Of a stretch of 64,000 nt of DNA, positions 1 through 64,000 are shown piece after piece. Every line of letters starts with the position of its first letter. The first letter of the stretch is position 1. Under the pieces are notes generated by a model. That model was given only the letters and a program-made list of their open reading frames with translations. It was not told the origin of the DNA and ran no database searches. The DNA is from Eubacteriales bacterium. GTDB lineage: Bacteria > Bacillota > Clostridia > Oscillospirales > CAG-382. The translations under genes were made by a program, and so were the position numbers. The stretch covers positions 139,863-203,862 of the forward strand of contig JAZRTY010000033.1 of assembly GCA_045652245.1 (NCBI GenBank). The letters are read 5' to 3'.

Positions 1-938
1 TGAGTATCGGTTATATTTTTCGATAACTCCGCACCGTCAACATCTATATGTACAATTTTTGCTTTTCTGGAAAATTTTGATTTATCACCCGTTACCCTGT
101 CATTGAATCTTGTCCCAAGTGCAATTATGCAGTCAGCATTATGCATCGAAACAGAACAGGCATAGTGACCATGCATCCCTTGCATTCCAAGATATCTTTC
201 GTTATCTGTCGGAATACCCGATATACCCATCATTGAACACCCAATCGGAGCGTCAAGCTTATCAGCGAGACTTAACATTTCCTCCTGTGCGTTCGAGTTA
301 ATAAGACCCCCTCCAAAATAAATGAACGGCTTTTTTGATTCATTTATACATTTGGCAGCTGCTTCTATTCTAATATCCTTTGCCGGGAATTTTTCTTCAG
401 GAACGACAACCGGCTTTGGTTCATACTCACATTTTGAAATCTGAATATCCTTAGGAATATCAATAAGCACAGGACCGGGCCGACCTGACATTGCAACAAC
501 AAATGCTTCACGAATCGTATCCTGGAGCTTCTCAATTGAAGTAACAAAATAATTGTGCTTTGTTATAGGTAAAGTAATTCCTGTAATATCTATTTCCTGA
601 AAACTGTCAGAGCCAATAAGAGATCTCATAACATTGCCTGTAATAGCAATCATGGGAACAGAATCAAGATAAGCAGTAGCAATACCGGTTACAAGATTTG
701 TAGCACCGGGACCTGAGGTTGCAATTACAACACCGGGTTTTCCTGTAGCTCTTGCGTAACCGTCTGCTGCATGCGAAGCTCCTTGCTCGTGAGCTGTCAG
801 AATATGCTTTATTTCATCTTGGTACTTATAAAGAGAGTCATATACATTAATAATCTGCCCACCCGGATAACCAAAAACTACTTCACAGCCCTGGTCAATA
901 AGGGTCCTGACAATTATATCAGCGCCTGAAAGTAACAT
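1..938 (-). CDS. ilvB: acetolactate synthase large subunit, N-terminal ~312 codons; the 3' end runs off the window
   Basis: Absent from the ORF track because it is open at the window edge. My translation of the minus strand from the ATG at 938-936 reads MLLSGADIIVRTLIDQGCEVVFGYPGGQIINVYDSLYKYQDEIKHILTAHEQGASHAADGYARATGKPGVVIA. This is a typical ThDP-enzyme N-terminal domain of ALS. A GAAAGG RBS lies upstream. Confidence 0.85.
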   Translation of the reverse strand, partial: MLLSGADIIVRTLIDQGCEVVFGYPGGQIINVYDSLYKYQDEIKHILTAHEQGASHAADGYARATGKPGVVIATSGPGATNLVTGIATAYLDSVPMIAITGNVMRSLIGSDSFQEIDITGITLPITKHNYFVTSIEKLQDTIREAFVVAMSGRPGPVLIDIPKDIQISKCEYEPKPVVVPEEKFPAKDIRIEAAAKCINESKKPFIYFGGGLINSNAQEEMLSLADKLDAPIGCSMMGISGIPTDNERYLGMQGMHGHYACSVSMHNADCIIALGTRFNDRVTGDKSKFSRKAKIVHIDVDGAELSKNITDT

Positions 939-982
939 AGAATAACTAACCTTTCTGGATCATAGTAAAAATATAGAAAAAA

Positions 983-1357
983 TTAAAGTTCACAAACCAC
1001 TTCAATTTCAACAAGAGCATTTTTAGGAAGTTGCTTTACGGCAACACAAGAACGAGCAGGCTTTGAAACAAAATACTCTTCATATACAGTATTAAAATCT
1101 GAAAAGCTATCCATATCCGTAAGATAGCAAACTGTTTTGACAACATTATCAAAAGAGATACCTGCACTTGCAAAAATTTCAGATAAATTCGCACATATGA
1201 CTCGTGTTTGTTCTTCAACAGTTGTTTGTTCAATTTTCCCACTCGAAGGATTAATTGCAATCTGACCGGAAGTAAAAAGAAAATCGCCCGAAATAATTGC
1301 TTGAGAATATGGACCTATTGCTTCAGGTGCATTTTTAGAATATACTACTTTTGCCAT
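983..1357 (-). CDS. ridA: RidA/YjgF family reactive enamine/imine deaminase
   Basis: 124 aa with typical RidA sequence (APEAIGPYSQAI...GQIAINP...VEIEVV). GAGGCGA RBS. Sits directly upstream of ilvB. Confidence 0.85.
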   Translation of the reverse strand: MAKVVYSKNAPEAIGPYSQAIISGDFLFTSGQIAINPSSGKIEQTTVEEQTRVICANLSEIFASAGISFDNVVKTVCYLTDMDSFSDFNTVYEEYFVSKPARSCVAVKQLPKNALVEIEVVCEL

Positions 1358-1547
1358 AAAGTAATCGCCTCTACATTAAAGTTTTCTGAAATAAACATAA
1401 AATCCCGTCTCAGAATCAAAGAGACAGGATTTTAAAAAATCTGATTATAACAAATAAATGAATAAGTGTTATTAAGCAACGAAAATATTTGATTTTTCCC
1501 TATCTGTTCTATTAGGGTATTATATCACTTTTGGCCTGAAAAGTCAA
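1358..1547 (-). promoter_or_regulatory. ridA-ilvB leader: sigmaA-type promoter, ~155 nt leader and an intrinsic terminator/attenuator
   Basis: On the minus strand, TTGACT (1547-1542), a 17 nt spacer and TATAAT (1524-1519). Hairpin ATCCTGTCTC/GAGACGGGAT (1430-1402) is followed by UUUUAUGUUUAUUU and ends ~45 nt before the ridA ATG. No T-box motif is present. Confidence 0.55.
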
Positions 1548-1631
1548 GTAAATTTACAAATTTAGCATTATTTTTTTCACTAAGTCGCAGGAAAAAAGAA
1601 TTATACCAACAATCAAGTCACAAATTATAGC

Positions 1632-3257
1632 TTAAATGATATTTTTTGCTCTTTCGATTGCAACATCAATATTACCCGTAATATTATCAGTACCGACAAT
1701 TTCAACAACACCGAACTTACTTATTACCTTCATCGGTTGCTTGTTGACGTGCGAGAGAATTACAGTAATTCCTCTGCCTTTCAGATTAACTATCAGTGAA
1801 GTAAATATACGGACAGCCGATATATCCAAGGCATGAGTGTTACTCATTCTGAAAATTACGACTTTAGTGTTTTCCAAAACCTCAAAGCTTCCGAGAAGGT
1901 CGGTCGAAGCAAAGAACATAGCACCGCTAAGTTCAAAAATTTCGGTATTTTCAGGTATCTCTTTCAAGGCAACAGAGTTTGAAGTCCTCTCCCACTTTCT
2001 GACCGATGATACATCAGTCATTCTTTTCAGGAAGAGAATTGTTGCACAAAGCATACCCACCTCAATCGCAACAATAAGGTCAAATACTACTGTCAAAATA
2101 AAAGTTAATACAAGAATAAAGATGTCACTTTTAGGTGCTTTCCTGCATATTTCAACAAAGTGTCTCCATTCAGACATATTATATGCTACCATAAACAGAA
2201 TCGCAGCTATGATAGGCATAGGAATCCATGCCGCATACGGCATGAGTACGACAAGTATCAAAAGCAGAACAACAGCATGTACTATTCCGGCAACAGGACT
2301 TTTTCCACCATTTTTTACATTCGCAGCCGTCCTTGCAATAGCACCGGTAGCCGGAATACCACCAAACAGTCCCGAACACATATTACCAAGCCCTTGTGCA
2401 ATAAGCTCTGTATTCGAATTATGCTTATCACCAATCATTCCGTCGGACACCACACAAGAAAGCAGCGATTCGATTGCTGCAAGAATTGCGATTGTAAAAG
2501 CACTGGGAACAAGAGCTTTAACCATTTCAAGGGAAAATCCGGGAAGTGAAAATTCAGGCAGCTTACTTGTAATTTTATATAAATCTCCTATAGTATTGAC
2601 CTCAAGATTAAAAACCTTAACAATTATAACACCGACAACCACAGCTATAAGTGAGCCGGGAATTTTTTTATTTATGTAAGGCCATATTATCAAAATTGCA
2701 AGCCCGATAAGCCCAACAAGAAGTGCTGTTAAATTAACTGTTGAAATTGAATCAATAATTGCTTCAACCTTTTCGGTAGTTTCAATGGGTGAAGCCCCCT
2801 CTTTGAATGTAAGACCAAGAAAATCCTTAACCTGTCCGACAACAATAGTGACGGCAATACCGGAAGTAAAACCGGTAGTAATGGTATACGGTATGTACTT
2901 TATAAGCGAACCAAAGCGAAGTATTCCCATTAAAATCAGAATAATACCTGCCATAATTGTCGCAATTACAAGTCCACTTGTACCGAACTGAACAACAATA
3001 CCGGCGACAATAGTTGCAAATGCTGCCGTAGGTCCCGAGATATTAACGTTACTGCCCCCAAACAGTGCAATAACAAACCCCGCAACAATCGCAGTATAAA
3101 GCCCTTTTTCGGGAGAAACACCCGAAGCAATTGCAAGTGCAATCGAAAGGGGCAAGGCAATAATTGCGACGATTATGCCTGCAACAATATCATTTGATAG
3201 TTTTTTGACACTATAATTTTTCAATGCCGATATAATTTTTGGTTCAAAAATTTTCAT
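1632..3257 (-). CDS. SulP family inorganic anion (sulfate/bicarbonate) permease with C-terminal STAS domain
   Basis: 541 aa polytopic membrane protein with a SulP-like N-terminus (IVAGIIVAIIALPLSIALAIASGV). The soluble C-terminal ~120 aa resemble STAS. Confidence 0.85.
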   Translation of the reverse strand: MKIFEPKIISALKNYSVKKLSNDIVAGIIVAIIALPLSIALAIASGVSPEKGLYTAIVAGFVIALFGGSNVNISGPTAAFATIVAGIVVQFGTSGLVIATIMAGIILILMGILRFGSLIKYIPYTITTGFTSGIAVTIVVGQVKDFLGLTFKEGASPIETTEKVEAIIDSISTVNLTALLVGLIGLAILIIWPYINKKIPGSLIAVVVGVIIVKVFNLEVNTIGDLYKITSKLPEFSLPGFSLEMVKALVPSAFTIAILAAIESLLSCVVSDGMIGDKHNSNTELIAQGLGNMCSGLFGGIPATGAIARTAANVKNGGKSPVAGIVHAVVLLLILVVLMPYAAWIPMPIIAAILFMVAYNMSEWRHFVEICRKAPKSDIFILVLTFILTVVFDLIVAIEVGMLCATILFLKRMTDVSSVRKWERTSNSVALKEIPENTEIFELSGAMFFASTDLLGSFEVLENTKVVIFRMSNTHALDISAVRIFTSLIVNLKGRGITVILSHVNKQPMKVISKFGVVEIVGTDNITGNIDVAIERAKNII

Positions 3258-3473
3258 ATATTTAGCGAAGCTTCAGCTTCCTTCCTCCGAAATATTTATC
3301 AATAATATTTTACTACTTTTTTCAGGAAAAACAATACATTTTGCAATTATTTTTAAAATTCGGCGAAAAAAGATTATTTTAGTAAAAATGTGAAAGATTT
3401 TTGTTTATATTGTATAATTCAGATAACAAAAAAGGCTACAGAAAAACTGTAACCTTTAAAAAATTGAATATTG

Positions 3474-3728
3474 CTATGATTTGGAATTAAGAATTTCAGA
3501 AAATTCCACTCCGAAAACCTTAGAGAAAGCGACGATTTCAATATCAGTAACAAAACGTTTACCACATTCGATTCTTTGTACAGCGTTTTTATCGATATCG
3601 ACACCTAAAATCTGCATTTTTTCTGCCAATGCTCTCTGCGACATTTTAGGTTCACAGCTTTTCCTGAGTTGTGCGATTTGTTCTCCACAAATATTGTTCT
3701 TTCCGGTACAAGACTTGTTCTTAAACAT
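3474..3728 (-). CDS. XRE-family helix-turn-helix transcriptional regulator
   Basis: HTH_3-like core (IAQLRKSCEPKMSQRALAEKMQILGVDIDKNAVQRIECGKR). I chose the internal ATG (MFKNK) rather than the track start at 3794, which adds a hydrophobic extension. Confidence 0.7.
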   Translation of the reverse strand: MFKNKSCTGKNNICGEQIAQLRKSCEPKMSQRALAEKMQILGVDIDKNAVQRIECGKRFVTDIEIVAFSKVFGVEFSEILNSKS

Positions 3729-3891
3729 AAAAAACACCTCTGATAATGTATATTCATATAAAATCAAATATATTATACCGAAAAATATGGACAAATTGAC
3801 ACATAGAATATGTTGTTTTTAAAGTATTTGTGAATTTTCAGAAAACATTTATGGTGATTTTAATGTACTAAAATAAAAATTTGTGAAATTA

Positions 3892-5958
3892 TTACCGATT
3901 TTCACATAAAAGTTTCTTTGCAAGCTCCTTACTGTCATTTATAAGCTTCATATCGGCAGAAACATCTGCGATTTTAAACCTTAATTCACCGTGCTGTCGC
4001 TCTCCGAAAAATTCTCCGGGACCTCGAAGCTCAAGGTCAGATTGCGCTATTTCAAAGCCGTTATTTGTATTGCACATAACGGCAAGTCTTTTTACTGTCG
4101 GATTATTTATAGCGGAAATATTTTTAATATTTACACCATTAAGTATGCTCGAAAACAGAACACAGTATGCCTTATCTTTTCCTCTGCCGACCCTTCCGCG
4201 TAATTGATGAAGCTGAGAAAGACCGAATCTCTCGGCATTTTCAATTACCATAAGGGTTGCATTCGGAACATTCACCCCGACTTCGACGACTGTCGTGGAG
4301 ACAAGAATATCGATCGAACCATTAGCAAAATCAGACATAATTTTATCTTTTTCGGAATTCTTGAGTTTTCCATGCATAAGGCCAACCGAGTATCTCGGGA
4401 AGGTTTCAGACAGAATCTTACAGTAATTCTCAACACTTTTCAAAGCATCACGTTCACTTTTTACTTCATCAGGCTCATCGGGATCTCGTACGAGTGGACA
4501 AATTACATACACTTGATTTCCGTTATTTACGTGTTTTGTAATAAAATTATTTATTCTTTCTCTGTATTCCTCGCCGAGCGCAAAGGTATCTACCTTCTGT
4601 CTTCCGGGAGGTAAATCAGTAATACTTGTAACCTCAAGATCTCCATAAAGCATAAGTGCAAGCGTTCTCGGAATTGGAGTAGCACTCATAACGAGCATAT
4701 GTGGCTTTAAATTATCATAGAAGTCCGAATCAAGCGAAGCCTTGTTTTCAAGAAGCTCTCTCTGTCGCACTCCGAATCTGTGTTGTTCATCTGTTATAAC
4801 AAGGGCTAGATTTGAAAATTCAACATTTTTCTCAATAATTGCATGTGTACCGATGAGAAAATCGATTTCACCTGTTGCAAGCTTTTTGAGAATTGTTTTT
4901 CTTTTACCGGCACTTGTGCTTCCTGTCAGAAGCGCACACACTATACCATACTTTCGCATCAACGGCTCAAGAGAATCATAGTGCTGTGTTGCAAGAATTG
5001 AAGTAGGAGCCATCATCGCAGACTGATAATTATTTTTTGCACAAACATAGACTGCAGTTGCCGCAATAATAGTTTTACCGCAACCTACATCCCCCTGAAT
5101 AAGCCTTCTCATAGGAGATGTTCCATTTTTCATATCCGAAATTATGTCCTTTACTGCATTCCTTTGTCCCTCCGTCAGTTCAAAGGATAATGATTTTAAA
5201 AATTCTTCATAACTGTCATTTTGAACCTTTAACGAGCTGTATTTTTCATTTTGACTTGATATTCGCATAAGGCCAAGCTGAAAATTCAAAAGCTCATCAA
5301 ACGCAAGTCTTTTTCTTGCAATTTCAATTTCATGCCGATTGCCGGGAAAATGAATTTTTTGTAATGCTTCATAGTAGGTACAAAGTCCGTACTCTTCTCT
5401 TTGTTCCTTTGTCAAAATGTCAAATTTGTCATCCTTAAATACATCAATTGCCTGTTTTATTGCTGCAATTATTATTGTGTCGGTAAGCCCCGCAGTAAGC
5501 GGATACTTGGGTACAAGAGAAAGTAATTCCTTAGAATATATTGTTTCAAATGACGGTGAAATGAATTCAGGACTTGTGAAACCACCTGATACCTTACCAT
5601 ATAGTCTTACCTTAGTGCCAACAGGAATACTGTACGAAAGATATTCACGATTAAAAAAAGTACATTTAACAGAACCTGTATCATCAAAGCAAGAGAATTT
5701 TTGAACAGTCATAGCTTTTTTACCGTTTTTACCGGGAATGCGAGAGCTTTTAATCTGAGTTCCGACAGTTACAATACAAGATTGCGTTTCACCGGGGACA
5801 AGCTCATTTACGCAAGAAATATTACCTCTGTCTTCATAACCTCTCGGATAATGTTCGCACAGCTGATGTAAATTATAAATACCAAGCTTTGCAAATAATT
5901 TCTCTCTTGCCGAGCTCACCCCAAAAAGAGAATGGAGCGGACTATCGGATTTTAACAT
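3892..5958 (-). CDS. recG: ATP-dependent DNA helicase RecG
   Basis: Wedge/OB domain plus SF2 helicase motifs (GDVGCGKT, DEQHRFG, SATPIPRT, QLHQLRGRVGRG). Start moved to MLKSDSP (5958), which is preceded by a GGGGGTGA RBS. Confidence 0.9.
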   Translation of the reverse strand: MLKSDSPLHSLFGVSSAREKLFAKLGIYNLHQLCEHYPRGYEDRGNISCVNELVPGETQSCIVTVGTQIKSSRIPGKNGKKAMTVQKFSCFDDTGSVKCTFFNREYLSYSIPVGTKVRLYGKVSGGFTSPEFISPSFETIYSKELLSLVPKYPLTAGLTDTIIIAAIKQAIDVFKDDKFDILTKEQREEYGLCTYYEALQKIHFPGNRHEIEIARKRLAFDELLNFQLGLMRISSQNEKYSSLKVQNDSYEEFLKSLSFELTEGQRNAVKDIISDMKNGTSPMRRLIQGDVGCGKTIIAATAVYVCAKNNYQSAMMAPTSILATQHYDSLEPLMRKYGIVCALLTGSTSAGKRKTILKKLATGEIDFLIGTHAIIEKNVEFSNLALVITDEQHRFGVRQRELLENKASLDSDFYDNLKPHMLVMSATPIPRTLALMLYGDLEVTSITDLPPGRQKVDTFALGEEYRERINNFITKHVNNGNQVYVICPLVRDPDEPDEVKSERDALKSVENYCKILSETFPRYSVGLMHGKLKNSEKDKIMSDFANGSIDILVSTTVVEVGVNVPNATLMVIENAERFGLSQLHQLRGRVGRGKDKAYCVLFSSILNGVNIKNISAINNPTVKRLAVMCNTNNGFEIAQSDLELRGPGEFFGERQHGELRFKIADVSADMKLINDSKELAKKLLCENR

Positions 5959-6159
5959 TCTTTCACCCCCGCCTTTTACAGTATACAATATTATACCAAT
6001 TTTACGTAAAAAAGTCAAGAAGAAAGCTAATTTGAAGTATTGATACGCAAAAATGTTAATTTTAAGAGAATTTAACATTTCTGCTTTTTTATTTAACCTT
6101 TTGTCCTAACTTTTAAAATTCTATTGATTTTTGATGTCAGTTATGATAATATAATACAT

Positions 6160-6330
6160 GGCAGAGTAGAAATGAATGCGTTAAGTGCTGCAAGTACGGG
6201 GAGTTGACGAGCAGACGAAGATTTATCGCGGTGTTCATTTCGCATCCCGCTGTCGCATATGTCCTTTTTCGTAATGCAGATTTATGGAAAAACGATGCGG
6301 CGTATTATAATTTTATTGCCGCATTCTTTT
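6160..6330 (+). promoter_or_regulatory. THF (tetrahydrofolate, folT-motif) riboswitch aptamer (6160-6254) with terminator expression platform (6295-6330)
   Basis: GGCAGAGUAGAAAUGAAUGCGUUAAGUG...GGGGAGU...ACGAAG...CGCGGUGUUCAUUUCGCAUCCCGCUGUC matches the conserved blocks of the THF-I aptamer: AGAGUAG, GCGUUAAGUG, GGGAxGU, ACGAAG, CGCGGUG, GCAUCCGCU. P1 is GGCAG/CUGUC. Downstream hairpin ATGCGGC/GCCGCAT is followed by TCTTTT. Confidence 0.85.
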
Positions 6331-6348
6331 GCGGAGAAGGAGAATTTT

Positions 6349-6897
6349 ATGAATAACAAAAAACTACGGATTTTAGTCTATGACGCGTTGCTTATTGCAA
6401 TTTTTGTACTTCTGTCAGCTTATCTGAAAATTGAAGTAAGTAATGTCAAAATCACACTTGCGGCATTGCCGATTATACTGTCGGCATTTTTTCTCGGTAC
6501 TGCAAATACAGTAATAGTTGCTGTAATCGGTGAATTTCTATTTCAACTGCTAAGCTACGGAATAACACCCACAATGCCATTCTGGATGTTTCCCGGTATT
6601 CTCAGAGGAATACTGCTTTGTTTTCTGATAAGTTTGCTTAAAAAGAAATATAATGGAAATATCACAGCATTTAAAACATACGAATATGCAATTATAATTT
6701 TTGTAACGGCACTTGTAGTTCTTATTAGTAATACAGCTGTTATTGCTTTTGATGCAATCATATACCATTATTACTCACAAGCTTATGTATTCGGAAATCT
6801 GTTTTTCAGATTTCTCGCAATGTGTTTTTCCTGCGTTGTTTATACTGTTGTTACCAAGACGCTCGTTGACAGAGCCTACAACCAGCTTCACATATAA
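6349..6897 (+). CDS. folT: ECF-transporter S component, probable folate-family transporter FolT
   Basis: ~182 aa protein with 5-6 TM helices, directly downstream of the THF riboswitch. GGAGAAGGAG RBS before the ATG at 6349. The track start at 6259 would overlap the riboswitch terminator. Confidence 0.75.
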   Translation: MNNKKLRILVYDALLIAIFVLLSAYLKIEVSNVKITLAALPIILSAFFLGTANTVIVAVIGEFLFQLLSYGITPTMPFWMFPGILRGILLCFLISLLKKKYNGNITAFKTYEYAIIIFVTALVVLISNTAVIAFDAIIYHYYSQAYVFGNLFFRFLAMCFSCVVYTVVTKTLVDRAYNQLHI

Positions 6898-7053
6898 TCA
6901 AATATATAATTCTTACGCAAGGCCTGTACTAAAAAATCAGTTCCTGTATATTTTAATTCCTTTACAGGCAAGTACGTAATTGTTTTACTTTATTTTATGA
7001 TTTATAAAAACAGCTGACACACGAATATATATTTTTCAAGGAGGTAAATTTTT

Positions 7054-7710
7054 ATGATTAAGCTCTCCCCTTCAATTCTTGCAGCAAATTTCGCAAATCT
7101 CGGAAAAGATGTTGAAAAAGTCGAAATTGCAGGTGCGGAATATTTACACATAGATATAATGGACGGACACTTTGTTCCGAATATTTCTTTTGGTAATTGC
7201 GTAATCTCTGCGTTGCGTAACAGATCTAAAATGGTATTCGACGTGCATCTTATGATATATAACCTTGAAAAATACATACCCGAATTTGCAAAAGCAGGTG
7301 CTGATATTATTACCTTCCATCTTGAAGCTACACAGACACCTCTTGAAATAATAAAGCTTATACGTGACTGTGGTAAAAAAGTCGGAATATCAATCAAACC
7401 CGGTACAAGTTTTGATGAAGTTGTGCCTTATCTTGATAAAGTAGATATGCTTCTTATAATGACAGTTGAACCGGGCTTTGGTGGACAGAAATTTATGCCT
7501 GATATGATCGAAAAAATAACAAAGGCAAAAAAATATATTGATGAGCATAATCTGAGTTGTGATATTGAGGTTGACGGTGGAATTACCCCCGATAATTATA
7601 AGCTTTGTACTGATGCCGGTGCAAATATACTTGTTGCAGGTTCTTCAATTTTCGGTGCAGAAAATATTGAAACTGCTGTCGCAAGTTTCAGGAAAGTAAG
7701 TGAAGTATGA
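7054..7710 (+). CDS. rpe: ribulose-phosphate 3-epimerase
   Basis: 218 aa with typical Rpe motifs (PSILAANF, HIDIMDGHFVPN, MTVEPGFGGQKF, EVDGGI). Confidence 0.95.
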   Translation: MIKLSPSILAANFANLGKDVEKVEIAGAEYLHIDIMDGHFVPNISFGNCVISALRNRSKMVFDVHLMIYNLEKYIPEFAKAGADIITFHLEATQTPLEIIKLIRDCGKKVGISIKPGTSFDEVVPYLDKVDMLLIMTVEPGFGGQKFMPDMIEKITKAKKYIDEHNLSCDIEVDGGITPDNYKLCTDAGANILVAGSSIFGAENIETAVASFRKVSEV

Positions 7711-8639
7711 ATAACGAAAGAATGATTGTAACCCTACTTCGGGAAATTGCAAAGGAAAACGGTTTTTCATTCCGTACATATGCCTACGATTGGATAAAGG
7801 AACTTTCAAAGGACGGAAAATCAATGTATATATACGGATATAATTTTCCACTGAATGACACCTCCTTTACGCAGATTGCAAACGACAAAGCAAGTACGAG
7901 CGAAATACTGACAAGCAACAATATACCAAATGTTGAGCATTTCTACTTCATGAGTCCGAATGATATTCACTATGTAAGGTATCTTGGCGTCGAGGGGAAC
8001 TGGAAACAAATGTTGTCTTTGCTTGAGTTATACAAAAAAGTTGTAGTAAAACCTAATACCGGTACCGGTGGCGTAGGACTCAGGATAGTTGAGAATGCAG
8101 AGGAGCTTGAAATTGCCGTAAGCGATACCTTTTCCAAAACAAGCACCTTATGTATCTGTCCCTATTATGATATCACCGACGAATATCGGGTTATAATTCT
8201 TAACGGAGAGGTTAAGCTTGTATTTAAGAAAACAAGACCCTATGTTATCGGAAACGGAACTGACAGTATATCGGTTTTATGTGCAAAGCAGAATAAAAAA
8301 TTTGATAAATCAATTAACTTTGACACAGGTTACATTCCAAAAGATGGCGAAAAAGTAACAGTCGGTTGGAAGCATAACCTGGGACAAGGCTCTACTCCCG
8401 ACCAAATCAAAGACGGAGAGTTTTACAATGCGCTCACGGAACTTGCAAAAAAAGCGCTACATAGCCTTGGTGGAAATTTTGCCTCAGTTGATTGTGTAAA
8501 TATCAACGGAAATCTGCAGGTTCTTGAGGTTAACAGTGGTGTTATGACAGATAACTTTGCAAATTCAGCCCCCGAGAACTACGAAGTCGCAAAGGATATC
8601 TATAAATCAGCAATTAATTATTATTTCAATATAAAATAA
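7707..8639 (+). CDS. ATP-grasp domain protein (RimK/GshB-like ligase fold), substrate unknown
   Basis: Motif pattern KKVVVKPNTGTGGVGLRIV, DEYRVIILNGEV and ASVDCVNINGNLQVLEVNSGV. The start ATG overlaps the rpe stop (ATGA). Confidence 0.7.
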   Translation: MNNERMIVTLLREIAKENGFSFRTYAYDWIKELSKDGKSMYIYGYNFPLNDTSFTQIANDKASTSEILTSNNIPNVEHFYFMSPNDIHYVRYLGVEGNWKQMLSLLELYKKVVVKPNTGTGGVGLRIVENAEELEIAVSDTFSKTSTLCICPYYDITDEYRVIILNGEVKLVFKKTRPYVIGNGTDSISVLCAKQNKKFDKSINFDTGYIPKDGEKVTVGWKHNLGQGSTPDQIKDGEFYNALTELAKKALHSLGGNFASVDCVNINGNLQVLEVNSGVMTDNFANSAPENYEVAKDIYKSAINYYFNIK

Positions 8640-8654
8640 GAAAGGTGCCAGATA

Positions 8655-9887
8655 ATGAGAAAATTCAGCAAAGGAAATGCAGTAGTAGGACAGTCAGGTG
8701 GTCCGACAAGTGCCATCAATGCAACACTTGCAGGGGTCATCAAGGGATGTCTCGAAAATAAGAGTATTGACAAAATTTACGGAATGAAAAACGGTCTTGA
8801 AGGGTTCCTCCGTGAGGATTTCATACATATCAACGAATATTTCACATCTCCAAGTGATAAAACACTTGAATTACTGGCTGCAACTCCTGCTGCCGCACTT
8901 GGCTCCTGCAGAAAGAAAATCAAGGATGATAACACAATAAAGGAAGTTTTCAAACTTCTTGAAAAGTATGAAATCAGATATTTCTTCTATATCGGTGGTA
9001 ATGACAGTATGGATACAATTAAGAAGCTGTCAGAATACGCAAAGGCTAATGACGTATATGAGGTTAATTTCATAGGTGTTCCGAAAACAATAGATAATGA
9101 CCTTGTCCTGACCGACCACACTCCCGGCTATGGCTCGGCTGCAAAGTATGTTGCAGTATCAATGCAGGAAATCATGCGTGACGTTGCAGTTTATTCAACA
9201 AAGACCGTTACTATCGTCGAAATAATGGGACGTGATGCAGGCTGGCTAACGGGTGCTGCAGCTCTCACAAATCACATTTGCGGTACGGGACCCGAGCTCA
9301 TATATTTTCCTGAAACCTGTTTTTCAGAAGAGAAATTTCTTGCATCTGTAAAAGAAAAATTAGAAGAAAATCCCACCCTCGTAGTCGCAGTTTCAGAGGG
9401 AATAAGAACAAAAGACGGAAAATACGTTGCTGAAGCTGCAATGAATGGTACATTGGACAGCTTCGGACATATGCAATTAGGCGGCACCGGAAAGTATCTT
9501 GAAAACATTGTTAAAAATAAAATAGGATGCAAGGTTCGCTCGGTAGAACTTAGTATTCTTCAAAGATGTGCGTCTCACGTTTCATCCGGAACAGATATTG
9601 ACGAATCGATTGAAATCGGAAGAGCCGCTGCAAACTTTGCATGTGAAGGTGAAAGCGGAAAGATGGTTGTACTTCGAAGAAATGCTGATTCCGAAAAATA
9701 CTTATGTGAAATAGGAATTGAAGACGCATCAGAAATTGCAAACAAAGTAAAACGAGTACCACCGTCATTTATAAATGAAACCGAGGATGGTGTAACCGAA
9801 AAATTCATTGAATATATGTTGCCTCTTATACAGAATGAAATCCCACAAAGCTATGAGGACGGTTTGCCGGTACATTTCGTATTTTAA
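8655..9887 (+). CDS. pfp: 6-phosphofructokinase, probably pyrophosphate-dependent (PPi-PFK)
   Basis: PFK family (GQSGGPTSAINA, GGNDS, PKTIDNDL, MGRDAGW). Asp in GGxDS and Lys in PKTIDND are the substitutions associated with PPi rather than ATP use. Confidence 0.85.
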   Translation: MRKFSKGNAVVGQSGGPTSAINATLAGVIKGCLENKSIDKIYGMKNGLEGFLREDFIHINEYFTSPSDKTLELLAATPAAALGSCRKKIKDDNTIKEVFKLLEKYEIRYFFYIGGNDSMDTIKKLSEYAKANDVYEVNFIGVPKTIDNDLVLTDHTPGYGSAAKYVAVSMQEIMRDVAVYSTKTVTIVEIMGRDAGWLTGAAALTNHICGTGPELIYFPETCFSEEKFLASVKEKLEENPTLVVAVSEGIRTKDGKYVAEAAMNGTLDSFGHMQLGGTGKYLENIVKNKIGCKVRSVELSILQRCASHVSSGTDIDESIEIGRAAANFACEGESGKMVVLRRNADSEKYLCEIGIEDASEIANKVKRVPPSFINETEDGVTEKFIEYMLPLIQNEIPQSYEDGLPVHFVF

Positions 9888-9955
9888 AATGTTAAAATAA
9901 AAAGCATATAATTTGTAAAATTTAACAAAAAATACAATTAAGTAGCTAAAAAGAC

Positions 9956-9984
9956 TTGTAATTTACAAAATTTAGTGCTATAAT
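9956..9984 (+). promoter_or_regulatory. sigmaA-type promoter for the LRR gene
   Basis: TTGTAA (9956-9961), 17 nt spacer, TATAAT (9979-9984). Confidence 0.55.
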
Positions 9985-10025
9985 AGCTATATGTTTAAAT
10001 TTCATTTTAAAATTTGGAGGACATC

Positions 10026-10886
10026 ATGGCAAATTACAAGAAGAAAAACAAAGGAATTGCGTCATTAATTTTTATTTGGGTACTAATTTTACTGTTGGCT
10101 TTCGGTACATTTTGGGTAATTAATTACTATACCTCAAACCATTCATCCCTTATTGAGAATCAGGAGCTTGCACAAAGCATTGCTGCACTTTCAGATAAAA
10201 AAGCAGGAAAGCTCACTTCTGATGACTTCCTAAATATTGAGGAAATTCAGTTTATCGAACTCGATAACTTAATATACGCAAGCATAAACGCAACAGGCTA
10301 TGCAGATGCATATGAAGCATACAACAAGGAAGGCATCACAGAGGAAGAAAAGGCTCAGCTCGTAAATCCCGCAACACTTTCTACAGGTCTTGAAATTTCA
10401 AGTAAAGAGCTTGCAAAGTACCTTCCAATGTTCAAGAATCTCAAGAGTCTTGCGTTTACAAACTACAATGCCGTAATTAACGATACAGATGTAATTTCAA
10501 TAGCAGCTGACAACCTTACAAATCTCACTGAGCTCTCACTCTATGGATATACAGCTGAAAACTTCTCAAAGATTTCAAGCCTTACAAACCTTACAAATCT
10601 CATGGTTTCAGGTGCTCCTATTGCCGATATTTCAGCAATTGAAAGCCTTAAGGAGCTTAAGGTTCTCGATTTGAGCAGTGCTGCACTTACAGATATTTCA
10701 GCTCTTTCAAGCCTTGACAACGAAAAGATTGAAATGGTATATCTTACAGGTAACGCAATTACTGACTGGTCACCCATCGAGCATCTTGATGCAGAAAAGG
10801 TTTATAAGGAAGAGCCTGTAGTAGAAGAGGAAACTGCTGAAGAGGAAGCTGCTGATACTGAAGCAGAAACCGAGACAGAAGCATAA
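10026..10886 (+). CDS. membrane-anchored leucine-rich-repeat protein with acidic C-terminal tail
   Basis: N-terminal TM helix (IASLIFIWVLILLLAFGTFWVINYY). Internalin-like ~22 aa LRRs (LTNLTELSLYG, LTNLTNLMVSG, LKELKVLDLSS). Tail EEPVVEEETAEEEAADTEAETETEA. GGAGG RBS 5 nt before the ATG at 10026. Confidence 0.7.
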   Translation: MANYKKKNKGIASLIFIWVLILLLAFGTFWVINYYTSNHSSLIENQELAQSIAALSDKKAGKLTSDDFLNIEEIQFIELDNLIYASINATGYADAYEAYNKEGITEEEKAQLVNPATLSTGLEISSKELAKYLPMFKNLKSLAFTNYNAVINDTDVISIAADNLTNLTELSLYGYTAENFSKISSLTNLTNLMVSGAPIADISAIESLKELKVLDLSSAALTDISALSSLDNEKIEMVYLTGNAITDWSPIEHLDAEKVYKEEPVVEEETAEEEAADTEAETETEA

Positions 10887-11063
10887 TTTTATACTCAATT
10901 AACTAATTTTATGCACTCCACAAACAAGTGGAGTGCATATGTAATTTATGCAGCATAAAAGAAAAATTGTTTAAAATATACCTTTTATGCAAGTTATAAT
11001 TTTGCATAATGACACATTAGTGGAAAATATTGTTATAAATATTGTAAAAATTTAAAAAAGTAC

Positions 11064-11092
11064 TTGTAATTTACTTCATTTTATAATATAAT
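11064..11092 (+). promoter_or_regulatory. sigmaA-type promoter for ireB
   Basis: TTGTAA (11064-11069), 17 nt spacer, TATAAT (11087-11092). Confidence 0.5.
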
Positions 11093-11131
11093 ATTTGTGT
11101 TAAAGTATGAATCAGAAAGAGAGTGATATTA

Positions 11132-11401
11132 ATGTCTGAAAATTCAGGTAAAACCCGTACATTTACTGTTGCAAAGGATTCTGAAATTGAGATGTTTCAA
11201 ACCCTGACTGCAGTTTATGCATCACTTAAGGAAAATGGCTATGACCCGATTAATCAGCTTGTAGGCTATATCCTTTCAGAAGACCCAACTTATATCACAA
11301 ACAGAAACAACGCAAGAGGTCTTATAAGAAAGATTGACAGAGATGAGCTTCTTCGTACACTCGTAAAGAGCTATCTTGGTGTATCAGGTGATGACAATTA
11401 A
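11132..11401 (+). CDS. ireB: IreB family regulatory phosphoprotein (UPF0297/DUF965)
   Basis: ~89 aa. The conserved core LTAVYASLKENGYDPINQLVGYILSEDPTYIT is typical of the family. Confidence 0.8.
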   Translation: MSENSGKTRTFTVAKDSEIEMFQTLTAVYASLKENGYDPINQLVGYILSEDPTYITNRNNARGLIRKIDRDELLRTLVKSYLGVSGDDN

Positions 11402-11428
11402 TAAATATAATGCGAAAGGAAATTAGAA

Positions 11429-11713
11429 ATGCCAAACAGTGAAATATTAACATACAAAGGACTTCCCCTTGTGCGCAGCGGAAACAAAATTTTTTATGGT
11501 GACCCACAAAAGAAATATGTACTTGTACTTGTTATTTTAAAAGCTGAAAAACAAGGTGACATTGCTGTTCCGTGCAGAGTACTTGTTCAGATAAGAAGCA
11601 CAGTACATTGCGAAAAGGGCGCAGATGTAGTTGTGCAGGAGAAAGAAAAAACAAGTCTTGCAGAAGCTTTCAATCTGGGAGTAATCTGGCTTGAAAGAGC
11701 GCTCTCAGAATAA
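11429..11713 (+). CDS. hypothetical protein (94 aa)
   Basis: Clean ORF 27 nt after ireB in the same orientation. No family recognised. Confidence 0.5.
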   Translation: MPNSEILTYKGLPLVRSGNKIFYGDPQKKYVLVLVILKAEKQGDIAVPCRVLVQIRSTVHCEKGADVVVQEKEKTSLAEAFNLGVIWLERALSE

Positions 11714-11737
11714 ATTAAATAAAGATGGACTTAAAAA

Positions 11738-13042
11738 ATGGATAAGAAAAATAAATCGACTTTTATTTCCGGACTTTTATTTCAAGGAGTACTTTGTTTA
11801 TTATTGCTTTTTTCAATAATTTTTCTTCATAATAAGTTCTCAGATAACAATAATAATCTCCCTGACAATATCGAAGTATCCGGCGAAACAGAGGTAACTA
11901 CAGACGAAAATAATTTCACGGAAAATATTATTGATTCACCTAACAATGATATTGTAACTCCTGTTCCCGAAAAGCCAAGAGATAAAATAATTTCATTTAT
12001 CGCTGCCGGCGACAACATCATACACGAAAATGTAATCCTCGATGCAAAAGAATATGCACAACTCATTCCAAACGACAAAGAATATAATTTCGAACCAATG
12101 TACAGTGAGCTTTCTGACGTAATTTCGGCAGCTGACTTTGCCTATATCAACCAGGAAGGACCTACCGGTGGAATCGGTCTCGGATATTCAGGTTATCCTC
12201 ATTTCAATGCCCCTGATGAAGTAGGCGAAGCTCTTGTTACTGCCGGTTTTGATATAATCAATATAGCAAATAATCATGTACTTGACAAAGGCGAGCAAGG
12301 ATATAAAAACAGTATTGATTTTTGGGAATCACAACCTGTAACACTTTTAGGTGGTTATAAAAGCGAAGAGGATTTCAATAATATCTGTTATATCGAAAAA
12401 GACGGGGTAAAAATTGCTCTTCTTTCATACACCTACACTACTAATAGCTTCCTACCACCTACAAGTCAGCTTTATGTTCCCTATTATGATAAGAAAATAG
12501 TTGATAAGCAATCAAGGCAAGCAAGAGAAAATGCCGATGTAGTGATTGTATCAATGCATTGGGGTACAGAAAATAGCTTTGATGTAAACTCGGAACAAAA
12601 GGACTATACAAATATTCTCGTAAAAAATAATGTTGATGTTATAATAGGTACACATCCACATGTACTTCAGCCAATCGAGATGATTGACAGACCTGACGGA
12701 AAAAAAACATTAGTTGCATGTTCACTCGGTAATTTTCTCTCAAGACAGCAATATTCAAAAAATATGGTCAGTGGACTTCTCTCGTTTGATATTAAGGTTT
12801 CTGCCGAAAACTCTGATGTTACAATCGAGTCCCCCGCCTTCATACCAACCGTTTGCTTCTATAACCTTAGTAACCGAAGAATTAAGGTTTATAAATTCTC
12901 TGATTTTACCGAAGAGATGCTAAAAAATCACGGGTGTCATCAGTTTGAAACTCCAAGCTATTCACAAATGATAAAATACGTCACTGATACAATTGACGCT
13001 GAATTCATTTCTGCTGATTTCAAAGATAAATTCATGAAGTAA
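11738..13042 (+). CDS. CapA family (PGA_cap metallophosphatase-like) protein with N-terminal membrane anchor
   Basis: Motifs FIAAGDNIIH, NNHVLDKGEQG, MHWGTEN and IIGTHPHVLQP. N-terminal TM segment. Confidence 0.8.
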   Translation: MDKKNKSTFISGLLFQGVLCLLLLFSIIFLHNKFSDNNNNLPDNIEVSGETEVTTDENNFTENIIDSPNNDIVTPVPEKPRDKIISFIAAGDNIIHENVILDAKEYAQLIPNDKEYNFEPMYSELSDVISAADFAYINQEGPTGGIGLGYSGYPHFNAPDEVGEALVTAGFDIINIANNHVLDKGEQGYKNSIDFWESQPVTLLGGYKSEEDFNNICYIEKDGVKIALLSYTYTTNSFLPPTSQLYVPYYDKKIVDKQSRQARENADVVIVSMHWGTENSFDVNSEQKDYTNILVKNNVDVIIGTHPHVLQPIEMIDRPDGKKTLVACSLGNFLSRQQYSKNMVSGLLSFDIKVSAENSDVTIESPAFIPTVCFYNLSNRRIKVYKFSDFTEEMLKNHGCHQFETPSYSQMIKYVTDTIDAEFISADFKDKFMK

Positions 13043-13138
13043 CGGAAATCTGCCACATTAGATTTTATTCAGATAAGACATTAATAAAATACAAAATTTA
13101 ACAAAAATCGCATTAGTTGTAAATTTTAATTAATACTC

Positions 13139-13410
13139 TTGCAATGATTTGCAATTTATGCTATACTTAAAAAGTATACGGCAAAGAAAAAGAGTGTATG
13201 GTACAATGGCAATGTTACAGAGAATAAACCATTTGGTGAGAGGTTTACATTCAGTGCTATATGTTTTCGCTTTGGAGCTTTTTCGGTGAATAGTTAGCCG
13301 AAGACGCATGCACGGCGTTATCGTGCTTGAGTGTTCTATACCATGTATAGAAAATTTGGGTGGTACCACGGCATTGTCGTCCCTTGCAATTTTTTGCAAG
13401 GGATTTTTTT
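13139..13410 (+). promoter_or_regulatory. T-box leader (Phe) with promoter and terminator/antiterminator, controlling pheST
   Basis: Promoter TTGCAA-17-TATACT (13139-13167). Stem I elements AGAGA and GGUGAGAG. T-box sequence AAUUUGGGUGGUACCACGG (13353-13371). Terminator GTCCCTTGCAA/TTGCAAGGGA plus T7 (13379-13410). Possible UUC specifier at 13266-13268, with low certainty. Confidence 0.85.
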
Positions 13411-13442
13411 GTCAAAATAAATAAATTTAAGGAGTGAAAAAA

Positions 13443-14462
13443 ATGAGAGATCAACTTCAAAAAATAAAAAACGAAGCTATCGAAGCTTTTTTAAATGTAA
13501 AAAGCGGCACAGAGCTTGAAAGCTTGAAGATAAAGTATCTCGGAAAAAAGAGTGACCTTGTAGCTGTTCTTCGCGGAATGGCTGCACTTTCACCGGAGGA
13601 AAGACCTGTTATGGGTCAGCTTGCAAACGACGTCAGAAGTGCAATTGAACAAGCTTTTGAACAAGCAAATGCTGAAGTATCAGCAATTGAGGAGGCAAAA
13701 AAAATCAGTGCCGAAAAAATCGACGTAACTCTCCCCTCTAAGAAATGTACAAGTGGAAAACCTCACCCACTTTCAAGAGTACAGACTGAAATCGAAAATA
13801 TATTTATCGGAATGGGATTTTCGATAGCAGATGGTCCTGAAGTAGAATATGATTATTATAACTTCACAGCACTCAACACCCCCGAATTCCACCCTGCACG
13901 TGATACACAGGATACATTCTATATAAATCCAAAGGTACTGCTTCGTACTCAGACCTCCTCAGTTCAGGTACACGTAATGGAGAAGCAGCAGCCTCCGATA
14001 AGAATTATCTCCCCCGGACGTGTATATCGTTCTGACGCAGTTGACGGCACACATTCACCAATGTTCCATCAGGTTGAAGGTCTTGTTGTTGACAAGGGAA
14101 TCACAATGGCAAACCTTAAGGGTACACTTGAAACCTTTGCAAAGGAAATGTTTGGTGAGGAAACAAGAATTCGTTTCAGACCCCATCATTTTCCGTTCAC
14201 TGAACCCTCATGTGAGGTTGACGTTTCCTGTTTTGTTTGTGGTGGTAAGGGCTGCAGACTTTGTAAGGGTGAGGGCTGGATAGAAATTCTTGGTGCCGGC
14301 ATGGTACATCCGAATGTACTTCGTGGTTGTAATATTGACCCTGATGTATATTCCGGATTTGCTTTCGGTATGGGTGTAGAAAGAGTTGTTATGAAGAAGT
14401 ACAATATTGACGATATGCGACTTCTTTATGAGAATGATGTAAGATTCTTATCTCAGTTCTAA
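13443..14462 (+). CDS. pheS: phenylalanine--tRNA ligase alpha subunit
   Basis: Typical PheS sequence ([33 protein letters not shown]). AAGGAG RBS 9 nt before the ATG at 13443. Confidence 0.95.
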
Positions 14463-14500
14463 TAATCTTTTAATTGTTGTCTTGCGACAAGGAGGTTCAA

Positions 14501-16891
14501 ATGAATTTATCTATGAAATGGCTCGCAGATTATGTCAATCTTGAAGGCATCTCAGCCAAGGATTACTGCGACCGTATGACTGATACAGGTTCAAAGGTGG
14601 AGACCTTTGATATACTTTCGGAAAAAATTGAAAATGTAGTAGTCGGAAAGCTGCTTTCAGTTGAAAAACATCCTGACAGTGACCACTTACTTATTTGTAT
14701 GGTTGATGTAGGACAGACAGAGCCTGTACAAATCGTAACCGGTGCACAGAACGTAAAACCCGGTGAATATGTCCCTGCTGCTCTTCACAAGTCACTTCTT
14801 CCAGACGGAACAGTTATCAAAGCCGGAAAGCTTCGTGGTATTCCTTCAAATGGTATGCTCTGCTCAATCGGGGAGCTTGGACTTGATGAACACGATGTTC
14901 CGTATCAAGTTGAAGATGGAATCTGGCTCATTCAAGAAGACGGTATAAAGCCCGGTGACGATATTCGTCCTCTTATAGGCTACGATGATACAGTTGTTGA
15001 ATTTGAAATCACATCAAACAGACCGGATTGTCTTTCAATTATAGGTCTTGCAAGAGAATCAGCAATTTCCTTTAATAAGGAATTTAAAGCTCCGACTCCT
15101 GTTGTTAAGGGCTGTGGTGATAATGATAAAATAAGCAATTACCTCTCAGTTGAGATAAAATCCCCCAAGCTCTGCCCAAGATATTGTGCAAGAGTTGTAA
15201 AGAACGTAAAAGTCGCTCCATCACCGAGATGGCTCCGTGAAAGACTCCGTAATTGTGGTGTAAGACCTATAAACAATATCGTTGACATCACAAACTACGT
15301 AATGCTCGAATACGGTCAGCCAATGCACGCATTTGACTATAACTACCTGAAGGGTGGTAAAATTATAGTAAGAAATGCAGAAAAAGACGAAAAAATTACT
15401 ACACTTGACGAGATAGAAAGAAATCTTACAGAAGAAATGCTTGTAATTGCAGATAACGAAAGAGCAGTTGCTGTTGCAGGCGTTATGGGTGGCGAAAATT
15501 CCGAAATTCAGAATGATACAACCACAATTGTATTCGAATCTGCAAACTTCTTTGGTCCGTCAGTCAGAATTACTGCACGCGACCTCGGAATGAGAACAGA
15601 TGCAAGCGGTAAATACGAAAAGGGACTTGATGCAGAAAACTGTCTTCCGGCAATTCAGAGAGCCTGCGAGCTTATTGAAATGTTAGGTGCAGGTGATGTT
15701 GTCGACGGTATTATAGATGAATATCCGACACACGCAACACAAGCCAAAATCCCATTTGACAGCGAGAAAATCAATGCTTTCCTCGGTACAGATATTTCCG
15801 AGCAGTTTATGCTTGATACTCTTGCAAAGCTTGACGTTGAGTACAAGGACGGAATTCTCACTCCCCCATCTTATCGTGCAGACCTTGTTGAAATGCCTGA
15901 TATTGCCGAAGAGGTTGTAAGAATTCACGGCTACAACGATATTCCCTCAACAAGATTCAAGGGAGAAGCTGTCAGTGGTGGCAGAACAGAAAAGCAGAGC
16001 TTTATTGCTGACCTTGATTCACTTATCCAGCACAAGGGTATATTTGAGGTACAAACATATTCATTTATAAGCCCCAAGTGGTATGATAAAATCGGACTTG
16101 CGCCCGATAGTGAGCTTCGTAATTCAATTGTTATTTCAAATCCTCTCGGCGAGGACACCAGCATCATGAGAACAACAGCAGTTCCGGGCGTTATGGAAGC
16201 TCTGTCTAATAACAGACGACACAGAAACAGTAAGGCTGCTATTTATGAAAAAGCAAAGATTTATATTCCAAACGAAGAAACAGGACTTGCAACAGAGGTC
16301 TATACAACAGTAATCGCAGCATACAACACCTTTGATTTTTATGAGCTTAAGGGTATTTGCGAGGAAATTCTTGAAAATGCAGGAATTTACGACTACGATA
16401 CTGTTTCTCTGACAACAAACCCGACATATCATCCTGGAAGATGTGCACAGATTATAAAGGAGGATAAGGTGCTCTTCACACTTGGTGAATTGCATCCCAA
16501 TGTTGTTAAGAACTACGACTTTGACTGTCCTGTATATGTTGCAGAGGGTGATACTGAAGCAATCTTTGATATGCGTAATGCAAATCGTGAATATAGCCCC
16601 CTTCCGAAATTCCCGGCATCAACCCGTGACCTTGCTTTTGTTTGTGATGATTCTCTTGAAGCAGGAGTACTCAAGAAAGCAATTAAAAAAGCAGGTGGTA
16701 GTCTGCTTGAAGATGTTGAAGTATTTGACGTATTCAAGTCTGATAAGCTTGGTGAAGGCAAAAAGTCAATGGCATACAGCCTTGTGCTCAGAAACAAGGA
16801 AAAAACCATTTCCGATGAAGAAGCAGATGCAGTAATTAAAAAGGTGCTAAAAGCTCTTGAAAAGGATTTTGGAGTAACACTTCGTGCATAA
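14501..16891 (+). CDS. pheT: phenylalanine--tRNA ligase beta subunit
   Basis: ~796 aa with tRNA-binding OB domain, B3/4, B5 and FDX-ACB domains. AAGGAGG RBS before MNLSMKWL. Confidence 0.95.
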   Translation: MNLSMKWLADYVNLEGISAKDYCDRMTDTGSKVETFDILSEKIENVVVGKLLSVEKHPDSDHLLICMVDVGQTEPVQIVTGAQNVKPGEYVPAALHKSLLPDGTVIKAGKLRGIPSNGMLCSIGELGLDEHDVPYQVEDGIWLIQEDGIKPGDDIRPLIGYDDTVVEFEITSNRPDCLSIIGLARESAISFNKEFKAPTPVVKGCGDNDKISNYLSVEIKSPKLCPRYCARVVKNVKVAPSPRWLRERLRNCGVRPINNIVDITNYVMLEYGQPMHAFDYNYLKGGKIIVRNAEKDEKITTLDEIERNLTEEMLVIADNERAVAVAGVMGGENSEIQNDTTTIVFESANFFGPSVRITARDLGMRTDASGKYEKGLDAENCLPAIQRACELIEMLGAGDVVDGIIDEYPTHATQAKIPFDSEKINAFLGTDISEQFMLDTLAKLDVEYKDGILTPPSYRADLVEMPDIAEEVVRIHGYNDIPSTRFKGEAVSGGRTEKQSFIADLDSLIQHKGIFEVQTYSFISPKWYDKIGLAPDSELRNSIVISNPLGEDTSIMRTTAVPGVMEALSNNRRHRNSKAAIYEKAKIYIPNEETGLATEVYTTVIAAYNTFDFYELKGICEEILENAGIYDYDTVSLTTNPTYHPGRCAQIIKEDKVLFTLGELHPNVVKNYDFDCPVYVAEGDTEAIFDMRNANREYSPLPKFPASTRDLAFVCDDSLEAGVLKKAIKKAGGSLLEDVEVFDVFKSDKLGEGKKSMAYSLVLRNKEKTISDEEADAVIKKVLKALEKDFGVTLRA

Positions 16892-16899
16892 AAAACTAT

Positions 16900-16933
16900 G
16901 GCGTGTTTCGATTACGAAACACGCCAATTTTTT
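16900..16933. terminator. bidirectional intrinsic terminator between pheT and the LCP gene
   Basis: GGCGTGTTTCG-ATTA-CGAAACACGCC, flanked by A-run and T-run. Confidence 0.8.
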
Positions 16934-17843
16934 ATTTATGTTTTTTAAAGAGTGCAATGCCTTCATCAAGTCTCGGGATGAATCTTTCGCCTTCTTCTGT
17001 AATATTTGAAACACCCGGATATTCAAGTTCAACAAGCTCAAAATCATTATAGCTGAATATCAATTCAATATTGCTTGTGAAAACGTTTGATGTAAAATTG
17101 GTGTCAATGTGAGATATAACATTTTTGAAAATACCGGGAGCCTTAGTAATATTTGAAGTCTTTAAGAAGGTATCGAGCATTGTAATTGCAAATTCTCTTT
17201 GTACTTCACGCCTGCGTTTGTCACCTTTTTCATATCCATTATAGCGAAGAAGCTGGAGTGCAGCATCGCCATTCAGAATTTGAGTTCCCTTGCTTAAATT
17301 GACAAGCACCTTATCGTTGCAATCTTTATAATACATTTTTTCCGGAACCGTAAATGTAACACCACCCAGTTCATCTATAGCACGGCTGAAGCCGTCAAGC
17401 GACATAAATGCGTAGTAATCAACACTTATTCCGGTAATTGCAAATATCTTGTTTAAAAGGAAATCGTTACCCTTTTCAAGCGAAAGATCACCTAAATAAT
17501 ACTCAATACTGTCAACATTTAAAACCATATTTGAAGGAAGTGAGGTAATTACAAATTTCTTGTTCTCCTTATCGACACGTACAAGCATTATAGCATCCAT
17601 TCTTCCGGAAAGCTCATCTGTACACGCAAGCAGAACAGTAAAGGTTTTTCCCTGTATTTCCTTTTCAACAACATTATCATCGAATTTGCCCACATTTTCA
17701 GAGCTTTCTTCATTATGTTCATTCGAATTATCAATCAAAGGGTTATCATTCTTAATAAGTCCGTTAATAAGAAAATAGCTTATAACACCAAAGGTAATAA
17801 GACTTACTATAAAAGCTATAAAGAAATTTCGAATATTATTCAT
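16932..17843 (-). CDS. LCP (LytR/CpsA/Psr) family cell-envelope polymer transferase
   Basis: N-terminal TM anchor followed by an LCP core (RMDAIMLVRVDKENKKFVITSLPSNM...DYYAFMSLDGFSRAIDELGGV). Confidence 0.8.
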   Translation of the reverse strand: MNNIRNFFIAFIVSLITFGVISYFLINGLIKNDNPLIDNSNEHNEESSENVGKFDDNVVEKEIQGKTFTVLLACTDELSGRMDAIMLVRVDKENKKFVITSLPSNMVLNVDSIEYYLGDLSLEKGNDFLLNKIFAITGISVDYYAFMSLDGFSRAIDELGGVTFTVPEKMYYKDCNDKVLVNLSKGTQILNGDAALQLLRYNGYEKGDKRRREVQREFAITMLDTFLKTSNITKAPGIFKNVISHIDTNFTSNVFTSNIELIFSYNDFELVELEYPGVSNITEEGERFIPRLDEGIALFKKHK

Positions 17844-17857
17844 AATATGTCCCCTTG

Positions 17858-19009
17858 TTAATTTATGTCTTTAGTTAATATCTTTTCAAAAATCAGCTCG
17901 GATTTTCTTTGTAATTTAAATTGTTCTTTTGCAATATCCGAGGCATTTTTAATGTTACCTATTTTAGAAAGAACCTCAATTTCAGCAGTTTTTCTGATAT
18001 CAGAAAGAATTTTTTGTCCTACTTCATTTGCACAAAGCACTTCGGTAAAGGATGGAAGCACAGAAAGTGCAGATTTCTCAACCCATAACGCTGTAAACAG
18101 AAGCGAACGGCGTATTTTGGCATCCGTTAAATGCTTTGCTTTTAATGAATTGATTAACTGCTCATATGAAGTGGCTGACAACGCCTCACGATATAGCGCA
18201 TATTCGAATCCACCAAAGATTTCGCATACACCGGAAAGTTCCTGAGGTGTGTGCGACAGAACAGCACCAAGAATCAAAGAGAATAATAATCTGTTATCAA
18301 CTTTTCTGTAATTTTCAGAAATGCTGTTAATGTCAGAATCAGGAATAAATGGCAGAATATCATTCCAAAGATTATTTTCGGAAAGCTCACGGATTTTCGA
18401 AGAAGATGTAATATTTTCACTAAAAAGTTTACCATCATGAGAAGAATGAGCCCTTTTAACTGTAAACGGCTTGATATTGCTTTCAAGCTTCAGAATACTT
18501 TTAATATATTCTACAGCAAGTATATCATTTGGAAAGGATAAAATTTCAGAAGCTTCAGTACCAAAATTATTTAATATATATTCCTGGCGTGCCTTAGCAA
18601 AGGAGGTGGTAGGATCTTTTTTTTGTAGCTCTTTTATGTCACTTACCGAAGTTTTAAGTAACATTTCAGAACAATAAGTAAGCTTTGAAATATCACCACA
18701 CTCTGAACCAAAGCAAAGAGAATCAATACATCCAAGTCTGTCAAGAATGCTCACCCCTGCACGAGCGAAAACCTCTGCAGTTGCACTTGACCATGGAAAC
18801 GGCAGTGATAAAACAAGGTCTGCACCGTTTTTAACTGCTATTTCAGCACGAATTTTTTTGTCGATAACAGCATACTCTCCACGCTGAACGAAATTACCAC
18901 TCATAACGCAAACGATACCGTCATAACCACGAGAACGAATATTGTCAAGCAAAAATTTATGCCCGTTATGAAACGGATTAAATTCAGATATCACACCACA
19001 AATTTTCAT
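17858..19009 (-). CDS. tmcAL: tRNA(Met) cytidine acetate ligase (YlbM/UPF0348 nucleotidyltransferase)
   Basis: MKICGVISEFNPFHNGHKFLL (HxGH nucleotidyltransferase motif) and overall YlbM-like length and sequence. Confidence 0.8.
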   Translation of the reverse strand: MKICGVISEFNPFHNGHKFLLDNIRSRGYDGIVCVMSGNFVQRGEYAVIDKKIRAEIAVKNGADLVLSLPFPWSSATAEVFARAGVSILDRLGCIDSLCFGSECGDISKLTYCSEMLLKTSVSDIKELQKKDPTTSFAKARQEYILNNFGTEASEILSFPNDILAVEYIKSILKLESNIKPFTVKRAHSSHDGKLFSENITSSSKIRELSENNLWNDILPFIPDSDINSISENYRKVDNRLLFSLILGAVLSHTPQELSGVCEIFGGFEYALYREALSATSYEQLINSLKAKHLTDAKIRRSLLFTALWVEKSALSVLPSFTEVLCANEVGQKILSDIRKTAEIEVLSKIGNIKNASDIAKEQFKLQRKSELIFEKILTKDIN

Positions 19010-19178
19010 AAAAATCTCCACTCCAACACTATCTGTGATGGCTCAAAAGGCTTGTAAAATCCTACACATCCATTATAAATACATTTATTACAAAAATCAA
19101 GTATTTTCTATAAATTTTGACATAATTTTAATATGCACCCACAAATGTAAAATTCGGGGTGCACATTAAGCAGAATTT

Positions 19179-19736
19179 TCATTGAATATTTCCGTAGCTT
19201 ACAGCATTTGAACGGTAATACTTAAATACATCAAGTGTCTTCTTGATAACATTCAGGTAAATAATACCCTTACCATTTTCATCATTGTAAAGTAAGTAAT
19301 AAAGCTCATCCTTTGAGTTACCACTCGAAATATCAATTACAACATCATATTTCCCGTTAACTACATCCGGATTTTCAGCCACCGGCGCAACCTTTTCAAT
19401 ATTCTGAGTCTTAATTTCGAGTATCAGCTTTCTGTCTTTTTCACCATAAATTTTGTAGCACTCAACAGTACCCTGAATAATTATGTACTCGTATTCAACG
19501 TTGGTAAATCTCCATAAATACCAGGAAAGTGCTGCTACTGCAACAAAGATTCCAATAGCCGCAGGCGGCATCTTAGAAATTACAAAAGCACCAACTGCAA
19601 TAAGTGCAATTGCGAGTACAATTATTCCGATTCTTTTGAGTAAGTTACTCTTATCCAATTTTCTTTTTACAAGGTATTCAGCGTAATTTGCACGCATTTT
19701 ATCTTCATCTGAAATTTTCCTAGCCTGACTTGCCAT
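19179..19736 (-). CDS. hypothetical membrane protein (two TM helices plus soluble C-terminal domain)
   Basis: 185 aa ORF. No function recognised. Confidence 0.6.
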   Translation of the reverse strand: MASQARKISDEDKMRANYAEYLVKRKLDKSNLLKRIGIIVLAIALIAVGAFVISKMPPAAIGIFVAVAALSWYLWRFTNVEYEYIIIQGTVECYKIYGEKDRKLILEIKTQNIEKVAPVAENPDVVNGKYDVVIDISSGNSKDELYYLLYNDENGKGIIYLNVIKKTLDVFKYYRSNAVSYGNIQ

Positions 19737-19922
19737 AACTAATTCTCCATTTCAAAGTATTTGTTATATAATACAATAATTTTTTGAATACAATATAAAA
19801 TATTATGTCTACATTTGTAACAATTTTGAACATAAATATTTTTATAAAATTTAATTAAAAAGTATATACAAACAAATAAATTTATGTTATAATAAAACAA
19901 CTAAAAATGAAAGGAAATTAAA

Positions 19923-20192
19923 ATGAAAGCAGTAATAACAGTTACAGGAAAAGACACAACAGGAATAATTGCAAAGGTATCAACATTATGTAGCGATTTT
20001 GATGCAAACATAATTGAAATAACGCAAAGCGTACTTAAAGAGTACTTTGCAATGGTAATGCTTGTTGAAATTGAAAAGCTATCATGTGAATTTGGTGATT
20101 TCGTTGACAAAATGAAAGTACTCGGTACTGAAAACAAATTAATTATTGAAGTAATGCACGAAGACATTTTCAACTCTATGCACAGAATTTGA
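19923..20192 (+). CDS. ACT domain protein (UPF0237)
   Basis: MKAVITVTGKDTTGIIAKVS is typical of the family. Paired with the downstream UPF0210 gene. Confidence 0.85.
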   Translation: MKAVITVTGKDTTGIIAKVSTLCSDFDANIIEITQSVLKEYFAMVMLVEIEKLSCEFGDFVDKMKVLGTENKLIIEVMHEDIFNSMHRI

Positions 20193-20204
20193 GGTAAATA
20201 ATAA

Positions 20205-21563
20205 ATGATAAATATAAGTGATATACTTGAAACTATAAATATGATTCGTGAGGATCATCTTGATGTCCGTACAATCACGATGGGAATATCACTTCTTGAT
20301 TGCAGGAGTGACGACAACAAGGTGCTTTGCGACAGAATCTATGACAAAATCACAAAATACGCAGAAAATCTTGTAAAAACAGGACAGGATATAGAAAAAC
20401 AGTTTGGAATACCGATAGTTAATAAAAGAGTATCTGTTACCCCCGTTTCACTTGTCGGAGGAAGCAGATCCCCCGAAGACTATGTAAATATCTGCAAGAC
20501 ACTTGACAGAGCTGCAAATACTCTCGGAATCAACTTTCTCGGAGGCTTCTCTGCTCTTGTACACAAAGGTACAACAAAGGCTGACGAGGTATTCATTGAT
20601 TCCATTCCTGAAGCGCTCTCAAGCACAAATTGTGTTTGTTCAAGTGTGAATATTGGTACAACAAGAGCAGGAATTAATATGGACGCTGTTGCAAAACTCG
20701 GCCATACAGTAAAAGAGCTTGCATATCTTACCAAAGACAACTTCTCAATCGGCTGTGCAAAGTTCGTTGTATTTGCAAACGCCCCCGAGGATAATCCCTT
20801 TATGGCAGGTGCCTTTCACGGTGTCGGAGAACCGGAGTGCGTTATAAATGTCGGCGTTTCAGGTCCGGGTGTTGTAAGAGCTGCAGTTGAAAAAGCAGGA
20901 GATTGTAATTTCTCCGAGCTTGCTGATATAATCAAGAAAACAGCCTTTAAGGTAACACGTATGGGACAGCTTGTAGCAGTTGAGGCATCAAACAGACTTG
21001 GTGTACCGTTTGGAATAGTTGACCTATCCCTTGCACCGACTCCGGCTGTCGGAGACTCGGTAGCACACATACTTGAGGCAATGGGACTTGAAAGCTGTGG
21101 TGCTCCGGGTACTACTGCAGCGCTTGCAATGCTTAATGATGCAGTAAAAAAAGGTGGTGCTATGGCATCTTCACACGTTGGTGGACTCTCAGGAGCGTTT
21201 ATTCCTGTTTCGGAAGACCAGGGTATGATTGATGCAGTTAACTGTGGCTCACTTACTCTTGAAAAGCTTGAGGCTATGACATCTGTATGCTCTGTTGGTC
21301 TTGACATGATTGCAATTCCGGGCGATACAAGTGCTGAAACAATCTCTGCAATTATCGCCGACGAAGCTGCAATCGGAATGATAAACGGTAAAACAACTGC
21401 CTGCAGACTTATCCCTGCCTACAGTAAAAATGTGGGTGACAAGGTTGAATTTGGTGGACTTCTCGGCTATGCACCGGTTATAGCAGTTAACAAGTTCAGT
21501 TCAGAAAAATTTATCGCACGTGGTGGAAGAATCCCGGCACCTATTCATTCTTTGAGAAACTAA
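20205..21563 (+). CDS. PFL-like UPF0210 (DUF711) family protein
   Basis: 452 aa with the typical N-terminus [27 protein letters not shown]. Conserved partner of the ACT/UPF0237 gene. Confidence 0.85.
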
Positions 21564-21582
21564 TTTTAGCTAATAAAAGATT

Positions 21583-21610
21583 AAAGGCTACTGCTTTTGC
21601 AGTAGCCTTT
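21583..21610. terminator. bidirectional terminator between the UPF0210 gene and ackA
   Basis: AAAGGCTACTGC-TTTT-GCAGTAGCCTTT perfect hairpin. Confidence 0.8.
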
Positions 21611-21624
21611 AAATATTTTAGGAA

Positions 21625-22827
21625 TTATTTTGAAACAAGCTCAAGAGTATCTCTTGCAATCATAAGCTCTTCATTTGTAGGAATAACAAGTACCTTTACC
21701 TTTGAATCAGGAGTAGATACGTCATTTTCAACTGAAGTAACCTTAGCTTTTGCATTGAGCTCGGGATCAATCTTCGCACCGAGGAATTCAAGATTTTTAA
21801 CAACATTTGCTCTAAGCCCCGGATTGTTTTCTCCGATACCACCACAGAATACGATAGCATCAACACCGCCCATAGCAGCAGCAAAGCCGCCGATATACTT
21901 TGTAAGCTGATGACACATCATCTTTTCAACAAGCTGAGCTCTTTCATCACCACTCTTGGATGCTTCTTCAACTGCTCTGTTATCACTTGACTTTTCAAAT
22001 ATACCGAGAATACCCGACTGCTTGTTCATAACCTTATCAATACCGTCAGCATCAAGACCTTCCTTCTTCATAAGGAATGTAACGATTGACGGGTCGATAG
22101 AACCGCAACGAGTCCCCATCATAATACCTTCGAGAGGTGTAAGTCCCATTGTAGTATCAAGACATTTTCCGTTTTCAATAGCAGCAATTGAAGAACCATT
22201 ACCAAGATGACAGGTAACAATCTTCAAATCCTTTCTGCCAAGTATATCGGCAGCACGAAGTGAAACGTATCTGTGAGATGTACCATGGAAGCCATATCTT
22301 CTGATTTTGTACTTTTCGTAGAACTTGTAAGGAAGTGCATACATATAAGCATAATCAGGCATTGTCTGATGGAAACCTGTATCAAACACACCGATCTGAG
22401 GAACGCCGGGCATAAGCTGTGCACAAGCCTTAATACCTGTAAGGTTATGAGGATTGTGAAGTGGGCTGAGCTCAGAACACTCAACGAGAGTGTCAATTAC
22501 CTCGTCGGTAATTATTACAGAACCGGAAAATCTGTCAGCGCCATGAACTACTCTGTGACCTACAGCTGAAATTTCGTCAAATGACTTAAGAACACCATGC
22601 TTTTCACAAACAAGATTATCCATAACAATCTTAATTGCCTCAGCATGATTTGCCATTTTACATTCAGTAACATATTTATAATCCTTATCAGGAATTTTGT
22701 ATGTAAAAGAACCTACCTCATCACCAATCTGCTCACAAATACCCTTTGCAAGTACAGATTCATTATCCATATCAAAAACCTGATATTTTACCGAAGAACT
22801 ACCGGCATTTATAACTAAAATTTTCAT
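21625..22827 (-). CDS. ackA: acetate kinase
   Basis: MKILVINAGSSSVKYQ...GFHGTSH...GGIGEN, canonical AckA. Confidence 0.95.
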   Translation of the reverse strand: MKILVINAGSSSVKYQVFDMDNESVLAKGICEQIGDEVGSFTYKIPDKDYKYVTECKMANHAEAIKIVMDNLVCEKHGVLKSFDEISAVGHRVVHGADRFSGSVIITDEVIDTLVECSELSPLHNPHNLTGIKACAQLMPGVPQIGVFDTGFHQTMPDYAYMYALPYKFYEKYKIRRYGFHGTSHRYVSLRAADILGRKDLKIVTCHLGNGSSIAAIENGKCLDTTMGLTPLEGIMMGTRCGSIDPSIVTFLMKKEGLDADGIDKVMNKQSGILGIFEKSSDNRAVEEASKSGDERAQLVEKMMCHQLTKYIGGFAAAMGGVDAIVFCGGIGENNPGLRANVVKNLEFLGAKIDPELNAKAKVTSVENDVSTPDSKVKVLVIPTNEELMIARDTLELVSK

Positions 22828-22898
22828 AAAATTACTCCTTTCAAAAATACATAATTACGCCCTTCGTGTTGAAGAGCGTAATTCAGATATTAACCTAA

Positions 22899-23213
22899 TT
22901 ATTCCTCGTGACAGCAGCAATCAGATCCTTCGGCACAGTCACAATCGTCACCACAATCGCAATCATCGCAATCACAGTCACAATCGTCATCACATTCAAA
23001 AAGAACCTGTTCAACCTCACCGAGGTCTTCGTCAAGCTCATCGCAGTAGTCAAAAAGTGTATCAACGTCATCAGTCATTACGTCAATTTCTTCTGACATA
23101 TCAGCAAGAACATCAACAATAAGAGTAATAAGCTTTCCTTCGTTAGTATCAGAAGAAAAATTCATGCCTTCCATCACACCTTTTAAATGTGCAACCTTTT
23201 CACTAATTGTCAT
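22899..23213 (-). CDS. small hyper-acidic protein with Asp/Cys-repeat C-terminal tail; function unknown
   Basis: 104 aa. A helical acidic N-terminal part is followed by ECDDDCDCDCDDCDCGDDCDCAEGSDCCCHEE. 12 Cys in total, 11 of them in the last 31 residues. Confidence 0.65.
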   Translation of the reverse strand: MTISEKVAHLKGVMEGMNFSSDTNEGKLITLIVDVLADMSEEIDVMTDDVDTLFDYCDELDEDLGEVEQVLFECDDDCDCDCDDCDCGDDCDCAEGSDCCCHEE

Positions 23214-23236
23214 AGCAGTGTCCTCCTTAAATTCAG

Positions 23237-23803
23237 TTATTTATTGTTAACTCTTTCGATATATTCACTTGTTCTTGTGTCAATTTTAAGAACATCACCG
23301 ATGTTAACAAAAAGCGGAACCTTAATTTCAGCACCTGTTTCAAGAGTAGCAGGCTTAGCTGCACCCGTAGCAGTATCACCCTTAAAGCCGGGTTCAGTTT
23401 CAGTAACCTCAAGTTCTACAAACATAGGCGGTTCGATAGCAAAAACATTGCCCTTATAAGAACAAACCTTGCAAGACATATTTTCCTTTACAAACTTAAA
23501 GCTGTCACCAAGCTTGTCAGCGTTAATCGGAATCTGCTCATAGCTTTCAGTATCCATAAAGTAGTAAAGCTCACCATCATTGTAAAGGTATTCCATATCC
23601 TTTCTTTCAACGAGAGCTGTCGGGAATTTTTCAGTAGGGTTAAAGGATGTTTCAATTACAGCACCTGTAATTACATTACGAAGCTTAGTTCTAACGAATG
23701 CAGCTCCTTTACCGGGCTTTACGTGCTGGAATTCAACAATCTGACAAACCTTTCCGTCCCATTCAAAAGTAAGACCGTTTTTAAAATCTCCTGCTGATAT
23801 CAT
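23237..23803 (-). CDS. efp: elongation factor P
   Basis: [43 protein letters not shown], canonical EF-P. Confidence 0.97.
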
Positions 23804-23897
23804 ATTTTATCCTCCATTTAATAATTGTATGCGTACACATACACAAAATTTTACATATCTATTATACTACAAAGTAATGAAAATTTCAAGTCTTTTT

Positions 23898-24977
23898 TTA
23901 AATAATTATCAAATCTTTTGAAGATTTGGTAAAATTTTCATATGAAAATTCTGTCACGTTAACAATATCTTCAATTCTCACACCAAATTTTCCCTCAATA
24001 TATATTCCGGGTTCGACACTAATAACAACATTTTTCGGGATTTCCATATCACAGGACGGAGAAAACCCCGGCATTTCGTGAACATCTATACCAAGAGAAT
24101 GCCCTGTCGAGTGGCCGAAGCAACCCTTATACCCGCAAGAGTAAATGAAATCACGAGCCGCAGCATCAACCTTTTTCCCCACACATCCCTCAAAAATCTC
24201 GGTTAATGCTCTTTTTTGTGCTTCAAGCACCGTATTATAAACGCGAATCATCTCGTCAGTAGGTTTACCAATACAAACCGTTCTTGTCATATCCGAACAG
24301 TAGCCCTCAACTCTTGCTCCGAAATCCATTGTCAGAAAACCTTTGGAAAGCTTAATATTTTCGGGTCTTCCATGTGGGAGTGAACTCTTTGTACCGGAAA
24401 CACTGATAGTCTCAAAGGCAGCACAGTCAGCTCCATTACGACGCATAAAGGACTCGATCTCAAGAGCAACCCCGGTTTCTGTTACATCGGAGCTTAAAAA
24501 ACCAAGAATATGAGAAAACGCCTTATCTGTAATTTCCTGCGCTTTACGGATTTTTGATAGCTCTTCATCATCCTTGGAATATCTGCACTCCTCAATTGAA
24601 TTACCGATAAAACAAAGCTCACAAAAACCTGAAATTTCACTTTTCAGAGTATTAAACTCGGCTACAGTCAAACTTTTATCTTCGCAAAGAAGTCTTTTGA
24701 CCTTATTATTTTCTATAAACTCTGTTATGTATTCCTTCCTTTTCTTCTCAATGAGAACGATTTTAAGTCCCGGTTGCAGCTTATGTGCATTATTTTTTAA
24801 AACCGCCATTTCATAGTATCTGAAATCCAGATACAAAACAGCTTCACATTCAGATATAAGCATAAAGCCGGCAGATGAATTAAATCCTGACGCATAAAAT
24901 CTGTTGCTGTCTGAGGTGATGATTAGTGCATCACCTTTAGCTTTTATAGCCTTTCGTATTTTTTCAATATGTGACAT
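23898..24977 (-). CDS. M24 family Xaa-Pro aminopeptidase/dipeptidase
   Basis: Creatinase-like N-domain plus M24 metal ligand motifs (DFGARVEGYCSDMTRT, HSTGHSLGIDVHE, EPGIY, RIED). Usual neighbour of efp. Confidence 0.85.
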   Translation of the reverse strand: MSHIEKIRKAIKAKGDALIITSDSNRFYASGFNSSAGFMLISECEAVLYLDFRYYEMAVLKNNAHKLQPGLKIVLIEKKRKEYITEFIENNKVKRLLCEDKSLTVAEFNTLKSEISGFCELCFIGNSIEECRYSKDDEELSKIRKAQEITDKAFSHILGFLSSDVTETGVALEIESFMRRNGADCAAFETISVSGTKSSLPHGRPENIKLSKGFLTMDFGARVEGYCSDMTRTVCIGKPTDEMIRVYNTVLEAQKRALTEIFEGCVGKKVDAAARDFIYSCGYKGCFGHSTGHSLGIDVHEMPGFSPSCDMEIPKNVVISVEPGIYIEGKFGVRIEDIVNVTEFSYENFTKSSKDLIII

Positions 24978-24992
24978 ATAAAATCTCCGGAA

Positions 24993-25853
24993 TCAAGCGA
25001 AATATTTAAGATATTCATTTTTCATTGCAAGTGCATCCTCTGCCATAGTTCCGCAGGACTCACAGATTATGGTCGGAGATACAGAAAGCTCATATACAGC
25101 CTTCATGAGAGGCTCAAAGTCAGGCCCGAATGTACTATCTTCAAAAGTAAGATGCTTTTTTTCCCCACCTTTGGTATATTCAATTTTTGAAAAATGACAA
25201 TGTAAATTTTCGGCAAACTCAGAACAGAGCGATGAACCTATTGTGTCAAAAACTCTCTTATAATCATCACTTGTACAGAAAACGCCTCCAAGCTCTCTCG
25301 CATTCATATGCCCGAAGTCAACAACAGGACGAACATTCTTGTCAACACGGCAAAGCTCAATAACCTCAGAAAGTGTACCGAGCTGATTTACCTTACCCAT
25401 CGTTTCAATCCCGATAAGAACATCGTCATAAAGATTTTCTTCCTTTAGTCTTTCAATACAAAAAGCAAGTGCATCTTTTGCATAATCAAGAGCTGTTCCC
25501 CTATCAAGCTTTGCAGTACTTCCTGCGTGAACAACAATAGTCTTTGCACGAAGTGCAATAGCACACTTGGCACTATCTATAAAATATCTTGCACTCCCTT
25601 TTCTCTTTTCTTCCTCAACAGAAGAAAGGGAAATAAAATACGGTGCGTGTACAGATAGGCTTATGCCGTGTTTGTGCGCTTCGTCACCAATTTTTTTAAA
25701 GGTTTCAACGCTGCCTCGAATTCCATTCCCACCTTCGTATTCGTAAGCGTCAAGTCCTTTACTTTTAACCCATTCCGGTGCCTGAAAGGTTGACTTGAAG
25801 CCTTCATTGTAAAAGCTTTCTGAATTTCCACCCGGTCCGAATTTTGCTGACAT
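24993..25853 (-). CDS. xylose-isomerase-like TIM barrel protein (AP endonuclease 2 / endonuclease IV-like family)
   Basis: 286 aa with an AP_endonuc_2-like pattern (SVHAPYFISL, VVHAG, IETMG, DFGHMNA). The exact activity is not inferable. Confidence 0.6.
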   Translation of the reverse strand: MSAKFGPGGNSESFYNEGFKSTFQAPEWVKSKGLDAYEYEGGNGIRGSVETFKKIGDEAHKHGISLSVHAPYFISLSSVEEEKRKGSARYFIDSAKCAIALRAKTIVVHAGSTAKLDRGTALDYAKDALAFCIERLKEENLYDDVLIGIETMGKVNQLGTLSEVIELCRVDKNVRPVVDFGHMNARELGGVFCTSDDYKRVFDTIGSSLCSEFAENLHCHFSKIEYTKGGEKKHLTFEDSTFGPDFEPLMKAVYELSVSPTIICESCGTMAEDALAMKNEYLKYFA

Positions 25854-25866
25854 ATTAGCTCCTTAA

Positions 25867-27537
25867 TTAATTTATAGTTTTATTTTCAATAAGCTCCTTA
25901 GCTGCTTTCCTTGCAGTTTCAGTAACACCAATACCCGAAATAATCCTTGCAATTTCATCAGTTCTGTTCTGACCTGAAAGCTCGGCAACTGAAGTTGTAG
26001 TTCTGCCGGCATTTTCTGCCTTCGAAACAAAGAAATGAGTATTTGCAAGCGAAGCAATCTGTGCAGAATGCGTAACGCAAAGTACTTCCCTCTCACTTGA
26101 AATTTGCAGAAGCTTTAAACCAAGCTTTCTAGCCGTCTTTCCCGATACACCTGCATCAACCTCATCAAAAATCATTGTTTCAACACTGTCTTTTTCGGCA
26201 ATAACACACTTGATTGCAAGCATAATTCTTGCAAGCTCACCGCCGGATGCTGTCTTTGAAAGTGATTTGAATTCTTCACCTTTGTTAGTACATACCAGAA
26301 ATTCAACCATATCCTTGCCACTTGCGCAAAGCTCTGTTTCTTTTATATCAACACGGAAATTCACACCGTTCATATCAAGAAATTCGAGTTCCTTCATTAT
26401 AAGACCGGAGAGCTTATTTCCACTTTCGGTTCTGTGCTTTGTAAGAGCAGTTGCAGATTTTTCAAGTAAAGGAAGCAGTTTTTCTATTTTTTGATTCAAC
26501 TCATGTTGCAATTCCTCTGAGCTTTCAATTTCCGAAAGCTCCTTCTCACAGCCTTCAAGATAAACGAGAATTTCCGAAATATCAGCACCGTATTTCATTT
26601 TCAATTTACTGATAATATCAAGTCTTCCCTCAATTCTGTCAAGAAGCATATCGGGATTTTCATCACTTGCTTCGATATTCTCATAAAGAAGCTCTGCAAT
26701 ATCGAGAATTTTATATTTATAGTCCTCAAGCTGTTCGATATATTCGTTTCCGTTCGGAATAATCTCGCACACCGACTTTATGCTTGAAACAGCTTTATTT
26801 ATATTTTCGGTAACACTTCCACTTTCATTGTATAGCAGATCATATGCAGAAATAATATGCTTTGAAATTTTCTCAATATTGCGAATTTTGTTTTTTTCCG
26901 AATTCAGTTCTTCCTCTTCGCCAACCTTCAGCTTTGCCTTTTTAATTTCAGTAATCTGATATTTAAGCAAATCAATTCTTCGCTGTTTTTCTTTTTCATC
27001 AAATTCAAGGAGTGATAATTTCTTTTTTAGGTCTGTATATTCATCATATAGCTTTCTATAATCAGACAACAAATCGGAAATTTCACCAAACGAGTCAAGG
27101 ATTTTAATGTGCTTATCGGGATTCAGAAGCTCGCCATTATGATGCTGTCCATGTATATTTACAAGATATGCCGAAACATCACGCAAAATTGAGACGGGAA
27201 TCTGGCGACCATTAATTTTTACACTTCCCTTTCCGTCAATGGATAGAGTTCTTCGTATAAACAAACAACCTTCCTCATCAGGAGTAATTCCGGCTTCTGC
27301 ACATTTGGCAATGGTTTCCTCGGATAAGTCGCAAAAAAGAACCTCTACAGTACACGATTGCGCATCTTTTCTTATAATATCCTTATCAGCACGATTTCCG
27401 AGTGCAAAGCCAATTGCATCTATTATAATACTTTTACCCGCTCCTGTTTCGCCTGTAAAGGTCGAAAATCCTTTTTCAAAGCTTATATTTAAAGAGGAAA
27501 TCAGAGCAATATTTTCTATATAAACAGAAGATAACAT
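25867..27537 (-). CDS. recN: DNA repair protein RecN
   Basis: SMC-like protein with N-terminal Walker A (FTGETGAGKSIIIDAI), a long coiled coil and the C-terminal signature SGGELARIMLA...FDEVDAGVSG. Confidence 0.95.
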   Translation of the reverse strand: MLSSVYIENIALISSLNISFEKGFSTFTGETGAGKSIIIDAIGFALGNRADKDIIRKDAQSCTVEVLFCDLSEETIAKCAEAGITPDEEGCLFIRRTLSIDGKGSVKINGRQIPVSILRDVSAYLVNIHGQHHNGELLNPDKHIKILDSFGEISDLLSDYRKLYDEYTDLKKKLSLLEFDEKEKQRRIDLLKYQITEIKKAKLKVGEEEELNSEKNKIRNIEKISKHIISAYDLLYNESGSVTENINKAVSSIKSVCEIIPNGNEYIEQLEDYKYKILDIAELLYENIEASDENPDMLLDRIEGRLDIISKLKMKYGADISEILVYLEGCEKELSEIESSEELQHELNQKIEKLLPLLEKSATALTKHRTESGNKLSGLIMKELEFLDMNGVNFRVDIKETELCASGKDMVEFLVCTNKGEEFKSLSKTASGGELARIMLAIKCVIAEKDSVETMIFDEVDAGVSGKTARKLGLKLLQISSEREVLCVTHSAQIASLANTHFFVSKAENAGRTTTSVAELSGQNRTDEIARIISGIGVTETARKAAKELIENKTIN

Positions 27538-27550
27538 TTTTCCTCCTTGG

Positions 27551-28024
27551 TTACATAATAAGAGCTTCTATTTTTCTGACAAAATCGGTTGCCTCGTCAT
27601 TTGTACGAACAATAATAAGTACAGTATCATCTCCTGCAATAGTACCGAGGATATCAGGTATATTCATCGAATCAAGAGCTGCAGCCGAGCCTTGTGCCAT
27701 ACCTGCATAGGTCTTGATTACAACAAGGTTACCTGCACAATCGACGCTGACAATTGCCTGACCTAAAATTGATTTGAATTTTGCACCAATTACAGAATCG
27801 GTTTCATCACGAGAGGTATTAATAGAGTATTTATACCTGTTTTCAGTCCCCTTTGCACCGTGAAGTGCAACCTTGATAAGACGCAAAGCCTTGATATCAC
27901 GGGAAACGGTTGCCTGAGTAACAACAAAGCCTTCCTTTTTGAGGAATTCTGTAAGTTCCTCCTGTGTTTCAACATCATTTTTTGAAATAATCTCAAGGAT
28001 TTTTTCGTGTCTTAATGATTTCAT
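27551..28024 (-). CDS. argR: arginine repressor
   Basis: MKSLRHEKILEIISKNDVETQEELTEFLKKEGFVVTQATVSRDIKAL plus the C-terminal GTIAGDDTVLI motif. Start moved to the internal ATG. Confidence 0.9.
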   Translation of the reverse strand: MKSLRHEKILEIISKNDVETQEELTEFLKKEGFVVTQATVSRDIKALRLIKVALHGAKGTENRYKYSINTSRDETDSVIGAKFKSILGQAIVSVDCAGNLVVIKTYAGMAQGSAAALDSMNIPDILGTIAGDDTVLIIVRTNDEATDFVRKIEALIM

Positions 28025-28047
28025 TTTCGGCAAATCTCCATTCAATA

Positions 28048-28779
28048 TTATTTTCGTATAAATGCTGCTAAATATTCTGTATTACCACTTCCACCGAGTA
28101 TTGGTGATTTTGTACTTCCAATAAGTAAATACCCCTCGTTTTCAGCGAAAGAAATTATATCCTCTAAAACCTTCCGGTGCACCTTTTCACTCTTTACAAT
28201 TCCGTTTTTATTAAGATGCTCTCTGCCTGCCTCAAACTGTGGTTTTATAAGGATAATAGCTGTCCCTCCAACCTTGAGTACATTCTTAAAACTCGGCAGA
28301 ACAAGCTTCTGCGAAATAAACGAAAGGTCTGAAACTAAAATATCAACGGGACAATTTTCTACAATTTCACAAGTAAGGCTTCGTGCATTTACCCCCTCTA
28401 GATTTATAACCTTTGGATTTGCAAGCAAAGAACTGTGCAACTGCCCGTGACCTATATCAACTGCATAAACCTTATCTATACCTCTTTGAAGCAAACAATC
28501 GGTAAAACCACCTGTAGACGCACCGACATCAATTGCTCTTAGAGAATTCACGTTTATTCCGAAGGTATCAAGAGCACATTCAAGCTTAATCCCACCACGG
28601 CCAACATATTCATTTACTTCACTGTCTTTTACAATAATAACATCTTCATCACTAACATCAAGAGAAGATTTAAGAACTGTTTTCCCATTAACGGTAACCC
28701 TCATATCGGTAATGGCATTTTTTGCTTTTTCGCGACTTTCAAAATAGCCGTTTTCAACAAGAAATACATCGATTCTCAT
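28048..28779 (-). CDS. tlyA: TlyA family rRNA (cytidine-2'-O)-methyltransferase
   Basis: S4 domain (MRIDVFLVENGYFESREKAK) plus FtsJ-like SAM motif (AIDVGASTGGFTDCLL). Confidence 0.9.
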   Translation of the reverse strand: MRIDVFLVENGYFESREKAKNAITDMRVTVNGKTVLKSSLDVSDEDVIIVKDSEVNEYVGRGGIKLECALDTFGINVNSLRAIDVGASTGGFTDCLLQRGIDKVYAVDIGHGQLHSSLLANPKVINLEGVNARSLTCEIVENCPVDILVSDLSFISQKLVLPSFKNVLKVGGTAIILIKPQFEAGREHLNKNGIVKSEKVHRKVLEDIISFAENEGYLLIGSTKSPILGGSGNTEYLAAFIRK

Positions 28780-30622
28780 ATTTTTTCACTTTCTCTGCAA
28801 TATCGTAAGCCGAAATTTTTGACATTTTATAAAGAGTTTCAAGAGTTCCGTGTGCCGGTATTTCACCGTCTATTGCAAAACTGAAAATATTTTTAAAGCA
28901 GGAGCTGTTTCTGAAGTTCAATTCAGACAAGACATTCTGACAGAAACCACCGCTTAAAATTCCCTCTTCGAGTAGAACAAGATATTTTGCATTTCCCGAA
29001 AGCTCGGAAATTTTCCTGCAAACATCTTCATACGGCTTTATTTTTTCAAACACTAAAATCTTACAATTTATACCACTTTCAAGCAAGATATTTTTTGCTT
29101 TAATTGCTTCCTTGTATATTCTTCCGTAGGTCGCAATAATGACATCGGGATTCTGAAGAGAATCCGAATCGCAATAGAGATATTGCGAAATTTCCGTAAG
29201 TCCCTCGGCATCCTCACTACCCTTAGGATATCTGACTGCAACAATGCTTGTGTCGCCCACTATTGCTTCAGATAAAGTGTCTTTCAGTGACTTATAGGAA
29301 ATCGGAGAATAAATATAAGCTCCCTTAATCTGCGACAGCATTGCAACATCAAAAATCCCATGATGAGTTGCACCGTCATCGGGAGAAAAGCCTGCCCTGT
29401 CAAGCGCAAAAATACATTTCAGATTTTGAAGTGAAATATCATGAATAAGCTCATCATAGCTTCGCTGAAAAAAGCTTGAATACACAGCAAATACAGGTAC
29501 AAACCCCTGTGCTGAAAGACCACCTGCGAAAGTAACTGCGTGCTCTTCGGCAATTCCCACATCAAATGCCCTTTCCGGAAAGGCATCAAAGAAATTTTTG
29601 ATTCCGGTACCGTCAACCATTGCAGCAGTTATAGCACAGATTTTATCGTTCTCCTTTGCAAGCTCAGTGATGTATTTACCGAACTCAGAAGAGAAGGTAC
29701 TGTCGCAGGATACAGCGCCCGCAGGCTTTACCATATGAAATTTCGACGGATTTTCCTCTGCCGGTGCATATCCCTTCCCCTTAACGGTCTTAACGTGTAC
29801 AAATGCACTTCCGCCTTGTTTTTTTGCCTGGCGAATAACCCTCTCAAGAGTAACAAAATCATTTCCGTCAACAGGACCGTAGTAGGTAAACCCGAAATTT
29901 TCAATTATATTGGTGTTAAGTATTGCATTCTTCAGTACCTTTTTGATTCTTCTCATTCCTGCAGCAATTGAAGATCCTGCGAACGGAATTTTCTCTACAA
30001 CTCTTATAAAGGTACTCTTAAATTTAAAGTAATTCTCCTTACTCCTTATTCTTGAAATCATCCTTGACGTGTTGCCGACACTCGGAGAAATTGACATACC
30101 GTTTTCATTAAAAATGACAATAAGATTCAGATTTGGTGAGCAATTATTAAGCGCCTCATACGCAAGACCTCCGGAAAAAGCGCCGTCACCGACAACCGCA
30201 ACTGCATAATCATCATTCCCGGACAGCTTGTTTGCACTAGCAATTCCAAGGGCTGCAGAAAGAGCAGTGCTGCTGTGACCGGTTCCGAATGCATCATACT
30301 CACTTTCTGACATTTTAGGAAAGCCCGATATACCGCCCTCTCTTCTGAGAGTTGAAAAACTGTCTTTTCTTCCTGTAATGATTTTTGAAACGTACGACTG
30401 ATGTCCTACGTCAAAAATTATCTTATCACGAGGTGCGTCAAAAACTCTGTACAGAGCAAGTGTCAACTCAACCACACCAAGATTTGATGCAAGATGACCA
30501 CCTGTTTTTGAAACACTATCTATTAAAAAAGCTCTTATTTCTCCGGCAAGAGACTTTATTTCAGCATTTGAAAGCTTACGAACATCTGCCGGCGAAGAAA
30601 CGGAATCAAGATACTTATACAT
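28754..30622 (-). CDS. dxs: 1-deoxy-D-xylulose-5-phosphate synthase
   Basis: GGHLASNLGVVELT, DVGHQSY, GDGAFSGG and FDVGIAEEH motifs. The start is ambiguous between ATG 30622 and GTG 30634. Overlaps the tlyA start by 26 nt. Confidence 0.93.
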   Translation of the reverse strand: MYKYLDSVSSPADVRKLSNAEIKSLAGEIRAFLIDSVSKTGGHLASNLGVVELTLALYRVFDAPRDKIIFDVGHQSYVSKIITGRKDSFSTLRREGGISGFPKMSESEYDAFGTGHSSTALSAALGIASANKLSGNDDYAVAVVGDGAFSGGLAYEALNNCSPNLNLIVIFNENGMSISPSVGNTSRMISRIRSKENYFKFKSTFIRVVEKIPFAGSSIAAGMRRIKKVLKNAILNTNIIENFGFTYYGPVDGNDFVTLERVIRQAKKQGGSAFVHVKTVKGKGYAPAEENPSKFHMVKPAGAVSCDSTFSSEFGKYITELAKENDKICAITAAMVDGTGIKNFFDAFPERAFDVGIAEEHAVTFAGGLSAQGFVPVFAVYSSFFQRSYDELIHDISLQNLKCIFALDRAGFSPDDGATHHGIFDVAMLSQIKGAYIYSPISYKSLKDTLSEAIVGDTSIVAVRYPKGSEDAEGLTEISQYLYCDSDSLQNPDVIIATYGRIYKEAIKAKNILLESGINCKILVFEKIKPYEDVCRKISELSGNAKYLVLLEEGILSGGFCQNVLSELNFRNSSCFKNIFSFAIDGEIPAHGTLETLYKMSKISAYDIAEKVKKYENRCISC

Positions 30623-30853
30623 CCTTGTCACCACAAAAATTAAAAAGATTTAAATCATACTGAATAATTATAACATATATTCCCGCAAAATACAAGTGTT
30701 TCTCACAAGTAAAATGCAAATTTCATCATTTTATACACTAAAATATACATAATGTATAAAAGAAACCAATAAAATGTTCACACATACGTAATAATCAATT
30801 TCGATTTTTAATGTATAATAATTATTACGAAAACATAACAGAAAGGTAAATCA

Positions 30854-32998
30854 ATGGAAAAAATCATCGAAATCATATCACGGGAACTTGACAAGAATCC
30901 TGTTCACGTTGAAAATGTAATAAAGCTTATTGACGAGGGTAATACAATACCGTTTATTGCAAGATACCGTAAGGAAATGCACGGAACTATGGACGATACA
31001 ACGCTACGAGCACTTTACGACAGACTCAATTACCTGAGAAATTTAGCACAGCGTCGCCTTGAAATCATCCATTCAATAGAGGAACAAGGAAAACTCACCG
31101 AAGAGCTTGCTCAAGCAATAGAAAATGCTGCAACAATGACAGAGCTTGAGGATATATACAGACCCTACAAGCAAAAGAGAAGAACAAGGGCAACAATTGC
31201 AAAGGAAAAGGGACTTGAGCCTTTGGCTACTGTCATTTTTGAACAGACGGCAAACATTTCTCCGGCACAGGAAGCTGAAAAATATATCTCTCCCGAAAAC
31301 GAGGTTGAAACCATTGAAGATGCCCTTGCAGGTGCTTCAGACATTATTGCTGAATGGATTTCCGATAATGCCGACATAAGAAAAGCCCTGCGTGCAAAAA
31401 TTCTGACAACCGGAATACTCACTTCAAGTGGTGATGCTGACAAAGAATCAGTATATACTATGTACTACGATTTCAAGAGAGATATTTCAAAAATCCCCGG
31501 ACATCAGATTCTCGCAATTAACCGAGGCGAAGATGAAGAATTTTTGAAGGTCTCGGTAGAGATTCCCGAAGAAACAGCGCTTGAAATAATCTATTCTGAA
31601 TGTATAACTTCAAATGGTGAAAGTGCTGACTTTGTAAAGGCATCTGCACAGGATTCCTATTCAAGACTTATTTTTCCGTCAGTTGAAAGAGAAATAAGAA
31701 ATCATCTGACGGATATTGCAAATGAGGGTGCAATACATAATTTTGCACTTAATCTGAAGCCCCTGCTTATGCAGCCTCCGATAAAAGGCAAGGTTACAAT
31801 GGGCTTTGACCCGGCTTACAGAACAGGCTGTAAAATTGCAGTTGTTGACGGAACCGGAAAGGTGCTCGATACCTCGGTTGTATATCCGACTCCCCCTCAC
31901 AACAAAATCGAAGAAGCAAAGCTGAAGCTGTCCTTCCTCATCAAGAAGTATAGTGTTGAAAGCATAGCAATTGGAAACGGTACTGCTTCAAGAGAATCGG
32001 AAAAGTTTGTATCTGATATGCTAAAGGATTTCCCGAATGTAGGCTACGTTATCGTTAACGAAGCAGGTGCCTCTGTTTATTCAGCTTCGAAGCTCGGAGC
32101 CGAGGAATTCCCGGATTATGATGTATCTCTGCGAAGTGCCGTGTCTATTGCAAGACGCCTTCAGGACCCATTGGCAGAGCTTGTAAAGATTGACCCAAAA
32201 TCAATAGGAGTAGGTCAGTATCAGCACGATATGCCTCCGGCAAGACTTGACGAAGCGCTCGGAGGTGTTGTTGAAGACTGTGTAAACGCCGTTGGTGTCG
32301 ACATAAATACCGCTTCCCCCTCTCTGCTGAAAAATGTATCGGGACTTAACGGTACAACTGCTAAAAATATAGTTGCTTTCCGTAATGAAAATGGAGCATT
32401 CACATCAAGGAAGCAAATTATAAAGGTGCCAAAACTCGGGCCAAAAGCATTTGAACAATGTGCAGGCTTTTTGCGTGTTCCCGAAAGTAATAACATTCTT
32501 GATAATACAGGTGTACATCCGGAAAGCTACAATGCTGCTGAAAAGCTCTTGTCACTGTGCGGTTATACTCTTGACGACGTAAAAAAAGAAAGTCTTTCAG
32601 AGCTTCCCGAAAGACTTAAAAAGGTTGGAGAAAAGAGAGCAACCGAAGAATGCGGGGTTGGAGTTCCGACCATTCTTGATATTGTAAAAGAGCTATTGAA
32701 GCCGGGGCGCGACCCACGAGACGAGTTACCTGCACCGGTTCTCAGAAAAGATGTTATGGAAATATCTGATCTTCTTCCCGATATGGTACTTTCGGGTACT
32801 GTCAGAAATGTTATAGATTTCGGAGCCTTTGTCGATATCGGAGTACACCAGGACGGACTTGTACACATTTCGCAAATCAGTAATAAATTTATAAAGCATC
32901 CCTCTGAGGTAGTTTCGGTTGGAGATATAGTTAAAGTCAAGGTGCTTGAGGTTGATGTAAACAAAAAGAGGATTTCCCTTACAATGCGTGATGTTTAA
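30854..32998 (+). CDS. tex: Tex-like transcription accessory protein with C-terminal S1 RNA-binding domain
   Basis: 714 aa. N-terminus ...IKLIDEGNTIPFIARYRKEMHG, YqgF-like and HhH regions, terminal S1 domain. Confidence 0.92.
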   Translation: MEKIIEIISRELDKNPVHVENVIKLIDEGNTIPFIARYRKEMHGTMDDTTLRALYDRLNYLRNLAQRRLEIIHSIEEQGKLTEELAQAIENAATMTELEDIYRPYKQKRRTRATIAKEKGLEPLATVIFEQTANISPAQEAEKYISPENEVETIEDALAGASDIIAEWISDNADIRKALRAKILTTGILTSSGDADKESVYTMYYDFKRDISKIPGHQILAINRGEDEEFLKVSVEIPEETALEIIYSECITSNGESADFVKASAQDSYSRLIFPSVEREIRNHLTDIANEGAIHNFALNLKPLLMQPPIKGKVTMGFDPAYRTGCKIAVVDGTGKVLDTSVVYPTPPHNKIEEAKLKLSFLIKKYSVESIAIGNGTASRESEKFVSDMLKDFPNVGYVIVNEAGASVYSASKLGAEEFPDYDVSLRSAVSIARRLQDPLAELVKIDPKSIGVGQYQHDMPPARLDEALGGVVEDCVNAVGVDINTASPSLLKNVSGLNGTTAKNIVAFRNENGAFTSRKQIIKVPKLGPKAFEQCAGFLRVPESNNILDNTGVHPESYNAAEKLLSLCGYTLDDVKKESLSELPERLKKVGEKRATEECGVGVPTILDIVKELLKPGRDPRDELPAPVLRKDVMEISDLLPDMVLSGTVRNVIDFGAFVDIGVHQDGLVHISQISNKFIKHPSEVVSVGDIVKVKVLEVDVNKKRISLTMRDV

Positions 32999-33657
32999 AG
33001 TGGAAATTTATAAATAAAAGTCGGAAATCCGTTTTCTGCATTTGCAAGAGTTCCTTCATCAAACCAGAAGGCAAGACCGTTACATGTCAGGAAGAAATTT
33101 GAAGGATTTACCTTTCCCGCATACCTGCGTATACTTTTTTCCGAATAATCAAATTCGCATTTTTCACTCTTTATCTGCTGCATAATAATTTCGCAAATTC
33201 TTTTTCTGACATCCTTCCTTCTGATACAGTGCTCCTTTTCAAAATACTCAAAGGGTAATACAATTTTATTTTCACACGACCAGACGAACGCAAATCGTCT
33301 GGTCTCTTTTTTATAACCGTCAAAATGAGAGATATCACATACCACCGAAATGTATTTTTCGCTGCTGTATGTAATAAAATACTTCATTATCTCTCCACAT
33401 GCACGAAATAACGTATCATTTCTTTGTTTTTTCATCAGCCTTCTGAATAATGTTTCCTCACACCAGGACAAATAATTATTTGCAATCTTCTCGTAAAAGG
33501 AATTGAATATAGCAGAAAATTCAGTCTCTCCAGATAGCTGTGGGTATTCAATGTTAATTTCAAGCAATGAGATGTCTTCATTTTTCAGCGACCTTCTTAT
33601 TTTACGGCATTCGACCTTGTAAAGCGGGGTTAATTCTAAAGTGGTTTCTTTCTTCAT
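32995..33657 (-). CDS. hypothetical protein (possibly DUF4163/DUF3298-like)
   Basis: 220 aa ORF. The weak resemblance (EINIEYPQLSG...FNSFYEKI) to the PdaC/RsiV-type domain is not verifiable here. Its stop overlaps the tex stop. Confidence 0.5.
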   Translation of the reverse strand: MKKETTLELTPLYKVECRKIRRSLKNEDISLLEINIEYPQLSGETEFSAIFNSFYEKIANNYLSWCEETLFRRLMKKQRNDTLFRACGEIMKYFITYSSEKYISVVCDISHFDGYKKETRRFAFVWSCENKIVLPFEYFEKEHCIRRKDVRKRICEIIMQQIKSEKCEFDYSEKSIRRYAGKVNPSNFFLTCNGLAFWFDEGTLANAENGFPTFIYKFPL

Positions 33658-33749
33658 AAAAAGCTCCTGTCAGAATAACTAAATAAAAATTGGTTATGTT
33701 ATCTATGTAAAAGACAAATTTTCCTCCCGTCAGGGATGACGGTGAAACG

Positions 33750-35174
33750 GTGATTAATATGACAAAAAACGTAATATCAGAAATACAGAATAAATTTAGC
33801 TCCTGTGCCGATTTTGCCACAAGAGAAGCAACCAATAAAGCAGGCTCTTCCTTCAAACTTTTTTATATAATTAACCTTTGTCAGAAGCAATATGTTTCCG
33901 AAAGTATTATTAAACCTCTGATTCTGTCGGATATTGTCCTTACAAAAGAAAATATAACCTCGCAAATGGCAGCTCTGCCAATGAGTGAGTGTACCAATAT
34001 TAATACCTGTATTCAGAAATTACTTCTTGGGAATGCAGTAGTTGCAATTGAAGATAATAACAGCATTATCGCATATGCAATAGACTCAAAAAATGACGAC
34101 AACAGAAGCATATCCGAGCCTGACAGCGAAATTGTTGTCAGAGGCCCGAGACAGGGGTTTATTGAAAGTGCAGAAGCAAATGTAACACTTCTTCGTAAAA
34201 TTATCAAAAGTACCTCTCTTAAGGTTATTAACAAAACAGCAGGCGATGAATCAAACACTTCTATTAAGGTTATGTATTATGAGGGAATAGCAAGAGAAGA
34301 TATCCTCAAAAAAGTCATTGATAAAATTGATAGCATAAAAATATCCTCCTGCATTGATTCGGGTTATCTTGAACAGTTTTTTCAAAGTAAAAAGCACCCC
34401 TTCCTGTCAGAGGTCGGAAACAGCGAAAAGCCCGATAAGGTTGCAGCGAAAATTTTAGGTGGCAGAATAGCAATCATCTGTGACGGAAGTCCGGTTGTCC
34501 TGACTGTACCGTACCTTTTTATCGAAGGACTACAGTCAAGTGAGGACTACCTGAAAAACAAATTCTATGCTACCTTTTCAAGAATCCTGCGAATACTCGG
34601 ACTTCTCATTTCACTATATTTACCTGCAGCTTATATAGCCATAATCGGCTTTCACAAGGGAGCGCTTCCATATTCGCTGTATAAACTTCAGACGCAGCAG
34701 CGAAGCGACATCCCCTTTGGAATTTTCACCGAAATGCTGATAATTCTCACTATATTTGAGCTTATCAGAGAGGTAGGCGTACGCATTCCGAAAGCAGTTG
34801 GCAATTCCCTGAGTATTGTCGGAGGTCTCATTTTAGGAGACGCAGCAATTAAGGCAGGAATAGCAAGTGAAACAGCAATAATGATTGCGGCACTGACCGC
34901 TATTTGTAATTTTATGAATCCAACCTTTATGAACATTGGGGTCCTTGTACGTTTTGCAAATTTATTCCTTGCAAAAGCCTTTGGCTTTTTCGGGCTCTCG
35001 GCAAGCCTTATTCTGATATGTACTTCGCTTTGCAGTAAATATTCCTTTGGTGTCCCGTATCTGTCCCCAATCGCACCGATAAATAAAAATATTACTAATG
35101 ACACATTAACGGTTTTACCGAAAAAATCCATAAAAAAAGAACAGGATGAGCTTATTCCGTATGGAAAAAAATAA
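33750..35174 (+). CDS. GerA-family spore germination protein (germinant receptor A subunit)
   Basis: 474 aa. Soluble N-domain with EPDSEIVVRGPRQGFIESAEANVTLLRKII, then 4-5 C-terminal TM helices. The start is GTG 33750 or ATG 33759. Confidence 0.85.
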   Translation: MINMTKNVISEIQNKFSSCADFATREATNKAGSSFKLFYIINLCQKQYVSESIIKPLILSDIVLTKENITSQMAALPMSECTNINTCIQKLLLGNAVVAIEDNNSIIAYAIDSKNDDNRSISEPDSEIVVRGPRQGFIESAEANVTLLRKIIKSTSLKVINKTAGDESNTSIKVMYYEGIAREDILKKVIDKIDSIKISSCIDSGYLEQFFQSKKHPFLSEVGNSEKPDKVAAKILGGRIAIICDGSPVVLTVPYLFIEGLQSSEDYLKNKFYATFSRILRILGLLISLYLPAAYIAIIGFHKGALPYSLYKLQTQQRSDIPFGIFTEMLIILTIFELIREVGVRIPKAVGNSLSIVGGLILGDAAIKAGIASETAIMIAALTAICNFMNPTFMNIGVLVRFANLFLAKAFGFFGLSASLILICTSLCSKYSFGVPYLSPIAPINKNITNDTLTVLPKKSIKKEQDELIPYGKK

Positions 35175-35187
35175 AATCATTGAAAAG

Positions 35188-35700
35188 ATGTTGAAAAAAA
35201 TTCTTATAACTTTTGCAGTAATATTATTGGCATTACCTTTAAACTCCTGTACCGATGCATTCAGTAAAAAAGAAGCCTACTGCTTTTCTGCAGTATTTGA
35301 TAAAGCAAACGACAACTATAATTTTACCGTTTTTTGCAAGGTACACTCAGACAATAACAGTGAAAAAAACAAGACAGAAACCCTAAGCCTTGATTTTATG
35401 GCAAAAAGTCCTATTGAAGCAATAAAGAGGTCCGAAAAGCACAATTATGAAATTTATTATAAAAGCTGCATAGCGCTCTTCTTTTCGGATTCACTTTCGG
35501 ACGGTGAAATTTATGAAATATTAGTGACTATACTCAATGATACAAAATATCAATCATATGTTTATATCTTTAATGAACAGCAAAGTATTGATGCATTAAA
35601 AACAGAAGCAGAAAAAATAGCAGCAAACGAAAAAATCGATTATACTTCAAAGGGAAAATTCATAACACTAACAGAATATATTAAAAATAAACAGTTTTAA
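35188..35700 (+). CDS. short lipoprotein in the GerC position of the germinant receptor operon
   Basis: Signal peptide and lipobox-like MLKKILITFAVILLALPLNSC. Only ~170 aa against ~370 aa for typical Ger(x)C. Start uncertain: 35146, 35161 or 35188. Confidence 0.5.
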   Translation: MLKKILITFAVILLALPLNSCTDAFSKKEAYCFSAVFDKANDNYNFTVFCKVHSDNNSEKNKTETLSLDFMAKSPIEAIKRSEKHNYEIYYKSCIALFFSDSLSDGEIYEILVTILNDTKYQSYVYIFNEQQSIDALKTEAEKIAANEKIDYTSKGKFITLTEYIKNKQF

Positions 35701-35716
35701 GTAAAGGAGAACCATT

Positions 35717-36751
35717 TTGAAAAAGCTTACAGAAAATCTGAGGTATGGTACCATCACACTTCTATACCTTATTTCGACGGTATTTATTTTTAATATAACA
35801 CGTCTTACCGAAAATTATATCTCCTTTGCTTCGTTTATTGTGTTTTCTATAGCTTTAAATTTTCTCACAAAACCCGGCAGTTATTCTGTAAAATCATTAA
35901 ATGTAATTGCACTTTTATTTGGAATTTCTCTTGAGTTTTACTGTATTCTGAATATATTTCGTTATAGCTCAGACAACAATACCACAATGGCAGGCAGCTT
36001 TGTTTTTGCCATAATAATTCTACTCGTATCCTTTTCAGCTGTTTTGCTGCGAGGAATTTACACTTTACTCAAAACCTCAAACATTATCTTTTTCTTACCT
36101 TTAATTCCCCTGCTGGTTTTACCGTTGTTTTTTCTGAGAGGTACTCCCTATTTCTCTGCTGTATTCAAAAGTCCGGAATATTCACAGATGCTTCCAAGTA
36201 TACTATACGGAGTAAAGGGAGCAATTCTTCTCTTTTCTGATATCTGTATAATAAATATTATGCAAAAAAAGGAAAAATGTTATCACGCCTCTTCCTCAAC
36301 TCTTTTATATTTTCTTGCTTTAGCGCTCATTGTAACAACAAACATTATATACAGACTAATCTTCGGTGTTACAACGGCAAGTAACCTCATTTCGCCAATA
36401 TTCTCAGCGCTGAGTGTCATCGCAAGGCTTGGGCTTGACGAAACAGTATCTTTTATTTTTTCTGTATGTCTGATTTTCCGTCAAAGCTGTAAAATTACCG
36501 GAATACTCTCCTTGCTTGAGATAAAGAAAATAAAAAGCTTCTCTTATTCGGCAGCCGTCTGCTCCGGTACAATATTTGCTCTTTTCGGAGTATTACTGAT
36601 TTATAAAAGAATTATGGATATAAGTCTGTTTTTCAACATAGTGGTATTACTGTATTTCCTATCTTATGTTTTAGTTCCGGTTATTGGCAGACTTTTTTTG
36701 CAAAAGAAAGAAAATGACCTTTCTTCGACAGAATCTGCAAGAAAAAAATGA
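35717..36751 (+). CDS. polytopic membrane protein in the GerB (germination permease) position
   Basis: 344 aa with ~10 predicted TM helices. TTG start preceded by an AAAGGAG RBS. Assigned by context and topology only. Confidence 0.5.
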   Translation: MKKLTENLRYGTITLLYLISTVFIFNITRLTENYISFASFIVFSIALNFLTKPGSYSVKSLNVIALLFGISLEFYCILNIFRYSSDNNTTMAGSFVFAIIILLVSFSAVLLRGIYTLLKTSNIIFFLPLIPLLVLPLFFLRGTPYFSAVFKSPEYSQMLPSILYGVKGAILLFSDICIINIMQKKEKCYHASSSTLLYFLALALIVTTNIIYRLIFGVTTASNLISPIFSALSVIARLGLDETVSFIFSVCLIFRQSCKITGILSLLEIKKIKSFSYSAAVCSGTIFALFGVLLIYKRIMDISLFFNIVVLLYFLSYVLVPVIGRLFLQKKENDLSSTESARKK

Positions 36752-36788
36752 TATACTTTCAACAAAAGAAACTGAAAGGCGCAGGATT

Positions 36789-37097
36789 ATGGAAGTAAAT
36801 GTAAGAAAAATCAACAACAGTCTTTATATTTCTCTTGATGGCGAAATTGACCATCACGAAGCTGCAAAAATTCGTGATGGTCTTGACGATTTAATATTTG
36901 AAGAGCGTCCCCTTGAGCTTATATTTGATTTTTCAAAAATAAGATTTATGGATTCTTCGGGGTTGGGGCTTGTTCTCGGAAGATACAGAATAATAAAAGA
37001 GCTCGGAGGAAGTGTGAAAATAGTCGGAGCTTCAGAGCAGCTTGAAAAAATTTTTATAATGTCTGGAGTCGACAAAATCGTAAAAATACAAAAATGA
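36789..37097 (+). CDS. spoIIAA: anti-sigma F factor antagonist SpoIIAA (STAS)
   Basis: MEVNVRKINNSLYISLDGEIDHHEAAKIRD...IRFMDSSGLGLVLGRY, including the phosphorylatable Ser in DSSGLG. Start moved from the track's 36684. Confidence 0.9.
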   Translation: MEVNVRKINNSLYISLDGEIDHHEAAKIRDGLDDLIFEERPLELIFDFSKIRFMDSSGLGLVLGRYRIIKELGGSVKIVGASEQLEKIFIMSGVDKIVKIQK

Positions 37098-37107
37098 GAG
37101 GGACAAT

Positions 37108-37569
37108 ATGAAAAGAAAAGAAGTAATAAACAGTGTAAAGGCAACGTTTCCCGCAATAAGTCAAAATGAAGCGATTTGCCGAAGTATGGCGGCAATTTTT
37201 ACCTCACAATGCAATCCGACAGTTGAAGAACTTGCAGATGTAAAAACAATAATTTCCGAAGCAGTTACAAATTGTATAGTACACGCATATAAAAACGCAC
37301 CCAATGAAACAAAAAAATACATATACATAACAGCGCAGCTTTACCGTGACAATACGCTGAAATTCACAATAAAGGACAACGGCTGTGGAATTTCTGATAT
37401 AAATATGGCAATGCAGCCACTTTACACAACAGATGCCGAAAATGAGCGCTCGGGCATGGGACTTCCGATAATGCAGTCATTTTCAGATACCTTCAAAATC
37501 AAGTCGAAGCCCGGAATAGGTACAACAATAATCTTTACTAAAAAAATCAGTAAGTCGGATGAATATTAA
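37108..37569 (+). CDS. spoIIAB: anti-sigma F factor / serine kinase SpoIIAB
   Basis: HATPase_c motifs (EAVTNCIVHAY, DNGCGISD, ERSGMGLPIM, GIGTTI). Lies between spoIIAA and sigF. Confidence 0.92.
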   Translation: MKRKEVINSVKATFPAISQNEAICRSMAAIFTSQCNPTVEELADVKTIISEAVTNCIVHAYKNAPNETKKYIYITAQLYRDNTLKFTIKDNGCGISDINMAMQPLYTTDAENERSGMGLPIMQSFSDTFKIKSKPGIGTTIIFTKKISKSDEY

Positions 37570-38275
37570 AGATAAAAACAAAAATCTTTTAAAAAGCTAT
37601 AAAGACGGCGATTGTGACGCATTTGATGCACTTATCGAGAATAACCTGGGACTTGTCAAAAGTATTGCACAAAGATACATAAACAGAGGAACAGACTTTG
37701 AGGACCTGTTTCAGATTGGCAGTATCGGACTTATTAAAGCTGCAAATTCCTTCGATTTATCACTTGGCTTTGAGTTTTCAACCTATGCTTTTACAATGAT
37801 AAACGGTGAAATCAGACGCTTTCTGCGTGACGACGGACTTATTAAGGTTTCAAGAAGTACAAAGAAAAACTGTGCAACACTACTTTGTGAAAAAGAAAAG
37901 TATATTTTTGAAAACGGATTTGAGCCGAAAATAGAATACCTTGCAAAGAAATGCAATATCAGTCTTGAAGAAGCAATCTTTTGTATCGGTGCGATGAATC
38001 CTGCCTTATCACTCAACAGTACCGATGACGAGGATGACAACGATATTTCTCTTGAAAACAAAATCGGAAAGGATTTTACCGGAGATTTTATCGAAAAACT
38101 TGCACTCAAGGAAGCAATAGATAAATTACCTGAACAGGAGAGAATACTTATAAATCTTCGTTATTCAGCATCTCTTACACAAAGCGAGGTTGCAAAAAGA
38201 CTTAATACCACACAGGTAAAAATATCAAGAAGCGAAAAGAAAATTCTTGAAAAACTAAAAGTTATGTTGACATAA
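37559..38275 (+). CDS. sigF: sporulation sigma factor SigF
   Basis: Sigma-70 regions 2-4 (DLFQIGSIGLIKAANSFD, FSTYAFTMINGEIRRFLRDDGLIKVSRS, TQSEVAKRLNTTQVKISRSEKK). Overlaps spoIIAB by 11 nt, as in the spoIIA operon. Confidence 0.9.
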   Translation: MNIKDKNKNLLKSYKDGDCDAFDALIENNLGLVKSIAQRYINRGTDFEDLFQIGSIGLIKAANSFDLSLGFEFSTYAFTMINGEIRRFLRDDGLIKVSRSTKKNCATLLCEKEKYIFENGFEPKIEYLAKKCNISLEEAIFCIGAMNPALSLNSTDDEDDNDISLENKIGKDFTGDFIEKLALKEAIDKLPEQERILINLRYSASLTQSEVAKRLNTTQVKISRSEKKILEKLKVMLT

Positions 38276-38282
38276 TAAATAT

Positions 38283-38306
38283 CCACCCGCATAGCGGGTG
38301 GTTTTT
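38283..38306 (+). terminator. intrinsic terminator of the spoIIA operon
   Basis: CCACCCGC-ATA-GCGGGTGG followed by TTTTT. Confidence 0.85.
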
Positions 38307-38354
38307 CATTGTATCAAGAAAATGCTCCTGAAGTAAAAGTTCAGGAGCTTGAAT

Positions 38355-38885
38355 TTATTTTATTAAATTATGCTTTTGAAATTTTCTGATTTTTCTAACT
38401 TCGATAATTTGCAGAATAAACAAAACAATGTGCCCGACAAATGTAATTTGTGAAACAAAAAATGCAATTCCCACAAGAATCTCATTCTGTATCAAGGTAA
38501 AGAAAAAATACGCACCACCTATATCACCAAAATCCGGCAGGAATAAATATGCGACAAGATAAGAAATCATAAACATGAGATTCATTATTTTAATTTGGGG
38601 TGATATATCTGTATATTTTACAAAAAACATATTCGACACAAAAAATACCGTAGCGTGAATTACAGGAATCAAAAGCCACAACATAATAACACGGAACCAA
38701 CCGATATTTATAAATGAAGCGGCAGTTAAAAGCATTATAGCTAGTGTTGTAAATACTTTTCTTTTAGGAATTTGAGATTTCCTTTGCAGAGCTTTTATTA
38801 TATTGATGATCAAAAAAACTAATGAAAAGACGGCTATCCCCATCCAAACAAACAATATAAATTTCATTCCAATTATATCCATCAT
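38355..38885 (-). CDS. hypothetical integral membrane protein
   Basis: 176 aa with ~5 TM helices. No family recognised. Confidence 0.55.
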   Translation of the reverse strand: MMDIIGMKFILFVWMGIAVFSLVFLIINIIKALQRKSQIPKRKVFTTLAIMLLTAASFINIGWFRVIMLWLLIPVIHATVFFVSNMFFVKYTDISPQIKIMNLMFMISYLVAYLFLPDFGDIGGAYFFFTLIQNEILVGIAFFVSQITFVGHIVLFILQIIEVRKIRKFQKHNLIK

Positions 38886-39154
38886 TTATGTTCTCCTATT
38901 TAGAAATTCACGAATCAAACATATAGTTATAGTAATACATCCTATGATTTTCAGTATCATAAATTGCTATTGAAAAATTATAAGAGTTTCTTTCAAACAA
39001 TTCAGAATCATCACTCTTATCTTTACTCTTTGCGTGCCTATACTCAAAAAAATAATATCCCTTTTCTACTAATCTTAAATCAACTCAGAATAAAAAATCA
39101 CAACTGTAGATAAGCAAGCATATTATATACAAAAAATATTTATAGGTGAATTAT

Positions 39155-39637
39155 ATGCTCAACAATTCTATACTCAATATAAAAAAAAGACCTTATGCAT
39201 ATGCAAAAATAAAAGGAAGCCATGACTATCCAAGTATTAACGGCATTGTCTACTTTTATAAAGTGCAGGCAGGTGTGCTGGTTTCAATTCAACTAAATGG
39301 GTTACCTGTATCAGATGACACCTGTAAAAAAACAATATTTGCCGTTCACATTCACAGTGGAAGCGGTTGTACAGGCAACAATACCGATCCATTCGCAGAT
39401 GCCTTAACACACTATAATCCCTATGATTGTGCTCATCCATATCATGCAGGCGACCTGCCACCTATATTTGGTGCCGGCGAACTTGGCTTTTCAGTATTTC
39501 TGACAAACCGATTTTCAATTGAAGAAATAATAGGAAAAACTGTTATAATCCACTCTGCTCCCGATGATTTTACAACTCAGCCGTCCGGCAATTCCGGAAC
39601 AAAAATCGCTTGCGGTGTAATTTTATCGGTATATTAA
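39155..39637 (+). CDS. Cu/Zn superoxide dismutase family protein without an evident signal peptide
   Basis: The ligand pattern is retained: VHIHSG (H-x-H), ALTHYNP...AHPYHAGDLP and VIIHSAPDD. AGGTGA RBS 6 nt before the ATG at 39155. Confidence 0.75.
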   Translation: MLNNSILNIKKRPYAYAKIKGSHDYPSINGIVYFYKVQAGVLVSIQLNGLPVSDDTCKKTIFAVHIHSGSGCTGNNTDPFADALTHYNPYDCAHPYHAGDLPPIFGAGELGFSVFLTNRFSIEEIIGKTVIIHSAPDDFTTQPSGNSGTKIACGVILSVY

Positions 39638-39679
39638 GAGATCTTAAAATGATTGTCGCTTAATATACGTTTTTTAATT

Positions 39680-39707
39680 AAAAAGACTGTATATTCTAGA
39701 TGCTAAT
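39680..39707 (+). repeat. intergenic repeat family 1, copy A
   Basis: AAAAAGACTGTATATTCTAGATGCTAAT, 59 nt 3' of the cupin stop. Confidence 0.8.
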
Positions 39708-39765
39708 CATTTTGGCATTAAAACCCCTGAAAAATTTGCATTTCAATTATCCCATAATAAAGTTG

Positions 39766-40110
39766 CTATTCAACAACAATAAGAGCGATAAATACGAGCA
39801 TTTCATCACCGGTATTTTTGATAGAATGACCTTGACCTGACGGAGTAAATGTCACCATTCCCGGAGCCACTTCAACCTCGTTTCCGTTATCATTATAGAT
39901 GCCCTGTCCTGAAAGAATAAAAAATGTTTCGCTTTCCCCAACATGCATATGATATTCCACTTCTTCACCCGGTTTTACCCGAATAAAAGAGAAAAGTCGG
40001 ACTTTTGGATTCCACGCATCAAAATCAGCAAGATTTGTCTTGAGCATTTTTTCTTTGCCATCATTGTTTAGCTTTGTTTGTGTTTTTAGTTGTTCTATTT
40101 TTTTGTACAT
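39766..40110 (-). CDS. cupin domain protein
   Basis: 114 aa with cupin motifs (PGEEVEYHMHVGESETFFILSGQG...GQGHSIKNTG). Confidence 0.8.
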   Translation of the reverse strand: MYKKIEQLKTQTKLNNDGKEKMLKTNLADFDAWNPKVRLFSFIRVKPGEEVEYHMHVGESETFFILSGQGIYNDNGNEVEVAPGMVTFTPSGQGHSIKNTGDEMLVFIALIVVE

Positions 40111-40168
40111 ATAAAAATCTCCCTAAAATCAAAAATTCTATTTTTACTTGAAGTACTTATTCCGACAA

Positions 40169-40199
40169 ATTTCGACATCTCTTTTATACTCGAGTCAAG
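40169..40199 (+). repeat. intergenic motif family 2, copy 1 (TTCGACA-N11-CTCGAGTCAAG)
   Basis: ATTTCGACATCTCTTTTATACTCGAGTCAAG, in the EamA-cupin spacer. Confidence 0.5.
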
Positions 40200-40213
40200 A
40201 CTGGAATAAATAA

Positions 40214-41086
40214 TTATTTACTTTTCTCTTTTTCTTTCAACTGAATTAATATTCCTAAAATAATAATTATTAATCCCACTAATGAGTTTAGCTTTATTGC
40301 TTCATTTAAGAATAAATATGTCCACACAAGCGATAAAAACGGTGTTATGTATGCAAGATTTGATACCTTCTCTGTTTTTCCGTTTTCAAGCGCCATAATC
40401 CAAAAGGTATTTGCAATTGCCACCGTAAAAATTCCGTTCCACACAAATCCAAATATCTGATTGGTGGCAGGCACAAATATATCTCCATTAATTAAATTAA
40501 CCAATGTTGTAAATATAAAAGTAGCAAAATAGCTTACCATAAGTGTCATACTTTTATTATAATTCATTTTTTGATTAAGAGCCGTGAATATACCATATGA
40601 AACAGCTCCAAGAATACAACAAAGTACTCCAAAGAGCATACGACCGTTAAGATCATTTATGTCTCCGCCTACAACAACAATCACACCAAAAAACGAAATA
40701 AAAATAGCGATAAGTTTTTTTGCTGTAAGTTTTTCTTTTAAAATAATACACGCAAACAACACACTCATTATCGGCCACAGATAATTAATGATAAACGCCT
40801 GTGATGCCGGCAGAATATCTGTTCCGGCATAATAGAACAAATAATAAAATATGGTACTGGGAATTCCTATTGCAACCATAATAATATAGTCTTTTAATTT
40901 ATAATTTTTATATTTTTTAAAATTCCCAAGACAAATATTTAACAAAAGCAAAAACAATCCTGCAATCAATGAATTCATCCACAGAAGCTGCATATTATTG
41001 AGCTCTCGAAGAAGAATTTTGCAAGTTGTCGCAACTGTTGACCAGCAAAAGATAGACACTCCCGCATAAAAATATGTTTTTTTCAT
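40214..41086 (-). CDS. EamA/DMT family transporter
   Basis: 290 aa with 10 TM helices and the two-EamA-repeat architecture. Confidence 0.8.
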   Translation of the reverse strand: MKKTYFYAGVSIFCWSTVATTCKILLRELNNMQLLWMNSLIAGLFLLLLNICLGNFKKYKNYKLKDYIIMVAIGIPSTIFYYLFYYAGTDILPASQAFIINYLWPIMSVLFACIILKEKLTAKKLIAIFISFFGVIVVVGGDINDLNGRMLFGVLCCILGAVSYGIFTALNQKMNYNKSMTLMVSYFATFIFTTLVNLINGDIFVPATNQIFGFVWNGIFTVAIANTFWIMALENGKTEKVSNLAYITPFLSLVWTYLFLNEAIKLNSLVGLIIIILGILIQLKEKEKSK

Positions 41087-41129
41087 TAAAACATTCCCTC
41101 CTATGTAATTATATTACAGTTTTCAATGT

Positions 41130-41155
41130 AAAAAGACTGTATAATCTAGATACCA
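41130..41155 (+). repeat. intergenic repeat family 1, copy B
   Basis: AAAAAGACTGTATAATCTAGATACCA, 44 nt upstream of the EamA start codon on the opposite strand. Confidence 0.8.
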
Positions 41156-41170
41156 CTCTTTTTTTAGTGA

Positions 41171-41212
41171 TTGCGAGGCATAAGGTTTAGATGCAAACCT
41201 TTTTGGTCGCAA
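41171..41212 (+). other. nested hairpin with T-tract between repeat copies B and C
   Basis: TTGCGA-GGCATA-AGGTTT-AGATGC-AAACCT-TTTTGG-TCGCAA. The inner 6 bp stem is followed by TTTTT on the plus strand, and the outer 6 bp stem closes it. Confidence 0.45.
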
Positions 41213-41271
41213 GTTCATATTAAGATAGAACCAAAAACTTCGCACAACAGAACCATCCCCTTGTGTTATTC

Positions 41272-41304
41272 TATAAAGACTGTATAATCTGGATGGCAAT
41301 GTTT
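41272..41304 (+). repeat. intergenic repeat family 1, copy C
   Basis: TATAAAGACTGTATAATCTGGATGGCAATGTTT, 36 nt 3' of the TIM-barrel gene stop. Confidence 0.8.
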
Positions 41305-41339
41305 ACTAGAACAAACTTCACTTACGCTTTTATCAATCA

Positions 41340-42245
41340 TTATTCTTCATAAACATTATATGAAGAAAGAATATATTTTGAAATTTTATAAAGTAATGAA
41401 AGGGCGTCTCTCTTAAGTTCTGTGTTAATGTGCGAAAGACTTCCGTTCTCACGCCCGCGGTCAAACTTGAAAAAGCAATCCGCCTCCAAAGTGAAATAAC
41501 CTGAAAATCCTGATTCAATAAGCCCTCTCATAAGTGAATCATAATCTGCTGTTCCAAGGAAAGGTGCTATATGCTCGTCTCGCATACCATTATTATCATG
41601 CACATGTATTGCTTTTAAGTTATTTCCCATTTCCATAATTTCGGAATAGTGGTCTATTTCATCCATATGGGCGTGTCCTACATCCCATGCTGCGCCGAAC
41701 AAAGGATGTTTTATATAGGTGACAAAATCGTTTAAGTCCTTTCCGGTTATAGGGAAAAAGCACTTTTCGGGACAATGCCTTATGGTTGTGTTTTCAAAGA
41801 GAATATTGACGCCGTTTTCCTCCATTGCCGGAATAAGCGCTCTGAAAAATGGTTCATTAGCTTTAAAATATAACTCTTTGTCATCGGGATATTTTATCTC
41901 TTGGAAAAATCCCGAATGGATTACCATATTTTTAATACCAAGAATACCACACGCCTCAATGGAACGAATAGTGGCTAAAATTCCTTTTTTCGCACCCTCT
42001 CCTCTTATATCGCAATCGGGTGCATGCGCTTGCACAAAAGAAAAACCAAGACTTTCCGCAGTAGCTTTCGCTTCAAAAATTTCTTCCTTCCAGTTATCCA
42101 TCATAAAAGGATGGTTCGGTGTTCTCACCACATTATAAAAGCTATAATCAAGGTAGTTAAATCCGGTACCCTCGTACGCTTCAATAGCTTTTGCCGGTTT
42201 TTCGGTATATGAATACATTTCTCCAATTGTGGTTGCAATTTTCAT
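41340..42245 (-). CDS. xylose-isomerase-like TIM barrel protein (sugar phosphate isomerase/epimerase family)
   Basis: 301 aa with an AP_endonuc_2-type pattern (VQAHAP, MVIHSG, LFENT, WDVGHAHM, IHVHDN, TLE). Confidence 0.75.
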   Translation of the reverse strand: MKIATTIGEMYSYTEKPAKAIEAYEGTGFNYLDYSFYNVVRTPNHPFMMDNWKEEIFEAKATAESLGFSFVQAHAPDCDIRGEGAKKGILATIRSIEACGILGIKNMVIHSGFFQEIKYPDDKELYFKANEPFFRALIPAMEENGVNILFENTTIRHCPEKCFFPITGKDLNDFVTYIKHPLFGAAWDVGHAHMDEIDHYSEIMEMGNNLKAIHVHDNNGMRDEHIAPFLGTADYDSLMRGLIESGFSGYFTLEADCFFKFDRGRENGSLSHINTELKRDALSLLYKISKYILSSYNVYEE

Positions 42246-42318
42246 ATAATCTTCTCCTTTATACTCATTTTGAAGCAGTGCTCCATTCCATACTTACATC
42301 TCTATTTCATATCTTTTA

Positions 42319-42351
42319 TATAAAGACAGTATAATCTAGATGCCAATGTTT
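42319..42351 (+). repeat. intergenic repeat family 1, copy D
   Basis: TATAAAGACAGTATAATCTAGATGCCAATGTTT, 37 nt 3' of the hydrolase stop. Confidence 0.8.
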
Positions 42352-42387
42352 TTTATCAATACTTCATGTCAAATTAGAAACAATAAT

Positions 42388-43125
42388 TTACTTTTCGGTT
42401 TCTTTTATAAATTCACATATGATTTTTCCAAACTCTTCTGTTTTTGAATAATGACAGTGTGTGCCATTCATCAGCCGATAATATATTTTACTCTCATCAT
42501 ATTCAAAATGCTTTAATGTAGAAATTGTTAATTGTGTTTGTTCATATCGATTTTTCATATCGTTATCCGAAACAATAAACATCATAGGCGGATAGCTAAC
42601 AGCCTTTCCAATATGATATATCGGTGCCGCCTCATCAATTATTACTCTTCTGGAATCGATTCCACGTTCCCTGAGCACATTAAAATGTGTTGTTGGCTGA
42701 CCGGCATCATGAATATATCCTTTTATTACACCTGAAGGTAACTTATATGGAGATAAATATTTGTCATCAAAGCAAAGCATCATTGAAAGATAACCACCGG
42801 CACTGCTTCCTCCAATATATATACCTTCGCATTTTCCATACTCCTCAATATTTTTATATATCCAGGCTACCGCTTCGGCTGAATCGCAAATGAACTGCGG
42901 ATACATAGCTTGCGGATACATCCTATAATTTATTGACACAAATGCTATGCCCTGACTCGCTACATATTCACCAACCGCACTCATGCGTGATTTATCACCG
43001 TGTTCCATTCCGCCGCCGTGCATATACACAAACACTTTAAAAGCATCATTATCCGGAAGATAAATATCAAGATACTGTTCAGGATGTTTAGCTTTACCAT
43101 AACAAATGTCACCTATAAATTTCAT
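42388..43125 (-). CDS. alpha/beta hydrolase (esterase/lipase-like, HGGG type)
   Basis: VFVYMHGGGMEHGD oxyanion motif and GGSSAGG nucleophile elbow. 245 aa. Confidence 0.75.
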   Translation of the reverse strand: MKFIGDICYGKAKHPEQYLDIYLPDNDAFKVFVYMHGGGMEHGDKSRMSAVGEYVASQGIAFVSINYRMYPQAMYPQFICDSAEAVAWIYKNIEEYGKCEGIYIGGSSAGGYLSMMLCFDDKYLSPYKLPSGVIKGYIHDAGQPTTHFNVLRERGIDSRRVIIDEAAPIYHIGKAVSYPPMMFIVSDNDMKNRYEQTQLTISTLKHFEYDESKIYYRLMNGTHCHYSKTEEFGKIICEFIKETEK

Positions 43126-43179
43126 AATAAAATCTCCTTTATATAGTTTTTTAAATTATTTCTTTCTGCATTTTGCATT

Positions 43180-43209
43180 ATTCGACAATCTTACTAGGCT
43201 CGAGTTAAG
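43180..43209 (+). repeat. intergenic motif family 2, copy 2 (TTCGACA-N11-CTCGAGTTAAG)
   Basis: ATTCGACAATCTTACTAGGCTCGAGTTAAG, in the WYL-hydrolase spacer. Confidence 0.5.
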
Positions 43210-44226
43210 TTAAGAACAAAATTCAATCGCTGATTTACAAACATTTATGTATTCCTCACGCACAGCATCCGGGCCTTCTATAACAATAAGATTATTAAGT
43301 CCGAAAATCCAGGAATAAAACTGAGGACTGATTGCCACCTTAACAGTAACAGTACAATAACCATCCTCCTTCGGAACAATAAACACGTCCCTACCAAACC
43401 TGTCAAATATAATTCCGACAGCATCAATTTTGCATTTCAAAGTAACCTCGTCGGTTTCTCCCGAAAACATATTGAAATTCTTGTTTGAATATTCTGCGCT
43501 GTCAAAATTAAGCTCTCTTGCAGGTCTTGAAATTGCCTCTTGGCAAAGACTGACACTTTCCATTTTGTCAACCCGGTAATGCTTAAGCTTCCCGCTAAAA
43601 TCATCATATGCCACAAGGTAATATTTTTCATCATCCCAAATAAGAGAAATCGGATTTACAAAATAGAGATTACCTTTGTTTCTGTAAAGCTTGTTTTTGC
43701 GCACATCCCAGGTATAATATTTAAAAGAAATCTGCTTCTTTTCGGATATCCCCCTGTAAATGCTGTCTATATTGTAGTACACGTTCTCATTTGGACTTTT
43801 TGCACGTCCAGCTAAGATAATTTCGTGTTTTAGCTTTGAACGTTCCCATATAGATGTAAGACTGCTGAATTTTTCAATCAGTTTCATACTTTTATTCTCG
43901 GAAATAAATTTCGCAGATTGAATAATATCAGTCAGCATCTTTATCTCGGAAACCTCAAACTGTCGCTCGCCGATATAGTATCCTCCCCTTGTACCCTTTT
44001 CGGAAATTATATCCACTCCGAACAGTTGCAACGCCTCAATGTCATCATAAATACTTTTTCTTTCAGCAGAAACTCCATACGAGGCAAGCTTTGATATAAG
44101 TTCACTTGCGTTGAGTGGATGGCTCTCGTCTGTTTCTTCAAACAGAATTTTGTAAAGATACAGAATTTTAAGCTTTTGATTACTCGACCTTGAAATAAGT
44201 ATCACTCCAATCAATAAATGTACCAA
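43210..44226 (-). CDS. WYL domain transcriptional regulator (N-terminal wHTH, WYL, C-terminal WCX-like domain)
   Basis: HTH region KLKILYLYKILFEETDESHPLNASELISKL...IYDDIEAL. WYL region ISLIWDDEKYYLVAYDDFSGKLKHYRVDKM. The true start is probably a few codons inside the track ORF. Confidence 0.8.
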   Translation of the reverse strand: MVHLLIGVILISRSSNQKLKILYLYKILFEETDESHPLNASELISKLASYGVSAERKSIYDDIEALQLFGVDIISEKGTRGGYYIGERQFEVSEIKMLTDIIQSAKFISENKSMKLIEKFSSLTSIWERSKLKHEIILAGRAKSPNENVYYNIDSIYRGISEKKQISFKYYTWDVRKNKLYRNKGNLYFVNPISLIWDDEKYYLVAYDDFSGKLKHYRVDKMESVSLCQEAISRPARELNFDSAEYSNKNFNMFSGETDEVTLKCKIDAVGIIFDRFGRDVFIVPKEDGYCTVTVKVAISPQFYSWIFGLNNLIVIEGPDAVREEYINVCKSAIEFCS

Positions 44227-44431
44227 TTAACGGTCATCTGTGTGTAGATTATACCATATATTCCCTTGCTAATTGTAAACAATCCAAAAATTTTTTATAA
44301 ATAGATATAATATTTCTTGACAAATAAAAATATATATGATAAAATAATTTGCCGCATGATAAGGGTATCAAATTTTACCTTTGGTAAAAACCCGATTTCA
44401 GCGAGTTCATAATGAAAGAGAGGTGCTTTTC

Positions 44432-44743
44432 GTGTACGCAGTATTTACAACCGGCGGAAAGCAGTACAAAGTTCAGGAAGGCGACGTAATTTACGTTGAA
44501 AAGCTCGGAACATCCGAAGGAGAAAAGGTTTCTTTCGACACAGTACTTGCAATTCAGGGCGATGACGGACTTAAGGTTGGTGCTCCCTATGTTGAGGGCG
44601 CAAAGATTGAAGCAAGCGTTATCAAGAACGATAAGGCTAAGAAGATCACAATCATTAAGTACAAGTCAAAGAAGAACGAAAAGAAGAAAATGGGTCACAG
44701 ACAGCCATATTCTAAGATTTCGATCGACAAAGTTGTTTTCTAA
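44432..44743 (+). CDS. rplU: 50S ribosomal protein L21
   Basis: (V/M)YAVFTTGGKQYKVQEGDVIYVEKL. GTG start at 44432, 8 nt after an AGAGAGG RBS. A TTGACA-17-TAAAAT promoter lies ~100 nt upstream. Confidence 0.93.
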   Translation: MYAVFTTGGKQYKVQEGDVIYVEKLGTSEGEKVSFDTVLAIQGDDGLKVGAPYVEGAKIEASVIKNDKAKKITIIKYKSKKNEKKKMGHRQPYSKISIDKVVF

Positions 44744-44752
44744 TTTATTTTA

Positions 44753-45088
44753 ATGACGAAAATCAGCTTAAAGTCGGATGAATTGTTTTTCTGCTCCGGT
44801 ATTTCTGTAAGTGGTCACTCAGGCTACGCAGACGAAGGCAGCGATATTGTTTGTGCATATATCTCATCTGCTTGTGAGTTGCTTATGAGTATACTCATTG
44901 ACTCAATGGGACTTGATATAGAAACAGAAATAAACGCTGAAAAAGCAAGTATTACCCTTTCGGTATCTGTAACCGAGAAAAATATTTCGGCAAAGGATAC
45001 AATAAAATCGGTAATGAATGGTTTTTTACTTCAGATGAATGAGCTGGCAAAACAATATCCGAAATTTGTAAGTATTACATTTGCATAA
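44753..45088 (+). CDS. prp: ribosomal-processing cysteine protease Prp
   Basis: SGHSGYADEGSDIVCAYISS (His/Cys dyad region). Located between rplU and rpmA. Confidence 0.88.
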   Translation: MTKISLKSDELFFCSGISVSGHSGYADEGSDIVCAYISSACELLMSILIDSMGLDIETEINAEKASITLSVSVTEKNISAKDTIKSVMNGFLLQMNELAKQYPKFVSITFA

Positions 45089-45112
45089 CCAATATGCAGA
45101 AAGGAAGAAATT

Positions 45113-45391
45113 ATGATGAGACTTAGTATTCAGTTTTTTGCTCATAAGAAGGGTGTAGGTTCTACAAAGAATGGTAGAGATTCCGAATCCAAGAGACTTG
45201 GCGTAAAGAAAGCTGACGGACAGTCGGTAATTGCCGGCAACATTATCGTAAGACAGCGTGGTACACACATTCGTCCCGGCGTTAATGTTGGTATCGGTAC
45301 AGACGACACACTTTTTGCTCTCGAAGCAGGTGTTGTTAAGTTCGAGCATATCACAGGCGGTAAGAAGCGTGTAAGCGTTTACGCAAAGTAA
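45113..45391 (+). CDS. rpmA: 50S ribosomal protein L27 with cleavable N-terminal extension
   Basis: [32 protein letters not shown]. The extension ends in the FFA-HKKG context cleaved by Prp in Firmicutes. Confidence 0.95.
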
Positions 45392-45417
45392 GCTTAAATT
45401 TAACAAAATACACATCG

Positions 45418-45456
45418 TCGGCTGTCGGCACATTACCCGGCAGCCGATTTGTTTAC
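45418..45456 (+). terminator. hairpin with T-rich tail between rpmA and obg (terminator/attenuator)
   Basis: TCGGCTGTCGG-CACATTAC-CCGGCAGCCGA followed by TTTGTTT. Confidence 0.6.
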
Positions 45457-45486
45457 AAAATCTCCGATATGTAAAGGAGTAGATTT

Positions 45487-46773
45487 ATGTTTATAGATAA
45501 AGTAAAAATATATGTAAAAGCAGGAAACGGCGGAAACGGCTCTGTTTCCTTCAGACGTGAAAAATATGTTTCCCACGGCGGACCCGACGGTGGCGACGGC
45601 GGTCATGGCGGAAGTATTGTTTTTACAATTGACGAAGGAAATAATACCCTTTTAAACTTCAAATACAGACGAAAATTTGTCGCTGAAAACGGAGAACAGG
45701 GGTCAGGTTCCAAGTTTCACGGTAAAAACGGTACTGACCTTGAAATCCCCCTGCCCCCCGGCACAATTATAAAGGACCCTGAGACCGGTAAAGTAATCAA
45801 GGATATGTCAGACGAGGACGTAGTTGAAAGCGGCAGATTTGTCTTTCTTAAAGGTGGTAAAGGTGGCTTTGGTAACACTCATTTTGCAACACCTACAAGA
45901 CAGGCACCAAACTTTGCAAAAGCAGGTATCAAAGGTAAAGAAAAGGAAATACTGCTTGAACTGAAAATGCTTGCTGACGCAGGACTTGTCGGTATGCCGA
46001 GTGCTGGTAAATCCACAATACTATCAGTTGTTTCAGCTGCAAAGCCAAAAATTGCAGATTACCACTTCACAACTCTTGCACCCATGTTGGGCGTAGTAAA
46101 CGCAAAGGCAGGACAATTTGTCCTTGCCGACCTTCCCGGACTTATTGAAGGAGCACATAACGGTGATGGACTCGGCCACCAGTTTTTGCGTCACATAGAC
46201 AGGTGCAGATTGCTTGTAAATGTAGTTGACGCATCAGGCTTTGAAGGCAGAGACCCAGTTGAAGATATAATAAAAATCAATGAAGAGCTTGAGCTTTACA
46301 GCCCCGAGCTTGCAAGCAGACCTCGAATTATTGCTGCAAATAAAATTGATATGATGTCCGACGAAACACGCGACAAACTTATTGAATTTGCAAAACAGCA
46401 AGGTTGTGAGATTGTCTTTATCGCAGCAGCCATCGCACACGGTACAGACGAACTTTGCGAAATGATTGCAAAGAAGCTGCGTGAGCTACCACCGATTAAG
46501 ATTTACAGTCCTGAATTCACACTTGAGGATGAATTTGAAAGTGGACTTGAAGATACAACAATTACAATCACAAGGGAAAATGATACCTTCTATGTAGAAT
46601 GTCCGAGAATTGTAAAGGTTCTTGATTCTATCAACTTCAACGACAGAGAAAGTATGGCTTATTTCCAGAAAATCCTCCGTTCAAGCGGAATCATTGATGC
46701 TCTTGAAGAAAAAGGAATCGTTGACGGACAGACAGTAAACCTGTATGACGTGGAATTTGATTATTATAAATAA
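45487..46773 (+). CDS. obg: GTPase Obg/CgtA
   Basis: Gly-rich Obg fold (GGNGSVSFRREKY...GGPDGGDGGHGG), G-domain (GMPSAGKST, DLPGLIEGA, NKID) and a C-terminal TGS/OCT-like domain. Confidence 0.95.
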   Translation: MFIDKVKIYVKAGNGGNGSVSFRREKYVSHGGPDGGDGGHGGSIVFTIDEGNNTLLNFKYRRKFVAENGEQGSGSKFHGKNGTDLEIPLPPGTIIKDPETGKVIKDMSDEDVVESGRFVFLKGGKGGFGNTHFATPTRQAPNFAKAGIKGKEKEILLELKMLADAGLVGMPSAGKSTILSVVSAAKPKIADYHFTTLAPMLGVVNAKAGQFVLADLPGLIEGAHNGDGLGHQFLRHIDRCRLLVNVVDASGFEGRDPVEDIIKINEELELYSPELASRPRIIAANKIDMMSDETRDKLIEFAKQQGCEIVFIAAAIAHGTDELCEMIAKKLRELPPIKIYSPEFTLEDEFESGLEDTTITITRENDTFYVECPRIVKVLDSINFNDRESMAYFQKILRSSGIIDALEEKGIVDGQTVNLYDVEFDYYK

Positions 46774-46889
46774 CACTATTGTTAATTTTTTATAAATTTA
46801 GCACTCTATGCCTTTCATTTATGAAAGAAAATGTGTTATACTGATATTTGCATATACAATTACAAAAATAAATTGAAAAGAGAAAAGAT

Positions 46890-47639
46890 ATGCCAAAGAG
46901 TATTTTTAGAAAAAAGCTTTTCGGATATGCTCCGAAGGATGTTTCAGCCTATATTGAAAAAATTAATTCTGAAGCTGCAATTGAAATTGAAATAATCGAA
47001 AAGACAATTTCAAACCTCAAAGCACAGAACGAGAAGCTCCAAAATGAGCTTGACGCAAACGAATCAAACGGCGGAATACTTGAAGAATTGAATAAAAAGC
47101 TCGCTGTACTTGCTGAGGAAAAGGAAAAGCTTGCCTTGCAAATTGAGCATTTGGAGACGATCATTTCTGAAAAGGATGCTTCATACGATAGTCTGAAGGC
47201 TGAATTTGAAGCCCAGAGTGCAAGATTTGAATCAATTAGCCAACAGGCAGGAAATTATGCAAATATGTGCCGTGACGCAGGAAATGTGCTTGCCGTAGCA
47301 ATGAACAAATCAGATGAAATGATAGCTGAAGCGCAGAAAAAGGCAGAGGTAATAATTGCAAATGCAAGAATCGCTGCTGAAGAAGTCATAGAAAAAACAA
47401 CCGCTGATGCCAAAGCATATGCTTCAAAAATCAAAACCGAAGCTGACCTGTACGCAAGCAAAATCAAGGCTGACTCTGAACATCAACTTGAACACAACAA
47501 GGAAAAGGTTGAATATCTGATTCGTCGTCAGAAACAGCTTCTTATAGCACTTCAGAATCAAAAGAGTGAAATCTCTAAATTCTATGAGGAAACTGTTTCG
47601 GGTCTTAGTGGTACATCCTCTCAGGGATCTGTAAAATAA
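46890..47639 (+). CDS. DivIVA domain-containing coiled-coil protein
   Basis: N-terminal FRKKLFGYAPKDVSAYIEKI (DivIVA-type motif) followed by a long coiled coil. Confidence 0.7.
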   Translation: MPKSIFRKKLFGYAPKDVSAYIEKINSEAAIEIEIIEKTISNLKAQNEKLQNELDANESNGGILEELNKKLAVLAEEKEKLALQIEHLETIISEKDASYDSLKAEFEAQSARFESISQQAGNYANMCRDAGNVLAVAMNKSDEMIAEAQKKAEVIIANARIAAEEVIEKTTADAKAYASKIKTEADLYASKIKADSEHQLEHNKEKVEYLIRRQKQLLIALQNQKSEISKFYEETVSGLSGTSSQGSVK

Positions 47640-47677
47640 TACATAGTACAAAAAGCCTATTTGATTAAGAATAACGC

Positions 47678-47709
47678 AAAAAATCCTCCACAAGAGTGGA
47701 GGATTTTTT
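47678..47709. terminator. bidirectional terminator
   Basis: AAAAATCCTCCAC-AAGA-GTGGAGGATTTTTT. Confidence 0.85.
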
Positions 47710-47724
47710 GACTTTAAAATTAAC

Positions 47725-48450
47725 TTATATAACTTTAGAAAGAAAATCTTTAGTTCTCTGATTTTGTGGGTTATCAAATAATTCAGCAGGAGTTCCCTGT
47801 TCTATAACCTTACCCTCATCCATAAAGAGAACACGGGTACCAACTTCTCTTGCAAAGCCCATTTCGTGAGTTACAACAACCATTGTCATTCCGTCATTTG
47901 CAAGTTCCTTCATAAGTTCTAGAACTTCACCGACCATTTCAGGGTCAAGTGCACTTGTAGGCTCATCAAACAACATTACATCCGGGTTCATCGCAAGCGA
48001 ACGGATAATTGCAATTCTCTGCTTCTGACCGCCTGAGAGCATATTAGGATATGTATCAGCCTTATCAAGAAGTCCGATTCTTGTGAGGAGTCGTTTTGCA
48101 TTTTCTTCGGCTTCTTCTTTAGTCTGAAGACCAAGCTTCACCGGTGCAAAGGTAATATTCTTAAGAATTGTAAAATTAGGAAAAAGATTAAAGTGCTGGA
48201 AAACCATTCCCATTTTTGTACGGATTTTATTAAGGTCGGTTTTCTTATCGGTAAGATTTACTCCCTCAAAAGTAATAGTACCGTCGGTAGGAGTTTCAAG
48301 CATATTAAGGCAACGCAAAAAAGTACTTTTACCAGAACCGGAAGGACCGATTACAACAACCTTTTCCCCTCTTGAAATATGTTCGTTAATTCCATTAAGT
48401 ACGTTTATTTGACCGTCGAAAGATTTATAAAGATTTTTAATGTCTATCAC
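47725..48450 (-). CDS. amino acid ABC transporter ATP-binding protein
   Basis: GlnQ-like protein ([35 protein letters not shown]). I chose the GTG at 48450; the track start at 48471 overlaps the permease by 35 nt. Confidence 0.9.
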
Positions 48451-49399
48451 TTTTTGCAAGTCTCCTTTCAACAGATTTTAAAACTTGTTCCATACCAATT
48501 ACACAGATAAGATATACCGCCGCAACCGACAAAAGCGAGAAATAAGGCTCAAAGGTACGGCTTCTTACAATATTACCTGCCTTCATAAGCTCAAGAGTAC
48601 CGATGTACCCTGCAATTGATGTGTCCTTAAGCAAGGTAATAAACTCATTTCCGAGAGCCGGAAGAATGTTCTTAAATGCCTGTGGTAGAATAATGTACAT
48701 CATAGTCTTAATATGTGAAAGACCGAGAGAACGGCCTGCTTCAAGCTGACCTCTGTCAACAGAAACAATACCTGCTCTGACAATTTCCGAAACATATGCA
48801 CCCGAGTTAAATCCGAATGCCATAATTGAAACGAATATGTAGTTATCTGAAGTCTTGAAAATTATGTAATAAGCAATAAACAACTGTACAACGGCAGGAG
48901 TTCCTCGAACAATTGTGGTATAAACACTGCAAATACCGTTCAGAAGTCTTATAATCCAGTTAGGATTTGCAATTTGTGTTTTAAACACCTTGATAAGAGC
49001 AACAATCATACCAATGAGAGTACCGAGAAGTGTCGAACAGAGCGCTATGAAAACTGTATTTCTGAAACCTTCAGTAAAAAGCTTCCATCTGGCTTCCTTG
49101 ATAAAGGTATTATAAAAGCTCTTCTTAAGACTTTCAATAAGACTAACAAAAGCATTCGGCTTACTGAATTCTTCTGTTTCAGAATTTGAAACAACAGGCG
49201 CTTTAGGAGCCGGAATCCCCGATGAAGTTTCTTCTTTTACCTCTTCTTGTGTTTCATCAGAAATAATCTCCTCCTGCTGCGAAGCACTCGGATTCGGAGC
49301 AATTAAAATCGGCACATTTTCACCTGCTGCAAGGCAATTGAAAGAGTAGCCTGTAAGAATATAAAGTGTTAAGAGAAATGCTAAAATCTTTCTTTTCAT
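48437..49399 (-). CDS. amino acid ABC transporter permease with ~95 aa N-terminal signal and acidic linker extension
   Basis: HisM/GlnP-type core ([22 protein letters not shown]) preceded by a signal-like [25 protein letters not shown]. Confidence 0.88.
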
Positions 49400-49473
49400 T
49401 GAATTATTCCTTTCAATTTATTATATAAAGAATTTTGGCAATACAAAAACCATAATAACAGATGTTTATACAA

Positions 49474-49824
49474 TTATTTTTTAGATGTATTAAGCGTGGC
49501 AACAAGAATTTTCTTCAACTCTAAACAACCTTGCAACAAGGAATTACTTTCATTTTCATTTAAGTAGTCAGAAAGAATTAAAAGTCTTAACCAGTATTCT
49601 GTTTCAGCAGTTTCTTTTAGAGAAATGTGAAGTTTAGCAATAAAATCAGCTTTACTCATTCCGTAAATGGCTTCATTTGCATTAGCCCCGATACTTGTCG
49701 CACTTCGTATAATTTGTTTTGAAATAATATTTTCGTGTTTATCTTTTATTAAATACTTATGAAGTTTAACAATACGAGCTGCAAATTTTAATGCTTTATC
49801 CCAAAGAATACTGTTTTGTGCCAT
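49474..49824 (-). CDS. four-helix-bundle protein (23S rRNA intervening-sequence protein family)
   Basis: MAQNSILWDKALKFAARIVKL...QIIRSATSIGANANEA...ETEYWLRLL, the pattern of the IVS/four-helix-bundle family. Start moved to the internal ATG. Confidence 0.8.
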   Translation of the reverse strand: MAQNSILWDKALKFAARIVKLHKYLIKDKHENIISKQIIRSATSIGANANEAIYGMSKADFIAKLHISLKETAETEYWLRLLILSDYLNENESNSLLQGCLELKKILVATLNTSKK

Positions 49825-49860
49825 ACAAAGATTACCCTCGTAGAATAGATAATAAATAAT

Positions 49861-49948
49861 AAATAAGAGATAAAAGATAATAGTACAAAAGCGACACAAA
49901 CGTGCAATATCTTTTATTTATTCACTATTATCTATTATCTCTTATCTT
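49861..49948. repeat. AT-rich inverted repeat (21/22 match, ~39 nt loop) between tRNA-Pro and the four-helix-bundle gene
   Basis: Arm 1 is AAATAAGAGATAAAAGATAATAGT (49861-49884). Arm 2 is ACTATTATCTATTATCTCTTATCTT (49924-49948). Confidence 0.8.
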
Positions 49949-49970
49949 AGGCAAGTTCACTTGCCGCTTT

Positions 49971-50046
49971 TGGTCGGAATGACAGGATTCGAACCTGCGA
50001 CATCTTGGTCCCAAACCAAGCGCGCTACCAACTGCGCTACATCCCG
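49971..50046 (-). tRNA. tRNA-Pro (anticodon UGG), CCA encoded
   Basis: Minus strand reads CGGGATGTAGCGCAGTTGGTAGCGCGCTTGGTTTGGGACCAAGATGTCGCAGGTTCGAATCCTGTCATTCCGACCA. Folds as a cloverleaf with acceptor CGGGATG/CATTCCG, anticodon loop TTTGGGA and T-loop GGTTCGAATCC. Confidence 0.93.
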
Positions 50047-50057
50047 TTCGAATAAGT

Positions 50058-50086
50058 ATTATACCATTATTAATCAGTTTTGTCAA
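50058..50086 (-). promoter_or_regulatory. consensus sigmaA promoter of tRNA-Pro
   Basis: On the minus strand, TTGACA, a 17 nt spacer and TATAAT, ending 11 nt before the tRNA 5' end. Confidence 0.75.
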
Positions 50087-50282
50087 GTCTTTTCTGAAAA
50101 AATATGCACAAAAAAAGAATAAGTATACAAAAACAAGAAATTGATTTTCAGCTTTCTATAAGATAGTTTTTATTTTTTTGGAATTTATATGCAAAAAAAT
50201 GTATAAAACTATCAAAACAATAAATTTAATATGGGAACTTTAGCTAAATTTTAATAAAAATGCATAATTTTATAAAAAACAC

Positions 50283-50311
50283 TTGAAATTAGAGAAATAT
50301 GGTGTTATAAT
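50283..50311 (+). promoter_or_regulatory. sigmaA promoter of the substrate-binding protein gene
   Basis: TTGAAA, a 17 nt spacer and TATAAT preceded by a TG extension (TGTTATAAT). Confidence 0.65.
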
Positions 50312-50358
50312 AAAAAAAGTTCTGATGAACAAAAATATTTATAACGGAGGCAATAATC

Positions 50359-51114
50359 ATGAAAAAGATTATTACATTTGCACTTGCCGCAATTCTTGCA
50401 ATCAGCACATTTGCATTTGCATCATGCGGAGAAAAGACAGTAGAAAAACTCGTAGTTTACACAAACGCAGAATTCGCACCCTTCGAATACGTTGCAGGCA
50501 ACGAAATCGTTGGTGTTGACATTGACATCTGCAAAAACATCGCAAAAGAACTCGGAAGAGAGCTCGAAATCGTAAATACTGACTTTGATTCAATCATCGG
50601 TGCTATCCAGTCAGGTAAAGGTGATATCGGTGCTTCTGGCTTTACAATCACAGAAGAAAGAAAAGAATCAGTAAACTTTTCTGATGTTTACTTTGTAACA
50701 ACTCAGTATATGATTCTCCCGAAGGACAGTGAAATTACAAAGGTTGAAGACCTTGCAGGTAAGAAGGTAGCAGTTCAGATCGGTACAACAGGTGACCTTC
50801 TTATGACAGACCTTGCTTACGAAGGAATGGAAATCACAAGACTTAACAACGCAAACGAAGGCGGTCAGGGTCTTGGTACAAAGTATGATGCAGTTGTAAT
50901 TGACGAGCTTACAGCTAAGAACATCGCAGCAGTAAACGGCTTTGACACAGTTAAGGTTGATACCGGTGCTGAAGCAGAAGAGTACGGTCTTGCAATCAAC
51001 AAGAGCCAGACTGAAGTACTTGAAGCTGCAAACAAGGTTATCGCAGCAATGATAGCTGATGGTTCTCTTAACGAATCTCTTGCATTCCACGAGGAAGCTG
51101 CAAAGGTTGAATAA
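50359..51114 (+). CDS. amino acid ABC transporter substrate-binding lipoprotein
   Basis: Lipobox FAFASCG. Family 3 SBP features (VYTNAEFAPFEY, DFDSIIGAIQSGKGDIGASGFTIT). Confidence 0.88.
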   Translation: MKKIITFALAAILAISTFAFASCGEKTVEKLVVYTNAEFAPFEYVAGNEIVGVDIDICKNIAKELGRELEIVNTDFDSIIGAIQSGKGDIGASGFTITEERKESVNFSDVYFVTTQYMILPKDSEITKVEDLAGKKVAVQIGTTGDLLMTDLAYEGMEITRLNNANEGGQGLGTKYDAVVIDELTAKNIAAVNGFDTVKVDTGAEAEEYGLAINKSQTEVLEAANKVIAAMIADGSLNESLAFHEEAAKVE

Positions 51115-51197
51115 TTAACCGGCATAAAAGTTTTTACATATAAAATCCCTTGCTTACAACAGCGAGGGATTTTATTTTAAAAAAACGAAAAAAACAC

Positions 51198-51402
51198 TTG
51201 ACAAAATAAATCTTGTGTGATATAATATTTCAGGACAAGGAAGAAGAATGCAATTCATTCTCACCCGGCGCGAACAGTGCAAGGTACAATACTGAGATAA
51301 CACTATAGGTGTTTTTTGTATTGTACGCAGATTATCTGCGTATTTTTTGTATCGTGTCGTGGACTTTGTCTTACGACATTTTTTATTTTGGAGGTGTTCC
51401 AC
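51198..51402 (+). promoter_or_regulatory. infC-rpmI-rplT promoter and leader with terminator-like hairpin (L20-leader-type attenuator candidate)
   Basis: TTGACA (51198-51203), 17 nt spacer, TATAAT (51221-51226). Hairpin TACGCAG-ATTAT-CTGCGTA plus T6 (51324-51348). A second hairpin GTCGT...ACGAC plus a T-run precedes the RBS. Confidence 0.6.
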
Positions 51403-51966
51403 ATAGCCACTAACACAAAAGAACTTTTGATTAACGAACAAATCAGAGCAAAGGAAGTAAGAGTAATTGATGATGACGGTGCTCAGCTCGGTATTCTTGC
51501 TACCAGAAAGGCAATCGACATTGCATACGACAAAGGTCTTGACCTTGTTGAGATTGCTCCCACAAGCGTTCCACCTGTATGTCGCGTAATGGACTATGGA
51601 AAATATCGCTTCGACAGAGAAAAGAAGGAAAAAGAAGCAAAGAAGAAACAGCAGGTAGTTGAGCTTAAAGAAGTTCGTTTATCCTATAACATTGACAAGC
51701 ACGATTTTGACACAAAGCTAAACCATGCGCTCAAATTCCTCGGTCAGGGAAACAAGGTAAAGGTTTCAATGAAGTTCCGTGGAAGAGAAATGGCACATAC
51801 TGAAATCGGTCTTGAGGTTATGAGAAAGTTCGGCATGGCGTGTTCGGAAATCGGTGTTATCGATAAACAACCACTTCTTGACGGTCGTCAGATGCTTATG
51901 TTCCTCTCCCCTAAATCTGCAAAAGAGCAGAGCAAGGCAAAGGCTAAAGAGCAGAAAAACGACTAA
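51403..51966 (+). CDS. infC: translation initiation factor IF-3, probable non-AUG (ATA) start
   Basis: (I)ATNTKELLINEQIRAKEVRVIDDDGAQLGI aligns with the IF-3 N-terminus. GGAGGTG RBS (51390-51396) lies 6 nt before the ATA at 51403. There is no in-frame ATG with an RBS. Confidence 0.85.
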   Translation: MATNTKELLINEQIRAKEVRVIDDDGAQLGILATRKAIDIAYDKGLDLVEIAPTSVPPVCRVMDYGKYRFDREKKEKEAKKKQQVVELKEVRLSYNIDKHDFDTKLNHALKFLGQGNKVKVSMKFRGREMAHTEIGLEVMRKFGMACSEIGVIDKQPLLDGRQMLMFLSPKSAKEQSKAKAKEQKND

Positions 51967-52028
51967 ACCTATCTTGTATAACATTTATGTTATTATAAAC
52001 ACAAATAATATTGAAAGGATGCACTAAA

Positions 52029-52226
52029 ATGGGAAAGCAGAAGACACATAAGGCTACAGCTAAGCGTTGCTCAATAACAAAGGGCGGCAAGGTTAAGTAC
52101 AACCACATCAACAGAAGACATAAACTCGGTAAGAAGACTTCAAAGAGAAAGCGCCAACTCAGACTTGATGCTTATGTAAGCGAATCATTCGCACCGACCA
52201 TCAAGAAGCTCATTCCTTACGCTTAA
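52029..52226 (+). CDS. rpmI: 50S ribosomal protein L35
   Basis: MGKQKTHKATAKRCSITKGGKVKYNHINRRH, typical L35. Confidence 0.93.
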   Translation: MGKQKTHKATAKRCSITKGGKVKYNHINRRHKLGKKTSKRKRQLRLDAYVSESFAPTIKKLIPYA

Positions 52227-52284
52227 TCGTAAAGAACGGCTATTGGCAAATTAAATTTTTGATAATTGAAAGGATGGATTTATA

Positions 52285-52638
52285 ATGGCAAGAGTAAAAG
52301 GCGCTATTATGACAAGAAAAAGACGTAATAGAGTATTAAAGGCAGCTAAGGGATATTGGGGTTCAAAGAGTAAGCACTTCAAGATGGCAAAACAGGCTGT
52401 CCTCAAGAGTGGAAACTATGCATTTGCAGGCAGAAAGCTTAAGAAGAGAGACTTCAGAAGACTCTGGATTTCCAGAATTTCTGCAGCTTGCAAGACAAAC
52501 GATATCAACTATTCAAGATTTATGAATGGTCTTAAAAAGGCAGGTATCGATCTTAACAGAAAGATGCTCTCTGAGATTGCTATTGCTGACAAGGAAGCAT
52601 TTACTGCACTTGTTGAAAAGGCAAAGGCAGCTCTTTAA
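52285..52638 (+). CDS. rplT: 50S ribosomal protein L20
   Basis: [30 protein letters not shown], canonical L20. Confidence 0.96.
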
Positions 52639-52665
52639 TTCTATTCGAACATAAAGTATACATTT

Positions 52666-52702
52666 AAAAGTCATAGCTTCGTGTTATGACTTTTATTTTT
52701 TT
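52666..52702 (+). terminator. intrinsic terminator of the infC operon
   Basis: AAAAGTCATA-GCTTCGTGT-TATGACTTTT followed by ATTTTTTT. Confidence 0.8.
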
Positions 52703-52811
52703 GAAAAAATATACCAAAAGAATAAAAAATTTACAATGCCATATTGCAAATTTTCTTCATATATGATATAATATATAGTTGTATTCTTATGAAAGAATTT
52801 CGGAGGTTGTA

Positions 52812-53969
52812 ATGAAGATAGCAAAATCACTTGGTATAATTATACTATCTGTACTGATGTTAAATTCCTTGTTTTCCTGTACTAAGGATAAAAACGAGGA
52901 AATCATCGACGCAGGAATCCAGGAAGAAATCTTTGACAATTTAGAAAATAACGAAAATAGTGAAAACAATGAAAATCAAGAGATAATTCCTGAAATAGTA
53001 AAGCCTCAATTCGTAAATAAGCTGACAGGACTTGAAACAACTGAATTTTTGAGTAACCAGCGCCCTGTGGCAGTTATGTTCAATAATATTCATGCTGCAC
53101 TTCCACAGGTTGGTATTTCCGAAATGGATATAGTATATGAAGTTACAACAGAAGGTGCAATTACACGTCTTATGGGACTGAAATCAGATTGGGCAACGCT
53201 TCCGACAATTGGCTCAATAAGGTCCTCACGAGACTATTTTATTGATATATCAGACGCACACAACGCAATTTATGTTCACGCAGGTGGAAGCACTTACGCT
53301 TATTCTGAAATGTGGGCAAGAAACACCGAGCATATCGACGGCACAAACGGAAATTACGCATCAACAAGTGCATTTTTCCGAGATGCTGAGAGACTTAAAA
53401 CAATGTCCTCCGAGCATACACTTATGACAAGTGGTGAAAAGCTTGCAGCTGCTATCGGTAAAAACGAATTTTCAACAACATATAAAGAGAGCTTTGAATG
53501 TCCCGTAAAATTCTCCGACGAAAAATATGATATTACAGGTGATACAGCAAACTATATATATATTCCCTTTTCCACTTATGCACAAAGCTACCTTGATTAT
53601 GACGCTGAAACAGGTCTTTATAATAAAGGACAATACCTAAATACAAGAAACACCCTCGATATGCACGATTCGCCACACATTGACGGGGCATCTGGTAATG
53701 CTCTTACCTTTACTAACATAATTATCCTGAGAGCCTCACATTCTGCAATTGCAGGTGACAGTGCCGGTAGAATAAAGGTTGATTTTACAGGTACAGGTGA
53801 AGGTTATTACATAACAGGTGGAATATGTAAAAAAATAAATTGGGAAAAGGAAACAAGAACCTCGGGGTACACTCTGTTCGAACAGGACGGCGAAACAGAA
53901 CTGCTTTTGAATCCCGGAAAATCCTATATCGCTATTGTACCGACAAATGCCGAAATAGTTTTTAAATAA
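52812..53969 (+). CDS. DUF3048 (YerB-like) lipoprotein
   Basis: Lipobox LNSLFSC. Core RPVAVMFNNIHAALPQVGISEMDIVYEVTTEGAITRLMGL is typical of DUF3048. CGGAGG RBS before the ATG at 52812. Confidence 0.75.
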   Translation: MKIAKSLGIIILSVLMLNSLFSCTKDKNEEIIDAGIQEEIFDNLENNENSENNENQEIIPEIVKPQFVNKLTGLETTEFLSNQRPVAVMFNNIHAALPQVGISEMDIVYEVTTEGAITRLMGLKSDWATLPTIGSIRSSRDYFIDISDAHNAIYVHAGGSTYAYSEMWARNTEHIDGTNGNYASTSAFFRDAERLKTMSSEHTLMTSGEKLAAAIGKNEFSTTYKESFECPVKFSDEKYDITGDTANYIYIPFSTYAQSYLDYDAETGLYNKGQYLNTRNTLDMHDSPHIDGASGNALTFTNIIILRASHSAIAGDSAGRIKVDFTGTGEGYYITGGICKKINWEKETRTSGYTLFEQDGETELLLNPGKSYIAIVPTNAEIVFK

Positions 53970-53995
53970 TAAATTTCAACAGAAAGGACCAAATT

Positions 53996-55699
53996 ATGTA
54001 TAATTATAAATTTGCAGCTGCAAGAATAATAAAAAAGCTTTGTGATGAGCTTACAGTTGAAGAAATAGCAGCTATGATGGAATATCCACCCGACCCTAAA
54101 ATGGGTGATATTGCATTCCCTTGCTTTAAGCTTTCAAAAATTCTTCGTAAAAGTCCTGTAATGATTGCAGACAGCTTTAAAGAAGCAATCGACAAGGACA
54201 AGGACAGTACTCTCTTTGAAAGTGTAGAAAGTGTATCCGGATACCTTAATTTACGTGTATCTAATGACGCACTCTTGCAAGACGTAGAAAATATGCTAAG
54301 CAAAGGCGAAAGCTTTGGTTCTTCTGATGTCGGAAGTGGAAAGACAGTAGTTATCGACTACTCCTCCCCTAACATCTGCAAGCCCTTCCATATCGGACAT
54401 CTTCGCTCAACTGTTATCGGACAATCAATTAAAAATATATATAAATTTTCAGGCTATAACTGTATCGGTGTAAATCACCTCGGTGACTGGGGAACACAGT
54501 TCGGAAAGCTTATAACTGCATACAAGCTTTGGGGTAACAAGGAGGACATTGACAAAAGAGGAATTACTGCTCTTAATGAAATCTATGTAAAATTCCATAA
54601 AGAAAGCGAAGAAAATCCTTCACTTGAAGACGAAGCACGTGCAAATTTTGCTAAAATGGAACAAGGCGACAAGGAAGCACTGCAGCTTTGGCGTTGGTTT
54701 GTGGAAATTTCAATAAATGACCTGAAGAAAACATATGATCTCATCGGTGCAGACTTTGAATCCTGGAACGGTGAAAGCTTCTATTTTGATAAAACAGATG
54801 CAGTTGTCTCCGAACTCAAGGAAAAAAATCTTTTAAAATTCGACGACGGCGCATATATCGTTCCCCTTGAAGAATACGATATGCCTCCCTGCCTTATTTT
54901 AAAGGGCGATGGTTCAACAATATATGCAACCCGTGATATTGCAGCTGCTATGTTCCGTAAGAAAACATACGACTTTGAGAAGTGTATCTATGTAACAAGT
55001 GCCGGCCAAAGCTTGCATTTTGCGCAGTTCTTCAAGGTAATCGGTCTTATGGGACACGAATGGAGTCGTGACCTTGTACACGTTCCTTTCGGTACTGTAA
55101 GTTTTGGTGGTACGAAGCTTGCTACAAGAACGGGAAATATGATTCTTCTTGAAGATATTTTTGCAGAAGCCATCGAAAAAACCACACAGATTATAAACGA
55201 AAAAAATCCCGACCTTGAGGATAAAGAAGAGGTTGCAAAAGCAGTTGGTGTTGGTGCTATAATCTTCAACGATTTGTCAAACAACAGAATCCGTGACGTC
55301 GATTTTAACTGGAAAGAAGCACTTTCCTTTGAGGGTAACACAGGACCGTATGTTCAGTATACTCATGCAAGATGCGAAAGCATTCTTGAAAAATCGGGAG
55401 TGGAAATAAACTCTGCAGAGCTTGTTCTGTCAGACGACGCCGAAATTTCACTTATAAAAACACTCAATCTTTTCCCGGAAAAAATTGTACAGGCAAGAAA
55501 CGAGCTTGAGCCGTCGGTAATTTCAAGATACCTTCTTGAAGTATGCGCTACTTTCAACCGTTTCTATCACGACTGTCCCGTTCTCAAGGTTGAAGATTTG
55601 ACAATTAAAAATACACGACTTGCACTTGTGTGTGCTACAAAAAATGTTCTTAAAAACGGTCTGAGACTTATAGGGCTCAAGACACCAAAAAATATATAA
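53996..55699 (+). CDS. argS: arginine--tRNA ligase
   Basis: Class I motifs (SSPNICKPFHIGHLRS) and a C-terminal DALR anticodon-binding domain. Confidence 0.95.
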   Translation: MYNYKFAAARIIKKLCDELTVEEIAAMMEYPPDPKMGDIAFPCFKLSKILRKSPVMIADSFKEAIDKDKDSTLFESVESVSGYLNLRVSNDALLQDVENMLSKGESFGSSDVGSGKTVVIDYSSPNICKPFHIGHLRSTVIGQSIKNIYKFSGYNCIGVNHLGDWGTQFGKLITAYKLWGNKEDIDKRGITALNEIYVKFHKESEENPSLEDEARANFAKMEQGDKEALQLWRWFVEISINDLKKTYDLIGADFESWNGESFYFDKTDAVVSELKEKNLLKFDDGAYIVPLEEYDMPPCLILKGDGSTIYATRDIAAAMFRKKTYDFEKCIYVTSAGQSLHFAQFFKVIGLMGHEWSRDLVHVPFGTVSFGGTKLATRTGNMILLEDIFAEAIEKTTQIINEKNPDLEDKEEVAKAVGVGAIIFNDLSNNRIRDVDFNWKEALSFEGNTGPYVQYTHARCESILEKSGVEINSAELVLSDDAEISLIKTLNLFPEKIVQARNELEPSVISRYLLEVCATFNRFYHDCPVLKVEDLTIKNTRLALVCATKNVLKNGLRLIGLKTPKNI

Positions 55700-55716
55700 A
55701 ATTTAAGGAGTAAGTT

Positions 55717-56451
55717 ATGTCAGGACATTCTAAATGGAAAAATATTATGCACAAAAAGGAGAAGACCGACTCTGCACGTGCTAAAATCTTCACTAAAATC
55801 GGTAAAGAAATGGCAATTGCAGTAAGAGACGGAGGCCCCGATCCCGTTTCAAACTCAAAGCTTAAAGACCTCATTGCAAAAGCAAAGGCAAATAATGTGC
55901 CTAACGACAACATTGACAGAATTATCAAGAAGGCTGCAGGTGACGGAGACGGCGCAAAATACGAGGTAATTATGTACGAGGGCTACGGTCCTTGTGGTGT
56001 TGCAGTAATTGTTGAAACAACAACAGATAACAGAAACAGAACAGCAGGTGATATCCGTCATTTCTTTGACAAATTTGGTGGAAATCTCGGTCAGATAGGT
56101 TGTGTATCATATCTTTTCTCTGATAAGGGACTTATTGTTATCGATGCAGAAGGCGTTGACGAGGACGCACTCATGGACGCAGCACTCGAAGCAGGTGCAG
56201 AGGACATTCTCAATAACGACGGTGCATTTGAAATCTACACAGCACCTCAAGACTTTTCAGCCGTAACCGACGCTCTGACAGAAAAGGGTTACACCTTCTT
56301 ATCGGCTGAACAGACGAAAATTCCGTCAAATTATGTTGATGTTGAGGGTGAAGATAATCTAAAATTTATGACAAGACTTCTCGATGCACTCGACGATAAC
56401 GATGACGTTACAAACGTATGGCATAACTGGAACGAGCCTGACGAAGAATAA
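55717..56451 (+). CDS. YebC/PmpR family DNA-binding transcriptional regulator
   Basis: MSGHSKWKNIMHKKEKTDSARAKIFTKIGKEMAIAVR, canonical YebC. Confidence 0.93.
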   Translation: MSGHSKWKNIMHKKEKTDSARAKIFTKIGKEMAIAVRDGGPDPVSNSKLKDLIAKAKANNVPNDNIDRIIKKAAGDGDGAKYEVIMYEGYGPCGVAVIVETTTDNRNRTAGDIRHFFDKFGGNLGQIGCVSYLFSDKGLIVIDAEGVDEDALMDAALEAGAEDILNNDGAFEIYTAPQDFSAVTDALTEKGYTFLSAEQTKIPSNYVDVEGEDNLKFMTRLLDALDDNDDVTNVWHNWNEPDEE

Positions 56452-56473
56452 TATATAGTGAAAGGATATAAAA

Positions 56474-58117
56474 ATGAAACTTGAAAAGCTTACCTTTAAA
56501 ACAAATGATAATTCAGCTTACACAAGACCCGTATTCTGTATTGTAATGGACGGTATTGGTATTGCCCCTGATACAGCAGCAAACGCAGTTCGAAACGCGA
56601 GAACTCCCGTACTTGATATGTTAATGTCAAAATATCCGACACTAAAACTCAAGGCACACGGTACAGCAGTAGGGCTTCCCTCTGATGATGATATGGGTAA
56701 CTCCGAGGTAGGGCACAATGCCCTTGGCGCAGGACAGGTATTTGCACAAGGCTCAAAGCTTGTTACAAATTCAATTGAAAGTGGTAAAATGTTCGAGTCC
56801 AAGGCTTGGAAGGATGTAACAGGTGGAAACACTCTGCACTTTATAGGACTCTTCTCTGACGGTAATGTTCACTCACACATTGACCACCTGAAAGCTATGA
56901 TTGAAAGAGCAAAGAAAGACGGAGTAAAGAGAGTCAGACTCCATATCCTTATTGACGGTCGTGACGTTGGTGAAACCTCTGCTCTTGAATATATCGTTCC
57001 GTTTGAAGCATTCCTTACTGATATAAATGACTCAAGCTTTGATGCAAAAATCGCATCAGGTGGTGGCAGAATGAATATCACAATGGATAGATACGAAGCT
57101 AACTGGGCAATGGTAGAAAAGGGTTGGTATACTCACGTTCTCGGTGAAGGCAGACAGTTTGCAAGTGCTGTACAAGCTGTTGAAACCTACAGAGCAGAAG
57201 CTCCTGTTATTGACCAGGATCTTCCCCCGTTTATTATTGCAGAAAACGGTGAACCTATCGGTAAAATCCTTGATGGCGACAGCGTAGTATTCTTCAACTT
57301 CAGAGGTGACAGAGCAATCGAAATCTCAAAAGCATTTGAAGATAAGAATTTCGACAAATTCGACAGAAAGTTCTTCCCGAATGTTACCTATGCAGGTATG
57401 CTTGAATATGACGGTGACCTTCATATCCCGTCAAGATACCTTGTATCACCTCCTGAAATTACTGGAACTATGGGCGAATATTTAGCTTCTACCGGTGTTA
57501 CACAGTACGCACTTTCCGAAACTCAGAAGTTCGGACATGTAACATATTTCTGGAACGGAAACAAGAGTGGAAAATTCGATGAAAACACAGAGCTTTATGA
57601 AGAAGTACCGTCTGATGTTATTCCCTTTGAACAAAGACCCTGGATGAAGTGTGCAGAAATTACTGATAAGCTCATTGAAAAGATACACGAAGGTAAATTC
57701 AAATTCCTGCGTTGCAATTTCCCGAACGGTGATATGGTAGGACATACAGGTAACTATCAGGCAACTGTTATTTCAGTTGAAGCTCTTGACCTTTGCCTTG
57801 CAAGAATCCTTGAGGAAATTGACAAGGTAGGCGGCGTTGCCATCATCACAGCCGACCACGGAAATGCTGATGAAATGTACGAGCTTGACAAGAAGACAAA
57901 AGAACCAAAGGCAGATAAGAACGGTTCATTCAAGGCAAAAACAAGTCATACACTTAATCCCGTTCCCTGCATCATTTATGATAATAAATTTGCAGACCTT
58001 TATAATGTAAAATTTGACGGCGAATACGGACTTTCAAATGTTGCGGCAACTCTTGTAAACCTTATGGGTTATGAAGCTCCTGATTTCTGGGACAAGAGTA
58101 TGATTGAAATTAAGTAA
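56474..58117 (+). CDS. gpmI: 2,3-bisphosphoglycerate-independent phosphoglycerate mutase (long form)
   Basis: 547 aa. MDGIGIAP, GNSEVGHNALGAG and TADHGNADEM motifs of iPGM. Confidence 0.9.
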   Translation: MKLEKLTFKTNDNSAYTRPVFCIVMDGIGIAPDTAANAVRNARTPVLDMLMSKYPTLKLKAHGTAVGLPSDDDMGNSEVGHNALGAGQVFAQGSKLVTNSIESGKMFESKAWKDVTGGNTLHFIGLFSDGNVHSHIDHLKAMIERAKKDGVKRVRLHILIDGRDVGETSALEYIVPFEAFLTDINDSSFDAKIASGGGRMNITMDRYEANWAMVEKGWYTHVLGEGRQFASAVQAVETYRAEAPVIDQDLPPFIIAENGEPIGKILDGDSVVFFNFRGDRAIEISKAFEDKNFDKFDRKFFPNVTYAGMLEYDGDLHIPSRYLVSPPEITGTMGEYLASTGVTQYALSETQKFGHVTYFWNGNKSGKFDENTELYEEVPSDVIPFEQRPWMKCAEITDKLIEKIHEGKFKFLRCNFPNGDMVGHTGNYQATVISVEALDLCLARILEEIDKVGGVAIITADHGNADEMYELDKKTKEPKADKNGSFKAKTSHTLNPVPCIIYDNKFADLYNVKFDGEYGLSNVAATLVNLMGYEAPDFWDKSMIEIK

Positions 58118-58118
58118 T

Positions 58119-59483
58119 ATGGAAATATTTACTAATAATATTAGCAGTGCAAATGGCGGACCTCGTGCCGCCTTTTACACTTTGGGCTGCAGAGTAAATC
58201 AGTACGAAACGCAGGCAATCGAAGATTCATTTCGGAATGCAGGCTTTGAGATTTGCGATTTTGATGATACTTGTGACGTATATGTAATCAACACCTGCAC
58301 CGTTACTGCCGAAAGCGACAGAAAATCACGACAGATAATAAGACGAACAGCACTGCATAAAAAAGAGAACTCAATTGTTATTGTTTGTGGCTGTTACTCG
58401 CAGGGAAATCCACAGGAAGCTTGTAAAATCGAGGGCGTTGACCTTGTGCTTGGGAACAGTAACAAATCACAAATATGTTCGATTGCACTTGAAATGCTAA
58501 AAAACAAACAAGCCTGCGAAAAAAACTGTGTTGACGACATCAGTAAAGCCGTAAATTATGATAATACCGAAATATTTTCCTCTGACAGAACACGCGCATT
58601 TATAAAAATCGTCGACGGCTGCGAAAATCACTGTACTTATTGTATAATACCAAGTGTCAGAGGCAAAATCCGTTCAAGAAACGAAGAAGATATCCTGAGT
58701 GAGGTCGAAAGGCTTGCAAATAAGGGGTATCGGGAGTTTGTTCTGACAGGGATTGAAACTGCAGCATACGGCAAAGACAGAGAAAAACTTTCTGACTCTC
58801 CCCTTGCGCATCTTATTGAAAAGGTTGCAGAAATTGGCGGCGTTGAAAGAATAAGACTTGGCTCGATGGAACCGACAATCTTCACGCAGGAGTTTGTAAA
58901 GAGAATCGCTGAAATTGAAAAGTTAATGCCACATTTTCACCTTTCTCTGCAGAGTGGCTCGGCAAGTGTTCTTCGTAATATGAAAAGAAAATATAACCCC
59001 ACTCAGTTTGCAGATATTGTGAAGTTACTTCGAAAAAACATTCAAAACCTACAAATAACAACCGATATAATTGTAGGTTTTCCGGGTGAGAGTGAAAAAA
59101 ATTTTAACGAAACAGTTGAATTTATCAAAGAGTGCCAATTTTCCTATATTCATATTTTCCCTTATTCTGCAAGAAAAGGTACTCCTGCTGCTTGCTTTGA
59201 TATGCAGATAGAAAAGTCTGTAAAAAAAGCAAGGGTATTAAAGCTTGAAGAAGAAATGCTTAATATACGGCATAAAATTCTTACCGATAATATCGGTAAA
59301 ACCTTCAATGTACTTCTTGAAACTCAGGAAGACGGATATATCGACGGATATACAGAAAACTATTTAAAGGTAAAAATCAAAAATTCCGACACAAGCTTGT
59401 CCGGTAAAATCAGACAAGTAAAAATTGTTTCTGTTATCAATGATATTGCAGAAAAATTGTGTCTTGAGGGTGAATTAATTTAA
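58119..59483 (+). CDS. mtaB: tRNA methylthiotransferase, MtaB-type (radical SAM)
   Basis: UPF0004 domain (AFYTLGCRVNQYE), radical SAM CxxxCxxC (GCENHCTYCIIP) and a TRAM-like C-terminus. The ATG at 58119 lies 1 nt after the gpmI stop. Confidence 0.8.
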   Translation: MEIFTNNISSANGGPRAAFYTLGCRVNQYETQAIEDSFRNAGFEICDFDDTCDVYVINTCTVTAESDRKSRQIIRRTALHKKENSIVIVCGCYSQGNPQEACKIEGVDLVLGNSNKSQICSIALEMLKNKQACEKNCVDDISKAVNYDNTEIFSSDRTRAFIKIVDGCENHCTYCIIPSVRGKIRSRNEEDILSEVERLANKGYREFVLTGIETAAYGKDREKLSDSPLAHLIEKVAEIGGVERIRLGSMEPTIFTQEFVKRIAEIEKLMPHFHLSLQSGSASVLRNMKRKYNPTQFADIVKLLRKNIQNLQITTDIIVGFPGESEKNFNETVEFIKECQFSYIHIFPYSARKGTPAACFDMQIEKSVKKARVLKLEEEMLNIRHKILTDNIGKTFNVLLETQEDGYIDGYTENYLKVKIKNSDTSLSGKIRQVKIVSVINDIAEKLCLEGELI

Positions 59484-59490
59484 AAATTGA

Positions 59491-59525
59491 GGCTGTGAAA
59501 ACTAAATTTTCACAGCCCCTTTTTA
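59491..59525. terminator. bidirectional terminator between mtaB and the M23 peptidase gene
   Basis: GGCTGTGAAAA-CTAA-ATTTTCACAGCC followed by CCTTTTTAT. Confidence 0.8.
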
Positions 59526-59529
59526 TATT

Positions 59530-60360
59530 TTACTTCAGATATTCCTCCGGATTTATAATTTTTCCGTCTTTTTCAAGTACCAGGTGTAAATGAGCAACAT
59601 CCGCAGACTCAACAGCCGAGCTCTGTCCGATACCACCAATTGTCTGTCCAATCACAACATTTGCTCCTGCTTCTATGCCTTTTGGTATTTCCTGTGACAA
59701 ATTCATATAAAGTGCTGTAACCTCGCCATGATTTATAGCAACAGTATAACCGTGAAAGTCATCAAAATAAACCTTTTCAACAACACCGTCACTTATTGCT
59801 TTTACAGGGCTTCCGATATCTCCTGTTATATCAATCGCCTTATGAGTTCTGTAGTCCCCCATCGTTACAGAATAAAGAAGCTTGTCATCGGCGTATTCAC
59901 GGGAAATATATCCTTGCGCAGGCTTTGCAAAAATCCCGTAACTTTCGTATTCATAAGCGACATTTGCATCCACACCCGTTTCAACACCACTTGCTTCGCT
60001 TGTATTTCCAATTTCAGTTACATTATCTGCAACATCCGCAGAAATGTCAAAAGGTTGATTTTCAGTCTTTTCTGCACCACCATCTTTGCTTTGATTTGGT
60101 ACGTTACCCTTATCGGTGTTATCCTTTTTAATTATATTTGTATCAAAAGGTGATTTATCTGAAATTGAAATATCCGGTCCTGCGTCAAGGTTAAAATTTG
60201 TGTCGGGAATATCAATGTCGGGAATATTATAGTCCTCATTATCGCTGATAATTCTGTTAACACCATTCAGTGTTACGGTAACCACAGCAGCAGCAAGGGC
60301 TATGTAAATGCCCCCGCTTACAAGCTGTTTTTGGAATTTACTTTTATTAAACTTTTTCAT
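59530..60360 (-). CDS. M23 family metallopeptidase with N-terminal membrane anchor
   Basis: HKAIDITGDIGSPV...HGYTVAINHG...VAHLHLVL (HxxxD and HxH motifs). Confidence 0.88.
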   Translation of the reverse strand: MKKFNKSKFQKQLVSGGIYIALAAAVVTVTLNGVNRIISDNEDYNIPDIDIPDTNFNLDAGPDISISDKSPFDTNIIKKDNTDKGNVPNQSKDGGAEKTENQPFDISADVADNVTEIGNTSEASGVETGVDANVAYEYESYGIFAKPAQGYISREYADDKLLYSVTMGDYRTHKAIDITGDIGSPVKAISDGVVEKVYFDDFHGYTVAINHGEVTALYMNLSQEIPKGIEAGANVVIGQTIGGIGQSSAVESADVAHLHLVLEKDGKIINPEEYLK

Positions 60361-60427
60361 TTTTTACACCTCCGAAGTTATTTTCGCCCAAAACTACTCA
60401 TTTATACACCGGATGAGAAAGATTTGT

Positions 60428-61585
60428 TTATTTGTTATCCTTGATAAATTTATTTAAAGTTATTATAAATCGCTCAGCTTCCTGCATGGTATTTGCATAT
60501 CCAAGACTAACCCTCACTGCTCCATACGCACCTGTAAACAGAGCTTTATGTGCCGTCGGGGCACAATGCAAGCCACTTCTGGTACATATACTGCACCCAT
60601 CAAGAAAGGATGAGATTCGTGCAGCATCAAACTCAGGAATATTGAATAAAACAATCGGTGTCTTTTCTGCATAATCTCCGTATACGACAGCACCTGAGTT
60701 TTGAAGCTCTGCTTCAATGAATTTTCTTATTTCAGTGCAACTTTCGTGTATATATGAAACACCAAGCTTTTCAATAAATTTTACACCTTCACAAAGTCCG
60801 CTAATACCAACAGTATTAAGCGTTCCCACCTCAAGCCTTTCTGGAATCTCTCCTACCATATAAGGAACTTCAGAATTAATGCCATTTCCACCGAAAATTA
60901 AACTTTTCGGCTCACAACCATCCGAGAAAATTACAAAACCTGTTCCGGTCGGTCCATATAACCCTTTATGTCCTGCCGAACAAAAAGCATCAAAATACAA
61001 ATCCTTAAGACTTATGGGTATTTCCCCACACGCCTGCGAAGCGTCAATTATTAGCTTTATATTTCTCTGCTTACATATATTCGAGATTTTTTCTATAGGA
61101 AGAATCCTTCCGCAAATATTAGAAGCATACGTTATAACTGCAAGCTTTGTTTTATCTGTAATTTTTGAAACAAAGTCGGAAATCACAAGCTCATCTCTCA
61201 TCCAGGCTGCACTGAAGGTTGTGTAGCTTATATTATTATCCTTATTTTCAGAAAGAGCAACAACAGGGCGAAGTACCGAATTATGCTCTAAATCAGAAAT
61301 AATAATATTACTGTTTTTTTCATAAAGCCCAAAAATTGCAATATTCAACGCATAAGATGCATTTGGAGTAAATACAACTCTCTCAGGATAATTGTAATTA
61401 AGAAAATCACATATAGCTTCACGACAACCAAAAATCATGCGAGAAGCATCAACAGAAAGAGAGTGACCACTTCGTCCGGGGTTTCCGCCAAACTTATCGA
61501 ATGCGTTGTTTACTGCACGAATAACACTGCGGGGCTTAGGATAACCGGTTGCAGCATTGTCAAAATAAATAAGATTTCGTTTCAT
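60428..61585 (-). CDS. aminotransferase class V / cysteine desulfurase-like PLP enzyme
   Basis: FDNAATGYPKP, SAGHKGLYGPTGTG (PLP Lys) and a C-terminal TRSGLHCAP active-site Cys motif. Confidence 0.85.
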   Translation of the reverse strand: MKRNLIYFDNAATGYPKPRSVIRAVNNAFDKFGGNPGRSGHSLSVDASRMIFGCREAICDFLNYNYPERVVFTPNASYALNIAIFGLYEKNSNIIISDLEHNSVLRPVVALSENKDNNISYTTFSAAWMRDELVISDFVSKITDKTKLAVITYASNICGRILPIEKISNICKQRNIKLIIDASQACGEIPISLKDLYFDAFCSAGHKGLYGPTGTGFVIFSDGCEPKSLIFGGNGINSEVPYMVGEIPERLEVGTLNTVGISGLCEGVKFIEKLGVSYIHESCTEIRKFIEAELQNSGAVVYGDYAEKTPIVLFNIPEFDAARISSFLDGCSICTRSGLHCAPTAHKALFTGAYGAVRVSLGYANTMQEAERFIITLNKFIKDNK

Positions 61586-61631
61586 AAATTCACCTCAAAA
61601 CTATGCCTTCACCGGCAAATCCACAATAGTA

Positions 61632-61850
61632 TCAAGATATAATATCAATAATTTTAATTCCTTCTCTGTTTGCTATATTCTGAGCCGTCAACACATCAGA
61701 ATTCTTTATCTTCAAACCATATCCACAACCATTGAGCTTGTAATCCTTTTTTAATTTTTCAAGCCTTCCTTTAACACCCTCCTTCTCAAATAAACCCTGT
61801 GCCTTGAGAGCATAGGTAACCGAGCTGAAAATTATAATATTATAAGTCAT
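61632..61850 (-). CDS. DUF3343 family small protein (putative S/Se carrier-like)
   Basis: MTYNIIIFSSVTYALKAQGLFEKEGVKGRLEKLKKDYKLNGCGYGLKI, the typical DUF3343 pattern with the conserved GCG. Start moved to the internal ATG. Confidence 0.7.
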   Translation of the reverse strand: MTYNIIIFSSVTYALKAQGLFEKEGVKGRLEKLKKDYKLNGCGYGLKIKNSDVLTAQNIANREGIKIIDIIS

Positions 61851-61912
61851 AAAATCACTTCCGAAAATAAAGTCAACCACTAATATATAGTATTCAGCAG
61901 GCAAATTTTGGA

Positions 61913-61952
61913 CAAAAAAATCAGCCTCGGAAAAATCTTCCGAAGCTGATTT
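61913..61952 (-). terminator. intrinsic terminator after argH
   Basis: The minus strand reads AATCAGCTTCGGAAG-ATTTTT-CCGAGGCTGATT followed by TTTTTTG. Confidence 0.8.
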
Positions 61953-61973
61953 GCTAAGTTATAAATAATGATT

Positions 61974-63353
61974 TTACATAACAATCTTTTCAAGATACTC
62001 AATCTGAGCTTTTATTGAATCTTTACCCGTACCACCTGCAGAAATTCTCTTTTCAACACAAGTTTCAAGAGATATTTCAGTAAATAAATCCTCTTCAAAT
62101 TCCTCACAATGCTTCTTATACTCGGAAAGCGGCATTTCATCAAGAACAATTCCCTTTGAAATGCATTCCCCGACGATAGTTCCGACAATCTTGTATGCAC
62201 TTCTGAAAGGAACATTTTTCTTTGTAAGATAGTCGGCAAGGTCGGTAGCATTTATAAATCCCTTCTGGGCTGCCTTATACATATTATCCTTTAATACCTT
62301 CATCGTGTCAAGCATCGGTATATATACTTCAAGGCATTTTTTTACAGTTTCAATGCTGTCAAAAATCTGTTCCTTATCCTCCTGCATATCCTTGTTATAA
62401 GCAAGAGGAAGCCCCTTGAGCATAGTAAGTGTTGCTACAAGATTTCCGTAAACTCTGCCTGTTTTACCACGCACAAGCTCTGCCATATCCGAGTTTTTCT
62501 TCTGTGGCATAATACTTGAACCGGTAGTAAAAGCATCAGAAAGCTCAACAAACTTAAATTCCCAGCTTGACCAAAGGATAATCTCCTCGGATAGACGCGA
62601 CAGGTGCATCATAAGAGTAGCAAACGCAGATTGAAGCTCGATACAGAAATCCCTGTCAGAAACACCGTCAATTGAATTTTGCGTAATTCCGTCAAACGAA
62701 AGCTTTTCGGCTACAAAATATCTGTCGGTATCATAGGTAGTACCTGCAAGAGCGCAGGAACCGAGAGGAGAATAATTCATACGCGCAAGTGCATCAGAAA
62801 GTCTTGAAATATCACGTTCAAGCATCATACCGTATGCAAGCACCTGATGTGCAAAAACTATTGGCTGAGCCCTTTGAAGATGCGTGTAGCCCGGCATTAT
62901 TGCATCGGAATTTTCATTTGCAATTTTTATAATTACCTTTATTAAATCCTTGATAAGGTCAATAATACTATTTGTTTCGTCACGCAAATACATACGAATA
63001 TCAAGCGCAACCTGGTCGTTTCTGCTGCGTGCCGTATGAAGTCTTTTTCCGATATCCCCGATTCTCGCTGTCAGTTCACTTTCAATGAACATATGAATAT
63101 CCTCGGAAGTCATATCAAATTCAGTTTTGCCACTATCAAGGTCGGAAAGTATTTCAGAAAGTGTCTTGATGATAATTTCGCTGTCCTGCACCGAGATAAT
63201 TCCCTGCTTTCCAAGCATCTGTGCGTGAGCCATTGAGCCTTTAATGTCCTGTCTGTACATCTTGTAATCGAAATGAATCGATGAATTAAAATCGTCAGCA
63301 ACCTGAGAAAGGGCACTTTCAAAACGACCTGCCCACATTTTTTCCTTTGCCAT
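61974..63353 (-). CDS. argH: argininosuccinate lyase
   Basis: MAKEKMWAGRF...TARSRNDQVA...GSSIMPQKKNSD (fumarate lyase signature). Confidence 0.95.
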   Translation of the reverse strand: MAKEKMWAGRFESALSQVADDFNSSIHFDYKMYRQDIKGSMAHAQMLGKQGIISVQDSEIIIKTLSEILSDLDSGKTEFDMTSEDIHMFIESELTARIGDIGKRLHTARSRNDQVALDIRMYLRDETNSIIDLIKDLIKVIIKIANENSDAIMPGYTHLQRAQPIVFAHQVLAYGMMLERDISRLSDALARMNYSPLGSCALAGTTYDTDRYFVAEKLSFDGITQNSIDGVSDRDFCIELQSAFATLMMHLSRLSEEIILWSSWEFKFVELSDAFTTGSSIMPQKKNSDMAELVRGKTGRVYGNLVATLTMLKGLPLAYNKDMQEDKEQIFDSIETVKKCLEVYIPMLDTMKVLKDNMYKAAQKGFINATDLADYLTKKNVPFRSAYKIVGTIVGECISKGIVLDEMPLSEYKKHCEEFEEDLFTEISLETCVEKRISAGGTGKDSIKAQIEYLEKIVM

Positions 63354-63427
63354 AAAAAATATCCTTTCAAATATAAATAAAATCGGACTTTGCATTCTTT
63401 GGCGAAAGCCCGATTTTATAATTTTAT

Positions 63428-64000
63428 TTATTTCTTAGCGTTCTTCGCATTAACCTGTGCCTGAACCTTAATCGGAAGACCAAACAGATTTATAAAGCCC
63501 GCAGAATCCTTCTGGTCGTAGCAATCATCCTCACCAAAGGTTGCAATTTCTTCAGAGTAAAGTGAATAATCACTCCATACACCTGCTTTAATTATATTAC
63601 CTTTGTAGAGTTTGAGCTTAACCTTACCTGTAACTGTTTCCTGAGTTTTACCAACGAAAGCAGAAAGCGCTTCACGAAGTGGTGTACACCACTGACCGTT
63701 ATAAACGAGTTCAGCAAATGTAATAGACAGTTTTTCCTTTTCGTGTGCTGTCATCTTATCGAGACAGATTGTTTCAAGATAGTTGTGAGCAAAATAGAGA
63801 ATTGCTCCACCGGGAGTTTCATATACACCACGGCACTTCATACCAACAAGACGGTTTTCAACAATATCAAGAAGACCGATACCGTTTTCGCCACCAACCT
63901 TGTTAAGAGCAAGAATAATATCCTTGGCACTCATCTTCTTGTCATTGAAAGCTACCGGAACACCCTTTTCAAAATCAAGTGTTATATATGTAGGAGCATC
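63428..64000 (-). CDS. argG: argininosuccinate synthase, C-terminal part; the 5' end lies beyond the window
   Basis: The frame stays open to the window edge upstream of the track ORF ([65 protein letters not shown]). Confidence 0.9.

Follow-up and report, generated by a model that had tools for sequence, protein, structure and literature searches.

On the minus strand of the window, by which we mean the whole 64-kb stretch of DNA that was analysed, the gene for an HTH-WYL-WCX regulator heads an array of same-direction units (Table 1). Read along the gene strand, the order is WYL, hydrolase with V1 copy D, TIM barrel with V1 copy C, an ORF-less unit with V2 and V1 copy B, and EamA-cupin with V1 copy A. 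The recurring repeat, here called V1, has a 28-nt core that reads TTGGCATCYAGATTATACAGTCTTTATA on the gene strand and lies in a junction sequence of 28-36 bp overall. Sense transcription probably enters the array at the promoter-like element 5' of WYL. A foreign base composition of the array was considered and rejected, as its GC content is similar to that of the flanks, and a search of contigs encoding a protein identical to the TIM-barrel protein of the window found no record.

Table 1. Features of the array, in window coordinates, from its 3' end to its head.
Feature	Position	Strand	Remarks
V1 copy A (A-tract plus core)	39679..39713	-	closes the array 3' of cupin; no next gene on the gene strand
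cupin_2 gene	39766..40110	-	second ORF of the EamA-cupin unit
Short linker EamA/cupin, without V module	40159..40213	-	T3 (TTATTTATTCCAGTCTTGACTCGAG) joined to LD (TATAAAAGAGATGTCGAAATTTGTCGGAAT)
EamA transporter gene	40214..41086	-	88.5% nt identity to L017; homology stops at the ORF borders
V1 copy B	41129..41165	-	motif scan
V2 variant module (AAAAAGGTTTGCATCTAAACCTTATGCCTCGCAAT)	41170..41204	-	directly upstream of B on the gene strand
T3 element of the ORF-less unit between C and B	41213..41237	-	
V1 copy C	41272..41304	-	3' flank identical to the flank of the L025 TIM homologue
Xylose-isomerase-like TIM-barrel gene (one unit)	41340..42245	-	93% nt identity to L025, which has other neighbours
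V1 copy D	42319..42354	-	motif scan
T3 element	42362..42387	-	directly 3' of the hydrolase stop codon
BD-FAE/alpha-beta hydrolase gene (one unit)	42388..43125	-	86% nt identity to L099, where V1 precedes the homologue
Short linker WYL/first unit	43162..43221	-	T3-like sequence overlaps the last WYL codons and stop, then LD (TAGTAAGATTGTCGAAT...)
Resident HTH-WYL-WCX regulator gene, array head	43210..44226	-	beside rplU in array-less relatives; start codon uncertain
Promoter-like TTTACA-N17-TGGTATAAT	44248..44279	-	5' of WYL; from the sequence

A sequence-only reading of this DNA had drawn attention to four intergenic repeats in the same orientation on the plus strand, and a check of the sequence bears out their coordinates. 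The window is otherwise free of the motif, as that reading had also reported: a degenerate 24-mer with up to 3 mismatches matches only at 39682, 41132, 41275 and 42322 (0 matches in 100 shuffles), and a looser 28-mer scan allowing up to 6 mismatches returned the same four copies. Copies A, C and D were correctly placed just 3' of minus-strand stops, their ends lying 58, 35 and 36 nt from the stop codons of the cupin (39766), TIM-barrel (41340) and BD-FAE/alpha-beta hydrolase (42388) genes. The repeat is present but longer than the 26-33 nt ascribed to it, consisting of an A-tract plus the core on the gene (minus) strand. Similarly, the additional likeness claimed for copies C and D comes down to TTTTATCAAT, which is common to both, although at different offsets.

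V1 is one part of a modular linker. A T3 element follows the stop codon, an optional V1, V2 or V3 module comes next (0-3 internal modules per linker), and an LD leader with a ribosome-binding site completes the linker. V1 is found about 45 nt past the stop codon and about 38 nt ahead of the next start codon, and when the motif is set to '+', 86 of 101 left neighbours and 91 of 97 right neighbours are on '-'. The packing is tight, with the stop codon ending 7-8 nt ahead of the T3 core in 34/108 and the ATG lying 11-14 nt past LD in 55/134. In V1, V2 and V3 alike, an A-tract precedes a -35-like TTGGCA, the first T of which is the least conserved position of the V1 core; all but three of the 28 core positions are conserved at 80-99%. 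Judged from their sequences, T3 (AACTTGACA) and LD (TGTCGAAAT) are imperfect inverted repeats (about 11/16) that stand about 15 nt apart in short linkers, the junction of which falls between them. T3 contains YYTAAC, and the GTTRRRY partner is absent.

Beyond the window, the evidence comes from a computational analysis of metagenome-assembled genomes (MAGs), in which each motif locus is 8 kb long. A scan of genome contigs gave at least 120 exact core matches, of which 111, from about 94 MAGs, have the full core. Among the matches listed, this amounts to at least 175 V1 copies in 111 loci of about 94 uncultured gut Clostridia MAGs; the density is 175 copies in 0.84 Mb of motif loci, as compared with 0 in the 1.16 Mb that surround obg in 80 related genomes. 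The motif is therefore confined to one gene cluster, as had been claimed, only inside the window; outside it belongs to a dispersed multi-genome family (at least 111 loci, about 94 MAGs). Such dispersal is among the things that the sequence-only reading itself had named as evidence against a locus-specific element. Within a locus, V1 copies are all direct repeats (46 multi-copy loci). The core had 0 matches in 2.9 M viral contigs and no match in PLSDB, and a phage or plasmid origin was accordingly discarded. The core sequence has no match in the literature, where no description of such arrays in Clostridia, or of a V1 cassette system, was found.

In the six closest relatives (Obg 84-92% identical), WYL is kept beside rplU and the synteny spoIIA...WYL|rplU-obg is retained, while the array is absent and there are 0 motif copies within 10 kb. 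The array in the window is thus a lineage-specific insertion downstream of WYL. The suggestion that V1 copies are operator sites of the adjacent WYL regulator is one we now regard as extremely improbable. A WYL-WCX gene does head the array of the window, and WYL genes adjoin same-direction strings of accessory genes in the loci L008 and L206. However, a WYL homologue is present in only 1 of the 120 motif-bearing loci listed, the promoter region of the WYL gene carries no motif copy, and the idea fails because the closest relatives keep WYL beside rplU with neither array nor motif.

What the repeats do mark are the edges of exchangeable units. Homology between copies breaks at the core edges, and in a comparison of the flanks of V1 copies, 11 pairs share only the right flank, 6 only the left and 0 both. 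When loci are compared by blastn, the alignments tend to stop at the junction parts, with 151 ends at V1, 71 at the leader of the short linkers and 21 at V2. For each unit of the window the nearest homologue comes from a different locus and has other genes beside it, and a 339-aa protein recurs unchanged in three contexts. Pairs of adjoining blastn alignments yielded a single clean indel: L050 reads unit-V1-[LD-339 aa gene-T3]-V1-gene Z, where L057 reads unit-V1-gene Z, the difference being 1106 nt and the two alignments overlapping by exactly the 30-nt V1. A search by flank identity for A-V1-B against A-V1-X-V1-B among 279 junctions found none. Units are gained, lost and re-assorted at V1/linker junctions, and of the roles that had been proposed for the repeat, that of a cassette-boundary scar is the one upheld, with the motif bounding independently assorting units and one precise gain or loss at V1. 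V1 is not required for exchange, because short linkers without it also act as assortment junctions. The persistence of tandem V1 copies spaced 40-314 nt apart speaks against V1 x V1 resolution being efficient. Just 5 truncated V1 half-sites were found, too few for placing a breakpoint, and the A/G polymorphism in TCTRGAT, which had seemed tied to the upstream unit, was dropped as a crossover marker; it is uninformative because L050/L057 and the pair L072/L078 contradict that link.

The cargo is functionally diverse. A set of 100 unit proteins (median length 159 aa) covers 91 Pfam families, with only 4 of the 100 being WapI-type immunity proteins. Members of the array gene families are also found away from arrays, where they are ordinary genes and have terminators of their own. 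Some units are ORF-less, hairpin-rich and begin directly after V1.

V1 itself is unstructured. The absence of a significant hairpin, noted in the sequence-only reading, is confirmed by folding: the V1 consensus DNA reaches -2.1 kcal/mol (z = -0.67), while shuffles fold as well as copies A, C and D. RNAalifold gave no consensus structure in 39 short and 40 long linkers on either strand (mean z-scores -0.2 to -0.8), and an attC-like or REP-like structure was rejected on these grounds. A known RNA element was likewise set aside, with Rfam 15 giving no match in 39600-42450 at E<=5 and none at gathering score in the window region or 12 array loci. An 11-bp terminal inverted repeat inside V1 (AAAAAGATTG/CAGTCTTTATA) did not stand up, as the middle of the left arm varies freely. 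REP/BIME or MITE identity was dismissed in view of the missing stable fold and target-site duplication, and because no insertion polymorphism of the module alone was found.

No recombinase was found among the 30 window ORFs, the Phage_integrase family is absent from these and from 81 flanking genes (which gave 178 ordinary chromosomal families), and most arrays have no recombinase or transposase within 8 kb. A phmmer search with an approximate E. coli XerD query sequence against the 1347 ORFs of the 120 8-kb loci plus the window gave no hit at E<1. Ten loci have three tandem large serine recombinase genes, with their Resolvase, Recombinase and Zn_ribbon_recom domains confirmed, ahead of a conserved promoter module whose end is the T3 half-site CCTRACTTGACACGAGC. 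The eight of these loci that were aligned diverge completely directly past CCTRACTTGACACGAGC. Ahead of T3, the module has a predicted sense promoter, TTGCAA-N17-TGATATAAT, which by its sequence appears unambiguous. The same promoter module is also found without recombinase genes, and close homologues of the serine recombinase turned up in only 9 genomes. The serine recombinases could just as well mark the end of a mobile element for which the junction is simply a target.

Could V1 instead be a promoter? The sequence-only reading had seen a perfect extended -10 element on the plus strand, and TGTATAAT indeed gives a perfect -10 hexamer in copies B and C, but the TG abuts the hexamer and does not form the textbook TGnTATAAT; copy D lacks the TG and copy A reads TATATT. 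Canonical copies have promoter-like hexamers on both strands, and the sense reading looks about as good as the antisense one. Promoter prediction in the window picked up only D on the plus strand (TTCATA-18-TATAAT) and a different match, TTGATA-17-GATTAT, on the minus strand. That each copy is a sigma-A promoter on the plus strand of the window, firing into the 3' end of the upstream unit and silencing or insulating it, is possible but rather doubtful. Such a promoter would draw its -35 from the TTCGACA repeats of LD, 18 nt from TATAAT, and canonical copies do present TCGACA-N18-TATAAT (5/6 and 6/6 matches). V3 keeps TCGACA-N18-TG-TACAAT despite a different spacer, V2 retains the spacing with TAAGGT, and short linkers give TCGACA-N17-TATGAT on that (+) strand; moreover, V1 follows the last genes of arrays, such as copy A of the window, where a sense target is lacking. 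Nevertheless, copies A, B and C have no usable -35, the TG is off its canonical position, and positions outside the hexamers are conserved as much as the hexamers. Terminator-like hairpins inside arrays point antisense by 18 to 7, but most of the antisense ones belong to one repeat family flanking DUF559 units, and their orientation was discarded as evidence. The opposite view, in which V1 is an optional "mobile promoter" cassette between the 3' element and the next leader (A-tract, TTGGCA, 17-18 nt, TATA[TG][TA]), may be entertained with similar reserve; long linkers would then provide a unit with its own transcription and short linkers would imply co-transcription. Consistent with this, the place of V modules is precisely the gap from T3 to LD, about 38 nt ahead of the ATG, all three have an A-tract before the -35-like hexamer, the ORF-less units start right after V1, and the recombinase-adjacent junction module appears to have a clear sense promoter before T3. 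Reuse of near-identical promoters ahead of unrelated genes is already documented (PMC3575422). Against it, the hexamers are mediocre (TTATAT, TATATA; GTGGTA...TTTTAC in copy B), no gene lies downstream of copies A and C, the most variable position of the core is the first T of TTGGCA, and the conserved spacer is left unexplained. Neither a promoter nor a simple recombination core fully accounts for the conservation of V1 along nearly its whole length.

Two further explanations were considered. An unlikely one is that T3-(V)n-LD is a BOX-like or MITE-like non-autonomous element inserted in short spacers, with homologous recombination shuffling the neighbours as a by-product. Its modular build with 0-3 internal modules resembles the pneumococcal boxA-(boxB)n-boxC (PMC3049150), T3 and LD could be its inverted repeats, and insertion into short operon spacers would automatically yield tight packing. 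However, target-site duplications and a stable fold are missing, no gene pair turned up that has a linker or V module in one place and lacks it in another, and the stop-to-T3 distance peaks sharply at 7-8 nt. Furthermore, the flanked genes are accessory and move with their linkers into new contexts, and TIM-barrel homologues outside arrays lack the linker. Less probable still, and in our estimate very unlikely, is that V1 is a 28-bp Xer-type (dif-like) site used by host XerC/D, as in pdif modules or Xer-exploiting elements. In a Xer site, two 11-bp arms, one for XerC and one for XerD, flank a 6-bp spacer and show partial dyad symmetry. V1 has the right length, and its centre TATACA with flanking CTAGA resembles, at 14/22 positions, what we take to be the XerC arm and spacer of Bacillus subtilis dif; a dedicated recombinase is absent nearby and the L222/L223 junction breaks inside the centre at TGCAG. 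On the other hand, the arms match at only 5/11 positions, XerD-arm similarity is absent, and tandem copies persist. Finally, V1 copies are all direct repeats, as opposed to the oppositely oriented sites around dif modules (PMC6449649).

Taken together, V1 is probably an unstructured, sequence-conserved cassette-boundary module on the 3' side of each exchangeable same-direction unit. Exchange would be catalysed in trans, most plausibly by the large serine recombinase set, which in other genomes lies immediately upstream of a promoter module with the same T3 half-site at its end; alternatively, RecA recombination across short identity might suffice. V1 may add sigma-A-type promoter activity in either direction, so that each unit would bring transcription signals for its neighbour. 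More tentatively, V1 and T3/LD could be the double-stranded att sites of an integron-analogous capture system, in which trans-acting large serine recombinases insert, excise and re-order single ORFs and small non-coding units that fit flush between standard 3' and 5' adaptors, and the home locus consists of recombinase genes, an outward promoter, a T3 half-site and variable units. If true, this would be a counterpart of the integron based on serine recombinases, in a phylum where integrons are all but missing. A clade of gut Clostridia has arrays of single genes between standardised adaptors, with units common to genomes in different contexts. If the system is real, gene capture would have been solved here independently, and part of the turnover of accessory genes in abundant uncultured gut bacteria would be accounted for. 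The origin of cassettes would become tractable, since a captured gene can be set beside its uncaptured version. Genome engineering would gain short sites defined by their sequence and possibly new serine recombinases. If the promoter reading alone is right, the arrays would still illustrate portable expression modules with unusual clarity.

For the capture of single genes, integrons serve as the model, and to our knowledge how their cassettes get packed so tightly is unsolved. V1 arrays share with integrons and CALINs same-direction rows of mostly single, very diverse, tightly packed ORFs, many without a nearby recombinase. Each independently assorting unit, the last included, ends in a repeat, a precise gain or loss is seen (L050/L057), and some loci present a recombinase, promoter, conserved site and variable units. 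The attC site, with its RYYYAAC and GTTRRRY cores, forms an imperfect palindrome (R''-L''...L'-R') and folds when single-stranded. In contrast, the V1 junction is sequence-conserved, has neither the palindrome nor these cores, and carries leader and ribosome-binding-site sequences. The V1 hosts are Firmicutes, in which a survey found no complete integrons (PMC4889954). An IntI-type tyrosine recombinase was not found, and the candidates are instead large serine recombinases co-directional with the array. Such enzymes act on att sites that measure about 40-50 bp and have an imperfect dyad symmetry centred on the crossover. In SCC islands, Ccr large serine recombinases are combined with direct repeats at element boundaries and tandem accretion of 20-60 kb elements. 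The V1 arrays resemble them in their boundary repeats and tandem accretion, and their candidate enzymes are serine recombinases too, but the units are single genes of about 0.5-1.5 kb; the T3-like sequence over the WYL stop codon likewise recalls the SCC att site, which overlaps the 3' end of a resident gene. Unlike SCC, V1 arrays occupy many chromosomal loci, their junction is modular (T3/V/LD), and the three recombinase genes are in tandem.

Among gut bacteria, a parallel in layout is Bacteroidales rAID-1, an array of small accessory genes with repetitive intergenic sequence "reminiscent of integrons" (10.1101/471110). It differs in its adjacent XerD-family tyrosine recombinase, immunity cargo and skewed GC (10.1101/471110), whereas V1 arrays have mixed cargo, unremarkable GC and no tyrosine recombinase that we could find. 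The plasmid-borne pdif sites of Acinetobacter, 28 bp long with XerC/XerD arms and alternating orientation (PMC6449649, PMC13141974), also surround small shuffling accessory modules without an adjoining dedicated recombinase gene; V1 copies, however, are direct repeats, chromosomal and without a XerD arm. With BOX elements and mobile promoters, V1 linkers share the modular A-(B)n-C build, the intergenic position, possible effects on expression and near-identical sequence before unrelated genes (PMC3049150; PMC3575422). In contrast to BOX, they form no stable secondary structure, are strictly co-oriented with the flanking genes, lie flush against stop codon and ribosome-binding site, and are tied to the presence or absence of the genes they flank.

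The core repeat, V1, occurs in the window in four copies (A to D), at the places where the sequence-only reading had put them and all on the plus strand, antisense to the gene strand. A search with a degenerate 24-mer, allowing up to three mismatches, gives these four and no others in the 64 kb, as had been claimed, and none in 100 shuffles; a looser 28-mer search of the window adds no copy to them. The absence of a significant hairpin was also confirmed, the repeat being without significant self-folding. What had been called a "textbook extended -10" proved to be a perfect -10 hexamer with an abutting TG (TGTATAAT), not TGnTATAAT. Unrelated to the repeat, the window has Rfam matches at gathering score to a THF riboswitch (6160-6254), a T-box leader (13175-13387) and a tRNA gene (49974-50046).

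Features of the window and of loci from other genomes (L handles)
Feature	Locus	Coordinates	Strand	Remark
V1 copy A	window	39679-39713	+	
V1 copy B	window	41129-41165	+	
V1 copy C	window	41272-41304	+	
V1 copy D	window	42319-42354	+	
HTH-WYL-WCX regulator	window	44226..43210	minus	
BD-FAE/alpha-beta hydrolase	window	43125..42388	minus	upstream of copy D
Xylose-isomerase-like TIM barrel	window	42245..41340	minus	between copy D and copies C, B
EamA transporter	window	41086..40214	minus	after copies C and B
Cupin	window	40110..39766	minus	before copy A
Cu/Zn superoxide dismutase gene	window	39146..39637	+	convergent, beyond copy A
Short linkers (two)	window	43162-43221 and 40159-40213		
V2 module (one)	window	41170-41204		besides the four V1 copies
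ORF-less units	other loci	L013:6451-6660, L037:7174-7400, L085:1498-1700; L042:1381-1660, L057, L077:1891-2160		
Large serine recombinase sets	other loci	L221:744-5604; L224:6689-11554; L024:3-1220; L019:1415-3671		upstream of promoter module ending in T3

The claim that the repeat is confined to a single cluster holds within the window but fails beyond it. A motif scan of one genome per species gave at least 120 matches. Among the 120 listed, 9 are chance matches within genes of unrelated phyla, and 111 carry a much longer, nearly invariant core (TATAAAGACTGTATAATCTRGATGCCAA) and come from ~94 MAG assemblies of uncultured gut Clostridia (labelled Oscillospiraceae, Ructibacterium, Congzhengia, Ca. 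Aphodoplasma, Monoglobaceae and Eubacteriales). In 46 of these loci there are 2-6 copies, always in a single orientation per locus, and the clustering is strong, with 175 copies in 0.84 Mb of motif loci versus zero in the 1.16 Mb that surround obg in 80 related genomes. The motif had no match in viral contigs and plasmids, the repeat had none in Rfam, and no mention of the core sequence was found in the literature. The repeat is a large family specific to one clade. Gene-sized indels of 0.8-1.05 kb are common around obg among closely related genomes (L135/L137 vs L140, 11281-12331; L144 vs L145; L146 vs L147; L179 vs L183/L184), and these loci are free of V1 and V2.

In the window orientation, both genes neighbouring the motif lie on the opposite strand in ~90% of cases. 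Read along the gene strand, the spacer is modular over its full length, a linker composed of an element after the stop codon (T3, [stop]TTTTT-AGTCCTAACTTGATATGAAC), an optional V module and a leader with the ribosome-binding site (LD, TAAAGATTGTCGAA-N3-TGTCGAAAGGAG-N7-ATG). Linker lengths are bimodal: in short linkers T3 is joined straight to LD, while in long ones a module of ~40 nt is inserted, which is V1 (AAAAAGATTGGCATCYAGATTATACAGTCTTTATA, ~8 variable nt after T3), V2 (GCATCTAAACCTTATGCCTCGCAATA) or V3. These adaptors are tightly abutted by ORFs, with 7-8 nt between the end of the stop codon and the T3 core in 34 of 108 cases and 11-14 nt between LD and ATG in 55 of 134. In 50 copies free of search-pattern bias, all core positions except three are 80-99% conserved. 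T3 (AACTTGACA) and LD (TGTCGAAAT) of the short linkers are imperfect inverted repeats, ~15 nt apart, that flank the junction, an arrangement which we take to resemble a serine-integrase att site. At 11-12 of 16 positions the left part of V1 (TAAAAAGATTGGCATC) matches the start of LD, so V1 could have arisen by duplication of the right half-site and later divergence.

When all copy pairs were compared, the right flank alone was common to 11 and the left flank alone to 6, with no pair sharing both, and homology between copies ends at the core edges. Blastn alignment ends between loci pile up at V1 (151), the short-linker leader (71) and V2 (21). The points of assortment include short linkers as well. 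Each unit of the window has its closest homologue in a different MAG, among different neighbours (at the nucleotide level, the hydrolase in L099 with 86%, the TIM barrel in L025 with 93%, EamA in L017 with 88.5%). Loci L050 and L057 differ by exactly one unit (LD-339-aa YeiH-type gene-T3-V1), and their two alignments overlap by the 30-nt V1. One identical 339-aa protein recurs behind a hydrolase and behind three recombinase genes, and is followed by three different sequences. Of the roles suggested earlier, that at cassette boundaries is the one supported: V1 lies at unit boundaries, and assortment, gain and loss of units occur there. That V1 is itself a boundary element we consider probable.

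In two independent metagenome assemblies (L222:1452-1560 and L223:1456-1546), compared with L220:2572-2700, the left half of a V1 (...GGCATCCAGATTATGCAG) is fused to an internal part of uvrA at a shared TGCAG. The break lies within the V1 centre, though a microhomology-mediated rearrangement would look identical; the fusion implies a circle or a tandem duplication of ~4.4 kb.

V1 had also been proposed as an operator for the adjacent WYL regulator. Of the 120 motif loci listed, just one contains a homologue of WYL, and relatives keep the gene without the motif; the operator hypothesis was therefore rejected. In these relatives (Obg 84-92% identical), the spoIIA genes, WYL (54-64% identical) and rplU-prp-rpmA-obg are retained; what follows WYL downstream is one unrelated gene with a terminator, or else other genes, and V1, V2 and linkers are all absent. 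The window array is a lineage-specific insertion, and WYL is a resident gene. At the first junction, a T3-like half-site (43197-43221) overlaps the last three WYL codons and the stop codon, and the C-terminus differs from that of the orthologue in the close relative L121, a difference that would fit replacement of the gene's 3' end by the insertion. WYL-WCX genes adjoin same-direction strings of accessory genes at L206:18506-19495 and L008:5642-6622 too, which may be coincidence or a recurrent association.

The cargo is highly diverse (100 proteins, 91 Pfam families), with DUF559 and WapI-type immunity proteins the commonest. The units seem to derive from normal genes, because TIM-barrel homologues in other genomes (68-85% identity) lack linkers and are served by ordinary promoters and terminators. 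DUF559, of Vsr-like endonuclease fold, is the most frequent unit gene (13 loci, e.g. L003:6009-6400, L046, L096) and is bracketed by GC-rich hairpins, the 5'-side one being a canonical intrinsic terminator that points antisense (CCTCCCTT-loop-AAGGGAGG-CTTTTTT). Hairpin-rich units without an ORF also lie between V1 copies. Two such families, rich in repeats and hairpins, were seen between tandem copies, one with ATGAATAATGAA-type repeats and the other with ATATCGA spacers between short hairpins (e.g. GAATTC-GCAA-GAATTC); neither has a match in Rfam, and they may be small RNAs. The window has, in the interval from copy C to copy B, an ORF-less unit (41156-41271) of a leader-like remnant, T3 (41213-41237) and V2, which looks like a cassette with its ORF missing and has an 80% identical stretch in L076. 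The superoxide dismutase gene is inverted relative to the window array, and its homologue in L043 is an ordinary unit co-directional with its array. Its neighbour (38355-38885, minus) encodes a 176-aa membrane protein without a Pfam match; homologues occur in 7 other array loci, beside V1 where checked (L001, L007), and the window copy has its own terminator and no linker. A stretch continuous in L068 (2708-2715) is interrupted in L088 (reverse strand, ~1230-1510) by an unrelated 282-nt insertion with 22-nt terminal inverted repeats (GCAGTTGCGTTAGTATCCGAAC / GTTCGGATACTGACGCAACTGC), a separate MITE-like element.

As for promoters, canonical copies read TCGACA-N18-TATAAT on the antisense strand, V3 keeps TG-TACAAT with a different spacer, and short linkers read TCGACA-N17-TATGAT. 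On the sense strand, V1 reads A-tract-TTGGCA-N17/18-TTATAT or TATA[GT][TA], exactly between the 3' element and the leader. These predicted hexamers suggest that the modules would also carry promoter activity, conceivably on either strand. A promoter scan of the window flagged copy D alone, the window copies being weaker than consensus. Inside arrays, antisense-pointing terminators outnumber sense ones (18 vs 7), but most are members of a single repeat family found beside DUF559 units. Uniform conservation of all positions shows that there is more to the modules than the hexamers.

Most arrays lie among ordinary co-directional chromosomal genes. No recombinase was found near most of them, and an XerD-based phmmer search was without match; the genes flanking arrays (81) fall into 178 ordinary families, and 30 ORFs of the window are housekeeping genes. 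One of the contexts of the 339-aa unit has large serine recombinase genes directly upstream, three in tandem. Searches with these found the same genes in L024 and one recombinase in L019, and the third gene has close homologues in nine further loci. L221 and L224 both have the three in tandem with a DUF6870 gene ahead, and in L224 another serine recombinase (13271-14824) and a fragment follow downstream, which suggests that elements have accreted in tandem. In ten loci the set is followed by the same ~250-nt module, consisting of an outward consensus promoter (TTGCAA-N17-TGATATAAT), a hairpin, TAGTAGGTCCTATTATTCACTGTTC and a T3 half-site (CCTRACTTGACACGAGC). Directly past this half-site the 8 aligned loci diverge into different units, continuing with V1 in one locus and LD in three (L221, L024, L228).

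Recombinase, promoter, attachment site and variable units are the layout of a putative capture platform. Since genes typical of mobile elements lie upstream, the set and its module could just as well form the outward end of a mobile element that carries recombinases and has the junction as its target. The promoter module also has a second subfamily, found inside arrays without recombinases. Exchange would presumably be catalysed in trans, and large serine recombinases are the foremost candidates for this. That the arrays are a true serine-recombinase capture system is a tentative proposal, which we regard as less likely than not.

Identities of V1 as attC, REP, an Rfam family or a WYL operator are ruled out. 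The closest known systems are integron/CALIN arrays, SCC composite islands, Bacteroidales rAID-1 clusters, Acinetobacter dif modules and BOX-type modular repeats. As V1 fails the defining tests of each of these families that was testable, the system is placed with the gene-cassette-array kind.
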